DNA of 59,259 bases, the filler included. It is 5 parts of 5 records of this genome, joined end to end, with 100 filler letters (N's around TTAATTAATTAA, not from the genome) between each part and the next. Parts side by side here need not be neighbours in the genome. Positions count along the whole stretch, not along the records: positions 23,814 to 37,543 come from SRR20825019_2429; 4 more parts are not named here. One strand, 5' to 3'. This document shows positions 1 through 59,259 of the stretch, piece by piece (position 1 is the stretch's first letter; the number at the start of each line of letters is the position of its first letter). The notes below the pieces were generated by a model, which searched no databases, was not told the DNA's origin, and worked only from the letters and a program-made list of their open reading frames with translations. Made by a program: the position numbers and the translations under genes.

Positions 1-1
1 C

Positions 2-1096
2 TCCGACCAGCATCGCGGCTGGTTCCATTCATCGCTGCTGGAAAGCTGCGGCACGCGCGGCCGGGCACCGTATAACGCGGTGCTGACCCACGGCTTCGTG
101 CTGGACGAGAACGGCCGCAAGATGTCCAAGTCTCTCGGCAATATCACAGCGCCGCAGGACATCATCGGCCAGAGCGGCGCCGATATCCTGCGTCTCTGGG
201 TGGTGAACTCGGACTATTCCGAGGATCTGCGCGTCGGCAAGGAAATCCTGAAGCATCAGGCCGACCAGTATCGCCGTCTGCGCAACACGCTGCGCTATCT
301 GCTCGGCAATCTCGATGGCTTTACCGAGGCCGAGCGGCTGCCGGTTGCCGAGATGCCGGAGCTGGAGCGTTGGGTGCTGCACCGGCTCTGGGAGCTGGAC
401 AGCATGATCCGCGAGAAGATCGAAGCGTTCGATTTCCACTCGCTGTTCACCCAGTTGCACAATTTCTGCGCTGTCGACCTTTCGGCCTTCTATTTCGATA
501 TCCGCAAGGACAGCTTCTATTGCGACCGGCCGGACTCGATCCGCCGCCGGGCCGCGCGCACGGTGCTGGATGAGGTGTTCAACCGGCTGACCGCATGGCT
601 CGCGCCGGTACTCTGCTTCACGGCGGAAGAGGCCTGGACGACACGCGGAACCGGTCCGGAGGAATCCGTGCATCTGCGGACCTTCCCGGAAACGCCGGAA
701 GGCTGGCGCGACGATGCGGTCGCGGCACGCTGGGCCGAGATCCGGAATGTCCGCCGTGTCGTCACCGGCGCGCTGGAGCTGGAACGCAACGCGAAGCGTA
801 TCGGGTCTTCCCTGCAGGCGGCCCCGCAGGTTTTCGTCAGCGATGCCGCACTGAAGGCATTCGACGGGCTGGACCCGGCCGAGCTTTTCATCACGTCCGA
901 TGCCACGCTGCTCGCCGGCTCCGGCCCTGACGACGCTTTCCGGCTGGATGATGTGGAAGGTATCTCCGTGGTACCGGCCCTGGCCGACGGCGGAAAATGC
1001 GAGCGGTGCTGGAAAATTCTGCCCGAGGTTGTCGAGCCGCCGGTTTGCAAACGCTGCGCGGACGCGGTCGGCTCGCTCGAAACCGCGGCTGAATAA
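2..1096 (+). CDS. ileS: Isoleucine--tRNA ligase, C-terminal part (5' truncated at window start)
   Basis: Frame is open from base 2 (SDQHRGWFHSSLL); KMSKS motif; C-terminal Zn finger CERCW...CKRC; directly upstream of lspA. Confidence 0.97.
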   Translation, partial: SDQHRGWFHSSLLESCGTRGRAPYNAVLTHGFVLDENGRKMSKSLGNITAPQDIIGQSGADILRLWVVNSDYSEDLRVGKEILKHQADQYRRLRNTLRYLLGNLDGFTEAERLPVAEMPELERWVLHRLWELDSMIREKIEAFDFHSLFTQLHNFCAVDLSAFYFDIRKDSFYCDRPDSIRRRAARTVLDEVFNRLTAWLAPVLCFTAEEAWTTRGTGPEESVHLRTFPETPEGWRDDAVAARWAEIRNVRRVVTGALELERNAKRIGSSLQAAPQVFVSDAALKAFDGLDPAELFITSDATLLAGSGPDDAFRLDDVEGISVVPALADGGKCERCWKILPEVVEPPVCKRCADAVGSLETAAE

Positions 1097-1099
1097 CCG

Positions 1100-1618
1100 G
1101 TGCCGGGCTCGTTGAAACGCAACCTTGTGACCGGCGGGCTACTGGCTCTGCTGGTGGTGCTTGCCGATCAGGTGACCAAGGAATGGGCGCTGGCGACATT
1201 GTTCCGTGACGGAGCGGTGGTCGAGGTGACGCCGTTTTTCAATCTGGTCGCCGTCTGGAACCGGGGTGTCAGTTTCGGCCTGCTGGCGAGTGACGATCCG
1301 ATGACGCCTTTCTACCTGTCCGGGTTCGCTGTCGCCGTTGTGATCGGGCTTACGGTCTGGCTGGCACGGGCGCCCACTCAATTGCTGCGGATTTCGCTTG
1401 GCCTGATCATCGGCGGGGCGATCGGGAATGTGATTGACCGGTTGCGCTATAATGCGGTTGTCGATTTCATTGACTGGCATGCGTTCGGATATCACTGGCC
1501 AGCTTTTAATCTTGCCGATAGTGCGATATCGGTTGGCGTAGTATTTTTATTGTTTGATAGCTTTCTTGGTGACTCGCAGAGTTCGGATTCCCAGATATCC
1601 AGGGGAGACGGAGAATGA
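1100..1618 (+). CDS. lspA: Lipoprotein signal peptidase II
   Basis: DQVTK, NRGVSFG, GNVIDR, VVDFID and FNLAD motifs; canonical ileS-lspA linkage. Confidence 0.97.
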   Translation: MPGSLKRNLVTGGLLALLVVLADQVTKEWALATLFRDGAVVEVTPFFNLVAVWNRGVSFGLLASDDPMTPFYLSGFAVAVVIGLTVWLARAPTQLLRISLGLIIGGAIGNVIDRLRYNAVVDFIDWHAFGYHWPAFNLADSAISVGVVFLLFDSFLGDSQSSDSQISRGDGE

Positions 1619-1649
1619 ACGGGATAGCCATCGACCGGAGTAGCATGGA

Positions 1650-2240
1650 ATGATCAGGGTCAGTCGTACTGTCGGCTTCACCCTCTGCGCCGTGGTGATC
1701 GGCTTGCAGGGGTGCAGCGAAATCCAGAAAGCAGTCGGCAACACAAAGCAGGCACCGGATGAGTTCGCCGTGGTTGCGCGGCCGCCGCTCAGCGTGCCGC
1801 CGAACTTTGCCCTGCGCCCGCCGACCCCAGGCGAGCCGCGCCCGCAGGAACGCGACGTGACGAAGAGTGCGGAGCGGCTGGTGCTGGGTAACGGCACCCG
1901 GAGTACGGTATCCGGTACCGCCGGGAATGTGCCTGCTTCGGCACCGAGCACGGCTGTTTCGCGGGAAACGCCGGGCGAAGCGAAGATGCGGCAATTGCTG
2001 AATACCGCCAGTGCCGAGCCGGGTATCCGCCAGACGGTGAACCGGGAAACCAGCACCTTCCTCTACGAAGAGGAATATCTGATCGACAATCTGCTTTTCT
2101 GGCGTGAGAAGGCTCCGCGCGGCGTGGTTGTCGATGCCCAGGCGGAGCAGAAGCGCCTGCAGGAAAACGCGGCCCTCGGCAACGAGCCGACAGCGGGCAC
2201 CACGCCGGTCATTGAGCGCAAGCGCAAGGGGCTGTTCTAG
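1650..2240 (+). CDS. DUF3035-like lipoprotein
   Basis: Lipobox LQGC; PDEFAVVARPPLSVPP motif; usual position after lspA in alphaproteobacteria. Confidence 0.8.
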   Translation: MIRVSRTVGFTLCAVVIGLQGCSEIQKAVGNTKQAPDEFAVVARPPLSVPPNFALRPPTPGEPRPQERDVTKSAERLVLGNGTRSTVSGTAGNVPASAPSTAVSRETPGEAKMRQLLNTASAEPGIRQTVNRETSTFLYEEEYLIDNLLFWREKAPRGVVVDAQAEQKRLQENAALGNEPTAGTTPVIERKRKGLF

Positions 2241-2256
2241 GCCGACGGTCTCGATC

Positions 2257-2991
2257 ATGCCTGATCGTCTTGTTTTTTTCGCCGCGGGAAGCCTCGCAGC
2301 CGTGCTTCAGGATATCTGCTCGCGGTTCGAACAGACGACGGGGAGGCCCGTCGATATGAGTTTCGGACCGTCCGGCCTGATGCGGAAACGCATTGAAACC
2401 GGTGCACGGGCCGATCTGTTCGCCTCGGCCGACATGGAGCATCCCCGTGTGCTGCACCGGCGCGGTCTGGCCGGGCGTACAAGACTGTTTGCCCGGAACG
2501 AGCTTGTGGCGATCGTCCGTGCGGGGATCGTGGCGGAAAGCGATACTCTGCTGGAAACGCTCCTCGATCCGGACATTCGGGTCGGAACCTCCACGCCGGA
2601 CGCGGATCCGTCCGGCGATTATGCCTGGCGGCTGTTCCAGAAAGCCGGCGTGATCCGGCCCGGAGCGTACGAGACCCTGGATGCCAAGGCACAGAAACTG
2701 ACGGGCGGGTCAATTTCGGCCCCGGTGCCGGGAGGACGCAACCTCTATGGCTGGATGCTGGAGCAGGGACGGACGGATCTGTTCCTGACCTACAGGACTA
2801 ATGCCGTCCTCGCCGCACGCGAGGTGACGGGGCTTCAGATCGTGGAAGTGCCGGAAGCCCTGCGCGTTGGCGCGGAATACGGCATCACGGTGATGAAGAA
2901 TGCTCCCGAACAGGCGACGGGATTGCGGGATTTCATCCTCGGCTCCGAGGGACAGACGGTGCTCTTGGCGCATGGTTTTGATCTGCCCTGA
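2257..2991 (+). CDS. ModA-like (SBP_bac_11) substrate-binding-fold protein with no evident signal peptide
   Basis: AAGSL, FGPSG, ADLFASAD and STPDADPSGDY motifs; start placed at ATG 2257 just after the upstream stop. Confidence 0.8.
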   Translation: MPDRLVFFAAGSLAAVLQDICSRFEQTTGRPVDMSFGPSGLMRKRIETGARADLFASADMEHPRVLHRRGLAGRTRLFARNELVAIVRAGIVAESDTLLETLLDPDIRVGTSTPDADPSGDYAWRLFQKAGVIRPGAYETLDAKAQKLTGGSISAPVPGGRNLYGWMLEQGRTDLFLTYRTNAVLAAREVTGLQIVEVPEALRVGAEYGITVMKNAPEQATGLRDFILGSEGQTVLLAHGFDLP

Positions 2992-3013
2992 AACGGCACT
3001 CTGACCGGAGTGC

Positions 3014-3041
3014 CTTGTTCATGCCGTAAATTTTTCCATAT
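3014..3041 (+). promoter_or_regulatory. Possible RpoH (sigma32)-type promoter for the M16 peptidase genes
   Basis: CTTGTT-N16-CCATAT resembles the alphaproteobacterial RpoH consensus CTTGAA-N15/16-CCTATAT. Confidence 0.35.
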
Positions 3042-3093
3042 CTCGGATGATCGGATACCGGAACGCTCCGTTACCGGAGGCAGGAGACTGACA

Positions 3094-4440
3094 GTGAAAT
3101 CATTGGCGATCGCGAAGCGGCTGACCCTGGCGATGGTATGTGTCGTCATGATCGCCGGGCGGGCGGATGCGAAAGTCTACGAGCCCGAGAGCATCACGCT
3201 GGCGAACGGCATGCAGGTGGTCGCCATCACCGATCACCGGGTGCCGGTGGTAACCCATATGGTCTGGTACAAGGTCGGCGGGGCGGACGAGGCGCCGGGC
3301 GAGACAGGGCTGGCACATTTTCTTGAGCACCTTCTCTTCAAGGGCACGGAGAAAGTGCCCTCGGGCGAGTTCTCCCGCACCGTCTCCCGTAATGGCGGGG
3401 AGGGCAATGCCTTCACCGGCTACGATTACACCGCTTTCTTCCAGACCATCGCCTCGGACAAGCTGCCGCTGATGATGGAGATGGAAGCGGACCGCATGGT
3501 GAACCTGACGCTGGACCCGGACGAGGTCGCGGCGGAACGCGAGGTGGTGCTGGAAGAACGCCGCTCCCGGATCGACAACAGCCCGGGCGCGTTGTTGAAC
3601 GAGCGGACCAACGCGGCGCTTTATCTCAACTACCCCTATCGCCATCCGCTGATCGGCTGGGCGCATGAGATCAAGGCGCTGACCCGCGAGAACGCGCTGG
3701 CCTTCTATCGCAAATGGTATGCCCCGAATAACGCCGTGCTGGTGGTTGCGGGCGACATCACCATGGATGAGTTGAAGCCGCTGGCGGAGAAATATTACGG
3801 TGTGATCCCCGCCCGCGCCGTACCGGACCGCAACCGTCCGCTGGAGCCGGAGCAGATCAGCGCCCGCCGCATTGAGTTTGCCCATCCGCAGGTCGGCCAG
3901 GTCAGCTGGAGCCGCCGTTATCTGGCGCCGAGCCAGTTCTATGGCGCAAGCGATCAGGCCATGCCGCTCGCCGTGCTGGCGGAAGTGATTGGCGGCGGGG
4001 CAACCAGCCGGCTCTACAAGGCGCTGGTGATCGACCGGAAGATCGCCCTTTCTGCCGGTGCGTCTTATAGCGGGAGCAGCATCGGACCCGGCACGTTCTC
4101 TTTTTATGGCGTGCCCGCCGAGGGAGTCGCCGTTGAAAAGCTTGAAGCGGCCTTCGAGGCGGAACTTGCCGCCATTCTGCGTGACGGTGTCGATGCGCAG
4201 GAAGTCGCACGCGCGGTCAAATCGATGAAGGCCAGCGCGGTCTATGCCCGGGACAGCGTGACCGCACCGGCCCATGCCGTGGGGCAGGCGCTCGCCATCG
4301 GACGCACAATTGACGATATCGAAAGCTGGCCGGACCAGGTTGGTGCGGTGACACTGGAACAGGTCATGCAGGCGGCGCGGGACGTTCTGGAAACGCCTGC
4401 GCACGTCACAAGCATCCTGCGCCCGAAACCGGCAAGCTGA
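3094..4440 (+). CDS. M16B zinc metallopeptidase, catalytic subunit
   Basis: Inverted Zn motif HFLEH, NAFTGYDYT, EREVVLEERR; signal peptide; AGGAG RBS before GTG 3094. Confidence 0.93.
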   Translation: MKSLAIAKRLTLAMVCVVMIAGRADAKVYEPESITLANGMQVVAITDHRVPVVTHMVWYKVGGADEAPGETGLAHFLEHLLFKGTEKVPSGEFSRTVSRNGGEGNAFTGYDYTAFFQTIASDKLPLMMEMEADRMVNLTLDPDEVAAEREVVLEERRSRIDNSPGALLNERTNAALYLNYPYRHPLIGWAHEIKALTRENALAFYRKWYAPNNAVLVVAGDITMDELKPLAEKYYGVIPARAVPDRNRPLEPEQISARRIEFAHPQVGQVSWSRRYLAPSQFYGASDQAMPLAVLAEVIGGGATSRLYKALVIDRKIALSAGASYSGSSIGPGTFSFYGVPAEGVAVEKLEAAFEAELAAILRDGVDAQEVARAVKSMKASAVYARDSVTAPAHAVGQALAIGRTIDDIESWPDQVGAVTLEQVMQAARDVLETPAHVTSILRPKPAS

Positions 4441-4447
4441 GGAAAAT

Positions 4448-5806
4448 ATGATGCGGACCCTATTTGCACGGGCTTCTGTCCCGTTTCTGGTTTTCGCCAC
4501 CCTCCTGCTGGTACGGCCGGGCATGGCGGAGGCCATCGAGATCCAGCGTGTGGTCAGCCCCGGCGGCATCGAGGCCTGGCTGGTCGAGGATCACAAGAAC
4601 CCGATCATCACGCTCTCCGCCAGTTTTGAAGGCGGTGCGGCGGCAGATCCGGAAGGCAAGGAAGGTCTCGCCGTGCTGACCTCCAGCCTGCTGGATGAAG
4701 GCGCCGGGTCCTATGACAGCGATGCTTTCCGGCGCAAGCTGGAGGATCTGGTGATCGGTCTTGGCTTCAGTGCGGGCCAGGACAATTTCGGCGCCAGCCT
4801 GCAGACCCTGACCGAAAATACCGATACGGCCTTTGAGCTGCTGCGGCTGGCCATGACAGAGCCGCGGTTCGATGCCGAGCCGGTGGAGCGTATCCGGGCG
4901 CAGATCATCGCCGGGCTGAAGCGCAGCGAGAACCGGCCGCAGACCATCGTCAGCCGGGTCTGGTGGCAGGCGGCTTTCCCGGACCATCCCTATGGCCGTC
5001 CCTCCCGGGGCACTGTGGACAGTGTCGGGCGGATCACAACGGAAGACATGAAGGCTTTCGCCAATCGGGTGCTGACCCGGAGCGGGATGAAGATCGGCGT
5101 TGTCGGCGATATCACGTCGGAGCGACTGGGCACCCTGCTGGACAGGACCTTCGGGGCTTTGCCGGAGACGGGTGTTTCGATTCCGCCGGTGCCGGCGAAA
5201 CCGGCAGCCATCGGGGAGACCTTCGTGGTCGAGAGCCCGGTGCCGCAATCGGTCGTCGTGTTCGGCCATCGCGGCATCGCGCGGGATGATCCGGACAGGT
5301 TCGCCGCCGCCATCCTGATGGAAGTCATGGCCGGTGGTTTCGGCTCCCGCCTGACCGAGGAAATTCGTGAGAAACGCGGCCTGACATACGGCATCTATGC
5401 CTACACGCTCCCCCTTGAAGACACGGAGCTGGTGATGGGCGGGGTCTCGACCCGGAATGACAAGGTCGCCGAGACGGTGGGGCTTGTGCGCGAGATCTGG
5501 GCGGAGATGGCGGCGAACGGGCCGACCGAAGAAGAAGTGAGCGACGCCAAGACATATCTCAACGGCTCTTTCCCGATGCGCCTGACGAGTTCCCGGCCGA
5601 TTGCCGGGTTGCTGGTCTCACTGCAGCGGAACGGGCGGCCCATCGATTATCTGGACGGGCGGGTTGAGCGGATCAATGCGGTCACGATGGCGGATTTGAA
5701 GCGGGTGGCGAAGCGGCTGTTTCTGGCGGACGAGCTGACCTTTTCCGTGGTTGGCCAGCCAAAGGGCGTGACGCCCACGGCGTCGGCGCCTGAACCGAGA
5801 TCCTGA
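4448..5806 (+). CDS. M16B peptidase-like partner subunit lacking HxxEH
   Basis: GIEAWLVED and SRLTEEIREKRGLTYG motifs; no HxxEH; tandem with the catalytic subunit. Confidence 0.92.
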   Translation: MMRTLFARASVPFLVFATLLLVRPGMAEAIEIQRVVSPGGIEAWLVEDHKNPIITLSASFEGGAAADPEGKEGLAVLTSSLLDEGAGSYDSDAFRRKLEDLVIGLGFSAGQDNFGASLQTLTENTDTAFELLRLAMTEPRFDAEPVERIRAQIIAGLKRSENRPQTIVSRVWWQAAFPDHPYGRPSRGTVDSVGRITTEDMKAFANRVLTRSGMKIGVVGDITSERLGTLLDRTFGALPETGVSIPPVPAKPAAIGETFVVESPVPQSVVVFGHRGIARDDPDRFAAAILMEVMAGGFGSRLTEEIREKRGLTYGIYAYTLPLEDTELVMGGVSTRNDKVAETVGLVREIWAEMAANGPTEEEVSDAKTYLNGSFPMRLTSSRPIAGLLVSLQRNGRPIDYLDGRVERINAVTMADLKRVAKRLFLADELTFSVVGQPKGVTPTASAPEPRS

Positions 5807-5890
5807 AGCACGGGCCAAATGCGATTATATGCTTAACAGCCCTGTTCGGATGGTGGTTCCGGCTCCGGGCATCTGCTAGATTCGAGTACT

Positions 5891-7219
5891 ATGAAAACGT
5901 GTCCCTTGGTGGCCGGCCCGCTCCGGCATGATTTTTCCGCGACATCCGAGGACCGGCTCGGCGATGCCGGTCTCTCCTTTGCCGCTCTTCAGGCATTGGC
6001 TCCGGCCGCCGCCTCGTCGCTTGCAGGCCTTCGGGAGAAGAAGGAGAGCGGGGCTCTGCCGCTGCTCTCGCTGCCCTGGCGGCGGGACGATCTGGAAGCA
6101 GGCAGGGCACTGGCGCAGGAACTGCGCGGCTGGGCCCGGCACGTGCTGGTGCTCGGCATTGGCGGCTCCAGTCTCGGCGGGGCGACGATCTGTCGGCTGG
6201 CGGAGAAGGGCACGGCCTTCTCTCCGGATGCGCCAAAGCTGCATTTCCTCGACAATATCGACCCGGCGACCTTCACTTCGATCTTCCGGCGCATCGCGCT
6301 GGAGAAGACGGCTGTGATCGCCATCTCCAAATCCGGCGGCACGGCGGAGACATTGTGTCAGACCCTGATTTGCCATGATGCGTTTGTCGCGGCGGGACTC
6401 GATCCGGCGCAGCATTTCATCACGGTCACCGAACCGGGCCCGCGCCCGCTCCGCCAGTTCGCGGAGAAGATCGGGTGCCGGTGTCTGGATCATGATCCGG
6501 CTATTGGCGGGCGTTATTCCGGCCTGACCCTGAACGGTTTGCTGCCGGCCATGATCGTCGGGCTCGACGCGGAGGCTATCCGGCGTGGCGCGGCGGCTGT
6601 GACCGACGCGGCTCTTGCGCCGTCGGACCCGCTTGAGAGCACACCGGCTCTCGGGGCCATGGTCAATATCGGCCTCGGCCGTGAGCGTGGCGTCACCCAG
6701 ACCGTGCTGATGCCCTATAGCGACAGGCTGGACCGGATGGGTGACTGGTTTACCCAGCTCTGGGCGGAAAGCCTCGGCAAGCACGGCAACGGCACGACCC
6801 CGATCAGCGCGCTCGGCGCGGTCGATCAGCATAGCAGCCTGCAGCTCTTCCTCGATGGCCCGCGCGACAAGCTGGTGACATTGGTGCTGAGCGCCGTTGC
6901 CGGTACGGGCGGCACGGTCGGCCCGAACGCGACGGAGCTGATGGGGGACGGGCTCTCCTATCTCGCCGGACGGACCATGGGCGACCTGATGGACGCAGAG
7001 CAGCGGGCGACGGCGGAAACCCTGATTGCCAACAGGCGGCCGACCCGGATCATCCATATCGACGCCGTCGACGAGGAAAGTGTCGGCGCGCTGATGATGC
7101 ATTTCTTCCTGGAGACCATGGTGGCGGCCGATCTGATCGGCGTCGATGCGTTCGACCAGCCCGCCGTCGAGGATGGCAAGGTGCTGGCCCGCCGGTATCT
7201 GGCGGAGATGGCCGGGTGA
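5891..7219 (+). CDS. pgi: Glucose-6-phosphate isomerase (short 442-aa type)
   Basis: GIGGSSLG, SKSGGTAET, GGRYS, QLWAESLGK, DQHS and FDQPAVEDGK motifs. Confidence 0.92.
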   Translation: MKTCPLVAGPLRHDFSATSEDRLGDAGLSFAALQALAPAAASSLAGLREKKESGALPLLSLPWRRDDLEAGRALAQELRGWARHVLVLGIGGSSLGGATICRLAEKGTAFSPDAPKLHFLDNIDPATFTSIFRRIALEKTAVIAISKSGGTAETLCQTLICHDAFVAAGLDPAQHFITVTEPGPRPLRQFAEKIGCRCLDHDPAIGGRYSGLTLNGLLPAMIVGLDAEAIRRGAAAVTDAALAPSDPLESTPALGAMVNIGLGRERGVTQTVLMPYSDRLDRMGDWFTQLWAESLGKHGNGTTPISALGAVDQHSSLQLFLDGPRDKLVTLVLSAVAGTGGTVGPNATELMGDGLSYLAGRTMGDLMDAEQRATAETLIANRRPTRIIHIDAVDEESVGALMMHFFLETMVAADLIGVDAFDQPAVEDGKVLARRYLAEMAG

Positions 7220-9063
7220 GCGGAAACGCTTCCAGAATTGAGGAAACGGTCGGACGTATCCGGCGCCTGCCGGACGGGTTGGTCAACCGGATCGCCGCGG
7301 GCGAAGTCGTCGAACGCCCGGCAAGTGCCGCCAAGGAGCTGATCGAGAACGCACTGGATGCCGGGGCGACCCGCGTCGACGTGATCATGCGCGACGGCGG
7401 CCGGACCGCCATCACCGTGACCGATAACGGCATGGGCATGAGCCGGGAAGAGCTGGAAGTCGCTGTCGAGCGGCACGCAACTTCCAAGCTGAAGGGCGAG
7501 GATCTTACCCATATCACCAGCCTCGGTTTCCGGGGCGAGGCGCTGCCCTCCATCGGCGCTGTCAGCCGAATGACCATCACCACCCGCGCGGCGTCTGCAG
7601 GCCCGGAGGAGAGCGCCTGGAGCCTGTCCGTCGAAGGCGGCTGGGTCACACCGCCGGAGCCGGCCGCGCTCGGCCAGGGCACGCGCATAGATGTCAGGGA
7701 CCTGTTCTATGCCACGCCCGCGCGCCTCAAGTTCCTGAAGGCGCCGCGCACCGAGTACAGCCATGCCGTCGATGTCATCGAGCGGCTGGCCATGGCGCAC
7801 CCGCATGTCGCCTTCACGCTTGGCGATGGCGGCCGGACGACGATCCGGCTGAACGAGGCGGAAGGCGATCTGTTCCAGGCCCGGCTGGTCCGGCTCGGCG
7901 CCGTCATGGGGCGCGATTTCGAAGATAACGCCCTGCCCATCGAGGCGGAGCGCGAGGGTATCCGGCTTTCCGGCTATGCGGGTCTGCCGACCATCAACAA
8001 GCGCACTACCAGCCATCAGTTCCTGTTCGTGAACGGACGCCCGGTGCGGGACAAGCTGCTCTATGGCGCCGTGCGTGGTGCCTATATGGATTTCATCTCG
8101 CATGACCGGCACCCGCTGCTGGCCCTGTTCCTCGACGTGCCGCCGGAGGTGGTCGATGTGAACGTGCACCCGGCGAAGACCGAAGTCCGGTTCCGGGAGC
8201 CGGGGCTGGTGCGCGGGCTGATCGTCGGCGCGCTGAAACATGCGCTCGTCGATGCCGGACACCGGGCTTCGACCACGGTCGCCAATGCGACGCTGGGGGC
8301 GCTCGGGCGGTCCGTTGAAAACCAGATGCCGCAGACAAGCTATGCCTGGCAGCCGCAGAACCGGTCGGGATACGGAACCACGGTGTCGCGTGGCATGGCC
8401 GAGTCCGGCATGGCGTATCAGGCTCCCATTGGCCAGCCTTCCGGAGAAAAGCCTTCAGGCGGCATGTGGCAGGACGAGGCACCGCAGGCCCGTTCCGAAG
8501 CCCCGACCCCGGAAAGCGCGGCACTGGAGGCCCATCCACTCGGTGCGGCCCGTGCCCAGCTGCATGAGAATTACATCGTGGCTCAGACCAGCGAAGGCAT
8601 GGTGATCGTCGATCAGCACGCGGCTCATGAGCGACTGGTCTATGAGCGGATGAAGAAGGCGCTGGAAGCGGACGGTATCAAGCGGCAGATGCTGCTGATC
8701 CCCGAAGTGGTGGATCTGGACGAAGCCTCGGTCGAGCGGCTGGCCGCGCGGGCAGAAGAATTCGCGGAACTTGGCCTTGTGCTGGAGCCGTTCGGCGGCG
8801 GTGCCGTGGTGGTGCGCGAAGTGCCGGCGCTGATGGGCGAGGCGGATGTGGCGGGTCTGGTGCGTGACCTCGCCGAGGAGTTGACCGAGTTCGGCGAGGC
8901 CATGGCCCTGAAGGACAAGCTGGCGCATATCTGCGGCACTATCGCTTGTCACGGCTCGGTGCGCTCGGGGCGTCGGCTGACCGTCGAGGAAATGAACGCG
9001 CTGTTGCGCGAGATGGAAATCACCCCCCATTCCGGGCAGTGCAACCATGGCCGCCCGACCTAT
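7216..9063 (+). CDS. mutL: DNA mismatch repair endonuclease MutL (3' truncated at contig end)
   Basis: NRIAAGEVVERP, GFRGEAL, DQHAAHER, ACHGS and CNHGRPT motifs. Confidence 0.98.
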
Positions 9064-9163
9064 NNNNNNNNNNNNNNNNNNNNNNNNNNNNNNNNNNNNN
9101 NNNNNNNTTAATTAATTAANNNNNNNNNNNNNNNNNNNNNNNNNNNNNNNNNNNNNNNNNNNN
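9064..9163. other. Artificial contig-joining spacer
   Basis: N44-TTAATTAATTAA-N44 with stops in all six frames; genes on both sides are truncated. Confidence 0.99.
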
Positions 9164-9660
9164 AGATTGAGCGTCGCGGCCGACTGGCGATAGGCCATCA
9201 GCAGACGGTTCGGATCGGGGACGCGCGATGCTTCGGTGAAAGCGATGTCGTTGATGATGTCGCCGCGATAGGAGGGCAGTTCCACGCCGTCGATGGTCTC
9301 GGTATCGGCTGAACGCGGCTTGGCGAACTGGCCGGCGACGCGGCCGACCTTGACCACGGGCTTGGATGCCCCATGGGTCAGAACCACCGCCATCTGCAGG
9401 AAGACGCGGAAGAAATCGCGAATATGATCGGCGCCATGTTCGGCAAAGCTTTCGGCGCAATCGCCACCCTGGAGCAGGAACGCCTCGCCACGCGCGACTG
9501 CGGCCAGACGGGACTTCAGTTCACGCGCTTCGCCGGCAAAGACCAGCGGCGGGAAGGTTGCAAGCTGGCGCTCGGCGTCCTGGAGGGCCGCTGGATCGGG
9601 ATAGGCAGGCACCTGCCGGATCGGCTTGTCGCGCCAGGAACTGGGGGTCCAGGTGGTCAT
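9164..9660 (-). CDS. Class II DAHP synthase, N-terminal part (truncated)
   Basis: [18 protein letters not shown] and [12 protein letters not shown] motifs. Confidence 0.95.
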
Positions 9661-9738
9661 AATCTGTCTCGCTTCTGGCCGGGCAGGAAGGGTGAGGGCG
9701 ATCTAGCAAGCCAGAGCGCCCCTGCCAAGCGGAAAGGG

Positions 9739-11112
9739 TCAGACGCGCTTGCAGTTGCGGTAGGAATAGCTGGGCGATTTGAAGGTCACCAGCTCTTCAG
9801 CGGCCGAGGGATGGAGGGCTATGGTGCGGTCGAAATCGGCCTTGCTGGCGCCCATGCTGACTGCGATGCCGACGAGCTGGATCATTTCGGCGGCTCCTGG
9901 ACCCAGAAGATGAACGCCGAGCACCTTGCCCTCATCCTTCTCGGTGATGAGCTTTATGACCATGCGCTCGGTCCGGTCCGAGAGGGTGTTCTGCATGGGA
10001 CGGAAGCGAGACACATAGACATCGACATCGCCATGGGTCGCGGCTTCCGCTTCGGTCAGACCGACCGTGCCAATTTCCGGCTCGGCAAAGACCGCGGTCG
10101 GGATCAAGGAATGATCGACCTTGAGCGGATTGTCATTGAATACGGTTTCGGCGAAGTACCAGCCTTCGCGAATGGCGACAGGGGTCAGCTGCGCGCGGTT
10201 GGTGACGTCTCCAACGGCATAGATCGAGGGCACCGAGGTCTGCGAATAATCGTCGACGGCAATGGCGCCGTGCTCGGTGAGATTGACACCTGCGGTTTCA
10301 AGGCCGAGCCCGTCGACATTGGGCCGGCGGCCAGTGGCGAACATGACAGCTCCATATGGGGCAGAGACGCCATCGCTGAAGGTGGCCGTGACGTCGTCGC
10401 CGGTTCTGGCCAGCGACTTGATGGTGGTCTGGTAGATGATGCGGATGCCGCGCTCGATGAGCCCGGCCTCAAGGCCACGCCGCATATCTTCGTCAAAGCC
10501 ACGCAGGATGCAGTCACCGCGATACATAATGGTGGTGTGGACGCCCAAGCCCGCGAAGATGGTGGCGAACTCCACCGCAATATAGCCCCCACCCTCGATG
10601 AGAATGGAGTGGGGCAGCTTGGGCAGATCAAACGCCTCGTTGGAGGTGATGCCGAACTCGGCGCCCGGAATATCGGGAACAAATGGCCGCGCGCCCGTGG
10701 CCACCAGCAGATATTTGGCGCTCAGCTCGCGCCCGTCGCGGATCAGGCGAATGCCATTGGGGCCCGTCACCTCTGCACGGTCGCGGATGATCTCGACACC
10801 GGGTTTTTCCAGATTGCTGGCATAAGCGTGTTCGAGCCGGGTGATTTCCTTTTCCTTGGCGGCAACGAGGGTCGGCCAATCGAAGCTGGCATCGACCTGC
10901 CAGCCAAAGCTCCCGGCAATGTCGAACTGGTCGCGGAACCGGGCGGCATAGACGTAGAGCTTCTTGGGCACGCAACCACGAATGACGCAGGTTCCGCCGA
11001 CGCGGAACTCTTCGACGATGGCCACCTTGGCGCCGTAAGTAGCAGCCATGCGTGCTGCACGCACGCCGCCTGAACCGGCACCAATGACGATCAGATCGTA
11101 GTCGAAATCCAT
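9739..11112 (-). CDS. gor: Glutathione-disulfide reductase
   Basis: GAGSGG FAD motif; GGTCVIRGCVPKK redox disulfide; HPSAAEE. Confidence 0.95.
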   Translation of the reverse strand: MDFDYDLIVIGAGSGGVRAARMAATYGAKVAIVEEFRVGGTCVIRGCVPKKLYVYAARFRDQFDIAGSFGWQVDASFDWPTLVAAKEKEITRLEHAYASNLEKPGVEIIRDRAEVTGPNGIRLIRDGRELSAKYLLVATGARPFVPDIPGAEFGITSNEAFDLPKLPHSILIEGGGYIAVEFATIFAGLGVHTTIMYRGDCILRGFDEDMRRGLEAGLIERGIRIIYQTTIKSLARTGDDVTATFSDGVSAPYGAVMFATGRRPNVDGLGLETAGVNLTEHGAIAVDDYSQTSVPSIYAVGDVTNRAQLTPVAIREGWYFAETVFNDNPLKVDHSLIPTAVFAEPEIGTVGLTEAEAATHGDVDVYVSRFRPMQNTLSDRTERMVIKLITEKDEGKVLGVHLLGPGAAEMIQLVGIAVSMGASKADFDRTIALHPSAAEELVTFKSPSYSYRNCKRV

Positions 11113-11195
11113 TTCAGTCCCCGCTCGGTTCGGCGCATGACATCATGCCGACCTTCTATCGTCTAATGCCGATGAATATAGTTCGGGCTTCGCAT

Positions 11196-11223
11196 AAAAA
11201 AAGACCCCGCACAAGGCGGGGTC
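11196..11223 (-). terminator. Rho-independent terminator after the DUF2059 gene
   Basis: Minus strand GACCCCGC-cttgt-GCGGGGTC followed by T7. Confidence 0.75.
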
Positions 11224-11245
11224 GGTGTCCGGCAAGGCCGGAGGA

Positions 11246-11773
11246 TCAGAGCTCGATACCCTGGTCGCGCAATTCGGCGCGCACCTTGGCGAAGAACTCG
11301 GTCCGCAGATTATTGGTATAGACCTGCAGGACGCGGCGAATATCTTCGTTGAGCTCAGCATTGGCGGTGGCGAGCTTCTGACCGACCGGCGACTCGTAGA
11401 AGGCCACGATTTCGGTCAGTTCCTCGATGCTGAAGTAGATCGCGTAAACGCGGGCAAACTGGTCGAGCAGATCACCCTTGCGCCCGTTATATTCCTTGAT
11501 GACCTCGCCAATCGCAGTGCTGGTCTGCTCCTGGATCTCCGGGTTCTGAGTGATGATCTGACGCATCGTATCAATGCCGACTTCGACCACGGTGGTCTCG
11601 AACACGGCGCCGCGATCGGTCAGGTCGATATATTTTCGCGCCATGGCAAGCTCTTCAGGCGCCACTTCCTGCGCGGCAGAGGGAACAACCGCACCAAAAG
11701 AGCCGGCAACCAGTGCAGCCAGTGCCATCATCCTGGCACCGCGTGCCCAGTTTTCAATATTCCACAATGCCAT
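11246..11773 (-). CDS. DUF2059 domain exported protein
   Basis: Signal peptide; FSIEELTEIVAFYESPVGQKL motif; conserved rpiA-DUF2059-gor order. Confidence 0.85.
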   Translation of the reverse strand: MALWNIENWARGARMMALAALVAGSFGAVVPSAAQEVAPEELAMARKYIDLTDRGAVFETTVVEVGIDTMRQIITQNPEIQEQTSTAIGEVIKEYNGRKGDLLDQFARVYAIYFSIEELTEIVAFYESPVGQKLATANAELNEDIRRVLQVYTNNLRTEFFAKVRAELRDQGIEL

Positions 11774-11793
11774 CTTGTCTCGTCCCACGCTGG

Positions 11794-12492
11794 TCAATTG
11801 CCCTTGAGAAGTGTTTCTACGCCATTCGGCGTTGCCACATAAGCCTTGCGGCACATTTTCAGGAACAGTCCATGCTGGACTACGCCCGGAATGTCCAGAA
11901 GCTCGTTTGACAGGGCTTCTGGCTGCGAAATGCGGCCAAAAAAAGCATCCAGGATGAGGTGGCCCCCATCTGTAAGGAAAGCTTCACCGTCATCGGACAC
12001 GCGCATTTTCAGCTCACCCTGGGCATGATGGTGCTTCATGATTGCCCCTATGGCGTGCCGGGTGGCGCCGAGACCGAAGCGGTTGACCTCGATGGGCAGC
12101 GGAAATCGGCCAAGCGCATCGACGATCTTGGAGCTGTCGGCAATCACGATCATTGCGTCGGAGGCGGCCGCCACGATCTTCTCGCGCAGCAGGGCTCCGC
12201 CGCCGCCCTTGATGAGGTTGAGAGCAGGATCGATTTCGTCAGCCCCGTCCACGGTGAGGTCGAGGCGGTCGAGCGTATCGAGATCGGACAAGGGAATGCC
12301 GCATTCGCGTGCCTGCCGGGCCGTGGCTTCAGAAGTTGGAACGCCGACAATGTCCAAACCCTGCGCCACGCGCGCTCCGAGCAGATCCACGAAGTGCCGC
12401 GCAGTCGAGCCAGTCCCCAGGCCCAGCTTCATGCCGGAGGTGATTTCGGCGACGGCCCGAGCCGCAGCCTCGCGCTTCAGCGCTTCGCTCAT
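11794..12492 (-). CDS. rpiA: Ribose-5-phosphate isomerase A
   Basis: GLGTGST, DGADE and [15 protein letters not shown] motifs. Confidence 0.97.
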
Positions 12493-12741
12493 TGGTCAGT
12501 CCTTTCGCCAATTCGGGCGGGTTTGGCAGCGGCGCGCGGTTATTGTCAAGCATCCGAAAGTCGTGTGTTCACGGATTGGTGACTCGCAGGTGTAACCGAC
12601 TGGCAACACAATGTGGCCATGATAACGCATATGTGGCGGAAACTGGGCAGGTCCCTTTCGGCCCCGATCGAGACCAAGTAATTAGCGCAAATAGTCGCGG
12701 ACCCGAATCAGGGCGGCGTATTTGAGAGGCCAAGTGGAAGC

Positions 12742-13329
12742 ATGAGCATCACAAGAATTGTATTGGCGTTTGGCATGGCAGTTTTGCTGGCGGTCAGCAC
12801 CGTACTGCCGTCAAGCGCGGCCCTGTGGTACAATCCGGACACCAACAAGTTCGAGGAGCGTTCTGCCAGCGGCCGGACTGGCAGCAGCTCGATCCGCAAG
12901 CAGATGGTCAATTACGAGACCAATCACAAGCCCGGCACGATTGTAATCGAAACCGGCGAACGCCGCCTTTATCTGGTCCTCGAAGACGGCAAGGCCATGA
13001 AGTATGGCATTGGCGTGGGCCGCGACGGTTTCCGCTGGGCCGGCACCCACCGCATCACACGCAAGGCCGAGTGGCCCGGCTGGACGCCGCCGCCGGCCAT
13101 GCGCAAGCGCGTGCCCGATCTGCCGGCCTATATGCCTGGTGGTCCGGACAATCCGCTCGGCGCACGGGCACTCTATATTGGCTCGACGTTGTACCGCGTG
13201 CACGGTACATCCGAACCCTGGTCCATCGGCCAGGCAGTGTCCTCGGGCTGTATTCGCCTGACCAATGACGACGTGATCGATCTTTATGAACGTGTCCGGG
13301 TGGGCGCGCTGATCGTGGTCAATCACTGA
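12742..13329 (+). CDS. L,D-transpeptidase (YkuD family)
   Basis: Signal peptide; NPLGARALY; HGT...SSGCIRL catalytic His/Cys. Confidence 0.95.
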   Translation: MSITRIVLAFGMAVLLAVSTVLPSSAALWYNPDTNKFEERSASGRTGSSSIRKQMVNYETNHKPGTIVIETGERRLYLVLEDGKAMKYGIGVGRDGFRWAGTHRITRKAEWPGWTPPPAMRKRVPDLPAYMPGGPDNPLGARALYIGSTLYRVHGTSEPWSIGQAVSSGCIRLTNDDVIDLYERVRVGALIVVNH

Positions 13330-13349
13330 TCAAAACAAAGATTTCCGGG

Positions 13350-13381
13350 AAGAGCCGCCAAATTGGCGGCTCTTTTCTTTT
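13350..13381 (+). terminator. Rho-independent terminator
   Basis: AAGAGCCGCCA-aat-TGGCGGCTCTT followed by a T-rich tail. Confidence 0.85.
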
Positions 13382-13422
13382 GGGCGCTTTGCGTTGGCGC
13401 ATCAGAGAGATAAACTGCGGGC

Positions 13423-14436
13423 ATGACCGGTTCGCCCAATCCTCAGCGCCCTCTTGTCGACAGTTTCGGCCGGCGCATTTCCTATCTGCGTATCTCGGTG
13501 ACGGATCGCTGTGACTTCCGCTGTGTGTATTGCATGGCCGAAGACATGACCTTTCTGCCCAAGAAGGATGTGCTCAGCTTCGAGGAAGTCGAGGCCATTG
13601 CCGGTGCCTTCATTGCCCGCGGCACCACCAAGATCCGTCTGACCGGCGGCGAACCCCTGGTGCGGCGCGATATCATGGCGCTGGTGCGCACTCTCGGCGG
13701 CCGGATCGGCAATGGCCTGGACGAATTGACCATCACGACCAATGGCAGCCAGCTCCAGAAGCACGCAGAGGACCTGTTTGCAGCCGGGGTACAGCGCCTC
13801 AACGTGTCACTTGATACGCTGGATGCAGGGCGCTTTGCGCAGATCACAAGGCGTGGACGGCTTGGCGATGTGCTGGCCGGGATTGGCGCGGCCCAGGCAG
13901 CGGGTCTGGCCATCAAGATCAACATGGTGGCGATGCGCGGCGTCAATGACGACGAAATCGAGACCATGATGGACTGGGCACATGGCGGCGGCATGGGGCT
14001 GACGCTGATCGAGGGCATGCCCCTGGGTGAAGTCGGCATCGATCGGGTCGACACCTATCTCCCCTTGCGCGAACTGCATGACCGGCTGGCGCGCCGCTAT
14101 AGCTTTACAAAGCTGGACAAGCGCACGGGCGGGCCGGCACGTTATGTTCATGTCGCCGAGACCGGCGGGACGCTGGGCTTCATCACCCCGATGAGCCACA
14201 ATTTCTGCGAGAGCTGCAATCGGGTTCGGCTGACGGCGACCGGGCAACTCTACCTGTGCCTGGGGCAGGATGATCAGGTCAATTTGCGCGATGCCTGGCG
14301 CAATGGCGGCGCAGAGGCCCTCGATGCCGCGCTGGACCACGCCATGATGATCAAGCCAAAGGGGCATGATTTCGTGCTGGACCGGAGCCATGCGGAACCC
14401 GCCGTAGCGCGGCATATGAGCGTGACGGGTGGCTAA
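13423..14436 (+). CDS. moaA: GTP 3',8-cyclase MoaA
   Basis: [18 protein letters not shown] radical-SAM motif; C-terminal CESCNRVR...C cluster; terminal GG. Confidence 0.97.
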
Positions 14437-15316
14437 ACCGGAATTTTCGGCGGCGGCGCTGGACCGGATTCTCGAAAGTGCATTCCCCTTCCGCGGACCA
14501 TTGCGTCAATTGAGCGACGGCGAGGAGTCACGGGCCTTCGCCTTTGATGCCGGGCAAGAGGCATTCGTCGTTCGCGTCAACACGACGGCGGAGGGCTTTG
14601 AGATGGACCGGCTGATCGGTGCTGCATTGTCAGACAGTGCAATACCAGTGCCGGACGTTGTGTTGCTCGCCCCCCTTGTGACCGGCAGCTTTGCCTGTGT
14701 TTCCCGGCGCCTGCCCGGTGACACGCTGCAAGCGCTGCCCAAAGGCGGCGCTTTCGAGTTTGGGAACGCCGTCGCACAGCTTCTTGACCGGCTCGCCGGG
14801 CTCGACAGGGCAAAAATGAACCGTCTGGTGGCGTCCCCGCTGATGACCGAGCAGGAAAGCTGGCCGGACTTTGTTGCAGCGGTGACGCGGCTGGACTGGG
14901 ACCAAGCCGACCCAGGCGCGCGCGGTTGTATCGATCATTGGACGGATTTTGTGTCGGGATGTGTCGACAAGCTGCCGCATCGCCGGGGGCTGGTGCATGG
15001 CGACTTCGGATCGAACAATGTGCTGGTGCAGCATGGCGTGATCAGCGGTGTGCTGGATTGGTCCGAAGCCAGGACCGGCGACCCGCTGTACGATGTGGCC
15101 AATATGCTGTTCTGGCGAAGCTGGCTAGACTGCATGGAGCAGCAATGCCGCTATTTCGAGCATCACGAAACCTGGCGGTTGGTCGAGCTGGAAATCTTGA
15201 CCTGCTACCAATTGCGGATCGGACTTGTGACGCTGCACGAGGCATTCGCCGATGGCGACAGGCGGCTCATTGACTGGGCCATGCGCCGCTGCTCGGAGAT
15301 CGCTGCCCTGACCTAG
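14429..15316 (+). CDS. Aminoglycoside phosphotransferase of the APH(4)/hygromycin B kinase type
   Basis: [28 protein letters not shown] and [17 protein letters not shown] closely parallel the recalled APH(4)-Ia (Hph) sequence; GTG start overlaps the moaA stop. Confidence 0.85.
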
Positions 15317-15714
15317 CGTCCAGGTGCGCGCTCAATCAGTTCGACCAGCGCTCCGTCTGGATCCCGCACGAATGCCACGCGCTTGATCATCTCGCTGTTA
15401 TAGGCGGCACGCGGCCGCTCGGCGATCTCCACTCCCGCTTCTTCAAGCGTTTCGATCATGGCGTCCACATCGTCATAGGCCAGCGTGACGTGACGGAAGC
15501 CGGCCTCGGAATGGGGCACATCCCGAAATGGCCCGACTTCTGCGGCGGGTGCTGCGATTTCGAGCATACCGCCACCAGCATCGAGAAAAGCGAGTTCACC
15601 ACCAGCGGTGGTTCTGCGAAATTTCAGGCGCAGACCGAGCAGACCGCAATAAAAATCGATGGCGCGCTCCATGTTGCTTACGGTCATGCCGACATGTTCG
15701 AAACCGAGCAACAT
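15313..15714 (-). CDS. VOC/glyoxalase family protein
   Basis: FEHVGMTV...FYCGLLG, HVTL and FVRDPDGALVELIE motifs. Confidence 0.9.
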   Translation of the reverse strand: MLLGFEHVGMTVSNMERAIDFYCGLLGLRLKFRRTTAGGELAFLDAGGGMLEIAAPAAEVGPFRDVPHSEAGFRHVTLAYDDVDAMIETLEEAGVEIAERPRAAYNSEMIKRVAFVRDPDGALVELIERAPGR

Positions 15715-15724
15715 GGTTCAATGC

Positions 15725-16210
15725 CTATTTGTCATCGTCGGAGATGATAGCGAAATCGAGCGGCAGGGCCGTGGTGTATTTGATCTGTCCCATAGCGAAG
15801 GCAGAGCTGACATCGGTCAGATTGATCTTGCTGATCAGGCGCTTGTAGAAAGTGTCGTACGCGCCGATGTCGGGCACAACGACACGCATGAGATAGTCGA
15901 CATCGCCGCTCATGCGATAGAATTCAACGACTTCGGGGAATTCGTCGATCACGCCGGAGAATTTGCGCATCCAGGAATCGTTGTGTTCGTTGGTCTTGAC
16001 CGAGACGAAGACAGTGACCCCGACATTGACCTTGACCGGGTCGAGCACGGCCACGCGGCGCTGGATGATCCCGTCTTCTTCCATCTTCTGAATGCGGCGC
16101 CAGCAGGGGGTGGTGGAAAGCCCTACCTTTCGACCGATCTCGGCAACCGGCATGGTGGCGTCTCGTTGCAGAAGCGTGAGGATTTTCCGGTCGATCTTGT
16201 CCAATGCCAT
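15725..16210 (-). CDS. Lrp/AsnC family regulator (DecR/YbaO-like)
   Basis: LDKIDRKIL...VGLSTTPCWRRIQKME HTH; EFYRMSGDVDY. Confidence 0.93.
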   Translation of the reverse strand: MALDKIDRKILTLLQRDATMPVAEIGRKVGLSTTPCWRRIQKMEEDGIIQRRVAVLDPVKVNVGVTVFVSVKTNEHNDSWMRKFSGVIDEFPEVVEFYRMSGDVDYLMRVVVPDIGAYDTFYKRLISKINLTDVSSAFAMGQIKYTTALPLDFAIISDDDK

Positions 16211-16290
16211 CTCGATCTCTTGAAATCAGATTTCGCGTAGCCAGTAGAAATTGACCACCGGCGCCAACACAAGTGCCATAGTCACGGATG

Positions 16291-16311
16291 ACGCGCAATA
16301 TTATTGCGCGT
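16291..16311. promoter_or_regulatory. Perfect 21-bp palindrome in the lrp / histidine kinase divergent spacer
   Basis: ACGCGCAATA-T-TATTGCGCGT. Confidence 0.55.
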
Positions 16312-16507
16312 AGCAATCGAAGGATTGTCGCAGGACTATGTTAACTCTCTTGCGCGGTAACAGGCCAGAGCATTCTTGAACGATCCCGTTCCAAGTGCCT
16401 GGATGGACAGGAAATCGGCGGCGCGATTTCACGCCCTGTTAACCAAGGCGCCCCTAAGGTCTGATCGAGTGCGTCGCGAGCGCGTTTTTGTTCGCAGTAT
16501 CGAGTAA

Positions 16508-18040
16508 ATGAGTAAGTCTTCCATGTCGGTCCACGACGCCAGTGTCCGCGCACGCCCCGGACATGACGGCAAGCGTACAGCACAGAAAGCCGTGCTCGAA
16601 GCCCGTCAGCGGCTGACTTCGAGCTCCGGTACGCGCGCCGATTTCGACTTCGAACTCATGCATGACTATGCCGATTCCCGGATCGGCGCGGCGCTGCCCA
16701 TGGCCGCCATTGTCAGCATTCTGGCCATTGTCGCGAGCTTCTGGGTCCCCCTGATGGTGACAACCATCTGGGCGGGCCTCGTCATTTCGAGCCTCCTGGT
16801 GGTGGTGGTCACGGCGCGGCGGTTCAAGTCGGTCGAACTGCACAGATTCAATGCCGCGCGCTGGACCACCAGCTTTGTGGCGGCCGAGAGCCTGGGTGGG
16901 CTGGCGCTATCGCTGCTGGCCCTGTTCACCCTGGTGACGGACCCCGAGGCGCTGGCGCCGGTGATGTTCGCCATGGTGCTGGTCAGTATCGCCAGCAATG
17001 CCATTGCCACCCACACGCTGCCCCCAGCCACGCTGATGAGCACGCTGCCGGTGACGACGACGGTGTCGATCTCGCTGATCGCGCTGGGCGGCACGCTCAA
17101 TTACACGCTGGCCGCAGTGTCCATCTGTGGTGAGATCTTCTTTGTTTATCTCGCCCGGCAGCTGCACAATTCGGAACTGGAAACCATTACCCACCAGGCC
17201 GAGAAGGACACGCTGATCTACGAACTGGAAGAGGCGCGCAACATGTCGGACGAAGCGCGCCGGCATGCCGAGCAGGCCAATATCGCCAAGAGCCAGTTCC
17301 TGGCCACGATGAGCCATGAGCTGCGCACGCCGCTCAACGCCATTATCGGCTTTTCCGAAGTGCTCAAATCCGAATTGCTGGGCCCACATCAGGTGCCGCA
17401 ATACAAGGAATATGCCGGCGACATTCACGCCAGCGGGCAGCATCTGCTCAATCTGATCAACGAATTGCTCGATCTCAGCCGCATCGAGGCGGGCAAGTAT
17501 GAGCTCAATGAAGAGGTCGTGTCGCTAGTCGATATTGCCGACGACTGCCGCCGGATGATGGAGCTGCGCGCCAAGTCCAAGAATATCGAGCTGGTGTTCA
17601 GCGTGGGTGACAACCTGCCGCGGCTCTGGGGCGATGAACGCGCGATCCGGCAGGTGGTGCTGAACCTGCTCTCCAATGCAATCAAGTTCACCCCGCAGCA
17701 GGGTAAGATCGTTCTGGTGGTGCAGCGCAGTGGCGATGGCGGGCAGTTGATCTCGGTGAAGGATAACGGGCCGGGCATTCCCGAGAGCGAAATCGCGACC
17801 GTCCTGTCCTCATTCGGCCAGGGGTCGCTGGCGCAGAAGACCGCCGAACAGGGCGCTGGTCTGGGCCTGCCGATCGTGCAAAAGATCATGGACCTGCATC
17901 AGGGCCGGTTTGACCTGTTCTCCAAGCTGCGCTTTGGTACCGAGGTGATCGCCACCTTCCCGCGCGCCCGGGTGATGGATGCCCTTGCTCCGGTGGTGGA
18001 AAAGCGCAATCGGCTGGAAATCTATTCGGAAGCTGGCTGA
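16508..18040 (+). CDS. Membrane sensor histidine kinase (PleC/DivJ-like HisKA)
   Basis: About 5-6 TM segments; FLATMSHELRTPLNAIIGFSE H-box; NLLSNAIKFT, DNGPGI and GLGL boxes. Confidence 0.93.
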   Translation: MSKSSMSVHDASVRARPGHDGKRTAQKAVLEARQRLTSSSGTRADFDFELMHDYADSRIGAALPMAAIVSILAIVASFWVPLMVTTIWAGLVISSLLVVVVTARRFKSVELHRFNAARWTTSFVAAESLGGLALSLLALFTLVTDPEALAPVMFAMVLVSIASNAIATHTLPPATLMSTLPVTTTVSISLIALGGTLNYTLAAVSICGEIFFVYLARQLHNSELETITHQAEKDTLIYELEEARNMSDEARRHAEQANIAKSQFLATMSHELRTPLNAIIGFSEVLKSELLGPHQVPQYKEYAGDIHASGQHLLNLINELLDLSRIEAGKYELNEEVVSLVDIADDCRRMMELRAKSKNIELVFSVGDNLPRLWGDERAIRQVVLNLLSNAIKFTPQQGKIVLVVQRSGDGGQLISVKDNGPGIPESEIATVLSSFGQGSLAQKTAEQGAGLGLPIVQKIMDLHQGRFDLFSKLRFGTEVIATFPRARVMDALAPVVEKRNRLEIYSEAG

Positions 18041-18112
18041 AAAGAACCTAGCCGGTTGCTCGTGCCGAAATTTCGCCGTGATCACACTGAGGATCGCGTG
18101 TCTGGAGGCTCG

Positions 18113-18766
18113 ATGCTTATACGCCCATTCCTGATCGCTCTCGTGCTACTGGCAATGCCTCTGGCGGCAGGCGCGCAGCAATTGTCGCTGGCGGTCGATG
18201 ATCCACCTGCAGCAGAGGACGCAGCGGCGTTCGATACCAGCTACCGGCCCTCCCCCAGCATTTCGGCGCGGATGCAGCGGGAGTTTCTCTCTCGGATTCG
18301 ATGGTCCGCCGGCACGGAGGTGCGAGACAATCTGGCAGAGGCGTTTGCCGAGCGCAGTCCGACCGAAATCTGGCAAGAATTGGTGGCCCCGGACGGATTG
18401 ACCACCAACAACGTGGCCGACGCCTTGACCGCCTATTGGGTGCTGAACTGGGTTGCGGCCAATGGCGCCTATTCGGTCGAGGTCGACAGCCTCCCGGTTC
18501 AGCGGCAATTGCGCCAGGCCTTCGCCAATGATCCGAATTTTCTCAGGCTGAGCGACCAGCAGCGCCAGGAAATGGCCGAGGGTTATATCCTCAACTTCCT
18601 GGTCGAGCACGCTGCGCTCAATGCCGCTCTTGCACGAGAGGACATCGAGACGCTCTACTCGCTGGCCATGGCTGCGGTGTCGCGCTTCCACAACCAGATG
18701 AATGTCAATTTGCTCGACCTCGTCCCCGGACCCGATGGGTTCGAGGGGCAGTCGCCCGGTGACTAG
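18113..18766 (+). CDS. Secreted uncharacterised protein (DUF6683-like)
   Basis: GGAGG RBS; signal peptide; GLTTNNVADALTAYW motif; family name from recall. Confidence 0.6.
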   Translation: MLIRPFLIALVLLAMPLAAGAQQLSLAVDDPPAAEDAAAFDTSYRPSPSISARMQREFLSRIRWSAGTEVRDNLAEAFAERSPTEIWQELVAPDGLTTNNVADALTAYWVLNWVAANGAYSVEVDSLPVQRQLRQAFANDPNFLRLSDQQRQEMAEGYILNFLVEHAALNAALAREDIETLYSLAMAAVSRFHNQMNVNLLDLVPGPDGFEGQSPGD

Positions 18767-18802
18767 AACGCGTCACCGTTTCATTGGAACGCTGACGTCG
18801 CG

Positions 18803-19822
18803 CTAGGCAGACTTGCCGCTGACCGAGGCGCCTTCAAAGGTCGCCATGTTGTTGTGCAGGTGCAGGGCCGTCTTGGCCATGACCGCAGCCAAAGCTGCGC
18901 CGCTGCCCTCGCCCAGGCGCATGCCCAGATCGAGCAGGCCGGACTGTCCCAGCTTTGACAGCACCTGCGCATGGGCGCCTTCGGCCGAGACATGGGCGAA
19001 CAGGCAATGATTGATGGCGGCCGGATTGACGGCGTGAGCGACGGCCGCAGCCGCGGTAGCGACGTAGCCGTCAATGATGACCGGCACCTTTTGATGCCGC
19101 GCTGCGACCAGGGCGCCGAGCATGGCACAAATCTCGCGGCCACCGAGGCGGGCCAGAATGGCCAGAGGATGGTCGAGTTCTGCCTTGTGCAGCGCCAGGG
19201 CGCGGTCAACGGCGTCGGCCTTGCGCTTGAGGCCTTCATCGTCAACGCCAGTGCCCCGGCCAACCCAGTCGGCGCCGTTGCCACCATAGAGCGCGGCATA
19301 GATGGCCGCCGCGATCGTGGTATTGCCGATGCCCATTTCACCCAGGCAGATCAGGTCCGGTTTGCCCGCGACCGCTTCCATGCCATAGGCGATGGTGGCA
19401 GCACACATCTGGTCGTCCAGCGCAGGCTCCTTTGTGATGTCGCCGGTGGGCAGTTCCAGCGCCAACTCGAAAACCCGCAGATTGATTTCGTGTAGGCCGC
19501 AGATCTGTGAGATCGCTGCGCCGCCATCGGTGAAATTGGCGACCATCTGCGCGGTGACTTCGCGCGGGAAGGCGGATACGCCCTGGTCGGTGACACCGTG
19601 ATTACCGGCGAAGATGGTGACCATGGGATTATCGAGGCGCGGCTTGGAGCGGTGCTGCCATCGCGCCAGGAACTCCACCAGCCCTTCGAGCTGACCGAGC
19701 GAACCGGGCGGTTTGGTCAGCTGTGCGTCACGCTGCCGTACGGCGGCCACCGCATGCTCATCGCCATCGGGCACAGCCACGAGCAGTTCAACAATGTCGG
19801 CAAAGGCGGGGTTGAGTGGCAT
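18803..19822 (-). CDS. cobT: Nicotinate-nucleotide--dimethylbenzimidazole phosphoribosyltransferase
   Basis: LTKPPGSLG, GEMGIGNTT and MRLGEGSGA motifs. Confidence 0.96.
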   Translation of the reverse strand: MPLNPAFADIVELLVAVPDGDEHAVAAVRQRDAQLTKPPGSLGQLEGLVEFLARWQHRSKPRLDNPMVTIFAGNHGVTDQGVSAFPREVTAQMVANFTDGGAAISQICGLHEINLRVFELALELPTGDITKEPALDDQMCAATIAYGMEAVAGKPDLICLGEMGIGNTTIAAAIYAALYGGNGADWVGRGTGVDDEGLKRKADAVDRALALHKAELDHPLAILARLGGREICAMLGALVAARHQKVPVIIDGYVATAAAAVAHAVNPAAINHCLFAHVSAEGAHAQVLSKLGQSGLLDLGMRLGEGSGAALAAVMAKTALHLHNNMATFEGASVSGKSA

Positions 19823-19887
19823 GGCAGGTCCGGCGCGATATGGTAGGAAGGCGCGCGTCTTGTTGCCCATAACGGAGCGAAAAGCAA

Positions 19888-20739
19888 TTGAGCGAGAACG
19901 GGGCCAAAACCGACCGGGCCGGACGGATCGACACTGCGAACCGCGATGCCTATGCGCCCCAACCCGCCCGCGGCGGATTGGGGCTCAAGGACGATCTGGT
20001 GATGGCGCTGCGCTTCTTTTCCCGCCTGCCTACGGGCGACGCGCCGCATGAAAAGCCCGATCTTGGCCGTATCGCCATGGCCTTGCCGCTTGCCTCGGTG
20101 GCGATGGGTATTGGTCCAATTTTGCTGCTTGCCGGGGTGTGGCTGGGCCTGCCCGGCTATTTTGCCGCGGCATTGTCAGTCGCGGCAATGGTGGTGGTCG
20201 GCGGCGGCATGATGGAGGACTCGATGGCCGATGCTGCCGATGGACTTTTTGGTGGATCGACGCCCGAGCGGCGACTTGAGATTCTCAAGGATAGCCGACA
20301 TGGCACCTATGGGGTGGCAACCCTGTGCCTGTTTCTGGTGTTGCGGGTGACCGCCATTGGCAGTGTGGCAACGGTCAATCCACTGGCCGCAGCAGGGCTG
20401 TGGCTGGCCGCCAATATCGCCGGGCGCTCCGGGGCACTGTGGGTGGCTGTGACGCTGTCCCCTGCCCGCGCCGGTGGCGCTGCGGCTGCTGCGGGCGAGC
20501 TGCCGGCATCGCGTTTCTGGATTGGGGCGGCACTCGCTTTGCTGTTGGCCTTCGTCATCGGGGCGCCGGCATCGAGCCTGCTTGGAGTCGCCTTTGCGTC
20601 TATTGCCGTTGCCCTTGTCGTCCTGGGGTGGGCGGCGCTCTGCAAACGGCTGGTGGGTGGACAGACCGGGGACCTGATCGGCGCGGCGGCGGGATTGGGG
20701 GAAATCGCGGCGCTGACCGTGTTGCTGATCTTTGCGTGA
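19888..20739 (+). CDS. cobS: Adenosylcobinamide-GDP ribazoletransferase (cobalamin synthase)
   Basis: FFSRLP, EDSMADAADG, LEILKDSRHGTYG and GGQTGDLIGA motifs; divergent from cobT. Confidence 0.92.
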   Translation: MSENGAKTDRAGRIDTANRDAYAPQPARGGLGLKDDLVMALRFFSRLPTGDAPHEKPDLGRIAMALPLASVAMGIGPILLLAGVWLGLPGYFAAALSVAAMVVVGGGMMEDSMADAADGLFGGSTPERRLEILKDSRHGTYGVATLCLFLVLRVTAIGSVATVNPLAAAGLWLAANIAGRSGALWVAVTLSPARAGGAAAAAGELPASRFWIGAALALLLAFVIGAPASSLLGVAFASIAVALVVLGWAALCKRLVGGQTGDLIGAAAGLGEIAALTVLLIFA

Positions 20740-20742
20740 CGC

Positions 20743-20771
20743 CTTGAAATCGCCGCGACCACGCCCTTTAT
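20743..20771 (+). promoter_or_regulatory. Possible RpoH-type promoter for the aspartic protease gene
   Basis: CTTGAA-N16-CCTTTAT. Confidence 0.45.
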
Positions 20772-20798
20772 CGAAAAGAGAACTGTGAAAGGTCAGAT

Positions 20799-21488
20799 TT
20801 GATGGGCTTTATCGGCATCGCACTGATCATAGCCGCCGGCATCGTTCTGCTGATCAGTGCCGACGCCGGGAGCATGGTGGGTCTCAACCAGATGCAGACG
20901 GCGCAATTGGTGCCGCTCCTGGTGCTGCTGATCATCTTTGCGGGGGGCCTGTTCACCCGACGGCACCGCGCCTCCGAACTGGTGGGCGGCTTGCTGCTTT
21001 GGGTAGGCCTGTTCGGCGTTGCCATGGTGACCTATGCCTATCGCGACGAATTGCTGGGCGTGGCCGGCCGGGTTGCGGGGGAATTGCAGCCCGGCGTCGC
21101 GCTGGTGGACAGCGAAGCGGGCAGTGCGACCTTCCGGCGCGGCATGGGCGGGCATTTCGAAGTCAATGCCACGATCAATGGTCACACCACGCCGATGATT
21201 TTCGACACGGGCGCAAGCGCGGTTGTGCTGACCATAGCAGATGCGGAAGCGGCAGGCGTCAATGTCGCGGGGCTGCGCTACACCGTGCCGGTATCGACGG
21301 CCAATGGCCAGGGCCTGGCCGCCCGTACTCGGCTCAACAGCATCGAGGTGGGGGGCATTGTGCGGCGGGACCTGACAGCCTTTGTCACCGAAGAAGGCGC
21401 GCTGGAAACGAGCCTGCTTGGCATGACCTTTCTCGAAACGCTCAGCCGCTACAGCGTGACGCAGAATTCGCTGGAGCTGGTCGACTAA
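20799..21488 (+). CDS. Clan AA (retropepsin-like) aspartic protease, TIGR02281 family
   Basis: N-terminal TM helices; GHF, FDTGAS, TANG and SLLGMTFL motifs. Confidence 0.92.
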   Translation: MMGFIGIALIIAAGIVLLISADAGSMVGLNQMQTAQLVPLLVLLIIFAGGLFTRRHRASELVGGLLLWVGLFGVAMVTYAYRDELLGVAGRVAGELQPGVALVDSEAGSATFRRGMGGHFEVNATINGHTTPMIFDTGASAVVLTIADAEAAGVNVAGLRYTVPVSTANGQGLAARTRLNSIEVGGIVRRDLTAFVTEEGALETSLLGMTFLETLSRYSVTQNSLELVD

Positions 21489-21580
21489 ACCGCGTCGCGA
21501 TCTTTCAGATTTGCGCTTTAGCTGCCTTTTTTGCGCATGTCTTTACCCCGAAACTGGAGGCCACTTGCGGGAGACATGCT

Positions 21581-22627
21581 TTAGGCCGTTGCGGCCAGCG
21601 CACGGTCTACCACGGCGGCTAGCGCGCGCATGAACACCTCCGGCCCTGCCTTGGGGCGGCAAGCGTCGACACTCAGTATCTGGCGAAACTGGCGGGCGCC
21701 AGGCCGGCCATTGGCCAGGCCAAGCATGTGGCGCGCGATATTGTTGAGGCGAGCACCGGCCTGCAACTCGCCCTCAGCGTAATCCGCCATCAGCGCCATG
21801 ATACCGGGGAGGTCGGGGACCGGACGGGCGTCACCAAAGACCCGCGCATCGACTTCGGCCAGCAGCATGGGATTGTGATAGGCGGCGCGACCCAGCATGA
21901 CACCGTCCATATGGACGAGATGCTCCAGGGTCTGGTCGAGCGTTTCGATACCGCCATTGATCATGGTGGGCAGCGGCGCGAGCCGCTTGGCCAGCCGGTG
22001 CACGCGCGGATAATCGAGCGGCGGAATGGTGCGATTTTCCTTGGGGCTGAGCCCCTGCAGCCAGGCTTTGCGGGCATGGACATAAAGCGCGTCAACGCCC
22101 GCTTCGATCATGGCGTCAGCGAAGCGATCAAGGCTTTCTTCGGTGTCCTGATCGTCGATACCGATCCGGCATTTGACGGTTACCGGTCGGTCCGTGGCCT
22201 CGCGCATAGCGCGGACACAGGTCGCAACCAGGTCGGGCTCGGCCATGAGACAGGCGCCGAAACGCCCCGACTGCACCCGATCGGACGGGCATCCGACATT
22301 GAGATTGATCTCGTCATAGCCGAAGGTCTCGGCAATCGTCGACGCCTGGGCCAGCTCCGCCGGGTCGGAACCGCCAAGCTGCAGCGCCACGGGATGTTCG
22401 ACCGCATGGAAGCGAAGATGGCGTTCGGCATCGCCATGCACGATGGCGCCGGAATTGACCATTTCGGTGAAGAGCAGGCCATGACGCGTCAACAGGCGAT
22501 GGAGGAAACGGCAATGCCGATCCGTCCAGTCCATCATCGGCGCCACCGAGAAGCGGCGGGACCGCTCCAGGGTGGTCGCATTCTGAGCTGTCGCCTGCTG
22601 CAAAGGGTCAGGTGCTCCGTCGTTCAT
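21581..22627 (-). CDS. dusA: tRNA-dihydrouridine synthase DusA
   Basis: FSVAPMMDWTDRHCR, NLNVGCPSDRVQ and HARKAWLQGLSPKENR motifs. Confidence 0.96.
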   Translation of the reverse strand: MNDGAPDPLQQATAQNATTLERSRRFSVAPMMDWTDRHCRFLHRLLTRHGLLFTEMVNSGAIVHGDAERHLRFHAVEHPVALQLGGSDPAELAQASTIAETFGYDEINLNVGCPSDRVQSGRFGACLMAEPDLVATCVRAMREATDRPVTVKCRIGIDDQDTEESLDRFADAMIEAGVDALYVHARKAWLQGLSPKENRTIPPLDYPRVHRLAKRLAPLPTMINGGIETLDQTLEHLVHMDGVMLGRAAYHNPMLLAEVDARVFGDARPVPDLPGIMALMADYAEGELQAGARLNNIARHMLGLANGRPGARQFRQILSVDACRPKAGPEVFMRALAAVVDRALAATA

Positions 22628-22628
22628 G

Positions 22629-23108
22629 TCAAAGCCAGCGCCGTGTCCTGGCCGCGTAATCCAGATAAGTTTGCCCGAAGGCGGCCTCAAGGCGGCGTTC
22701 CTCTACCGGAATGACCAGACGGTCAAGTGCCAGACAGAGCAAAGGCATCAGAACCACGCCCCAGTCCAGGCTGAACGCGATCATCACGCCCGTCATCAGC
22801 AACAGGATGCCGCAATAGAACGGATTGCGCGACCAACGGAAGACTCCACTGGTCACAAGTGCGGCAGGAGCGTCGTTGGGCCGCGTCGAGGCACCGCCAT
22901 TTGTCAACGCCCTGGCAGCTGCCACCTCAAGCGCCAGACCGGCGAAAACTAACCCAAATGCCAGGAGGTTGAGTGGCTCCCACCAGTCAGCTGGCGGCAG
23001 TATTGCCAGAGGTAGCAACCGTTCAAGCAGAATGGCGCCGGCCAGCAAGAGAAGCACATAGCCATCTGGGGGGACAAGCATGGTTGAGGGTAGCGCTGTC
23101 TTTGCCAT
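22629..23108 (-). CDS. Isoprenylcysteine carboxyl methyltransferase / PEMT family membrane protein
   Basis: LVTSGVFRWSRNPFY and EERRLEAAFG..Y..Y...TRRWL motifs. Confidence 0.88.
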   Translation of the reverse strand: MAKTALPSTMLVPPDGYVLLLLAGAILLERLLPLAILPPADWWEPLNLLAFGLVFAGLALEVAAARALTNGGASTRPNDAPAALVTSGVFRWSRNPFYCGILLLMTGVMIAFSLDWGVVLMPLLCLALDRLVIPVEERRLEAAFGQTYLDYAARTRRWL

Positions 23109-23151
23109 GGCTCCCGCATAGGCCGGGCCGCGCGCCCAGGCAATCCATTGA

Positions 23152-23165
23152 CTGATCTGGATCAA
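23152..23165 (+). promoter_or_regulatory. FixK/FNR-type box upstream of the USP gene
   Basis: CTGAT-ctgg-ATCAA, one mismatch to TTGAT-N4-ATCAA, about 60 bp before the start codon. Confidence 0.65.
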
Positions 23166-23225
23166 AGCGTGATGCCATGCGTTGATGCAGTGTGGGAACA
23201 CAAACAAGCGTCAAGGGAGTTCGCC

Positions 23226-23675
23226 ATGTATTCCAATATCGTGTGCGGTGTCGACGGTTCCGATCTCGCCAACAAGGCATTGCGCCATGCGCTGGCGTTG
23301 GCCGCCAAGACGGGCGGCAAGGTAACCGCCGTGACTGTGACAGAGCCATCGATCATCGTTGCGCCGGGCGCCGAGATCATGATGGTCGATACCAGCTCAA
23401 TCATCGAGGATCTCGACAAGGCCAAGGAAGAAACAGCCAAGGGTATTCTGGCCGATGCGGAAAAGATCGCCGGGGAAACCGGTGCGCACCTCGCCCAGAT
23501 GCATGTGGCCAACAGCCACGCGGCCGAAGGCATTCTGCACGCCGCCAAGGAGACTTCCGCGGATCTGGTGGTAATGGGCTCGCATGGCCGGCGGGGCCTG
23601 GGGCGCCTGCTGCTGGGCAGCCAGGCCGCCGAGGTGCTGGCCCATGCCGATATGCCGGTTCTGGTGGTGAAATAG
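23226..23675 (+). CDS. Universal stress protein
   Basis: IVCGVDGS and DLVVMGSHGRRGLGRLLLGSQAAEVL motifs. Confidence 0.95.
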   Translation: MYSNIVCGVDGSDLANKALRHALALAAKTGGKVTAVTVTEPSIIVAPGAEIMMVDTSSIIEDLDKAKEETAKGILADAEKIAGETGAHLAQMHVANSHAAEGILHAAKETSADLVVMGSHGRRGLGRLLLGSQAAEVLAHADMPVLVVK

Positions 23676-23713
23676 AGCTAACATGTCAGTGGTGGCATAG
23701 CGACGCGAAAGGG

Positions 23714-23813
23714 NNNNNNNNNNNNNNNNNNNNNNNNNNNNNNNNNNNNNNNNNNNNTTAATTAATTAANNNNNNNNNNNNNNNNNNNNNNNNNNNNNNN
23801 NNNNNNNNNNNNN
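23714..23813. other. Artificial contig-joining spacer
   Basis: N44-TTAATTAATTAA-N44. Confidence 0.99.
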
Positions 23814-23844
23814 CTCGAGGGTTCGAATCCCTCCGGCTCCGCCA
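23814..23844 (+). tRNA. 3' fragment of a tRNA, probably tRNA-Ser (truncated at contig start)
   Basis: T-arm GAGGG-TTCGAAT-CCCTC, acceptor strand CGGCTCC, discriminator G, CCA; anticodon not visible. Confidence 0.8.
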
Positions 23845-23912
23845 TATATTCATAAAGCATCTGAGAAACACAACAATCCTATGCGCGCTTACTCCTGCTG
23901 AGGAGCCAGGGT

Positions 23913-25187
23913 TCAGCTCCGCCGCGCCCGATACACCCTGTATGACCAGAAGACTGCCATAGCCGTGATGACCAGCCAACCAAGCAGGATGGCTTTAATC
24001 ATCTGCCCCATGCCTGCCAGGAAATCGAAGAGATCGACATTCCCTGTTCTCCAGAATGTCCACTCGCCAGCCAACTCGGTCGCCAACAGGGTATTCCCGG
24101 TCTCAAGAATAACGATGCCATCTCCCGAGGCAGGGTCAAACCGTGCAGTCGTATTGATCGCGGGTTCGTTTTTACCGTCATGTCCGACTATAAAATCACC
24201 CTTGTTGTTGGGGGCATACAGAACGGTTCCCAACCCCCATATGTCCGCGCCTGCTTGTGACGCATGAGGCTGACGCATCAACGCCACGGTCTCGGGAGTG
24301 AGGACACCTCTCCCCGCAGAGCGATCATTCAGCGGGAAATGTGCGTTAATAAAAGTCACCATGTCCTGGGCGCTGGTATAAAGCGATGTCGCGGCCAGCG
24401 ATGTGAATTTATAGTGTGTGGCATAGCTGCCGTCCTGATCATATATCTCAGCAATATCCGATGCTGGCAGCCCGTCGGTAATATATGTCGACCTGGTCAT
24501 TCCAAGCGGCTTGAAAACATGGTCTCGCATGTAGTCGTTGAACGACATGCCAGAGACCTCTTCGACGATAAGCTGGAGCAAGGTATAACCGCCGCCGGAA
24601 TATCTGTAGGCAACACCCGGCTGCATCCCTACTTTGACAACACCGGTTTTCCCCGGTGAGGCGTCCGACGCCTTTGTGAGCGATTCTTCCAGCGACTGCA
24701 CCTCTCCGTTAGGCAGGAACCCACCATAGCCCAGGTCGTCCGTCAGGCCCGCCGTGTGGCTGAGCAATCTCCGCACCGTCACGCCGCTGTTATCATAATC
24801 ACTGGGCGGGAGATGCCACCGCGTGAGATATCTGGATACAGGAGCATCCAGATCCAACAAACCCGCATCCACGAGGGACAAAACGCCCCAGGCTGATACC
24901 CACTTGCTCAAAGATGCGACTTGAAAAAGCGTATCTCTGTCGACGGCCCTGCCCACCGAGCTATAGTGCTCGTCATATATCTGGTTCTGCTTAATCAATA
25001 CAAAGGCCGCATTGCCGTTGGAACGCTCACTGATCGCCCCAACGCCTGCGGCCCAAAAGCCCTTGATGTCTTCGTCTGCGGCGATCGGTGAACGCCACCA
25101 ACCTTCGGTCGCGCCAACAGCGACTACACCCGCCCAAACCATGCCGCCAACGATTGCTGCCAGCAAAATACCCAGATATTTTTTCAC
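23913..25187 (-). CDS. Membrane-anchored serine hydrolase, beta-lactamase class C / S12 fold
   Basis: FQVASLSK (SxxK), LLSHTAG, YSGGGY and GHDG motifs; hydrophobic N- and C-terminal helices; GAGG RBS before GTG 25187. Confidence 0.9.
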   Translation of the reverse strand: MKKYLGILLAAIVGGMVWAGVVAVGATEGWWRSPIAADEDIKGFWAAGVGAISERSNGNAAFVLIKQNQIYDEHYSSVGRAVDRDTLFQVASLSKWVSAWGVLSLVDAGLLDLDAPVSRYLTRWHLPPSDYDNSGVTVRRLLSHTAGLTDDLGYGGFLPNGEVQSLEESLTKASDASPGKTGVVKVGMQPGVAYRYSGGGYTLLQLIVEEVSGMSFNDYMRDHVFKPLGMTRSTYITDGLPASDIAEIYDQDGSYATHYKFTSLAATSLYTSAQDMVTFINAHFPLNDRSAGRGVLTPETVALMRQPHASQAGADIWGLGTVLYAPNNKGDFIVGHDGKNEPAINTTARFDPASGDGIVILETGNTLLATELAGEWTFWRTGNVDLFDFLAGMGQMIKAILLGWLVITAMAVFWSYRVYRARRS

Positions 25188-25267
25188 AATACTTATCCTC
25201 GGTGTTTTTCCATTTGCACTCAAGTTCTATACGAGCCCCTGTTTTTCAACAATAATTGGCCCAAAGA

Positions 25268-25300
25268 TCGATAAACGGTGGTTTTGATTCGTTAAGTGGT
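25268..25300 (-). promoter_or_regulatory. LytTR-type imperfect direct repeat with 21-bp period
   Basis: Minus strand ACCACTTAACGA-N9-ACCGTTTATCGA, upstream of the hydrolase gene. Confidence 0.65.
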
Positions 25301-25341
25301 ATTAGAGGTACGGTAGGGAAACAAAGGCCGTGGGGGCATCA

Positions 25342-26853
25342 ATGAAGTCTACACTCTGGATATGCACGCTCCTCTTCTGGCTTTTTTGCTCGGCGCCCGG
25401 TATTGCTGGCAACCAGATGATAGAAATTGGGTCACTGACCACCTGTGCCGCCCCAACAGAGATCGACCTGGATAGTATTTTTCAGACCCCCGCCTGCCGG
25501 GAACAAGTCGTCAGGGATATTGACCTGGTCAACCAAAATGTTTGGGCAAGGACGCATCTCCAAATTAAGAAGACAAACGCAGCGTTGGGATTATTCATAT
25601 CCGGAAGCGCTTCAACTGCGGTCTATTTGAATGGTGCGTTTATCGGCCAGAACGGCGAGCCGGGCAAAAACCGAGGGACAGAGATTCCCGGGAAGATGGA
25701 CAGCGTTATCTATCTCCCACCGCACCTGCTGAAGGACGGCGAAAACAGCATCACGCTCCACCTTTCCAGCCACCATGGTTTTTTAGGTTTGCAGCGCCCC
25801 CTTCACCGGATCCACATCGGTCCCTATTCCTTGCCAACAGGCAACATATTGCGGCGCTATTTGCCCTCATTACTGAGCTTCGGGGTCTTCCTCGCAGGTA
25901 GCTTTTATTTTGGTGGGATGGCTTTGCGAAGCTTTGACAGGACCGGATCGTTATTGTTGAGCCTGATGTCCTTTTCCGCGCTGGGACAGCTGAGTGCGGA
26001 GGTCTGGCGAGGTGTGAGCGCTTACGCCTACCCCGTACATGAAGTTCGTCTACTTCTTATCCTGTTTTTCGCCCTTGGCTTTGGCTTCTGTGTCACCGCT
26101 TACATTCACCACCGGTTGGGAAGGACCAAGTGGTGGAAACCGTGTGCTTTCATCGCTGTCATGACCATCGTTATCACCGCGGCCATGCCTGGGTATGACA
26201 CCAAAACCATTACTGCCATTCTGGCGCCCACGCTTCTGAACGCAGGGTATCTACTGTGCCTGCTCATCGGCAAACGGCTAACCCACCCCAGTTATCTCGC
26301 CGCCCTACTACTTTTTTTTGCAGCTGTTTTCTTTTCCCCGACGGAATTTCTGGACGTGTCTTTCTACTATATTCTGGCGAGCCTGCTGTCGTTTCTCTTT
26401 ATCCGGCAAGCCCGTTATTTTGCTGAAGAACGGCGACAGCGAATTGATGAGACCGCACGAGCACAACGCTTGGCGGATACACTGAAAAGAGCGCAAAAAG
26501 GCGCTGCAATGGACAACATCACCATTACCAACAAAGGCAAACTGGAGTTGGTCACAACCGAAGCTCTCGTCTACGGCAAGGGTGCCGGCGACTATGTAGA
26601 ACTCCACTTCAAAGCCCAGAAAAACTATAAGCTATACAGTGGTTCCGTTGGTCAGCTTGAGCACAACCTGCCCCTGACCTTCGTGCGCGTACACCGCTCG
26701 TATATCGTCAATACTGCTTATGTAAAAGGGCTCGTATCCGTGGAAAAGGGCGGCGGCAAACTGGAACTGACCGGCAACATACAAGTTCCGGTCAGCCGCA
26801 GGATCATGCCAAAGGTGCGCGCCCTGCTGGAAAACAGCTCAGCAAAGGCCTAG
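25342..26853 (+). CDS. Membrane one-component regulator: extracytoplasmic beta-domain + about 7 TM helices + LytTR DNA-binding domain
   Basis: Signal peptide; VYLNG...LKDGENSITL jelly-roll-like segment; hydrophobic helices; C-terminal GDYVELH...FVRVHRSYIVN...VPVSRR. Confidence 0.88.
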   Translation: MKSTLWICTLLFWLFCSAPGIAGNQMIEIGSLTTCAAPTEIDLDSIFQTPACREQVVRDIDLVNQNVWARTHLQIKKTNAALGLFISGSASTAVYLNGAFIGQNGEPGKNRGTEIPGKMDSVIYLPPHLLKDGENSITLHLSSHHGFLGLQRPLHRIHIGPYSLPTGNILRRYLPSLLSFGVFLAGSFYFGGMALRSFDRTGSLLLSLMSFSALGQLSAEVWRGVSAYAYPVHEVRLLLILFFALGFGFCVTAYIHHRLGRTKWWKPCAFIAVMTIVITAAMPGYDTKTITAILAPTLLNAGYLLCLLIGKRLTHPSYLAALLLFFAAVFFSPTEFLDVSFYYILASLLSFLFIRQARYFAEERRQRIDETARAQRLADTLKRAQKGAAMDNITITNKGKLELVTTEALVYGKGAGDYVELHFKAQKNYKLYSGSVGQLEHNLPLTFVRVHRSYIVNTAYVKGLVSVEKGGGKLELTGNIQVPVSRRIMPKVRALLENSSAKA

Positions 26854-26971
26854 GGCAGCGCCGCAGGAAAGCCCTAAGCGAAGTCCCCTAGGCAATATGC
26901 TAAATTTTTGATAGCAAACAGCCCGTAGCCAGCGGCGTATCGACATGGTTCCCACTCAGATATGCTCAGAA

Positions 26972-26996
26972 GAAAAGCCCGGTGAAAAAACCGGCA
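26972..26996 (-). terminator. Terminator after wzc
   Basis: Minus strand GCCGG-ttttttca-CCGGGC followed by TTTT. Confidence 0.5.
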
Positions 26997-27000
26997 ATCG

Positions 27001-29283
27001 CTAATTTGTGTAATAGTTGCTCTTGCCGCCGTAATAATAGCCTTGGTCACCATAGCCGTAACCACGATGCCGCTTCACATCAACCTGCGTAAGCACAGCG
27101 CCCGCGATCGGTACACCAGTTTGTTGCAGCTGCTTCACAGCGGTTTTAACGATGCCCTTGGCGGTCGATTCCCACTGCACAACAAACATGATGCTCTCGG
27201 CATATTTAGCGATGATCAATGCATCAGCAACTGCCATAACCGGCGGCGTATCGATCAGCACCAGATCATACTGTTTACGCGCTTCACCAAGGAACTGATT
27301 AAACTCAGGGCCCGCGAAACGTTTCTGCGGGTTATCGTCACGTTCCGCCCACAACACATGAACGCCGGACGTTTCATCCTGATAGATCGAACCACCGGAT
27401 TTGGTGGCCTTGCCGTTCAGCACGCTGTTCAGGCTGACATATTTACCCTCGTCAAGGCCGAGCCGCTTCCGAAGAACCGGGCGTCTCAAGTCAGCCTCAA
27501 CAACCAGGACCTTCAGCCCTGTGCGGCCAAGGATGTGCGCGAGACAAAGCGTAGCTGTTGACTTGCCTTCCCCCGGAATAGATGACGTAACAGCCAGCAC
27601 CTTTGGTGTCGCACCGCCAGCGCCACTGAACATCAGGGACGCATGAATGCTGCGGTGCGCTTCCGCGAAAGACGAGGTTGGTTTAGACACGATATATTTC
27701 TCGGGCCCCCCGCTTTGCAACACAGCTTTGCCCACAAGCGGGATCATGCCAAGTGGCCTGAGGTGCAGGTCTTGCCGAAGGATATCAGGGCTACGGTACC
27801 CGTTATCAAGCGCCTCCAGAAGGAAGGCAAGGCCGACACCAACGCCAACACCCGCAAACGCCACGAGCAGAAGGATCAGTTTCTTTTTAGGGAAGGATGC
27901 GATGGTGGGGATATCCGCTTCCGAAATGATACGGGCATCCGCCTGCTGCATACCGTCCTGGCTGGAGGTTTCCTTGAAGCGGGTCAGGAAGGTTTGAAGA
28001 AGCAGCCGGTTGGCTTCTGCTTCACGGTCCAGCTCTCGCATTTGCACTTGCGCGCGGCTGACGGTAAAGCTCTCTTGTTTAAGCCCATCCATGTTCTGCT
28101 CAAGCGTGCGCACACGAATTTCTGCGACCTCAGCCTCACCGCGGATACCCGCGACGATCTTGTTGATCTCAAGCGTGATCTTGTTCTTGATGTCCGCAAG
28201 CTCGGCCTCCACATTCATCATGCGTGGGTGCTTGGGACCATAACGGGTGCCAAGTTCCGCACGGCGACGCCGCACTTCCGATTCCTGTTCCTTGAGGCGC
28301 TGGATCAGCGGCGACTGCACCACCTCCAAAAGCCCTGAATCCTCAATATCACCATCAACGACATTCTGCTCGATCTGGCGTTGACGCGCTTGAACACGAG
28401 CCAGATCTGTTCGCGCGGTAACAAGCTGTGTATTCAACTGAGCCAGCTGTTGCTCGTTCACAAGGCCGGCTGATTGGGTCTGAATAAGCTGGTTGTCCTC
28501 CCGGAAGCGTTGCGCGGCTTGCTCAGACTGCCGCACTTTCTCACGAAGCTCAAAAACCCGCTCGTTCAACCACTCGTTCGCACGCTGCGTGGCTTCAAAC
28601 TTCACCTCCAGCTGGTCTGTCAGGTAAAGATTGGCAAGCGCGTTCGCGACACGTGCCGCTTTTTTTGGGTCAACCGATACAAATGACACCTGCAAAGTAT
28701 ATGATCGTGGCGGGTTACTCACCGCAAGACCGGTTGAGACATTATTGATAACCTTGGCGCGCACAGCGTGAGCGATTTCTTCCGGTGTGCGTGTATCCTC
28801 CTTGCGGCCTAGAATAGCGTCACTCCAGGCGTCAGGCAGGTAGCTAAAAGGATTGAGATAGGACAGCAGACTTTTTTTCTGATCCAGCTCGGGGTTGAAC
28901 TCCGGATCCTGAACGAGCTTGAGATTATCAACCAACTTGCCAACAAGCCTGCGCGACATAAGCACATCGATCTCAGTCTTGATCGCCGCCTGGTCTGTAC
29001 CAACACCAGACATCACGGCCTCAAGGTCAACGACACTGTTTTTACGTGTCTCGATCGCCAGCATTGCTTCAGCGGTGTAGCGCGGGGTCAGTTGGAAAAC
29101 AACGATCGCTGAGAGAACAATAAGAAACACGGCCGTGTTAACAATCACCCATTTTCGCCGCCACAATACCAGCAGGAGCGCGCGAATATCGATCTCACTG
29201 TCATCCAGCGGGCTTTGCTGGTTCTGCGGCACCGTTGGCGTTCGGTGTTCTTGGTCTGAATAATGATTGTCGTACATGGTCAC
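27001..29283 (-). CDS. wzc: Polysaccharide co-polymerase / BY-kinase (Wzc/GumC type)
   Basis: Wzz-like N-terminus EIDIRALL..LWRRK; coiled coil; Walker A GEGKS; DTPP; C-terminal Tyr cluster GYGYGDQGYYYG...YY. Confidence 0.93.
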   Translation of the reverse strand: MTMYDNHYSDQEHRTPTVPQNQQSPLDDSEIDIRALLLVLWRRKWVIVNTAVFLIVLSAIVVFQLTPRYTAEAMLAIETRKNSVVDLEAVMSGVGTDQAAIKTEIDVLMSRRLVGKLVDNLKLVQDPEFNPELDQKKSLLSYLNPFSYLPDAWSDAILGRKEDTRTPEEIAHAVRAKVINNVSTGLAVSNPPRSYTLQVSFVSVDPKKAARVANALANLYLTDQLEVKFEATQRANEWLNERVFELREKVRQSEQAAQRFREDNQLIQTQSAGLVNEQQLAQLNTQLVTARTDLARVQARQRQIEQNVVDGDIEDSGLLEVVQSPLIQRLKEQESEVRRRRAELGTRYGPKHPRMMNVEAELADIKNKITLEINKIVAGIRGEAEVAEIRVRTLEQNMDGLKQESFTVSRAQVQMRELDREAEANRLLLQTFLTRFKETSSQDGMQQADARIISEADIPTIASFPKKKLILLLVAFAGVGVGVGLAFLLEALDNGYRSPDILRQDLHLRPLGMIPLVGKAVLQSGGPEKYIVSKPTSSFAEAHRSIHASLMFSGAGGATPKVLAVTSSIPGEGKSTATLCLAHILGRTGLKVLVVEADLRRPVLRKRLGLDEGKYVSLNSVLNGKATKSGGSIYQDETSGVHVLWAERDDNPQKRFAGPEFNQFLGEARKQYDLVLIDTPPVMAVADALIIAKYAESIMFVVQWESTAKGIVKTAVKQLQQTGVPIAGAVLTQVDVKRHRGYGYGDQGYYYGGKSNYYTN

Positions 29284-29334
29284 AACCTAAACATCACCGG
29301 TCGACTATGATAAGCCTCCGGCGACGGCCTGAAA

Positions 29335-29901
29335 TTAGAAGAAGCGTTCCGGTACGCGAATGATATCTCCGGGCAGTACCAGTGTGGTGTCTTCGACGGT
29401 GATTTTTGTCTCTACCCCATCAACCCGGCGGGTGATGACAATTTTTTTCTCGTTCGCCCGATAAGTGAACCCTGATGCAAGCGCAATAGCGTTGAGAACT
29501 GTCATACTGTTCACATAGGGATAGCTGCCGGGCTTCTTCACTTCACCGAGAATATAAAACGGCCGATAGTTCAGCACCTCAATGCTGACCCGCGGATTGA
29601 CAAGATATCCATCCGCCAGCTTTGCGCTGATTAACTGTTCTGCAATCGCGAGATCGCGACCACCGATATTGACCGGTCCGATGAGCGGCAGAGCAACAAT
29701 ACCGGTGCCATCTAATTCAAATTCACCGGAAAGATCTTCTTCACCATAAACAATGACCCGGATCTTATCGCCAGAGCCAAGTTCATACCGTTCCACGTCA
29801 AGCGCCGGCGGTGTCGCTGGGCTCGATTGCGCATAAACAGTTTGGGCGAGCCCCATAAGGCTCGCCACACATAAGATTATCAAAACGCGAATTGTCTGCA
29901 T
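29335..29901 (-). CDS. Short polysaccharide export (OPX/Wza-like) protein
   Basis: YELGSGDKIRV Poly_export motif plus one SLBB domain; about 190 aa; no lipobox and no C-terminal outer-membrane helix. Confidence 0.9.
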   Translation of the reverse strand: MQTIRVLIILCVASLMGLAQTVYAQSSPATPPALDVERYELGSGDKIRVIVYGEEDLSGEFELDGTGIVALPLIGPVNIGGRDLAIAEQLISAKLADGYLVNPRVSIEVLNYRPFYILGEVKKPGSYPYVNSMTVLNAIALASGFTYRANEKKIVITRRVDGVETKITVEDTTLVLPGDIIRVPERFF

Positions 29902-29952
29902 TACCTCAACCAATGATTACTAACTGAACGCTCTATTGATCGAGGAGTATAC

Positions 29953-31245
29953 TTACCATTGACCCTTGATACCAACCATAAACGAATGACGCTCATAATC
30001 CTGGCCTTGCTGCGTCGTGCCGCGGTAGTCGTAACCATAACCCGCGTTCACATTAAAGTTCCGGCTAACCAGATATTTGAGGCCAAGTTTCGCACCCCAG
30101 ATTTCGTCTTCACGCGTGGTAAGTTCGAAATTCTGGCGAGTATAGCTCACGTCCGCATTCAAAAGCAGGTTGCGGCGTAGTTCATGCTCAACCCGACCGG
30201 ACACGAGCGTGGCAACGATACCGGAAGAATTGACAAAATTGCCGTTGCTATCGTTACCGCCAACTGTCGTCTCTTCGATCGACCGTTTCAGCGTGCCGCG
30301 GAATGATGTCAGGCCGGTCGCATTCCACAACAGGTCCGCGCCAAAGTTGATGCCGTCCGTGTTGTTGAGCGTATCCGAATCATAAGCGCGTTTCATGTAC
30401 CCGACATAAAACTCGCCTTTTGCTTTACCGGTAAAATCGAAAGCAGCACCTGCAACAGCTTCGTAACCATCAGAGTTACGCTGTGGGCCACCATCTTCTT
30501 TCGAATTGTCATATTCGATGCGGTCCATGGAACCACGGACAAAAGCTTCGTAACCGTTGGCCATTTCATAACCAACACGCATTGTGCCTTTGCGACGATC
30601 ACGGTCACGGTCATCATTGTTAAGAACACCACCGCCATTGAGCGCTACATCATCAAAATCACGCTTTACATACTCAGCGTCCACCGCGAATGACAGAATG
30701 GATACATCGCGCTTGAAGCCAACCGACGCCGTCATGACGGAAAGCTGGGTCTGCTCAGCAGCGTTACCAACAGCATCCGGTGAACCGCGATCCTCATGTT
30801 TCTGATCATAAGCCACGTTGCCGTGGAAATCAGTGCCGTAGGAAAGATCTTTCCGGCCATTGATGGCAAAACCATAATCTTCGTAGTTTTCGCCACCATT
30901 ATCGAGGTAACGACCGATATCTGCTTTTGCAGAAACAGCGAGGTAGCTCGAGTTCCAGTCGGAAACGAGATTGAAATTAGGTTTCACAACAGCGATGAAA
31001 TCGTCTGTCACGTTGCTTTCTTGAGCATAAATGTTTGAGTTGTATTTACCTTCAACACCAACGGCTGGGTAAAACAGGAAGCTGCCAGAGCGAATGCCCG
31101 GCGCATCATAATCTGGCCGTGCACGGTCATAAACAGACTTCACTTCATCACCTTCCGCAGCGGCATCCTGCGCAAATGCTGCAGGCGCAAGTGCGGTGCT
31201 GCCAAGCAGCATGGTGGCCAAAATCATGGTCTTTTGATTTTTCAT
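29953..31245 (-). CDS. Outer-membrane beta-barrel protein associated with polysaccharide export
   Basis: Signal peptide; RARPDYDAPGIR..F..YP N-terminus; amphipathic strands; terminal aromatic residue W; upstream of OPX and wzc. Confidence 0.85.
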   Translation of the reverse strand: MKNQKTMILATMLLGSTALAPAAFAQDAAAEGDEVKSVYDRARPDYDAPGIRSGSFLFYPAVGVEGKYNSNIYAQESNVTDDFIAVVKPNFNLVSDWNSSYLAVSAKADIGRYLDNGGENYEDYGFAINGRKDLSYGTDFHGNVAYDQKHEDRGSPDAVGNAAEQTQLSVMTASVGFKRDVSILSFAVDAEYVKRDFDDVALNGGGVLNNDDRDRDRRKGTMRVGYEMANGYEAFVRGSMDRIEYDNSKEDGGPQRNSDGYEAVAGAAFDFTGKAKGEFYVGYMKRAYDSDTLNNTDGINFGADLLWNATGLTSFRGTLKRSIEETTVGGNDSNGNFVNSSGIVATLVSGRVEHELRRNLLLNADVSYTRQNFELTTREDEIWGAKLGLKYLVSRNFNVNAGYGYDYRGTTQQGQDYERHSFMVGIKGQW

Positions 31246-31416
31246 CTATCTTACCCCAGTTTGTGGAGGATGCCGAAAATACACGGCACAACGCTATCTT
31301 TGAAAACTTACGCTAATATACACAGATACTTATTGATTTCTTTACTTCATAAGAGCTTGGAAGTCCATGGTTTCAATAATATTTTACCTTGTTGCGTGAA
31401 CGCAACACTAAAATAT

Positions 31417-32190
31417 TTAGGTTGTAGCCAAAAACCGCACGTCGCCACCTTCAAGAACAGCAGCGGTTAAAACCCCGGTTGCAAACGCGCCAGTGTCCAC
31501 CGCTATTCGGTTACCCGTATATTCAGGTTTTTTGACGCCTGTGTGACCATGAACAACACATACGCCGAAATTATGGCTGCTTGACGTGAATTCTTGCCGG
31601 ATAGTTGTCATGTCGCGTGACCGCTGCGCCTTGAGCGGAACTCCGGGGCGCAGGCCCGCGTGCACAAAAAAATAGTCCCCCAGCCGCCAGCTTGTCTGCA
31701 GGTTCTTGAGGAACCTGACATGGTGGTCCGGCATTTTGTGAATAAGCAGGTCAGATGCCACGAGTATGTCACCTGCTACATCTTCCGATTGTAGGTCAAT
31801 CCCGTAACTCACCAGCGTCGATGGCCCGCCAACGCTGAGCCACAACTGAGCCTCAACCGGGTCTTCCATAAACTGCAGCATCAGTTCTTCGTGGTTCCCG
31901 CGCAGAAAAATGGGCGTTATGCCAGGCATCTCAAACGTGGCCAAATGCTCAATCACATCAAATGATTGAAAGCCCCGGTCAACATAATCGCCAAGGAAAA
32001 CCACATAGGTATCTTCAACACCCCAATGAGCGGTGCGATCTTCATCAATTTGTGCGAGCAGCGCCTGCAGCAGATCATAGCGCCCATGAACATCACCAAT
32101 GGCATAAACAAGTGCGCCATCCGGCAGGTTCCAGTTCATTGGCCCTTCGGGCTCGGGATCACTTTTCCAGATTTTCCGCCAGAATGTCAC
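31417..32190 (-). CDS. Calcineurin-like metallophosphoesterase (PPP-type Ser/Thr/Tyr phosphatase)
   Basis: GDVHG, GDYVDRG, GNHE, HAG, HGHT and DTGA motifs. Confidence 0.93.
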   Translation of the reverse strand: MTFWRKIWKSDPEPEGPMNWNLPDGALVYAIGDVHGRYDLLQALLAQIDEDRTAHWGVEDTYVVFLGDYVDRGFQSFDVIEHLATFEMPGITPIFLRGNHEELMLQFMEDPVEAQLWLSVGGPSTLVSYGIDLQSEDVAGDILVASDLLIHKMPDHHVRFLKNLQTSWRLGDYFFVHAGLRPGVPLKAQRSRDMTTIRQEFTSSSHNFGVCVVHGHTGVKKPEYTGNRIAVDTGAFATGVLTAAVLEGGDVRFLATT

Positions 32191-32375
32191 GCAGGTTGGC
32201 TCCCAAACTTCGGTCGTTACAATGCTGCCAAGCTATAACAAATAAAAACCCGCACAACAAAAAAGGGCTGATATTGACGATCTGCTATACTGCTGCCTCC
32301 AGCTTCATGCGAGTAAGACGATGCTTGTTTACTTTCCTGAAGTGAGCCTAAGGTAAGGGGATGGAGGGTCAGTTT

Positions 32376-33137
32376 ATGCGCGTACAATCACACACAGCAC
32401 TTGTAACCGGTGGAGGTTCAGGTATCGGCCTCGCAGTGGCTCGCTCGCTGGCGGATCACGGTTTCCGTGTGATCATTGCCGGGCGCTCGACGGCGCGGCT
32501 TGAAGAGGCGACGAGCACTCACAAAGACCTTCACACTCTCACCCTTGATGTGACTGATGAGAAAAATGTCGGCGACGCCTTTGAAGGCCTAGTCGAGCGG
32601 GACATGATGCCCGACGTGCTGATCAATAATGCAGGCGCTGCGATTACAGCACCCCTTGAGCGCACAAACCTGAAGGTGTGGCAGTCCATGCTGGACGTTA
32701 ACCTTACCGGCGCTTTTCTCTGTACACGCGCGGTATTGCCCCACATGAAAGCCCAACAGTTTGGCCGCATCATCACTATCGCCAGCACCGCTGCGCTCAA
32801 GGGTTATGCCTATACGGCGGCCTATACAGCAGCAAAACATGGCATCCTGGGCATGACTCGCGCGCTGGCACTTGAGCTTTCCGGCACCGGTGTTACAGCC
32901 AACGCTGTATGCCCCGGTTTTACAGATACGGATATTGTGCGCACCTCCGTTCAGAACATCGTGGAGAAAACCGGGCGCAGCGCTAAAGCAGCCCTGCACG
33001 AGTTAACCCAGCATAACCCGGAAGACCGACTTATCCGCCCGGACGAGGTCGCAGACACGGTGCTGTGGCTCGCTGGCGAAAAAGCCAGCGCCATCAATGG
33101 CCAGGCCATCGCTGTTGCCTGCGGCGAAGTGATGTAG
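32376..33137 (+). CDS. SDR family oxidoreductase (3-hydroxyacyl-CoA dehydrogenase-like)
   Basis: TGGGSGIG, NNAG, YTAAK and NAVCPG motifs; alternative start at 32361. Confidence 0.9.
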   Translation: MRVQSHTALVTGGGSGIGLAVARSLADHGFRVIIAGRSTARLEEATSTHKDLHTLTLDVTDEKNVGDAFEGLVERDMMPDVLINNAGAAITAPLERTNLKVWQSMLDVNLTGAFLCTRAVLPHMKAQQFGRIITIASTAALKGYAYTAAYTAAKHGILGMTRALALELSGTGVTANAVCPGFTDTDIVRTSVQNIVEKTGRSAKAALHELTQHNPEDRLIRPDEVADTVLWLAGEKASAINGQAIAVACGEVM

Positions 33138-33196
33138 TCCTCACCAGAATCCTAAAACACGCTCTATCACTCTCCCCTCACACCCGCTTGAGTCCC

Positions 33197-33220
33197 ATTT
33201 AATTTAGTGCTAAAATAAAT
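33197..33220. promoter_or_regulatory. AT-rich palindrome, candidate MarR operator
   Basis: ATTTAATTTAG-tg-CTAAAATAAAT (11-bp arms, one mismatch), 38 bp before the marR start. Confidence 0.6.
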
Positions 33221-33258
33221 TTCTGATAGCCATTCAGGCAGCTATTCGAAGGGGCGAT

Positions 33259-33720
33259 ATGACGCATCATCCGGACATCAGCGAAGCGCAGCAGCGCGCG
33301 CTCAGAAGCTGGCTCAAGCTTCTCGGCAGCAGCAATGCGATCCGCAAGTCGCTGACCGCAAAAATGCAAGCTGCGCACGGTGTTTCCCTCTCCCGTTTTG
33401 ATGTGCTTGCGAACCTTTACCGCGCTGCAGAAGGCGGGGTGCGGCTGTCAGAACTTTCCAAACAATTGATGGTCTCGAACGGCAACGTCACGCAGGTCAT
33501 GGCACCGCTCCTGAAAGAAGGACTGGTTGACCGCAAGCCGTGCCCGAACGATGCGCGCGCCGCTGTCGCACGACTGACAAACAAGGGCGTTAAAACTTTT
33601 GAAGCCATGGCGACAGAGCATGCTTTGTGGGTCGAAGACCTGTTCGCAAGCCTGAGCGCCAGTGAGCAGCAAACCCTGCATGGCTTGCTTGAAAAGCTGA
33701 CAACCGCAGACACAGAATAA
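33259..33720 (+). CDS. MarR family regulator
   Basis: [25 protein letters not shown] and DARA...LT..G motifs. Confidence 0.93.
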
Positions 33721-33733
33721 GAGGATCACATCG

Positions 33734-34552
33734 ATGGCCGACATGAACCCCAAAACATTCAAGCCCAAACATTTCCTTTGGCAGTTTGAAGATGGTGTCG
33801 CCACCGTCACGCTCAACCGGCCTGACCGGATGAACCCCCTGACGTTCGAGAGCTATGCGGAGCTGCGCGACACGTTTCGCACCCTTGTATACCTGCCCGA
33901 AGTGAAGGCTATCATCATGGCGGGTGCTGGCGGTAATTTCTCATCGGGCGGAGACGTGCACGAAATCATTGGGCCGCTCGTGAAGATGGATATGCCCGGC
34001 CTTCTCAAGTTCACCCGCATGACAGGTGATCTGGTCAAGGCCATGCGCGGTTGCCCACAGCCGATCATTGCTGCGGTGGACGGTATCTGTGTTGGCGCGG
34101 GCGCCATTATCTCCATGGCGTCAGACCTCAGGCTCGCCACCAAGGACGCCCGCACCGCTTTCCTCTTTAACCGGGTTGGCCTCGCGGGCTGTGACATGGG
34201 CGCTTGCGCCATCCTGCCCCGCATCATTGGTCAGGGCCGGGCGTCCGAGCTGTTATTCACCGGGCGCACCATGAGCGCGGAAGAAGGTGAACGCTGGGGT
34301 TTCTTCAACCGTATCGTGGCCAAAAGCAAACTGGCGGCGGAGGCAAAAGATCTGGCTGCTCGGTTGGCTTCGGGCCCGACCTTTGCGAACGGCATGACCA
34401 AAAACCAGCTCAACATGGAATGGGACATGAGCCTGGATGCCGCCATTGAGGCAGAGGCGCAAGCGCAGGCTATCTGCATGCAGACCAAAGATTTTGAGCG
34501 TGCCTATCACGCCTTTGTTGCCAAACAAAAACCTGTGTTTAAGGGGGACTGA
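33734..34552 (+). CDS. Enoyl-CoA hydratase family protein
   Basis: [17 protein letters not shown] and GLAGCDMGA motifs. Confidence 0.93.
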
Positions 34553-35736
34553 TGGCACATTCCCGCGCAGATAAAACCTTCCTGAGCTGGCCGTTTCTTA
34601 ACGACCACCACCGCACACTCGCGCGTGAGCTGGACAATTGGGCTTTAAGCACCCTGCCTGCCATCACGGACACCCCCGGCGCACATGATGATATAGACAA
34701 CACCTGCCGTGTGCTGGTGCGTGCGCTTGGCGCCGGTGGCTGGCTTCGCTATGCGGTGCCCAAAGCCTATGGCGGCGTGTTTGACCAACTGGACGTGCGT
34801 TCCTTATGTATCATACGCGAAACGCTGGCCCGGCATTCCGGCCTCGCTGATTTTGCCTTTGCCATGCAGGGTCTCGGCTCCGGCGCAATCTCCTTGGCAG
34901 GCAGTGAAGAGGTCAAACTCGCTTACCTGCCCCTTGTAGCAATGGGCGAAAAAATCGCGGCCTTTGCGCTCACGGAACCGGAGGCCGGGTCTGATGTCGC
35001 GCAAATCGCCAGCACGCTCGAGGAGAAAAAGAGCGGTTACCGCCTCACGGGCGAGAAAACCTATATCTCCAACGGTGGCATCGCTGATTTCTACTGCGTG
35101 TTTGCCCGCACGGGCGAAGCACCCGGCGCGCGTGGCCTGTCCGCCGTGGTGGTAGACGCGGACACCAGTGGCCTGAAGGTCAAGGAACGCATTGAGGTGA
35201 TCGCGCCGCACCCGCTCGCACGTCTCAAGTTTGATGGCTGCGTAGTCCCCAAGAAGAACCTTCTCGGCACACCGGGCGGCGGCTTCAAGCTTGCCATGCA
35301 AACGCTGGATATCTTCCGCTCAACGGTGGGTGCCGCAGCCCTCGGGTTCGCGCGCCGCGCACTTGAGGAAGCTGTCCGGCATACATCGTCGCGCAACCTT
35401 TTTGGTGCCCCGCTTGCAGACCTGCCGATCACACAGGAACGGCTGGCGGAAATGGCGCTTGATATCGACGCTTCAGCGCTTCTGATTTACCGCGCAGCAT
35501 GGACGAAAGACAGCGGCGCGCCCCGTGTCACGCGGGAGGCAGCCATGGCCAAGCTTTATGCCACAGACAGCGCACAAACCGTGATCGACAAGGCGGTGCA
35601 GATGTTTGGCGGCATGGGCGTCACCAAGGGCGTGAAGGTGGAAGAACTCTACCGCGAGATTCGCGCGCTACGCATCTATGAAGGCGCATCGGAAGTGCAA
35701 AAGCTGGTGATCGCCCGGCAGCTGTTATCTGAGTAG
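34552..35736 (+). CDS. Acyl-CoA dehydrogenase
   Basis: [27 protein letters not shown] and [11 protein letters not shown] motifs. Confidence 0.94.
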
Positions 35737-35775
35737 ACGCACCATTTGGGAACTTTGGGAGGGGAGCCCACAACT

Positions 35776-37380
35776 ATGCCCATAACAATGTATGAGAGCG
35801 CCCATATCGACACCTTTACGCGGGATAATCTGCCAAGCCCAGGCCTGTGGCCGGAGCTGAAGTTTACCCTGCCGGAGCTGACGTATCCTGAGCGTTTGAA
35901 CGCAGCGGCTGCGCTGCTTGCAGGCGGCGCGCCAGATGCCCCCGCCATTCTGTGGGAAGGCGGCGCATGGACCTATGCGGAGTTGACCGCTGAAGCCAGC
36001 CGCATCGCGCATGTGCTCACCGCTGATATGGGGTTGGTGCCCGGGGGCCGGGTGCTGCTGCGCGGACGCAATACAGCCATGATGCTGGCGGCGTGGTACG
36101 GCGTGCTGCTGGCGGGCGGCGTTGTTGTGGCCACCATGCCGCTTTTGCGCGCGCCGGAACTTGTCACCATCTGCAACAAGGCGGAGATCACGCTCGCGCT
36201 CAGTGAAAACAGCCTGATGGATGAGTTGGCAGTTGCCGCCAAGCTCACCCACAGCAAGCTTAAAATCATGGGCTTTGGGGAGGAGAGCACGGAACTTGAA
36301 GCGCATATGAAAGATAAGCCGACCGAGTTTACCCCGGTGGCCACCGCGCAGGATGATGTGGCGCTGCTGGCTTTCACCTCCGGCACCACGGGCCAGCCCA
36401 AAGCCTGCATGCATTTCCACCGCGATGTGCTCATCATGGCTGATACCTATGCCGCTCATATTGTAGAGCCCCGGGCGGATGATGTTTTCTGTGGCTCGCC
36501 CCCCATTGCCTTCACCTTCGGGCTTGGCGGGCTTGTGGTTTTCCCCGCGCGTTTTGGCGCGGCGGTCGCGCTGCCGAGCGGCCCAAGCGCGGACGCTTTC
36601 ATGGACACGATCGAACGGCATGGTGTCACCATCATCTTTACCGCGCCCACAGCCTACCGCGCCATGCTGGGGCAGATGGAAGGGCGCAGGCTCTCAAGCC
36701 TGCGGCGCTGTATCTCTGCGGGCGAAACATTGCCAGAGGCCACCTATCATGCGTGGCTTGAAGCCACCGGCCTCAAGCTGATGGACGGTATCGGCGCGAC
36801 AGAGATGATCCATATCTTTATCTCGGCTCCTTATGATGAGATCAGACCCGGCAGCACGGGCAAACCCGTACCCGGTTATGAGGCCTGCGTGCTGGATGAT
36901 GAGGGCACCATACTCACGCCCCCTGCCACCGGGCGGCTGGCGGTCAAGGGCCCAACCGGCTGCCGCTATATGGCAGATGAGCGGCAGAAAACATATGTGC
37001 AGGAGGGCTGGAACGTCACCGGCGATACCTACAGCCAAAGCGCAGACGGCTATTTCACCTTTATCGCGCGGTCAGACGATATGATCGTCTCTTCCGGCTA
37101 TAACATTGGCGGGCCGGAGGTTGAGGCCGCGCTGCTGGCGCATGACGCGGTGGCGGAATGTGCTGTCATTGGCGTGCCGGACGCTGACCGTGGCCAGATC
37201 GTGAAGGCTTTCGTGGTCACCACAAAAGATATTGCCAGCAGCGATGCCCTCGCGGATGAGCTGAAGGCCCATGTCAAAAAAACCATCGCGCCCTATAAAT
37301 ACCCGCGCGCCATCACGTTTATTCATGAGCTGCCCAAAACACAGACAGGCAAGGTGCAGCGCTTTAAATTGCGGTCCTGA
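35776..37380 (+). CDS. Aryl-CoA ligase (2-aminobenzoate-CoA ligase-like)
   Basis: SAHIDTFTRDNLP N-terminus; FTSGTTGQPK, DGIGATE and LPKTQTGKVQRF motifs; start codon uncertain (35776 or 35788). Confidence 0.88.
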   Translation: MPITMYESAHIDTFTRDNLPSPGLWPELKFTLPELTYPERLNAAAALLAGGAPDAPAILWEGGAWTYAELTAEASRIAHVLTADMGLVPGGRVLLRGRNTAMMLAAWYGVLLAGGVVVATMPLLRAPELVTICNKAEITLALSENSLMDELAVAAKLTHSKLKIMGFGEESTELEAHMKDKPTEFTPVATAQDDVALLAFTSGTTGQPKACMHFHRDVLIMADTYAAHIVEPRADDVFCGSPPIAFTFGLGGLVVFPARFGAAVALPSGPSADAFMDTIERHGVTIIFTAPTAYRAMLGQMEGRRLSSLRRCISAGETLPEATYHAWLEATGLKLMDGIGATEMIHIFISAPYDEIRPGSTGKPVPGYEACVLDDEGTILTPPATGRLAVKGPTGCRYMADERQKTYVQEGWNVTGDTYSQSADGYFTFIARSDDMIVSSGYNIGGPEVEAALLAHDAVAECAVIGVPDADRGQIVKAFVVTTKDIASSDALADELKAHVKKTIAPYKYPRAITFIHELPKTQTGKVQRFKLRS

Positions 37381-37389
37381 CAGTGAACA

Positions 37390-37504
37390 GTCATTCCCGG
37401 CGCGCGGCCTTGGACGCAAGGGAAGGAAATCCACACTTCAAAGGTCAAGCAACCGTCTCACGATTGACTGCTGCGCTATGGACCCCCGCCTTCGCGGGGG
37501 TGAC
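37390..37504. repeat. REP/RPE-like palindromic element
   Basis: Left arm GTCATTCCCG...GAAATCCA and right arm TGGACCCCCGCCTTCGCGGGGGTGAC with an internal hairpin. Confidence 0.65.
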
Positions 37505-37543
37505 AACGAGCATGCCAAACAAAAAAGGCCGGGCAAACCCGAC

Positions 37544-37643
37544 NNNNNNNNNNNNNNNNNNNNNNNNNNNNNNNNNNNNNNNNNNNNTTAATTAATTAAN
37601 NNNNNNNNNNNNNNNNNNNNNNNNNNNNNNNNNNNNNNNNNNN
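37544..37643. other. Artificial contig-joining spacer
   Basis: N44-TTAATTAATTAA-N44. Confidence 0.99.
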
Positions 37644-37743
37644 CCATCTCGTATTTGATCGGCTGGCCGCCGATCGGGACTTCGACGATAACATTGATAT
37701 CGTCGGGCGGGTTCTTGCCGATCGCAATCGCTTCAATACGCAT
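37644..37743 (-). CDS. ppa: Inorganic pyrophosphatase, N-terminus only (truncated; absent from the ORF track)
   Basis: Manual translation [41 protein letters not shown]. Confidence 0.88.
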
Positions 37744-37854
37744 CAGGGTCTCCAGAAAAGGGGAAGAATTTCGCGCCTTGGATAGCCAAATTGCCCCGAC
37801 AAAGCAACCGCGCGAAGACAGTTGGGCAATCGGAATGGATGCATGGATGAAGGA

Positions 37855-38361
37855 TCATTCCCAGATATAGGAAACCTTGCCGAGCACCTGCCCGCCATGC
37901 TCTTCCTCGGCGAAGGCGAAAGGCTTGCCGCCGAGCGCGGTGAAGAAGATGCCGGCGTGATCGAGCGCATCGAAACACCAGCAGATCGTGCCCTTGCAGC
38001 CCAGCGAGGCCAGCAACCGACGCGCTTCTGCAAACAGCACCCGGCCGAAGCCGAGACCCTGATATTCCGGCAGAAGATAGATCTCGTAGATCTCGCCTTC
38101 CTGGGGCAGCGCCTTGACGCGGTTGAGGCCGACGCTGGCATAGCCGACCGGCTGGCCCTGAACCTCCAGCACCAGCAGCGTCTCCTCGCTGGCGATCGCA
38201 TTCTTCCACCAGGCGATATTGCGGCGCGAAATCATGTCATGAAGCGCACGGTGAGGAAGGATGCCGGCATAGACCTGATGCCATGCCAGCCAGTGCACCC
38301 TTGCGATTTTCTCGGCGTCGGCCACTTCTGCGGGCCGCACGTCGCTGGACAATATCCTCAT
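37855..38361 (-). CDS. GNAT family N-acetyltransferase
   Basis: VRPAEVADA N-terminus; EIYLLPEYQGLGFGRVL acetyl-CoA motif. Confidence 0.9.
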   Translation of the reverse strand: MRILSSDVRPAEVADAEKIARVHWLAWHQVYAGILPHRALHDMISRRNIAWWKNAIASEETLLVLEVQGQPVGYASVGLNRVKALPQEGEIYEIYLLPEYQGLGFGRVLFAEARRLLASLGCKGTICWCFDALDHAGIFFTALGGKPFAFAEEEHGGQVLGKVSYIWE

Positions 38362-38458
38362 CGTTTCCAACCAGCGTATCATTGCGGTTAAGACCCAAGG
38401 ATAGGACAAACTGAGCCGATTGCCCATCAAAATTAATTTACCGGGTCTGCAGCGCGGT

Positions 38459-39505
38459 TTACCGCTGCGAAATCTCGGCGTTGCGGCGGTGATGAAACGC
38501 GTCGGCCGTCGCGGCGACCAGACTGGCGGGCGCGGTCTGATCGTCGAACACGGCTGCGATTTCGATCACATGGCTGCGGTCGCGCAACGCGGACAGGGCC
38601 GGCAGCGCGTCCCCCTGAAGCCTTGCCATATCCTTGGCCGTGGTCACCGGCAGCAAAGCCTCCGCGTCGGCATCGGCGAGCAGGACCCGCGCCATTGCCT
38701 CGGTGACGGGCTGATGATCGGCAAGGGCGACGGCGCGACGAACCTTTGCTCCAAGCCCCTCGAGGGTTGCGAAAAACTTCTCCGGATCGCCGATGCCGGC
38801 ATAGGCAAGAACATCCCTGCCTGACACGTCCTCGCCGCCGGAAACCGGCATCTGATGCAACACGGCGACCGGCACATGGGCGCTGCGGGCGGCGCGGCGC
38901 ACCGTTTCTTCCTCGCCGCCCGTGCCATTCAGCAAGACAGCGTCGACCTTCGGAAACTGGGATTCAAGCGGCGCGCGAAGCGGACCCGCCGGCAGGCAAC
39001 GGCCATTGCCGAAGCCGCGCCTGGCATCGACCACCGCGACCGCGAAATCGGGTTTCAGCCGCCCGCTCTGCAAGCCGTCATCCATGATGATGAAATCGAC
39101 GCCCGCCTGTTCCAGAAGCGCTGCCGCGTCGGTGCGCGCGGGCGAGACCGCGACCGGCGCCAGCCGCGACAGCATCAGCGCCTCGTCGCCGACATCGCGG
39201 AAACTGTGGCGCGCCGGATCGACCAGCACCGCGCCGTCGACCTTGCCGCCATAGCCGCGCAGCAGAAAGCCCGGCCGCCTGCCGCTTTCGCGCGCTGCCC
39301 GCGCCAGCGCTTCGGCCACGGGGGTCTTGCCAGTGCCGCCGACGGTAAAATTGCCGACGCACAGAACCGGCACGCCGGCCCGGGCGCCAACCGCGCGCGC
39401 CATCCGGCGACCGGCGACAGCGGCGTAAATCCAGGAGGCGGGAAGAAGAAGGAGGCTCAAGGGATGGCCGCGCTTCCACCAGAAGGCCCGTGTCGTTTTC
39501 GTCAT
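38459..39505 (-). CDS. lpxK: Tetraacyldisaccharide 4'-kinase
   Basis: VGNFTVGGTGKTP, RGYGG, GDEA, DDGLQ and LPAGPLR motifs. Confidence 0.96.
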   Translation of the reverse strand: MTKTTRAFWWKRGHPLSLLLLPASWIYAAVAGRRMARAVGARAGVPVLCVGNFTVGGTGKTPVAEALARAARESGRRPGFLLRGYGGKVDGAVLVDPARHSFRDVGDEALMLSRLAPVAVSPARTDAAALLEQAGVDFIIMDDGLQSGRLKPDFAVAVVDARRGFGNGRCLPAGPLRAPLESQFPKVDAVLLNGTGGEEETVRRAARSAHVPVAVLHQMPVSGGEDVSGRDVLAYAGIGDPEKFFATLEGLGAKVRRAVALADHQPVTEAMARVLLADADAEALLPVTTAKDMARLQGDALPALSALRDRSHVIEIAAVFDDQTAPASLVAATADAFHHRRNAEISQR

Positions 39506-39703
39506 GGCGGGCACAACTCTCTGTCAGACCCCGGAGCATTGCGCTTTGTCAGGCAATCGCACCCGACAGCGCGTTACGGTACAATAAACAGATAGAACGG
39601 GTAAACCATTCCGTGAAGAGCCGGTCCGCAGCCGCCGGCTTGGTCGCGCGCCATGAGATGGGCCGGCCGCGTGCACCCGCAATCCCACCGCCCCGGGGCG
39701 ACG

Positions 39704-41095
39704 TCACTGCACCGCCTTGCGCAGGTTCTGGTCGGGCGATCGCTCCGGAACAATCGGCAGGCGCTTCTTCTCCGGCACGGCCTTGGGACGCGCGGAGAAC
39801 CGGGCTTCGAGAATGAGCGGCGCAAGATAGCGCTCGAGCCCCTTCATGGTGCGGATCAGCGCGCCCCGCATGTCGCGCACCCCGGCATAGCCGGCGGCGA
39901 TCATGTGCTCGCGCGCGGTCTCGTCACGCAAAAGCAGGTCGACCGATTGCAGCAACGCCTCCGGACCATCGACGGTGCGGACCGCGCCGCGCTGGCGCAA
40001 CTGGCGATAGGTATCGCGGAAATTGTCGACATGCTGACCGGTCAGGATCGCGGTTCCAAGCATGGCGGGTTCCAGCGGGTTCTGGCCGCCACGCGCCGTC
40101 ATCGAGCGGCCGACGAAGGCAATGTCGGTCAGACGGAGATAGAGCCCCATATCGCCGATCGTGTCGCCGAGATAGATGTCGGTCGCCTCGTCCGGGCGTT
40201 CGCCGAGCGAGCGGCGCTTGACCGAAAGTCCTTCGGCCGAAAACAGGGAGGCAAGCGCGTCGCCGCGATCGGGATGACGGGGAACGATGATGGTCAGGAG
40301 GCCGGGATGGCTTTCCTTGAGCGCGGCATGCACGTCGGCTGCATTTTTTTCCTCGCCGTCGAAGGTCGAGATCGCCGCCCAGACCGGGCGCCCGCCGATT
40401 TCGCTCTTGAGGGTCTCCAGGGCATCGTCATCGACAGGCGGCGCGCTGCGGTCGACCTTGAGATTGCCGGTAACCAGGACATGCAACGCCCCGAGATCGG
40501 CAAAGCGCTCGGCATCGAGCTCCGTCTGCGCCATGACCAGCGAAAACCGCGAGAACATCGTGCGGGCAAGCTCTCGGCGCTGCATCCAACGCTGGAACGA
40601 TCGATCCGAAATCCGTCCATTGACGACAACCTGCGCGATCTTGCGCTTGGCAAGCTCAGCGATCGTGACCGGCCAGACCTCGGTTTCGACATTGATCGCA
40701 AGGTCCGGACGCCAGTGATCGAGAAAGCGTGTTACCGCTGGCAATGCATCAAGCGGGACATATTGATGGATGACCGTATCCCCGAAACGCTCTGCGGCCA
40801 GACGCGCGGACGTGACGGTTCCGGTGGTCAGCAAAACCGTGATGCCGAATTCGTTGATATTCTGGACGACCGAGGTAACGGCGAGCGTTTCGCCCACACT
40901 CGCGGCGTGTATCCAGACGAGCGGACCTTCCGGCCTTTGCCGGTCGGTGCGGCCGAAGCGCTCATTGAGGCGGCTTCGCTCTTCCTTTCCGCGCCTGACG
41001 CGATGATAGAGGATCGGCCGTAACAGCGGATAGCCGAGAATCCCGCCAAGTCGGTATGTGTTGCGGGCCAACCAAATAGAAATGCCAGATCTCAT
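39704..41095 (-). CDS. waaA: Kdo transferase
   Basis: WIHAASVGE, ETEVWP, VPRHPDR, DTIGDM and GGQNPLEPA motifs. Confidence 0.96.
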   Translation of the reverse strand: MRSGISIWLARNTYRLGGILGYPLLRPILYHRVRRGKEERSRLNERFGRTDRQRPEGPLVWIHAASVGETLAVTSVVQNINEFGITVLLTTGTVTSARLAAERFGDTVIHQYVPLDALPAVTRFLDHWRPDLAINVETEVWPVTIAELAKRKIAQVVVNGRISDRSFQRWMQRRELARTMFSRFSLVMAQTELDAERFADLGALHVLVTGNLKVDRSAPPVDDDALETLKSEIGGRPVWAAISTFDGEEKNAADVHAALKESHPGLLTIIVPRHPDRGDALASLFSAEGLSVKRRSLGERPDEATDIYLGDTIGDMGLYLRLTDIAFVGRSMTARGGQNPLEPAMLGTAILTGQHVDNFRDTYRQLRQRGAVRTVDGPEALLQSVDLLLRDETAREHMIAAGYAGVRDMRGALIRTMKGLERYLAPLILEARFSARPKAVPEKKRLPIVPERSPDQNLRKAVQ

Positions 41096-41406
41096 TCCCT
41101 TGTCCGTATACCCCGTTCTAGTGCATCGGATCAGCGGCCGCACCCACCACCATTGCGCGAATCATCCTACGTCAAAAAATAACATTTAAAAACAGGGAGA
41201 ACCATATCCTAAATATTCTACCAAAACTCTTCAGGCTGACCCGGAACGAAGTTCTTTTCTTTATTTTATAAAGACTTCATCTGCTTTATTTTAAAGCAAC
41301 TGCTTAAATTAATGCCGCTGCGGTTGCAGAGACGCCAAAGGGCGAGCGCGCTTTCGAGGCAAAAGCAGTTACCTATTTTGCGTCCGGAAGCGCGGAAATA
41401 CAATAC

Positions 41407-41640
41407 TCATGATTCCGGATCGAGAAGCCGGTGCAGATGGACGATGAAATACCGCATATGGGCATTGTCAACGGTCTGCTGCGCCCTGGACTTCCAGGCC
41501 GCGTGGGCGCTGGCGTAGTTGGGATAGATACCGACAATGTCGAGCGCGCCCAGGTCGGTGAACCGGACGCCCTTCAGGCTTTCGAGTTCTCCGCCGAATA
41601 CGAGGTGCAGGAGTTGCTTGTTTTCAACCGTATCAGCCAT
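41407..41640 (-). CDS. DUF4170 protein
   Basis: LLHLVFGGEL...VGIYPNY...VDNAHMRYFIVHLHRLLDP; typical neighbour of waaA in rhizobia. Confidence 0.85.
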   Translation of the reverse strand: MADTVENKQLLHLVFGGELESLKGVRFTDLGALDIVGIYPNYASAHAAWKSRAQQTVDNAHMRYFIVHLHRLLDPES

Positions 41641-41713
41641 TTCAGATCTCTCTTTGCTCTGTTCCTCCCGCCACTGCGTGTCCCGGTTTTGACCGCTTTT
41701 GTCAAGTGACGGG

Positions 41714-42532
41714 TCAGATCGCGGCCGGCGGCGCGAACTCGGCCATCAGCATCCCGACCAGCGCCTGATTTCCCGCAAACAGCGTCCCGTGGCGAAGCGC
41801 GCGGCGATTATAGGTCAGCGACCGGCCCACGTCATCCACCAGCGCAGCTCCGGCCGAGGCAAGGATGATATCGGCGGCGGCCAGATCCCAATCATGGGAA
41901 TTAGGCCTTACAAGTGTGGCATCAAGACGGCCATCGGCAACCAAAGCCAGCCTGTAGGCGAGTGAAGGAATATGCGCGGCCTTGTTGACCCGCGCGCGAA
42001 ATGGCGGACTGAAGCCATCAAGCATGGTCGCAGGCAGGCAGAGTTCCAGATTTCCGGTCTCGCCATGACGGGAAGACGACGCAATCGGCTCACCGTTCTT
42101 CAGCGCCGGCCCGCCGAGAGCGGCGGTAAACACCTCGTCGAGCGCGGGAGCGACGAGAACGCCTGCGATAGGGCGGCCGCCCCGCACCACCGCGACGCTG
42201 ACCATCCAGTTCTTCTTGCCCTTGAGAAACCCGCGCGTTCCATCGATCGGATCGACGATGAAGGTGGCATCCGCGTCCAGCCGGGTGAAGTCATCGCCGC
42301 TTTCCTCAGAAAGCCAGCCGTAATCCGGTCGCGCCTTGCGCAGCAGATCTTCCAGGCATTCATTGGCGGCGAAATCGGCGGCGCTGACCGGAGACTGGCC
42401 GGCATTCTTCCACCAGACTTCGGGGTTCCGGCCGAAATGGGAAAGCGCCACCGCGCCTGCCTCACGCGCCGCATCGGTAATCAGCGCAAGATCGGCGCGT
42501 ATATCGGCATCCGGCCCGGCTGGTTCGGCCAT
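41714..42532 (-). CDS. Inositol monophosphatase / CysQ family protein
   Basis: LSEE, VDPIDGTRGF and DWDLAAA motifs. Confidence 0.92.
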   Translation of the reverse strand: MAEPAGPDADIRADLALITDAAREAGAVALSHFGRNPEVWWKNAGQSPVSAADFAANECLEDLLRKARPDYGWLSEESGDDFTRLDADATFIVDPIDGTRGFLKGKKNWMVSVAVVRGGRPIAGVLVAPALDEVFTAALGGPALKNGEPIASSSRHGETGNLELCLPATMLDGFSPPFRARVNKAAHIPSLAYRLALVADGRLDATLVRPNSHDWDLAAADIILASAGAALVDDVGRSLTYNRRALRHGTLFAGNQALVGMLMAEFAPPAAI

Positions 42533-42540
42533 GGCAGACC

Positions 42541-43887
42541 TCACGATCCGGCGAGGGTGACGCCCTCGACAAGAATGCTGGGGGTTGCGATCGAGAACCG
42601 GCGGTCGATGTCGTTTGCCGGGGTCATCGCCATGAACATGTCTTTCAGATTGCCGGCTATCGTCATCTGCGACACCGGATAGGCGATCTCGCCATTCTCG
42701 ATCCAGAACCCGCTCGCGCCGCGCGAATATTCGCCGGTCACCATGTTGACGCCATGGCCGATCAGTTCGGTCACGTAAAGTCCGGACCCGATTTCGGCCA
42801 TCAATTCCGCGGGCGTCTTGCCGCCGGGCTCCAGCACCAGGTTTGTCGGCGCCGCAGAGAGCGAATTGCCGGATCTGGTGCCGCGGCCATTGGTCTCAAG
42901 CCCGAGTTCCCGGCCAAGCGCTGTCGACAGGTACCATTGCCGCAACACGCCGTCCTCGACCATGACAAGCCGCTCGCTTTTCACCCCTTCGCCATCGAAG
43001 GGCTGGGAGCCGGCGCCGCGACGTATCGCCGGATCATCGATCACGTTCAGCCCGGCCTTGAGCACCGGCTTGCCCAGGCGATCCCTGAGAAAGCTGGTCT
43101 TGCGCGCGACGGACGAGCCCGAGATCGCGCCGGCGAGACTGCCGATCAGGCTTGCGGCAAGACGCGGCTCGAAGATCACGGCGGCGTTGCGCAGCGTCGG
43201 CACCTGACGGGGCGAGAGCCGCGCCGCGGCCCGCTCCCCGGCCTTGCGGCCAATCTCTTCCGGCCGGTCGAGATCGCCGTCATGGGCGCGCGCATCATAA
43301 TCATGATCGCGCTGCATGCCCGCGCCCTCGCCCGCCACGACCGAGACCGACACGGAGGAATATGAACGCCGGTATCCGCCGGAAAAACCGTCGGAGGTCA
43401 CCAGCACGAAGCCGACCTCGCCGCGCGAGGCGCCCGCGCCCGAGCTTTTGGTGACGCCGTCTACCTGAAGCGCTGCCTGTTCGGCCGAAATCGCGCGTTC
43501 GGCAAGCGCCTCGGGCGAGACCTCGACATCGTCGTAGAGGTCGAGGTCCGGCGCGTCGCGGGCAAGCCGGGCGCTGTCGGCAAGGCTGGCATAGGGGTCT
43601 TCCGGCGAGACGGCGGCCATGGCGAGCGCCCGTTCGACCAGGGTATCGATATCGCTATCGTCATTGGTTGAGACGGTCGCGACCTTGGCGCCGCGAAAAA
43701 CCCTCAGCGAAAAGCCCCTGTTTTCGGAAGCCTTGGCATTTTCGCGCTTTCCGTCGCGCACCGAGATACCGTTCGAGGCGCCTTCGGAGACGACGACATC
43801 GGCCGCATCTGCGCCCTTTCGTCTCGCGACGTCGAGAATCTTCGACGCGCTGTCGATCAATTGAACGGGAACCCTTGATGATGTCAT
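42541..43887 (-). CDS. pmbA: TldD/PmbA family protein (PmbA/TldE type)
   Basis: FDGEG, GVNMVTGEYSRGASGFWIENGEI and TIAGNL motifs; no HExxxH. Confidence 0.88.
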   Translation of the reverse strand: MTSSRVPVQLIDSASKILDVARRKGADAADVVVSEGASNGISVRDGKRENAKASENRGFSLRVFRGAKVATVSTNDDSDIDTLVERALAMAAVSPEDPYASLADSARLARDAPDLDLYDDVEVSPEALAERAISAEQAALQVDGVTKSSGAGASRGEVGFVLVTSDGFSGGYRRSYSSVSVSVVAGEGAGMQRDHDYDARAHDGDLDRPEEIGRKAGERAAARLSPRQVPTLRNAAVIFEPRLAASLIGSLAGAISGSSVARKTSFLRDRLGKPVLKAGLNVIDDPAIRRGAGSQPFDGEGVKSERLVMVEDGVLRQWYLSTALGRELGLETNGRGTRSGNSLSAAPTNLVLEPGGKTPAELMAEIGSGLYVTELIGHGVNMVTGEYSRGASGFWIENGEIAYPVSQMTIAGNLKDMFMAMTPANDIDRRFSIATPSILVEGVTLAGS

Positions 43888-43989
43888 GGCTTTGGCCTTT
43901 CCTTGCGCCCTCATTTATTGTTCACTTCATTGCGCATCAAGTGCCGTTGCGCCGGCCCTCCCGTTTTCTTGCAATCCAGGACCTCTTTT

Positions 43990-45798
43990 ATGGCAACTAC
44001 GCAGAGCCTTTTCACCGAAACCGTATGGATGCTGGGGGCCGCCACCATTGCCGCGCCCCTGTTCAAGCGACTCGGCCTCGGCACGGTTCTCGGCTATCTG
44101 GCCGGCGGGATCGTGATCGGCCCGGTGTTGCAGCGCATCAGCAACGGTGAGGAGGTGCTGCATGTTGCCGAACTCGGGATCGTATTCCTTCTGTTCATGA
44201 TCGGACTGGAACTGAAGCCGGCCAGGCTCTGGACCATGCGCAAGGATATTTTCGGGCTTGGCCTTGCCCAGGTGCTGGTGACCGGCGCTTTGCTGGTGCC
44301 GCTTGCCAAATTCGGCGGGATCGGGAACTGGCCGGCGGCCGTGATCGCGGGGTTTGGCCTGGCGCTGTCGTCCACCGCCTTTGCGATGCAGATCCTCGAC
44401 GACAGCGGCGACGTCAACACCCGCTATGGCCAGCGTTCTTTCTCGATGCTGCTGTTCCAGGATATCGCGATCGTGCCCCTTCTGGCGCTCGCCAGCATTC
44501 TGGGCGGCAGCGTGGAGGAGGCGAGCACCTCGGACATGCTGATGAATGCCGGGATTGCAGCCGGCGTCGTCGCGCTGATGATCGCCGCCGGCCGTTATGT
44601 GCTGACACCGGTGTTCCAGATCATCGCCGCGACCGGCGCGCGCGAGGTGATGATCGTGGCCGCGTTGTTCCTGGTCATCGGCGCGGCGATGATGATGCAG
44701 ATGGTCGGGCTGTCGATGGCGATGGGCGCGTTTCTCGCCGGCGTCATGCTCGCCGAATCGTCCTACCGCCATGAACTCGAGGCCGATATCGAACCCTTCC
44801 GCGGCGTATTCCTTGCGGTTTTCTTCATCGCTGTCGGCCTGTCGCTCGAACTCACCGTGGTCTACGAGAACATCCTGCTGATCCTCATCGCGGTTCCGGT
44901 TCTGATCGCCGTCAAGGCCGCCGTCATCTACGGGCTATGTCGCCTGACGGGTTCGCCCCATGAGGACGCGATCCGGATTGCAGCGCTTTTGCCGCAGGGC
45001 GGCGAATTCGGCTTCGTGATGTTTTCGACGGCCGCCGCCGCCGGCATCTTCTCCAACGCGACAGCTTCGCTGCTGATCGCGATCGTCACGGTCTCGATGG
45101 TCGCAACGCCGCTCTGCGTCCGTCTGGCCGAGCGGCTTTACGCCCGCCACGAGGCGCATGAGGAGATGGAGGAGGATTTCGAGGGCGCCAGCGCCGACGT
45201 GCTGATGATCGGGTTTTCGCGCTTCGGCCAGATCGCCGCGCAAATCCTGCTGGCGAGCGGTCGCGAGGTCACGATCATCGACTTTTCCGCCGATCGAATC
45301 CGTCAGGCCTCGGCCTTCGGCTTCCATATCTATTTCGGCGACGGCACCCGCAAGGACGTGCTGATCGCCGCCGGCATCGAGAAGGCAAAGATCGTTGCCG
45401 TCTGCACCCAGAGGCGCGAGATCACCGACCGGGTGATCGATGTGGTGCAGGAGAATTTCCCGCGCGCCCACATCTATGCCCGCTCCTACGATCGCGGCCA
45501 CACGCTGGCGCTCAGACAGCGCGGCGTCGAATACGAATTGCGCGAAACGCTGGAATCCGGCCTCGCCTTCGGTCGCGAGACCCTGGTGGCGCTCGGCACC
45601 AGCGAGGAGGAGGCGATCGCGATCACCGACGATATCCGCAAGCGCGACGCCAAGCGGCTGGAGATCCAGGCGGTCGAGGGCATCATGGCCGGTTCCGACA
45701 TGCTCCACACCCACCCCGTCAGCCCCGAACCGCTGATGCGCCCCAAGCGCCGGCAGCTCGACCCGACCGTGAAGGTGACCGGCAAGGACATGGCGTAG
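43990..45798 (+). CDS. CPA2 potassium/proton antiporter, KefB/KefC type with TrkA-N domain
   Basis: IGLELKP, LALSSTA, RHELEADIEPF and FGDGTR motifs. Confidence 0.93.
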   Translation: MATTQSLFTETVWMLGAATIAAPLFKRLGLGTVLGYLAGGIVIGPVLQRISNGEEVLHVAELGIVFLLFMIGLELKPARLWTMRKDIFGLGLAQVLVTGALLVPLAKFGGIGNWPAAVIAGFGLALSSTAFAMQILDDSGDVNTRYGQRSFSMLLFQDIAIVPLLALASILGGSVEEASTSDMLMNAGIAAGVVALMIAAGRYVLTPVFQIIAATGAREVMIVAALFLVIGAAMMMQMVGLSMAMGAFLAGVMLAESSYRHELEADIEPFRGVFLAVFFIAVGLSLELTVVYENILLILIAVPVLIAVKAAVIYGLCRLTGSPHEDAIRIAALLPQGGEFGFVMFSTAAAAGIFSNATASLLIAIVTVSMVATPLCVRLAERLYARHEAHEEMEEDFEGASADVLMIGFSRFGQIAAQILLASGREVTIIDFSADRIRQASAFGFHIYFGDGTRKDVLIAAGIEKAKIVAVCTQRREITDRVIDVVQENFPRAHIYARSYDRGHTLALRQRGVEYELRETLESGLAFGRETLVALGTSEEEAIAITDDIRKRDAKRLEIQAVEGIMAGSDMLHTHPVSPEPLMRPKRRQLDPTVKVTGKDMA

Positions 45799-45836
45799 AC
45801 CGCATTCGAGGCTGCGTTTTCGGCCTGCCCGGAAAC

Positions 45837-46991
45837 TCAGGCCGCGCTGTAGACGCGTTCCCCGGCAATGTAGCTGGCGGAAAGCGCGAGGTCTTCGGTC
45901 AGCAGAACCATGTCGGCATCAGCGCCCGGCGTCAGCCGCCCCTTCGATGACGCGCCCACGGCGTCAGCCGGATAGAGCGAGGCCATGCTGAGCGCTTGCT
46001 CAAGCGGCACGCCCAGCATGTCGCGGACATTTTTTACGCAGGTGAGCAGATCGGTGTCGGCGCCGGCGAGCGTTCCGTCGGCAAGCGTCAGCCGGCCATC
46101 CTTGCGGTAGATCGTGCGGCCGTTGAGCTCGAAACTCTGAAGCTCCGTGCCGGTCACAGACATCGCGTCGGAAACGAGGAATATTTTCCCAGGCCCTGCC
46201 TTTGCCCTCAGCGCAATCCCCATCGCCACCGGGTCGACATGGTATCCGTCGGCAATCAGCCCGCAGGAAAATCCGCCATCGGAGAGCACCGCGCCGACCA
46301 TGCCGGGCTCGCGATGGGCGAGCGGGCTCATCGCGTTGAAAAGATGCGTCGCCATTGTGGCGCCCGCAAACCGGTATTCCCGCGCAACCGCGCAGGACGC
46401 GTTGGTATGGCCGAGGCTGACGATATAGCCCGCCGCCTTCAGCCGGGCGACCTGCTGGCGGGTGACGTTTTCAGGCGCGACCGTGAGCAACCCGACGCCG
46501 AAACTGCCGGCATGTTCCACCAGATAATCGCAATCCTCCGTCTCCATCGGCCGGATCAGGGCGGGGTCATGCGTGCCCTTTTTCGCAAGCGAGAGATGCG
46601 GGCCTTCGAGATGCAGGCCGAGATAGCCCGGAACGCCCGCTTCCCATGCCGCCTTGCCGGCGGCGACCGCCGCGTGCAGCACATCCGGCCGGTCGGTGAT
46701 CAGCGTCGGCAGCAGCGCGGTGACGCCGGAGCGGATCTGGGCGGCGCATATGGTGCGAAGCCCCTCGATATCCGGCGCGTTGTTGAACAGCAGGCCGCCG
46801 CCGCCATTGACCTGAAGATCGACAAAGCCGGGCGCCAGGACCTGGCCATCGGCCGGGATGATCTCGCATTCGTCCGGAATGTGGCGCGCCGAGACGATTG
46901 CCTCGATGCCTTCCGTGGAAAACACCAGCGCGCGGCCTTCGAGAAAGCCTTCGCCATCGAATATCCGTGCGCCGCGGATCGCCTTCTTCAT
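45837..46991 (-). CDS. nagA: N-acetylglucosamine-6-phosphate deacetylase
   Basis: PGFVDLQVNG, HLEGP, THLFNAM, IADGYH and GTLAG motifs; real start MKKAIRG at 46991. Confidence 0.95.
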   Translation of the reverse strand: MKKAIRGARIFDGEGFLEGRALVFSTEGIEAIVSARHIPDECEIIPADGQVLAPGFVDLQVNGGGGLLFNNAPDIEGLRTICAAQIRSGVTALLPTLITDRPDVLHAAVAAGKAAWEAGVPGYLGLHLEGPHLSLAKKGTHDPALIRPMETEDCDYLVEHAGSFGVGLLTVAPENVTRQQVARLKAAGYIVSLGHTNASCAVAREYRFAGATMATHLFNAMSPLAHREPGMVGAVLSDGGFSCGLIADGYHVDPVAMGIALRAKAGPGKIFLVSDAMSVTGTELQSFELNGRTIYRKDGRLTLADGTLAGADTDLLTCVKNVRDMLGVPLEQALSMASLYPADAVGASSKGRLTPGADADMVLLTEDLALSASYIAGERVYSAA

Positions 46992-46993
46992 GA

Positions 46994-48022
46994 TTATTCG
47001 GTCTCCGTCACCTTGTTGAGCGCCACCGGCGCATCCGGGTTGAAGCCGCGGGCGCGCGACAGTTTCTCGATGACGCTGTAATAGGGCACGATCAGCGCCA
47101 GCGCATCGGTCAGCGGATGGCCGGTCGCCACATGCGGCAGCATCCCGGTGCCCTCGCCGCGATCCGACGAAAGAAACACCGACGCTCCCTTTTTGGCCAG
47201 GCCGGAGGCGATCCTGACGACGCTGTCCTCCGCCTTGTCGCGGGCGGCGAACGCGATCACCGGGAAGCGCGGCTCCACCAGCGAGACCGGGCCGTGCATC
47301 ACTTCCGCCGAGGAATAGGCCTCGGCATGGAGTTCCGAGGTCTCCTTGCATTTCAGCGAGGCTTCGCTGGCGATCGCAAAGCTCGGGCCGCGTCCCAGCA
47401 CATAGAGCGATTGCGCATGCTTCAAGGGATCGATCAGCGCCGACCAGTCGCAGGCCAGCGCCTTTTCGAGATCGCCCGGCAATTTCGCGAGCGCGGCCTT
47501 GAGCGCCGCGTCATCGGCCCATTCCGACAGCACGGCAAGACCGGCCACGATCGAATTGACGTAGGATTTGGTCGCGGCCACCGCCTTTTCCGGGCCTGCG
47601 GCGATATCGATCGGCTGATCGGCGATCTCGGCAAGCGGCGAGGCGATGGTGTTGACCAGCGCAAGCGACAGCGCGCCGCCATCGCGCGCGGCCTTTGCAA
47701 GCGCCACGATATCCGGGCTCTTGCCGGACTGCGACACAGAAATGGCGGCCGCCTTGTTCATCCTGAGCTTCGCACCATAGATCGAGGCAAGCGACGGGCC
47801 GAGGGAGGCGACCGGAATGCCGACGGTCAGTTCGATCGCGTATTTCAGAAACAGCGCCGCGTGATCGGACGAGCCGCGCGCGATGGTGACAATCACCGCG
47901 GGGTCCTTTTCGGCGAGCGCCCGGCCGGCGGCGGCGAGCGCCGTGCTCTGGCTGTCGAGAAGCCGGGCGGCGGCTTCGGGAATCTCGTCGATTTCGCGGC
48001 GCATATTGGTAATGTCGGTCAT
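46994..48022 (-). CDS. Double-SIS protein, NagB-II type glucosamine-6-phosphate deaminase
   Basis: ARGSSDHA, SQSGKSPD, VAATKSY, EVMHGP and LNKVTET motifs; upstream of nagA. Confidence 0.88.
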   Translation of the reverse strand: MTDITNMRREIDEIPEAAARLLDSQSTALAAAGRALAEKDPAVIVTIARGSSDHAALFLKYAIELTVGIPVASLGPSLASIYGAKLRMNKAAAISVSQSGKSPDIVALAKAARDGGALSLALVNTIASPLAEIADQPIDIAAGPEKAVAATKSYVNSIVAGLAVLSEWADDAALKAALAKLPGDLEKALACDWSALIDPLKHAQSLYVLGRGPSFAIASEASLKCKETSELHAEAYSSAEVMHGPVSLVEPRFPVIAFAARDKAEDSVVRIASGLAKKGASVFLSSDRGEGTGMLPHVATGHPLTDALALIVPYYSVIEKLSRARGFNPDAPVALNKVTETE

Positions 48023-48038
48023 GCAGTCATCTTCCGTT

Positions 48039-48785
48039 TCATGGGTCGCCGGCATAGGTCAGCTCGGCGACGAGGTCATAGATATCGCTTCGATAATAGG
48101 TTCTGGTCAGTTCCACCGCCCGGCCGCCGGCCGTAAAACCGGTGCGGCGGATCGCAAGTGCCGGCGCGCCGGGTGACACCGTCAGAAGCGCCGCCTGCGC
48201 AGAGGTCAGGATGCAGGCGGTGATCCGCTCCTCGGCTTTCACCATGGTGACGCCGCGCGCGGCGAGCGCGCCGTAAAGCGAGGTTTCGACAAGGTCGGGC
48301 CGCTCGATAATGTCGGCGGGCAGCGTGGAATGTTCGATCGCCATCGGCAGGTCGTCGCCAAGACGGATACGGCTGAGGCGGGCGACGGCGGCATTGGCGC
48401 CAAGCTTCAGCGCTGCGGCTTCCTCGGCGCTTGCGGCAAACAGGCCGCGTTCCAGCCACAGCGAGCGCGGCGTAAGGCCACGCGCCTGCATATCCTCGGT
48501 GAACGATGTCAGCCGCTTCAGCGGCTGCTCGATCCGCGCCGGCGGGCGGAGCACAAAAGTGCCGGCGCCATGGCGGCGCTGCAGGAAACCCTCGCTGGTC
48601 AGTTCCGCGATCGCCCGGCGCACGGTCACCCGGCTGACGCCGACGATCCGGGCGAGGTCGCGCTCGGGCGGAAGGGCTTCGCCATGGGCCAGCGCCCCGC
48701 TTTCAACCGCCCTTGCCAGTTCGGCCTTCAGCCGCCGGTAGATCGGCCCGTCACCCGAAATGTCGAAATCCTGAAAAACCCGCAC
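48039..48785 (-). CDS. GntR/HutC-type regulator with UTRA domain (NagQ-like)
   Basis: LPPERDL...VSRVTVRRA...GAGTFV and SFTEDM motifs; AGGAG RBS before GTG 48785. Confidence 0.9.
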   Translation of the reverse strand: MRVFQDFDISGDGPIYRRLKAELARAVESGALAHGEALPPERDLARIVGVSRVTVRRAIAELTSEGFLQRRHGAGTFVLRPPARIEQPLKRLTSFTEDMQARGLTPRSLWLERGLFAASAEEAAALKLGANAAVARLSRIRLGDDLPMAIEHSTLPADIIERPDLVETSLYGALAARGVTMVKAEERITACILTSAQAALLTVSPGAPALAIRRTGFTAGGRAVELTRTYYRSDIYDLVAELTYAGDP

Positions 48786-48808
48786 GCTCGTCTCCTGCTG
48801 GAGAAAAG

Positions 48809-48826
48809 ATACCAATTTAATACCAA
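48809..48826 (-). promoter_or_regulatory. TTGGTAT direct repeat, candidate NagQ-type operator
   Basis: Minus strand TTGGTAT-taaa-TTGGTAT (11-bp period) just upstream of the nag operon. Confidence 0.65.
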
Positions 48827-48932
48827 ATGGCAAGGCCGTCGCACAAAATTCATGGAGGGATCATCTCAGACCGACCTTGCCTTGTGGCCGGCCGGATGGC
48901 TCAATCAAGTTTCCGGCAAATGCGAGACCGCC

Positions 48933-49832
48933 ATGCAGATCGAGGCTCTTGTCTATTTCAACGAACTCACGCGCTCGCGCTCGATCCGGCAGGCGGCCGT
49001 GACGCTGGGCGTCTCGCCGATGGCCGTCAGCCGCCAGCTTGAAAATCTCGAGGCCTATTTCAACGCCGTCCTGATCGAACGCGGCGCGCGCGGCATTGCG
49101 CTGACGCCCGCCGGCGCGCTGCTGGCCGAACGCGTCGAGGCGATGATCCGCGATCTCGAAGGCGCACGGCAGGTGATCGACGATCTGCGGGGGTTGAACG
49201 CCGGTCATGTCTCGGTCCATGTCAACGGCGCGGTGATCAACGCGATCCTGGCTCCCGCACTTGCCGAGTTCTACGCGCTTTATCCGAAAATCTCGATCGC
49301 CGTGACGGTGACGTCGGCGGAAATCGCGCTCAACGCGGTGACCACCGGCGAGACCGATATCGCGGTCACGATGTTCTCGCCATCGGATGCGCGGATCGAG
49401 ACGCTGTTTTCACTGTCGGTCAGGCATGATCCGGTGATGGCGCCGGACCACCCGCTTGCCGGCGAAAACGAAATCACGCTCGCGGCCATTCGTCGCCACG
49501 CCATCGCCATGCCCGACCGCGCCTTCAGCATCCGCCGCGATTTCGACGATCGCCAGCGCGCGGGAGGGTTCGCGCCGGTGGATGTCGCCTTCACAACATC
49601 CTCGCTGGAGCTCCAGAAGGAGCTTGCCCGGCGCGGCGCGGCTGTGCTGATCCTGCCGGCGATGACGGTCGCCCGCGAGCTTCGCGACGGCCAGCTCGTT
49701 CTCCGCCCCTTCGCAAAAGCGGCGGAGATCGCCAGCGATATGCGGCTGGTGCGCGCCGAGGGCCCCACGCCCACCTTCGCCGCCCTGAAGCTCGCCGAGT
49801 TCCTGGAAGCCTTTCTTCGCGAGCACGGCTAG
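48933..49832 (+). CDS. LysR family regulator
   Basis: SIRQAA..LGVSP.AVSRQLENLE...LTPAG HTH; real start MQIEAL at 48933. Confidence 0.92.
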   Translation: MQIEALVYFNELTRSRSIRQAAVTLGVSPMAVSRQLENLEAYFNAVLIERGARGIALTPAGALLAERVEAMIRDLEGARQVIDDLRGLNAGHVSVHVNGAVINAILAPALAEFYALYPKISIAVTVTSAEIALNAVTTGETDIAVTMFSPSDARIETLFSLSVRHDPVMAPDHPLAGENEITLAAIRRHAIAMPDRAFSIRRDFDDRQRAGGFAPVDVAFTTSSLELQKELARRGAAVLILPAMTVARELRDGQLVLRPFAKAAEIASDMRLVRAEGPTPTFAALKLAEFLEAFLREHG

Positions 49833-49839
49833 AACCCGC

Positions 49840-50733
49840 TCAGACCTCGCCGCCGGAAAAAATCGCCTGCACCCATTCGAGAAACACCCGCAGCCTCGGC
49901 GCGGTGTGGCGGTTCTGGGGATAGAGCGCGGTGAGCGGCGTTGGCGGCGGCGGGAAGTCCGGCAGGACCTCAATCATGGTGCCGGCCTCCAGCGCCTCGG
50001 CGAAATGATAGCGCGGCGCCTGCACCAGCCCGAACCCCGCCCGCGCCAGCGCATTGGCCGTGCCGGAATCATTGGCGGTCACACGGGACTTGAGCGTCAC
50101 GTAGCGGGTGCGGCCGTTCTCGATCAGTTCGAGCGGCATCACCTCGCCGGTGCGCGACGAGATGAAGCCGACCGCCATATGCCCGGCCAGATCATCCGGC
50201 GTTTCCGGCACGCCGTGCCGCTCCAGATAGGCCGGGCTCGCCACGGTGACCTCGCCAAGCGCGCCGAGCCTGCGGGCGATCAGGCCGCTATCCTCCAGTT
50301 CGCCCGCCCGGATGACGCAATCGAAGCCCTCGCGCACCAGATCGACATAGCGGTCGCCCTGTCCGAAATGGATTCTGAGATCGGGATATCGCGCCAGAAA
50401 GGCGGGCAGGCCGGGCAGCAGGAAATTGCGGGTCAGGTGCGGGTGCGCATCGATGCGCAGAAGCCCATCCGGATTGCCGGCCCTGAACGCCCCCTCGGCC
50501 TCCTCGACATCGGCAAGGATCGCAATGCAGCGCCGGTAATAATCGGCGCCGTCGAGCGTCGTCGCGACATGGCGGGTGGTGCGGTCCAAAAGCCGCACGC
50601 CGAGATCGGCCTCCAGCCCCTTGATCGCCTCCGTGGCGGTCGAGCGCGCAAGGGCGAGATCGAGAGCGGCGGCAGAGAAACTGCCGCGCTCGACGATCCG
50701 GGCGAACAGGCGCATGCGGTCAAATCTGTCCAT
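49840..50733 (-). CDS. LysR family regulator (DmlR/CrgA type)
   Basis: MDRFDRM..F..IVE.GSF and DLVREGFDCVIR motifs. Confidence 0.93.
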   Translation of the reverse strand: MDRFDRMRLFARIVERGSFSAAALDLALARSTATEAIKGLEADLGVRLLDRTTRHVATTLDGADYYRRCIAILADVEEAEGAFRAGNPDGLLRIDAHPHLTRNFLLPGLPAFLARYPDLRIHFGQGDRYVDLVREGFDCVIRAGELEDSGLIARRLGALGEVTVASPAYLERHGVPETPDDLAGHMAVGFISSRTGEVMPLELIENGRTRYVTLKSRVTANDSGTANALARAGFGLVQAPRYHFAEALEAGTMIEVLPDFPPPPTPLTALYPQNRHTAPRLRVFLEWVQAIFSGGEV

Positions 50734-50837
50734 GGCAATTGTTCACCACAGCCGAATTATCTTGTCAAATTTTCTGTGATTGTTTCGTTCAGGCGGGAGC
50801 TTATCTTCAGCCCAGTCGCAGACATATGGAGTTTATC

Positions 50838-51566
50838 ATGACCAGAACAGCCATCATCACCGGCGCATCGCGCGGGATCGGCGCGGAAATCGCAAGGCGG
50901 CTCGCCGCCGACGGCATCGACATCGTCGTCAATTACGCCTCGAACGTCGCCGCCGCGGACGAGGTGGTCGCATCCATCGAGGAAAATGGCGGCAAGGCCA
51001 TTGCCGTCAAGGCCGATATCGGAGCAGATGACGGCCTCAAAGCCCTGTTCGACGCAGCCGAAGCCGCGTTCGGACAGGCGGACATCCTCGTCAACAATGG
51101 CGGCATGATCGCGCTCGCGCCACTCGGCAAGGTCACCGACGACGATTTCGAGCGTCAGGTCGCCGTCAATTTCGGCGGCACGTTTCGCGGCCTTCGCGAA
51201 GCCGCCAACCGGCTTGCCGATGGCGGCAGGATCGTCAACTTCTCGACCAGCGTCGTCGGCACCAGGCTTCCGGCCTACGGCGTCTATGCCGCAACCAAGG
51301 CCGCCGTCGAAACCATGACGCATATCGCCGCCAAGGAGCTTGCCGCACGGGGCATCACCGTCAATGCGATCGCGCCCGGTCCGGTTGCGACCGAGTTGTT
51401 CTTCGGCGGCAAGAGCGAGGAACTGGTCGCCAACATTACCAGGACGATTCCCGCCGGCCGTCTGGGCGAGCCCGGCGATATCGCCGGAGCCGTCGCGTTT
51501 CTCGTCAGCGACGAGGCCCGCTTCATCAGCGGCCAGGTGCTGCGCGTCAATGGCGGCATGATCTGA
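50838..51566 (+). CDS. SDR family oxidoreductase
   Basis: TGASRGIG, YAATK and NAIAPGP motifs. Confidence 0.93.
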   Translation: MTRTAIITGASRGIGAEIARRLAADGIDIVVNYASNVAAADEVVASIEENGGKAIAVKADIGADDGLKALFDAAEAAFGQADILVNNGGMIALAPLGKVTDDDFERQVAVNFGGTFRGLREAANRLADGGRIVNFSTSVVGTRLPAYGVYAATKAAVETMTHIAAKELAARGITVNAIAPGPVATELFFGGKSEELVANITRTIPAGRLGEPGDIAGAVAFLVSDEARFISGQVLRVNGGMI

Positions 51567-51593
51567 CCACACGATCTAACAAGGAGAACCGAG

Positions 51594-51806
51594 ATGCCAT
51601 TCGTCAACATCAAGACCCCTGAAGCAGCGCTGACCCGCGCGCAAAAGGAAGAAATCGTCCACCGCGTCACCGACATGCTGACCGAGTATTTCAGCGAAGC
51701 CGCGCGGCCCCACACCATGGTGCTGATCGAGGAGGTCGGCGATGGCGGCTATGGCCGCGCCGACGAGGTTTTCGTTACCCCCGAGGCCTATCGCGCCGCG
51801 GGCTGA
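51594..51806 (+). CDS. 4-oxalocrotonate tautomerase family protein
   Basis: Catalytic Pro directly after Met (MPFVNIK); 70 aa; AAGGAG RBS. Confidence 0.85.
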   Translation: MPFVNIKTPEAALTRAQKEEIVHRVTDMLTEYFSEAARPHTMVLIEEVGDGGYGRADEVFVTPEAYRAAG

Positions 51807-52705
51807 ACATCGGGCCGGGGCGGAAACGCCTCGGCAAGCCCTTCGACGAACCGCATCACCTTGGCGCTTGGTTTGCGCCGGGCCGGATAGAGTGCCTGCA
51901 TCGGGCGCGGGGGCGTGCGATAATCGGTCAGAAGACGCACCAGGCGGCCGGCCTTCAATTCCTCCCGCAGGATGATATCCGAGCCGAGCGCAACGCCGTG
52001 GCCCTCGACAGCGGCGCGCAACAGCATCAGCCAGTCATTGCTGTACAGCCGGCCGCTGACCTGAATTTCCCGTTCCCGGCCATTTTCGGTAAACAGCCAG
52101 CGGCATGGCGTCTGTCCGGCGCGCTGGCCGAAGATCAGGCATTCATGGCCGGTCAGGTCCTGTGGGGTTTCCGGCGCGCCGTGACGGGCGAGATAAGAGG
52201 GCGCGGCGCAGACCACCAGTTCGTAAGGCGCCAGCGCAATGGAGGCGAGGCCGGCGCTTTCCGCACCCCCGATCCGGATGGTGACATCGAAGCCCTCCTC
52301 CAGCGGGTCCACGAACCGATCCTCGAGCGTGACCTCGACCTGCACCTCCGGGTTTTTTTCGAGAAACCGGGTGACGTAAGGCGCGAGCGCAAGCGTTCCG
52401 AAGGTTTTCGGCGCGTTGACCTTCAGCAGACCCTTGGGGTGACGATGCATCTCCGAGGCCAGCCCCTCCGCGGCCTCCGCCTCGCCAAGAATCAAACGGC
52501 AGCGCTCGTAGAACGCGCGGCCGATATCCGTGAGGCTCTGGCGGCGGGTGGTGCGGGTGAGGAGCGTTGTGCCAACCCTGTCCTCCAGAAACACGATGTG
52601 CTTGGAGACCATCTGTGGCGAGATGCCGAGCGCATCTGCGGCGGCCGCAAACGAGCCGAGATCAACCGCCTTGACATAGACGGCCATGCTGGTGAGCCGG
52701 TCCAT
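51788..52705 (-). CDS. LysR family regulator (DmlR/CrgA type)
   Basis: MDRLTSM.VYVKAVDLGSF...RTTRRQSLT; real start at 52705. Confidence 0.92.
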   Translation of the reverse strand: MDRLTSMAVYVKAVDLGSFAAAADALGISPQMVSKHIVFLEDRVGTTLLTRTTRRQSLTDIGRAFYERCRLILGEAEAAEGLASEMHRHPKGLLKVNAPKTFGTLALAPYVTRFLEKNPEVQVEVTLEDRFVDPLEEGFDVTIRIGGAESAGLASIALAPYELVVCAAPSYLARHGAPETPQDLTGHECLIFGQRAGQTPCRWLFTENGREREIQVSGRLYSNDWLMLLRAAVEGHGVALGSDIILREELKAGRLVRLLTDYRTPPRPMQALYPARRKPSAKVMRFVEGLAEAFPPRPDVQPAAR

Positions 52706-52807
52706 GATTATCTCCTTTTGGTTGGGAGAGTGTATGTTTTTCCGATATTTAAAAACCTCTGGTGGAGGTTTAAGCCGGGTCATCATTGCATGACAAGGAG
52801 AAAACAC

Positions 52808-53434
52808 ATGAAAATCGGAATTATCGGCGCGGGCTTTGTCGGCCGCTCGGTGGCGCAGAAGGCGGTTCAGGCCGGCCATGAGGTGATGCTCAGCAATTCG
52901 CGCGGACCGCAAAGCCTTTTCAGCATGAAAAGCGCCCTCGGCTGTGCCGTCGGCACAGTCGGCGAGGCGATCGCCTTCGGCGACGCTATCGTGCTCGCCG
53001 TTCCACTGACCGCCTATGGCGCGCTGCCGCCGGAGGGCTTCCGGGGCAAGATCGTGATCGACGCCATCAACTACTATCACGAGCGCGACGGCCATATCGA
53101 GGCGCTGGACCGGGGCGACACCACCACCAGCGAAATGATCGCCGCCCATCTCCCCGACGCCCGTATCGTCAAGGCCTTCAACGCCATCCGCATGATCGAC
53201 CTTGACGTCGCGGGACGGCCGGAGGGTGCGGCCGATCGCCTCGCCCTGCCGCTTGCCGGCGATGATGATGAGGCAAAGGCCGTGGTCGCCGAACTCTACA
53301 ATCAGTTCGGCTTCGACAAGGTCGATGCCGGACCGCTCGGCGAGGGCTGGCGCTTCGAACGCGACCGCCCGGCCTACTGCAATCTGAAACCGAAGCAGGC
53401 GCTTGCCGAGACGCTTTCGGCCACGACCCGGTAA
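52808..53434 (+). CDS. NADPH-dependent F420 reductase-like (F420_oxidored family) protein
   Basis: MKIGIIGAG, IDAINY, VKAFN, AGDD and DAGPL..G motifs; AAGGAG RBS. Confidence 0.88.
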   Translation: MKIGIIGAGFVGRSVAQKAVQAGHEVMLSNSRGPQSLFSMKSALGCAVGTVGEAIAFGDAIVLAVPLTAYGALPPEGFRGKIVIDAINYYHERDGHIEALDRGDTTTSEMIAAHLPDARIVKAFNAIRMIDLDVAGRPEGAADRLALPLAGDDDEAKAVVAELYNQFGFDKVDAGPLGEGWRFERDRPAYCNLKPKQALAETLSATTR

Positions 53435-53516
53435 ACTCCGGCGCGGGTGAGTGGAGCAACGCCGCAAACGCTATGCATGGGGCAGCCGCTGTCTCCCCTC
53501 ACCCGGCGCATGCGCG

Positions 53517-53616
53517 NNNNNNNNNNNNNNNNNNNNNNNNNNNNNNNNNNNNNNNNNNNNTTAATTAATTAANNNNNNNNNNNNNNNNNNNNNNNNNNNN
53601 NNNNNNNNNNNNNNNN
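53517..53616. other. Artificial contig-joining spacer
   Basis: N44-TTAATTAATTAA-N44. Confidence 0.99.
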
Positions 53617-53876
53617 TAGAGCGCATAGGACTGGAACACCATGGCCAGCCCCCGGTCCTTGGGGTCGAGTTCGGTGACATCGCGGTCGCCAATGGTGATC
53701 CGTCCGTCGCTGACTTCGAGCAGACCGGCCAAAAGGTTGAGCAAGGTGGTCTTGCCGCAACCGGACGGGCCCAGCAGCACCAGGAAATCACCGTCCTCAA
53801 TGGCAAGGTTCAGATCGTCCAGCACGGTGACCGCGCCGTAACGCTTGACGATATGTTCAAAACTGACGGCAGGCAT
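53617..53876 (-). CDS. Sugar ABC transporter ATPase (MalK type), N-terminal part (truncated)
   Basis: GPSGCGKT Walker [10 protein letters not shown]. Confidence 0.93.
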
Positions 53877-53881
53877 TGGCA

Positions 53882-54817
53882 CTAACCCTTGATGGCGCCG
53901 GCGGTCACGCCCTGAACGAAGAGCTTGCCGACGAGGAAATAGACGACGAGGGGTGGAATGGCCGTGAGCAGTGCTGCAGCCATGTTGTGGGCGTAGTTGG
54001 TCGTGCCCGTGGAGATGGTGATCAGATTGGCGAGGTTCACCGTCATGGGCTGGCCGGTCAGGCCGCCAAAGGTCACGCCGATCAGGTAATCGTTCCAGAT
54101 CGAGGTGATCTGCAGGATCAGCACCACGATCAGGATATTGCCGCTCATGGGCACGATGATCTCGAAGAAGATGCGCCAGAACGAACCGGAATCCATCATC
54201 GCGGCCGACATGATCTCGGTCGGGATATCCTTGTAGTAATTGCGGAAGATCAGGGTCAGCACCGGCATGGCCAGCACTGCATGGATCACCGCCACGGCCC
54301 AGAGCGTGCCGTAGATCTTGGTGGTCGTTGTCATCACGATCAGCGGATACATGATGATCTGGAACGGCACGAAGGCGCAGATGAACAGCAGGAACAGGAA
54401 GCCCCCGGCCCAGCGCACATTCCACAAGGCCAGGGCAAAGCCGGTGACCATGGCCAGGGAAATCGACAGGATCAGCGAGGGAAAGAGGATCGAGATCGAA
54501 TTCCAGAAGCCGACCTTGAGCCCATCGCATTTGATGCCCGAACAGGCATGGTTCCAGGCGTGATCCCAGGCTTCCAGTGTCCAGATATGGGGCAGCGTGA
54601 AGATCGCCCCTTCGCGGATCTGGTCCATGGTCTTGAACGAGGTGACCACCACCACATAAAGCGGCACGCAAAAGAACAGGGCACAGATGGTGAGGAAGAC
54701 CAGAACCGCGATGGAGCGCGGGGTGATACCCTTTTTCTTGCGCACGAAATAGGGCGCGCGGGTCACGGGAACTTCACCGGCGGCGGCTGCGCGTTCGGAA
54801 ACGGAAACCTGGCTCAT
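53882..54817 (-). CDS. Carbohydrate ABC transporter permease
   Basis: TM helices; degenerate EAA loop [30 protein letters not shown]. Confidence 0.93.
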
Positions 54818-55698
54818 CGGGCGGCCTCCCGCTTGCGTTGCTGCCACACGGTCAGGGCAACCAACGGAATGAAGACGACCAGGGTAATGACCAGCATCAT
54901 TACTGCGGCCGCCGAGGCGTAGCCAAGATTGGACTTGGCCGAGAGGGCGTTGATGGTGAAATAGGCCGGCACCCAGGTGCTCTGTCCCGGTCCGCCATTG
55001 GTCATGGCCACGACAACGTCATAGGCCTTGATGACGCCGAGCGAGAGCAGGATGGCGCAGGTGATGAAGGTGAACTTCATCATCGGGATGATGATCTCGA
55101 GATAGACCCGCCAGAGCGGCACGCCATCAAGCTTGGCGGCGCTCCAGATTTCGGTGTTGATCCCTTTCAGGCCCGCCAGCATCAGCGCCATGTAGAAGCC
55201 CGCGCTCTGCCAGACCGAGGCGAGAATGATGGCATACATGGCCGTGTCGCCTTGGGCGAGCCAGTTGAAATCCACCTCCCAGCCCAGTCCGCGCAGGAAG
55301 CTCTGCGCGCCCAAAGTGGGGTTCAGGATCCAGCGCCAGGCGGCACCGGTAACGATCAGCGAGACGGCCAGGGGATAAAGAAAGACCGTGCGAAAAAAGC
55401 TTTCGCCGCGCTTTTCCTTGTCGATCATCGCCGCGAGAATAAAGCCAAAGACAATGGCCAGCGCGCTGCCCAGGCCGAGCACGATCAAATTGCGGAGCGA
55501 GATTTCCCACCCGGCATCGCGGAACAGGCGATCATATTGGCGGCCCCATTCGGACCAGTCGATGCCATATTCGGGCAGGCGGCGGCTGCGCGTGAAGGAG
55601 AGATAAATGGTCCAGGCTATCGAGCCGACAAACGCCACGGCGGTCACCGCCAGTGCGGGCGTCAGGGCAAGTTGGGGCGCAATGCGACTCCAGCGCAT
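54814..55698 (-). CDS. Carbohydrate ABC transporter permease
   Basis: FRTVFLYP and LAGLKGI..EIWSAAKLDG motifs; GGAGG RBS. Confidence 0.93.
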   Translation of the reverse strand: MRWSRIAPQLALTPALAVTAVAFVGSIAWTIYLSFTRSRRLPEYGIDWSEWGRQYDRLFRDAGWEISLRNLIVLGLGSALAIVFGFILAAMIDKEKRGESFFRTVFLYPLAVSLIVTGAAWRWILNPTLGAQSFLRGLGWEVDFNWLAQGDTAMYAIILASVWQSAGFYMALMLAGLKGINTEIWSAAKLDGVPLWRVYLEIIIPMMKFTFITCAILLSLGVIKAYDVVVAMTNGGPGQSTWVPAYFTINALSAKSNLGYASAAAVMMLVITLVVFIPLVALTVWQQRKREAAR

Positions 55699-55754
55699 GA
55701 AGGTCCTCCCATGAACCCGGTCGCCCCTGTGCTCAGAGTTCTCTTCCGGGTGTT

Positions 55755-55770
55755 GTATTAGCGTTAATCT
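55755..55770. promoter_or_regulatory. LacI-type operator, copy 1
   Basis: GTATTAGCGTTAATCT, 13/16 match to the palindrome GTATTAACGTTAATAC with central CG. Confidence 0.7.
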
Positions 55771-55869
55771 AGAGGCATAATTCGCAGAACGTCAACTGGC
55801 CAAGTGCAAAAATGCAGCAAGCGCGTGCCAGGCGGCACCTGAAATAACAAGCCTCGGGAGGAAATAGGT

Positions 55870-56682
55870 TTGAAATTACTTGATGTTATGCCCCGCCTCG
55901 GTTTTGGCACCTATGGTCGTTGGAAGACGGAGGGTATTGAGGCCATTCTGTGCGCTCTCGAGACGGGCTACCGCCATCTGGACACCGCCCAGACCTATGA
56001 TACCGAGACCGAGGTGGGAACAGCGCTCGGGCAGTCTGGCCTGGCGCGCGCCGAAATCTTCCTGACCACCAAGATCTCGACGGACAACTATGCCGAAGGC
56101 CGGCTGATTCCGTCGCTGCAGACCAGCTTGTCTCATCTGGGCGTCGAGCAAGTGGATTTGACCCTGTTGCACTGGCCCTCCCCCAATGGCACCCAGCCGC
56201 TGGCGGACTATCTCGAACCCCTCCTGGAGGCGCAGGATCGCGGTCTGACCCGGTTTATCGGTGTTTCGAACTTTACCATCGATCTGCTCGATCAAGCCCG
56301 TTCGATTGCCGGCGAGGGCCGCATTGCAACCAACCAGGTCGAGCTCAACCCATTCATCCAGAACACGAAATTAGCGGCATATTGTGCAAGCCACGACATC
56401 ATGGTGACCTGTTACCAGCCCATTGCGCATGGGCGACTGGGCGATGATCCGGTGCTGGTCGACATGGCCCGCCGCCATGATGCCAGCCCTGAGCAACTCG
56501 CCCTGGCCTTTGAACTGGCCAAGGGCTATGCGGCCATCCCGACCTCTGGAAAACGGGAAAGAATTGTCTCCAATTTCGCGGCGCAGCACCTGAAGCTGTC
56601 GCCCGAAGACATCGCGCTGATCGAGACTCGGGATCGCAATCTGCGCGCCATCGCACCCGACTGGGGACCGGATTGGGATTGA
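55870..56682 (+). CDS. Aldo/keto reductase (DkgB / 2,5-DKG reductase-like)
   Basis: GYRHLDTAQTY, LTTK, LLHWP, IGVSNF and NQVE motifs; GGAGG RBS before TTG. Confidence 0.92.
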   Translation: MKLLDVMPRLGFGTYGRWKTEGIEAILCALETGYRHLDTAQTYDTETEVGTALGQSGLARAEIFLTTKISTDNYAEGRLIPSLQTSLSHLGVEQVDLTLLHWPSPNGTQPLADYLEPLLEAQDRGLTRFIGVSNFTIDLLDQARSIAGEGRIATNQVELNPFIQNTKLAAYCASHDIMVTCYQPIAHGRLGDDPVLVDMARRHDASPEQLALAFELAKGYAAIPTSGKRERIVSNFAAQHLKLSPEDIALIETRDRNLRAIAPDWGPDWD

Positions 56683-56726
56683 GCGAGCCAAGTTGACACC
56701 GCAAGACCAAACTGCGAAGACGCAAC

Positions 56727-56742
56727 GTATTAACGATCATAC
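56727..56742. promoter_or_regulatory. LacI-type operator, copy 2
   Basis: GTATTAACGATCATAC, 14/16 match to GTATTAACGTTAATAC. Confidence 0.7.
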
Positions 56743-56796
56743 AATGTCAGCGAGGCTGACCTTGTTCACAAGGGCCCGAAGGGCCAGGAGGATTTT

Positions 56797-57237
56797 ATGC
56801 TTGGTGTCGTCGGCATTGGCCATGTGGCGATCAAGGTCACTGATCTGGACCGGTCGCTGGACTTTTATCGCGACCGCCTCGGCTTTCCGGAAATGTTGCG
56901 CCTCAAGCACGACAATGGGGAAACCTGGCTTGTTTATCTGCGGATCACCGACGACCAGTATCTCGAAATCTTTCCCGGTGCGGAGAACGACCGGGCTCCG
57001 GGCTGGAACGCCAATGGCGTGAACCACATGTGCTTCACGATCGAGGACCTCGAGGGCACCACCGAGCGGATCAAGGCGGCGGGCATTGCCCTGACCTCAG
57101 AGATCAAACCGGGCCTTGATGGCAACCGGCAGGCCTGGATCGAGGACCCGGACGGGAACCGGATCGAATTGATGGAAATGGCGCAGGACTGCCTGCAATT
57201 GCAGGCCATTCGCCGCTTGCACCAAGAGCGCGCATAA
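56797..57237 (+). CDS. VOC/glyoxalase family protein
   Basis: GHVAIKV.DLDRSLDFY, NHMCF and EDPDGNRIELME motifs; AGGAGG RBS. Confidence 0.92.
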   Translation: MLGVVGIGHVAIKVTDLDRSLDFYRDRLGFPEMLRLKHDNGETWLVYLRITDDQYLEIFPGAENDRAPGWNANGVNHMCFTIEDLEGTTERIKAAGIALTSEIKPGLDGNRQAWIEDPDGNRIELMEMAQDCLQLQAIRRLHQERA

Positions 57238-57274
57238 TCCATTCAATCGAACGGAAAGCGGGGGACGGCGCAGC

Positions 57275-58294
57275 TTGGGCAGACCGATTGTTCGACTGAA
57301 GGATGTTGCAGACAAGACCGGTTTCTCGGTGAACACGGTCAGCCTGGCCTTGCGCGGCAGCCCCCGCATTCCCGAGGACACCGCCATGCGCATTCGCGAT
57401 GCGGCGCGTGACCTCAACTACATGCCCAATCAGGTCGCCAAGTCCCTGGTCAGCCGGGAGACCAAGACCATCGGGCTGGTGTTGACCGACATCACCAACC
57501 CGGCGCTGACCCAGGCCGCCCAATCCATCGAGCTGGCCTTGGCCGAGCGGGGCTATTCCACCCTGTTTGCCACGTCCAACAATGATCTGGACGAGGAAAA
57601 GCGGGTTATCGCCATGTTCCAGTCGCGCCAGGTGGATGGCATGTTGATCTACCCGCGCAGTCACCGGGAACTCGATCATATCCGGCAATTGCGCCGCGCC
57701 AATTATCCGGTGGTCCTGCTCGTCGCGGATCCGGATGCAGGGGTCGATGCGGTCTCTGTGGACGAGCGTCGCGGCGCCTACCGCGCCGTACGCCATCTGA
57801 TCGATATCGGGCACAAGCGGATCGGCATCATCGATAGCTCGAACCCGATGGGCAATCACGAAAAGCGCGACGGCTATGTCGCCGCGCTCACCGAGGCGGG
57901 CCTGACCCCCGACCCCAGATGGTCTGCCGACCCGCAGGGGCATTCCGTTATCCGGGGCTATTGGGCCATGGACAAGCTGATGCGCCTGGCCAATCGCCCC
58001 TCAGCCGTGTTCACCGCCAACGATTCCCTGGCTATCGGCGCCCTGCGCTGGACGCAGAAAAATAATCTGCGCGTCCCCGAAGACGTCGCCATCGTCGGCT
58101 TTGACAATATCGAATTTGCTGAACACGCCGCCACGCCGCTGACCAGCGTCAATTACGAAATCCGGCTGGTGACCGATCTGGCCGTGGCCCGCCTGATCGA
58201 ATTGATCGGCACGGAGGGCGCCCTGCCCGAACCCAGCGTCACCCTGATCGACCCCGAGTTGATCGTCAGGGAAAGCACGCATCGGCGCAATTAA
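57275..58294 (+). CDS. LacI family transcriptional regulator
   Basis: LKDVADKTGFSVNTVSLAL HTH; YMPNQVAKSL hinge; VGFDNI motif. Confidence 0.95.
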   Translation: MGRPIVRLKDVADKTGFSVNTVSLALRGSPRIPEDTAMRIRDAARDLNYMPNQVAKSLVSRETKTIGLVLTDITNPALTQAAQSIELALAERGYSTLFATSNNDLDEEKRVIAMFQSRQVDGMLIYPRSHRELDHIRQLRRANYPVVLLVADPDAGVDAVSVDERRGAYRAVRHLIDIGHKRIGIIDSSNPMGNHEKRDGYVAALTEAGLTPDPRWSADPQGHSVIRGYWAMDKLMRLANRPSAVFTANDSLAIGALRWTQKNNLRVPEDVAIVGFDNIEFAEHAATPLTSVNYEIRLVTDLAVARLIELIGTEGALPEPSVTLIDPELIVRESTHRRN

Positions 58295-58364
58295 GGCCGA
58301 GCCGCTGATCGCCGTCGCCACCACCGGCCCTGTCCGCCATCTTTCGTAGCCGGAGCCGCAAAAA

Positions 58365-59258
58365 TCAGCCCAAGTCGATATAGCCAATGGACCGGCGTGC
58401 AATCTCATCCCGGCTTTCCTCGTAGCCGGCATCGGCATAGCGCATGACGCCGAGGGCGGTGTCATTGGTCAGCGCATGAGACAGCCGTTCGGCGCCCGCC
58501 TCAGTGCCATCAGCCACGACTGTAACACCGGCCGACGTCATGTAGCCGGCATAGCCGCCACCGCCCGAATGGACCACAACGAGGTCGGCCATGGATGAGC
58601 AGAGCAGCATGGCGTCGAGAATGGGCCAGTCGGCAATGGCGTCAGAGCCGTCCTTCATCCGCTCGGTCATGATGTTTGGGTGCGCCATAGCGCCGGCGTC
58701 AAGATGATCGCGGCTGAAGGTGACCGGACCGGCCAATTCACCCTTTTTCACCATATCATTGACTGCCAGCGCCAGGTCGGTGCGCTCGCCATGGCCGAGC
58801 CAGGCGATGCGCGATGGCAGTCCCTCGAACGGGACGTGGCGCCGCGCCAGCTGGATCCAGTTGGTGACAATGCGGTTCTCCGGGAACATCTGGAGCAGGC
58901 GATCATCGATCTTGCGAATATCCTCGGGATCACCGGATTGGGCCATCCAACGGAAGGGACCGATGGCACGGGCAAAGAGCGGGCGCAGATAGGCCTCGGT
59001 GAAAATGCGGATATCAAAGGCATTCTCGACGCCGCCGTCCTTTGCGTGGGTGCGGATCAGATTGCCATTATCGAAGACCTCGGCGCCGCGCGCCTGGAAG
59101 GCGAGCATGGCGCGAACATGGTCAACGATGGAGGCCCGGCTGGCCGCCATCAGTTTGGCCGGATTTGATTTGCGCATCTCGCGCACCTGTTCGAGCGAAT
59201 AATCCTTGGGCACATAGCCATAAACCAGGTCATGGGCCGAGGTCTGGTCGGTGACGAT
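58365..59258 (-). CDS. Urocanate hydratase family protein, divergent; C-terminal half (5' truncated at window end)
   Basis: Frame open to the window end (IVTDQTSAHDLVYGY); GPFRW, RIAWLG, RDHLD, DGSDAIADWP and GVMRYADAGY motifs. Confidence 0.92.
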   Translation of the reverse strand: MVTDQTSAHDLVYGYVPKDYSLEQVREMRKSNPAKLMAASRASIVDHVRAMLAFQARGAEVFDNGNLIRTHAKDGGVENAFDIRIFTEAYLRPLFARAIGPFRWMAQSGDPEDIRKIDDRLLQMFPENRIVTNWIQLARRHVPFEGLPSRIAWLGHGERTDLALAVNDMVKKGELAGPVTFSRDHLDAGAMAHPNIMTERMKDGSDAIADWPILDAMLLCSSMADLVVVHSGGGGYAGYMTSAGVTVVADGTEAGAERLSHALTNDTALGVMRYADAGYEESRDEIARRSIGYIDLG

Positions 59259-59259
59259 A

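Follow-up and report, generated by a model that had tools for sequence, protein, structure and literature searches.

A seven-transmembrane LytTR regulator with a jelly-roll ectodomain is encoded divergently from an exported serine hydrolase

We describe a bacterial regulator that carries an extracytoplasmic jelly-roll domain, a seven-helix transmembrane (7TM) bundle, and a LytTR DNA-binding domain on a single polypeptide, and whose gene lies head-to-head with that of an exported serine hydrolase. We propose, with a probability of roughly 60%, that this protein is a one-component 7TM receptor-regulator of the membrane, which acts on its own gene and probably on the divergent hydrolase gene as well. 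The pairing points to an unstudied mode of extracellular sensing coupled to induction of an enzyme. Virulence, competence, bacteriocins, and biofilms are among the traits governed by LytTR regulators. To our knowledge, nearly all studied examples are soluble response regulators, and the only membrane-bound one among them, HigX of Caulobacter crescentus, has no sensor domain.

The locus lies in a window of 59,259 nucleotides (the whole stretch of DNA analyzed, made of five joined parts with filler between them), within the part that comes from SRR20825019_2429 (Table 1). A first-pass annotation, made from the letters alone, had proposed a self-contained membrane sensor-activator at this position that would detect an extracellular ligand (a glycan, peptide, or antibiotic) and induce a surface hydrolase.

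Table 1. Features of the regulator-hydrolase locus, in window coordinates
Feature	Position	Strand	Basis
S12-family (beta-lactamase-fold) serine hydrolase, exported or membrane-tethered	23913..25223	-	Longest ORF, 436 aa; exact at these coordinates; PF00144
Putative LytTR operator, two direct repeats	25268..25299	+	TC-GATAAACGG (25268-25278) and TC-GTTAAGTGG (25289-25299); 21-bp period
Regulator gene, 7TM-LytTR one-component	25330..26853	+	Longest ORF, 507 aa; exact at these coordinates
N-terminal hydrophobic signal sequence, residues 5-27	25342..25410	+	Hydropathy, model, homologs
Periplasmic jelly-roll ectodomain, galactose-binding-domain-like fold, residues 28-179	25411..25866	+	Domain model, fold matches, invariant residues
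Seven-helix transmembrane bundle, residues 180-365	25867..26424	+	Model helices, positive-inside count, conservation
Cytoplasmic charged linker helix, continuation of TM7, residues 366-392	26425..26505	+	Structure model
LytTR DNA-binding domain, residues 393-507, and stop codon	26506..26853	+	PF04397, 55.1 bits; Foldseek

Architecture of the regulator and its partner hydrolase

The regulator is likely to start at the ATG at 25342, and an identical database protein (P0001) is 503 amino acids long. Hydropathy, an AlphaFold2 model (mean pLDDT 90.8, pTM 0.74), and Pfam agreed with the domain order given in the first-pass annotation, namely, a signal peptide, a jelly-roll domain with a cysteine pair, seven transmembrane helices, a linker, and a LytTR domain in one chain. 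In the model, a hydrophobic helix (residues 3 to 20) precedes an all-beta region (approximately 30 to 165), seven helices (180 to 365), a continuous helix that reaches residue 392, and a LytTR fold (396 to 506). The signal peptide was called from hydropathy, which peaks at residues 9 to 27, and from the structure model only; a comparable hydrophobic N terminus is seen in aligned homologs. Lysine and arginine residues are split 17 to 3 between the predicted cytoplasmic and periplasmic sides, which fits an N-out, C-in topology. A two-copy complex prediction of residues 28 to 507 returned a score of 0.02 and a mark of 0.32, values that say nothing either way about dimerization. Downstream of the regulator lies a convergent, Wzc-like gene. 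The tRNA-like end at 23814-23845 received no call from ARAGORN or Rfam.

LytTR is the only Pfam family in the protein, at residues 405 to 500, where the cutoff is 22.6 bits. Foldseek matched the domain to the LytTR structures of 3d6w, AgrA, and ComE, with TM-scores to target of 0.79 to 0.82 for 3d6w and AgrA, and its HRS and PVSRR motifs are invariant in aligned homologs. With a profile score above the cutoff and the LytTR beta fold, the C terminus belongs to family PF04397. In agreement with the first-pass annotation, neither Pfam nor NCBIfam detected a receiver or kinase family; PF00072 (REC) was absent in Pfam, the N-terminal 392 residues being ectodomain and 7TM bundle, and the NCBIfam models for BtsR (29.5 bits against a cutoff of 246) and LytR (far under its cutoff) matched residues 377 to 500 only. 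Having transmembrane and DNA-binding parts and no phosphorelay domain, the protein is a transmembrane one-component transcription regulator in the broad sense of the term (TTR). In databases, it and its relatives are wrongly named "LytR/AlgR family response regulator," as there is no receiver domain.

Modeled on its own, the ectodomain reached a pLDDT of 92.6 and a pTM of 0.87. All 35 aligned homologs retain its cysteines C39 and C56, and it carries the conserved motifs NG-PG...E-PG-MD and LSSHHG. The jelly-roll fold suggested by the first-pass annotation was borne out by these models: the best Foldseek matches were GH2 enzymes, and VIA-align gave Z scores of 12 to 13 with the sugar-binding domains at the N terminus of GH2 enzymes and of 8.2 with 2xbz, the sensor domain of RetS (111 aligned residues at an rmsd of 3.5). 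The periplasmic face of the 7TM bundle holds all of its conserved polar residues (E224, R227, Y232, Y234, P235, R240, D290, K292, and F340-D342). TM7 and the linker form one helix in the model (residues 343 to 392), the linker containing eight lysines and arginines and five acidic residues (D and E).

The hydrolase, whose true start is likely to be a GTG near 25187, scored 165.2 bits against PF00144 (cutoff, 27), in keeping with the beta-lactamase fold assigned to it in the first-pass annotation, and has hydrophobic segments at either end (residues 18 to 36 and 408 to 426). It carries SLSK as its SxxK motif, YSG instead of YxN, and HDG instead of KTG. Its nearest solved relatives are Pab87 (2qmi, E = 9.6e-21), the R61 DD-peptidase, alkaline D-peptidase, and EstB. 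On sequence grounds, the profile, the Ser-x-x-Lys motif, and the conserved Tyr place it in peptidase family S12. By NCBIfam it is not a class C beta-lactamase (42 bits against the 415 of bla_class_C); it also lacks YxN and KTG and fell under every NCBIfam beta-lactamase cutoff. The comparison with BlaR/BlaZ drawn in the first-pass annotation accordingly holds in its logic, but not in the kind of enzyme.

These features bear on a different role for the sensor, the detection of envelope or cell wall damage along the lines of BlaR/BlaZ or AmpG/AmpR, in which beta-lactams or peptidoglycan fragments would call up a penicillin-recognizing enzyme. The window partner does belong to the penicillin-recognizing S12 family, with SxxK and HxG motifs and DD-peptidase kin, and the accessible text on HigX ties its targets to the cell envelope (PMC13384398). 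However, although SxxK and Tyr are present in all nine aligned S12 partners, the Asn of YxN is missing in eight of them, and the window hydrolase scores far under the class C cutoffs. Domain searches found no penicillin-binding or protease domain in the sensor, and two-thirds of the partners at the loci described below are TAP/Hip1-like alpha/beta enzymes without the penicillin-binding fold. We consider a damage sensor of this kind improbable.

Conservation of the pairing and kinase-fused sister systems

The regulator belongs to a large family without a name. At E ≤ 0.001 we found 184 related proteins, with PF04397 in all 120 that were listed of the 184, while the sensor and transmembrane part alone matched 616 clusters (50% identity, E ≤ 0.001), 433 of them at E ≤ 1e-10. 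Among the best 150 of the 616 clusters, typed with local HMMs built from Pfam-typed proteins, the C terminus is LytTR in 118 and a LytS-type kinase in 22; the remaining 10 are truncated.

A divergent exported serine hydrolase was present beside the sensor gene in 35 of 35 related loci with readable upstream DNA, as it is in the window. The pairing was seen in 7 of 7 genome loci with context and 3 of 3 further copies, in all 9 loci from a sample of 401 Pseudomonadota genomes, and in 16 of 16 metagenome loci with context. The first-pass annotation had staked its proposal on such conservation, and its expectation was upheld; its choice of S12 as the specific partner was not. Including the window (n = 36), 12 partners are PF00144 proteins and 24, twice as many, are TAP/Hip1-like alpha/beta hydrolases (PF00561, often with the TAP-like domain PF08386). 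The number of independent cases is smaller than 36, as metagenome loci L089 to L092 are near-identical and L084 to L086 resemble L001/L002. Every partner hydrolase carries a mark of export, be it a signal peptide, lipobox, or transmembrane anchor. The pairing spans many marine and soil bacteria, and two genomes (G004 and G005) contain two sensor-hydrolase pairs each.

The sensor module also exists in another form. Four of the nine loci in the 401-genome sample encode a sensor fused to a LytS-type kinase (PF06580) with an adjoining REC-LytTR regulator, and the partner types are unchanged (two alpha/beta hydrolases and two PF00144 proteins). The one-component family is the fused version of a LytS-type kinase and REC-LytTR two-component system with which it has its sensor module and partners in common. 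On the sensor tree, the partner type requires four changes, and at least two of these changes are forced by well-supported branches.

The scans behind these counts differed in their queries. The first scan of genome contigs used patterns drawn from the LytTR domain, and 72 of its 80 loci were merely LytTR relatives; the scan of metagenome contigs used a sensor-only alignment of four sequences. When kinase-type relatives were compared by tblastn with the LytTR-only loci, kinase domains alone were matched, implying that the kinases at those loci have other sensors.

The adjacency could also be nothing other than inherited gene order without a functional link, with the intergenic repeats described below being due to chance or to lineage. 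Many of the loci do come from related marine Alpha- and Gammaproteobacteria, some of them near-identical. Yet the pairing holds in all 36 loci, including the paralogues within one genome (G004, G005). It occurs with both signaling architectures and with both of the unrelated enzyme folds, although the remaining neighbors vary; moreover, the repeats were recovered in loci outside the training set. We therefore disfavor this explanation and regard it as very improbable.

Direct repeats and geometry of the shared intergenic region

The intergenic region shared by the two genes carries paired direct repeats of approximately ATCGGTNAACGG, 21 bp apart. Known LytTR response regulators, such as AgrA and ComE, bind direct repeats with a period of approximately 21 bp. 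In a Gibbs search of 14 intergenic regions, two of which contributed poor sites (L004 and L010), the motif scored 7.11 bits at a spacing of 21 bp, compared to 4.46 to 4.91 bits at 19, 20, 22, and 23 bp. None of 25 dinucleotide shuffles reached this value (maximum, 4.75 bits), and the orientation is identical in 13 of the 14 sites. With a matrix built without the window, the window repeats ranked first of 118,460 positions (18.5 bits; next, 14.3). Beyond the training set, a site at the sensor 5' end ranked first or second of approximately 22,000 positions in 4 of 12 loci (16.6 to 22.0 bits); the matrix scan found the motif missing in four of eight independent one-component loci and in four of four two-component loci. 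The simple pattern ARYGG-N16-ARYGG was discarded as a site descriptor, being too loose (four matches in the window against 2.9 expected).

The repeats keep a regular distance from the regulator gene. With gene starts outside the window taken as longest-ORF guesses that were corrected by eye in a few loci, the regulator start codon lies 36 to 38 nt past the second repeat in 11 of 16 motif-bearing loci, and a TAnnnT element lies 23 to 26 nt past it in 8 of the 16. The window departs from this common geometry, both in its spacing of 42 nt and in its -10-like element, TACGGT, 9 nt past the second repeat. A consensus scan of 25100-25450 found no sigma-70 promoter and no terminator; the lack of a consensus promoter fits activator dependence. 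Judged from sequence, the conserved repeat geometry points in the first instance to a regulator that controls its own gene. Toward the hydrolase, we found no conserved element at a fixed distance from the repeats, and the distance to the hydrolase ranges from 44 to 252 bp, with two loci at 184 and 252 bp, so that the site may serve the regulator promoter only.

This asymmetry fits a reading in which the hydrolase is an input to the system, releasing or trimming an extracellular compound to yield the ligand of the 7TM sensor or acting as a co-sensor, with LytTR mainly autoregulating and controlling unlinked genes. The regulator start codon is the sole point of fixed geometry, all partners are exported to the compartment of the ectodomain, and the pairing outlasts exchange of the output domain, as expected of an enzyme that works with the sensor module. 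The two unrelated enzyme folds, swapped at least two times, argue against a conserved physical interface, however, and docking of the hydrolase on the sensor was ranked low because both folds fill the partner position. In addition, a divergent pair that shares approximately 110 to 150 bp of control DNA with one putative operator is the classic layout of a regulator and its target. We rate an input role as unlikely, though it is not exclusive of regulation, and the two roles can coexist.

Proposed mechanism and relation to known systems

The reading that we prefer is that of a receptor-regulator acting on DNA from the membrane. A periplasmic signal would be read at the ectodomain and the outer face of the 7TM bundle and would be relayed via TM7 and the linker helix to LytTR. 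A pair of membrane-held LytTR domains would in turn occupy the direct repeats of the divergent intergenic region, one domain on each of the two copies spaced at 21 bp. Binding would switch on transcription of the regulator from its own, probably leaderless or short-leadered promoter, and the divergent gene for the exported hydrolase would most likely be activated too; synteny suggests that the regulator induces the hydrolase. For the ligand, we would guess a compound that the partner hydrolase takes as substrate or releases as product, e.g., a peptide or ester. It is possible, and we suggest it tentatively, that the jelly-roll and 7TM module is a dedicated receptor for such a molecule, e.g., uncommon peptides or esters derived from organic matter in the sea, although the folds nearest to the modeled ectodomain are sugar-binding, for which a ligand of either kind would not be an obvious match. 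The sensor-activator of the first-pass annotation is supported in its architecture and its pairing, and by the putative LytTR-type site in the shared control region, but not in its S12 specificity or in its supposed absence of characterized kin.

If the jelly-roll and 7TM module is such a dedicated receptor, the one-component proteins together with their kinase-fused sisters would make up a widespread and unrecognized class of bacterial 7TM receptors, in which one sensor drives transcription either by a membrane-held LytTR on a leaderless autoregulated promoter or by phosphorelay. The two forms would be a matched pair for studying signaling from a 7TM receptor to DNA without a second messenger or phosphotransfer. 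The system offers testable handles in a strictly conserved exported serine hydrolase partner of either of two folds, in a predicted operator with defined geometry, and in a sister two-component form with a common sensor and partners. Compact and found in nonpathogenic marine bacteria, it could show how a 7TM receptor directly controls a DNA-binding domain, for what reason wiring switches between one-component and two-component forms, and which signal controls exported peptidase- or esterase-like enzymes, themselves a common class.

Other regulators combine parts of this design. HdrRM and BrsRM resemble our regulator in having a membrane-controlled LytTR protein without a receiver, but, as they are described, the membrane component is a distinct small protein that keeps a soluble LytTR protein sequestered (PMC6193735). 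Here, in contrast, a large ectodomain-bearing receptor and LytTR form one chain, and the gene downstream is the convergent Wzc-like gene, which sets the locus apart from the HdrRM type as that source describes it. ToxR/CadC-type regulators (PMC10269533) and BcrR are likewise one-component proteins; they sense outside or within the membrane and stay anchored there when they bind DNA. ToxR and CadC have one transmembrane helix and BcrR has four, with N-terminal winged-helix or HTH DNA-binding domains, whereas our regulator has seven helices and a C-terminal LytTR domain. The LytS/LytTR two-component systems (LytSR, BtsSR/YehUT, and AlgZ/AlgR) have the output domain in common with the regulator, which has no kinase and no receiver and bypasses the phosphorelay by direct fusion. 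BtsS, too, is reported to be a 7TM receptor (PMC10653868). The input of LytS and BtsS is 5TM-Lyt/GAF, however, and that of the regulator is jelly-roll plus 7TM.

Receptors of the 7TMR-DISM family, such as RetS with its DISMED2 domain, consist of a signal peptide, a beta-sandwich ectodomain, seven transmembrane helices, and a cytoplasmic output. The regulator follows this plan, with an ectodomain nearer to the GH2 N-terminal domains than to RetS. PF07695 and PF07696 gave no match in the regulator even at E ≤ 10, and there was no Pfam match to DISMED1 or DISMED2. Sub-threshold matches to PF07695 occurred in 5 of 46 scanned relatives, all of the kinase type (19.6 to 23.1 bits against a cutoff of 29), and one Atlas cluster has PF07695 on 11% of its members. 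A profile-profile alignment by hhalign against five bona fide 7TMR-DISM members gave a probability of only 27.7% (E = 6.4e-4). Our literature searches found no work joining LytTR to the 7TMR-DISM family and no description of the 7TM-LytTR architecture with a jelly-roll.

The closest characterized system is HigX (CCNA_03131) of Caulobacter crescentus. In the accessible text of its description (PLoS Genet 2026; PMC13384398), HigX is a transmembrane LytTR transcription factor that is conserved across Alphaproteobacteria beside a divergent, uncharacterized hydrolase gene, and it provides a precedent for a LytTR protein that works on DNA while bound to the membrane. Like our regulator, it is there described as one chain with N-terminal transmembrane helices, a C-terminal LytTR domain, and no receiver, acting from the membrane; the first-pass annotation knew of no characterized example, but a relative in kind now exists. 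Compared by description, HigX has four transmembrane helices and no periplasmic domain, whereas the regulator has seven helices and a 150-residue jelly-roll ectodomain. The HigX partner is a COG4188-type hydrolase, in contrast to the S12 or TAP-like partners found here (PF00144 or PF00561/PF08386), and the HigX motif reported from ChIP-seq is an 8-bp inverted repeat, in contrast to putative direct repeats with a 21-bp period. On that description, a four-helix bundle without a periplasmic domain beside a COG4188 partner, the regulator stands outside the HigX type. Relative to HigX, the family described here adds a true sensor domain outside the cytoplasm, and its LytTR domain is joined directly to a 7TM receptor.

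The sensor-hydrolase pair and its conservation

In the window, the gene for the 7TM-LytTR protein (hereafter the regulator) and its divergent hydrolase neighbour are both complete and lie at the start of a right-hand sequence piece. Positions 23714 to 23813, ∼100 bp left of the hydrolase stop codon, are a run of N interrupted at its center by a ttaattaattaa spacer, and G+C content is ∼50 to 55% in the right-hand piece (24 kb to 34 kb) versus 60 to 67% left of the junction. This run and its spacer show that two pieces are joined here; genes on either side need not be neighbors in the organism. By eye, the right-hand piece opens (23814 to 23845, plus strand) with what resembles the 3′ portion of a tRNA gene truncated by the piece end, comprising a GGTTCGAATCC T-arm, an acceptor stem, and CCA; neither ARAGORN nor Rfam called a tRNA there. 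A database protein from Kordiimonas sp. (P0001, 503 aa), named "LytR/AlgR family response regulator transcription factor," is identical to the regulator. Convergent with the regulator lies a polysaccharide export set (27001 to 31245).

Features around the sensor-hydrolase pair in the window
Feature	Position	Strand	Description
PEMT/ICMT-like membrane methyltransferase	22629-23207	-	Left-hand piece; divergent from universal stress protein
Universal stress protein	23148-23675	+	Left-hand piece
Hydrolase ORF	23913-25223	-	436 aa, complete
Candidate operator	25268-25299		TC-GATAAACGG ... TC-GTTAAGTGG
Regulator ORF	25330-26853	+	507 aa, complete; divergent from hydrolase ORF
Wzc-like protein	within 27001-31245	-	Wzz + GNVR + AAA_31, 760 aa
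Wza-like protein	within 27001-31245	-	Poly_export + SLBB, 192 aa
BBP2 beta-barrel porin	within 27001-31245	-	430 aa

We scored the partner as the upstream neighbor of the sensor gene, read at every locus with DNA available. A first scan of genomes yielded eight full-length relatives, and all seven with upstream context have a divergent serine hydrolase; the eighth, L007, is cut by a contig end and stands outside this count. Five of these partners are alpha/beta hydrolases (PF00561 plus TAP-like PF08386; Maricaulis twice, Asticcacaulis, a Kangiellaceae metagenome-assembled genome, and Allosphingosinicella), and two, both in Pseudoalteromonas, belong to PF00144. The pairing recurred in 3/3 extra copies, namely second copies from two first-scan genomes and one more distant homologue. 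Two genomes, G004 (loci L006 and L108) and G005 (L010 and L107), carry two pairs each, and in G004 one partner is alpha/beta and the other PF00144. Among 19 metagenome loci, 3 of which lack upstream DNA, a partner was present at 16/16 with context (11 alpha/beta, 5 PF00144), and in a Pseudomonadota sample it was present at 9/9 new loci.

The first-pass annotation had staked its reading on the pairing being conserved: including the window, it was found at 36 of 36 loci, which represent fewer than 36 independent cases because some are near-identical (L089 to L092; L084 to L086 resemble L001/L002). The beta-lactamase-fold partner proposed there holds for 12 of the 36 loci (S12 type), the window among them, and gives way to an alpha/beta enzyme in the other 24. 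Both Alpha- and Gammaproteobacteria contribute paired loci, some of them paralogous pairs from the same genome, and the remaining flanking genes vary between loci. All partners carry an export signal, lipobox, or membrane anchor, and the nearest solved structures to the alpha/beta partners are the mycobacterial Hip1/CaeA serine protease-esterases. We conclude that the pairing of this sensor with a serine hydrolase is real and strongly conserved, and it is our main result.

With the window hydrolase as the tblastn query, PF00144-like genes were also detected (E values of 1e-7 to 1e-13) within a few kilobases of unrelated LytTR regulators at four LytTR-only loci (L040, L046, L062, and L064), whose titles name Sphingobacterium, Flavobacteriaceae, Parapedobacter, and Croceivirga. 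Given these matches, the link between LytTR and hydrolases may extend past this sensor family.

The window hydrolase matches PF00144 strongly and falls far under every curated beta-lactamase cutoff (class C, 42 bits versus 415). It keeps the Ser-x-x-Lys motif (SLSK) and the motif 2 Tyr, has Gly at the position of the Asn in class C YxN, and has HDG as its third motif; its closest solved structures are Pab87, the R61 DD-peptidase, alkaline D-peptidase, and family VIII esterases. Since both ends of the protein are hydrophobic, the catalytic domain is predicted to be tethered to the periplasmic face of the inner membrane, and among partners whose termini were examined such anchoring at both ends is predicted for this hydrolase only. 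It shares 46.7% identity with the partner of a kinase-type sensor at locus L128 (3332 to 4816, minus strand) versus 15 to 23% with other S12 partners.

Architecture and outputs of the sensor module

The sole Pfam match in the regulator is a C-terminal LytTR domain (residues 405 to 500; 55.1 bits, cutoff 22.6). Neither Pfam nor NCBIfam detected a receiver or kinase domain, and NCBIfam response-regulator models hit the same C-terminal stretch only, far under their cutoffs. An AlphaFold2 model built with 35 homologues (pLDDT 90.8, pTM 0.74) places a hydrophobic helix at the N terminus, an all-beta domain at residues 30 to 165, seven helices at residues 180 to 365, the last of them unbroken up to residue 392, and the LytTR fold at residues 396 to 506. 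These results bear out the first-pass annotation of an ectodomain, about seven transmembrane helices, a linker, and LytTR with no receiver or kinase. Lys and Arg residues number 17 on the predicted cytoplasmic side versus 3 on the opposite side, as expected if the ectodomain is exported and LytTR lies in the cytoplasm.

Structural modeling and Foldseek, the check proposed for the periplasmic domain, returned a galactose-binding-domain-like jelly roll (pLDDT 92.6 when modeled by itself). By VIA-align, this model is nearest to the N-terminal sugar-binding domains of GH2 glycosidases (Z 12 to 13, rmsd 2.6 to 3.0, 122 to 133 of 145 residues), with the RetS sensor domain 2xbz at Z 8.2; Foldseek concurs. 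Residues C39, C56, G106, G109, P111, E118, G121, D124, and S146 are invariant among aligned homologues. Conserved polar residues of the membrane part (E224, R227, Y232, Y234, P235, R240, D290, K292, and F340 to D342) all lie at periplasmic helix ends or in periplasmic loops of the model, where they may form a signal-receiving surface under the ectodomain.

A search with the whole regulator returned at least 184 relatives at E ≤ 0.001. LytTR is present in each of the 120 listed, whose alignments span 81 to 99% of the query; their sources include Kordiimonas, Hyphococcus, Amphiplicatus, Asticcacaulis, Hyphobacterium, Sphingorhabdus, Thermomonas, Marinicella, Paraglaciecola, and Arenicella. Residues 1 to 397 (sensor and membrane part) retrieved 616 clusters at 50% identity, 433 of them with E ≤ 1e-10; among the best 150 of the 616, the output was LytTR in 118 and a LytS-type His_kinase (PF06580) in 22, and 10 were truncated. 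The sensor module is sparse among genomes, being present in 2/401 sampled alphaproteobacterial genomes (window query, E ≤ 1e-10) and 11/401 sampled Pseudomonadota genomes (kinase-type query, E ≤ 1e-8).

At four of the nine Pseudomonadota-sample loci, the jelly-roll and 7TM module is fused to a LytS-type kinase, whose gene is followed directly by one for a REC-LytTR response regulator. The divergent neighbor of the kinase gene is an alpha/beta hydrolase at two of these loci and a PF00144 enzyme at the other two. Given that these loci have the same partner types, the link is one of sensor module with enzyme, whatever the wiring. On a sensor-module tree the four kinase-type sensors group together in a single supported clade (96/90), and partner type requires four changes, at least two forced by well-supported branches. 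The LytTR-fused form is a phosphorelay-free version of the kinase and REC-LytTR circuit.

A candidate operator in the shared intergenic region

AgrA, ComE, and other LytTR regulators bind 9-bp direct repeats with a 21-bp period. We ran a Gibbs search for a 9-mer present twice at set spacing in 14 nonredundant divergent intergenic regions. The score was 7.11 bits at 21 bp versus 4.46 to 4.91 bits at 19, 20, 22, and 23 bp, and 25 dinucleotide-shuffled sets gave 4.41 ± 0.12 bits (maximum, 4.75). The repeat unit anchored on the site approximates aTC-GGtNAACGG, occurring twice; orientation is uniform for 13 of the 14 sites, and L004 and L010 have weak sites. With the window sites left out of the matrix, 25270 to 25299 ranked first of 118,460 window positions (18.5 bits versus 14.3 for the next). 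Among 12 untrained loci, the first- or second-best match of ∼22,000 positions fell at the sensor 5′ end in four one-component loci (16.6 to 22.0 bits), and the remaining four one-component loci and all four two-component loci gave none.

The regulator start codon lies 36 to 38 nt past the second repeat in 11/16 motif-bearing loci (starts of L121, L124, and L093 re-read by eye), and in 8/16 a TAnnnT lies 23 to 26 nt past the repeat, followed after 5 to 8 nt by the start codon. From this spacing we infer an activator-dependent promoter abutting the repeats and a regulator mRNA with no leader or a very short one. Such an arrangement would imply autoregulation, the reading with the best direct evidence. 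The window deviates, with a spacing of 42 nt, TACGGT 9 nt past the repeat, and a G-rich stretch before the ATG. On the hydrolase side of the repeats, we found no conserved element at constant distance, and the hydrolase start is 44 to 98 bp away in most loci and 184 and 252 bp in two; control of the hydrolase from the candidate operator is for these reasons only plausible. The enzyme may be the regulator's target, the origin of its signal, or both.

Two loci carry additional repeats. L121 has a second 21-bp-spaced pair of equal strength (22.0 bits) and opposite orientation at reverse-complement positions 4956 to 4985, ∼120 bp downstream of the first and inside the 5′ part of the regulator coding sequence. 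The 316-bp divergent region of L006 (5487 to 5802) contains LytTR-type repeats and, nearer the hydrolase gene, a set of other short repeats, e.g., TGTCTGTAAT and TTTATAACAAG.

Relation to known membrane receptors and LytTR factors

Literature searches turned up no account of a protein joining an ectodomain, 7TM, and LytTR, nor any report linking such a protein to S12 or TAP-like hydrolases. The overall plan resembles that of 7TMR-DISM receptors. The window regulator has no match to PF07695 or PF07696, PF07695 appears only below threshold in 5/46 relatives, and hhalign against 7TMR-DISM members gives a probability of 27.7%.

The original definition of the LytTR domain already mentioned membrane-bound members (cited in PMC13384398 and PMC10269533). 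PMC13384398 describes one of them, Caulobacter HigX, whose membrane part consists of four helices and which lacks a periplasmic domain. HigX recognizes an inverted-repeat motif, and a divergent COG4188 hydrolase lies "almost universally" beside it. The first-pass annotation knew of no characterised example; on that paper's account, HigX is a simpler characterised relative in kind, although one without an ectodomain. Both it and the 7TM-LytTR family place a membrane LytTR factor beside a divergent hydrolase, whereas the receptor part, partner families, and operator type differ. According to the same paper, membrane LytTR proteins of Alphaproteobacteria have no periplasmic domains usable as extracellular sensors, a statement to which the 7TM-LytTR family, with its predicted jelly-roll ectodomain, is an exception.
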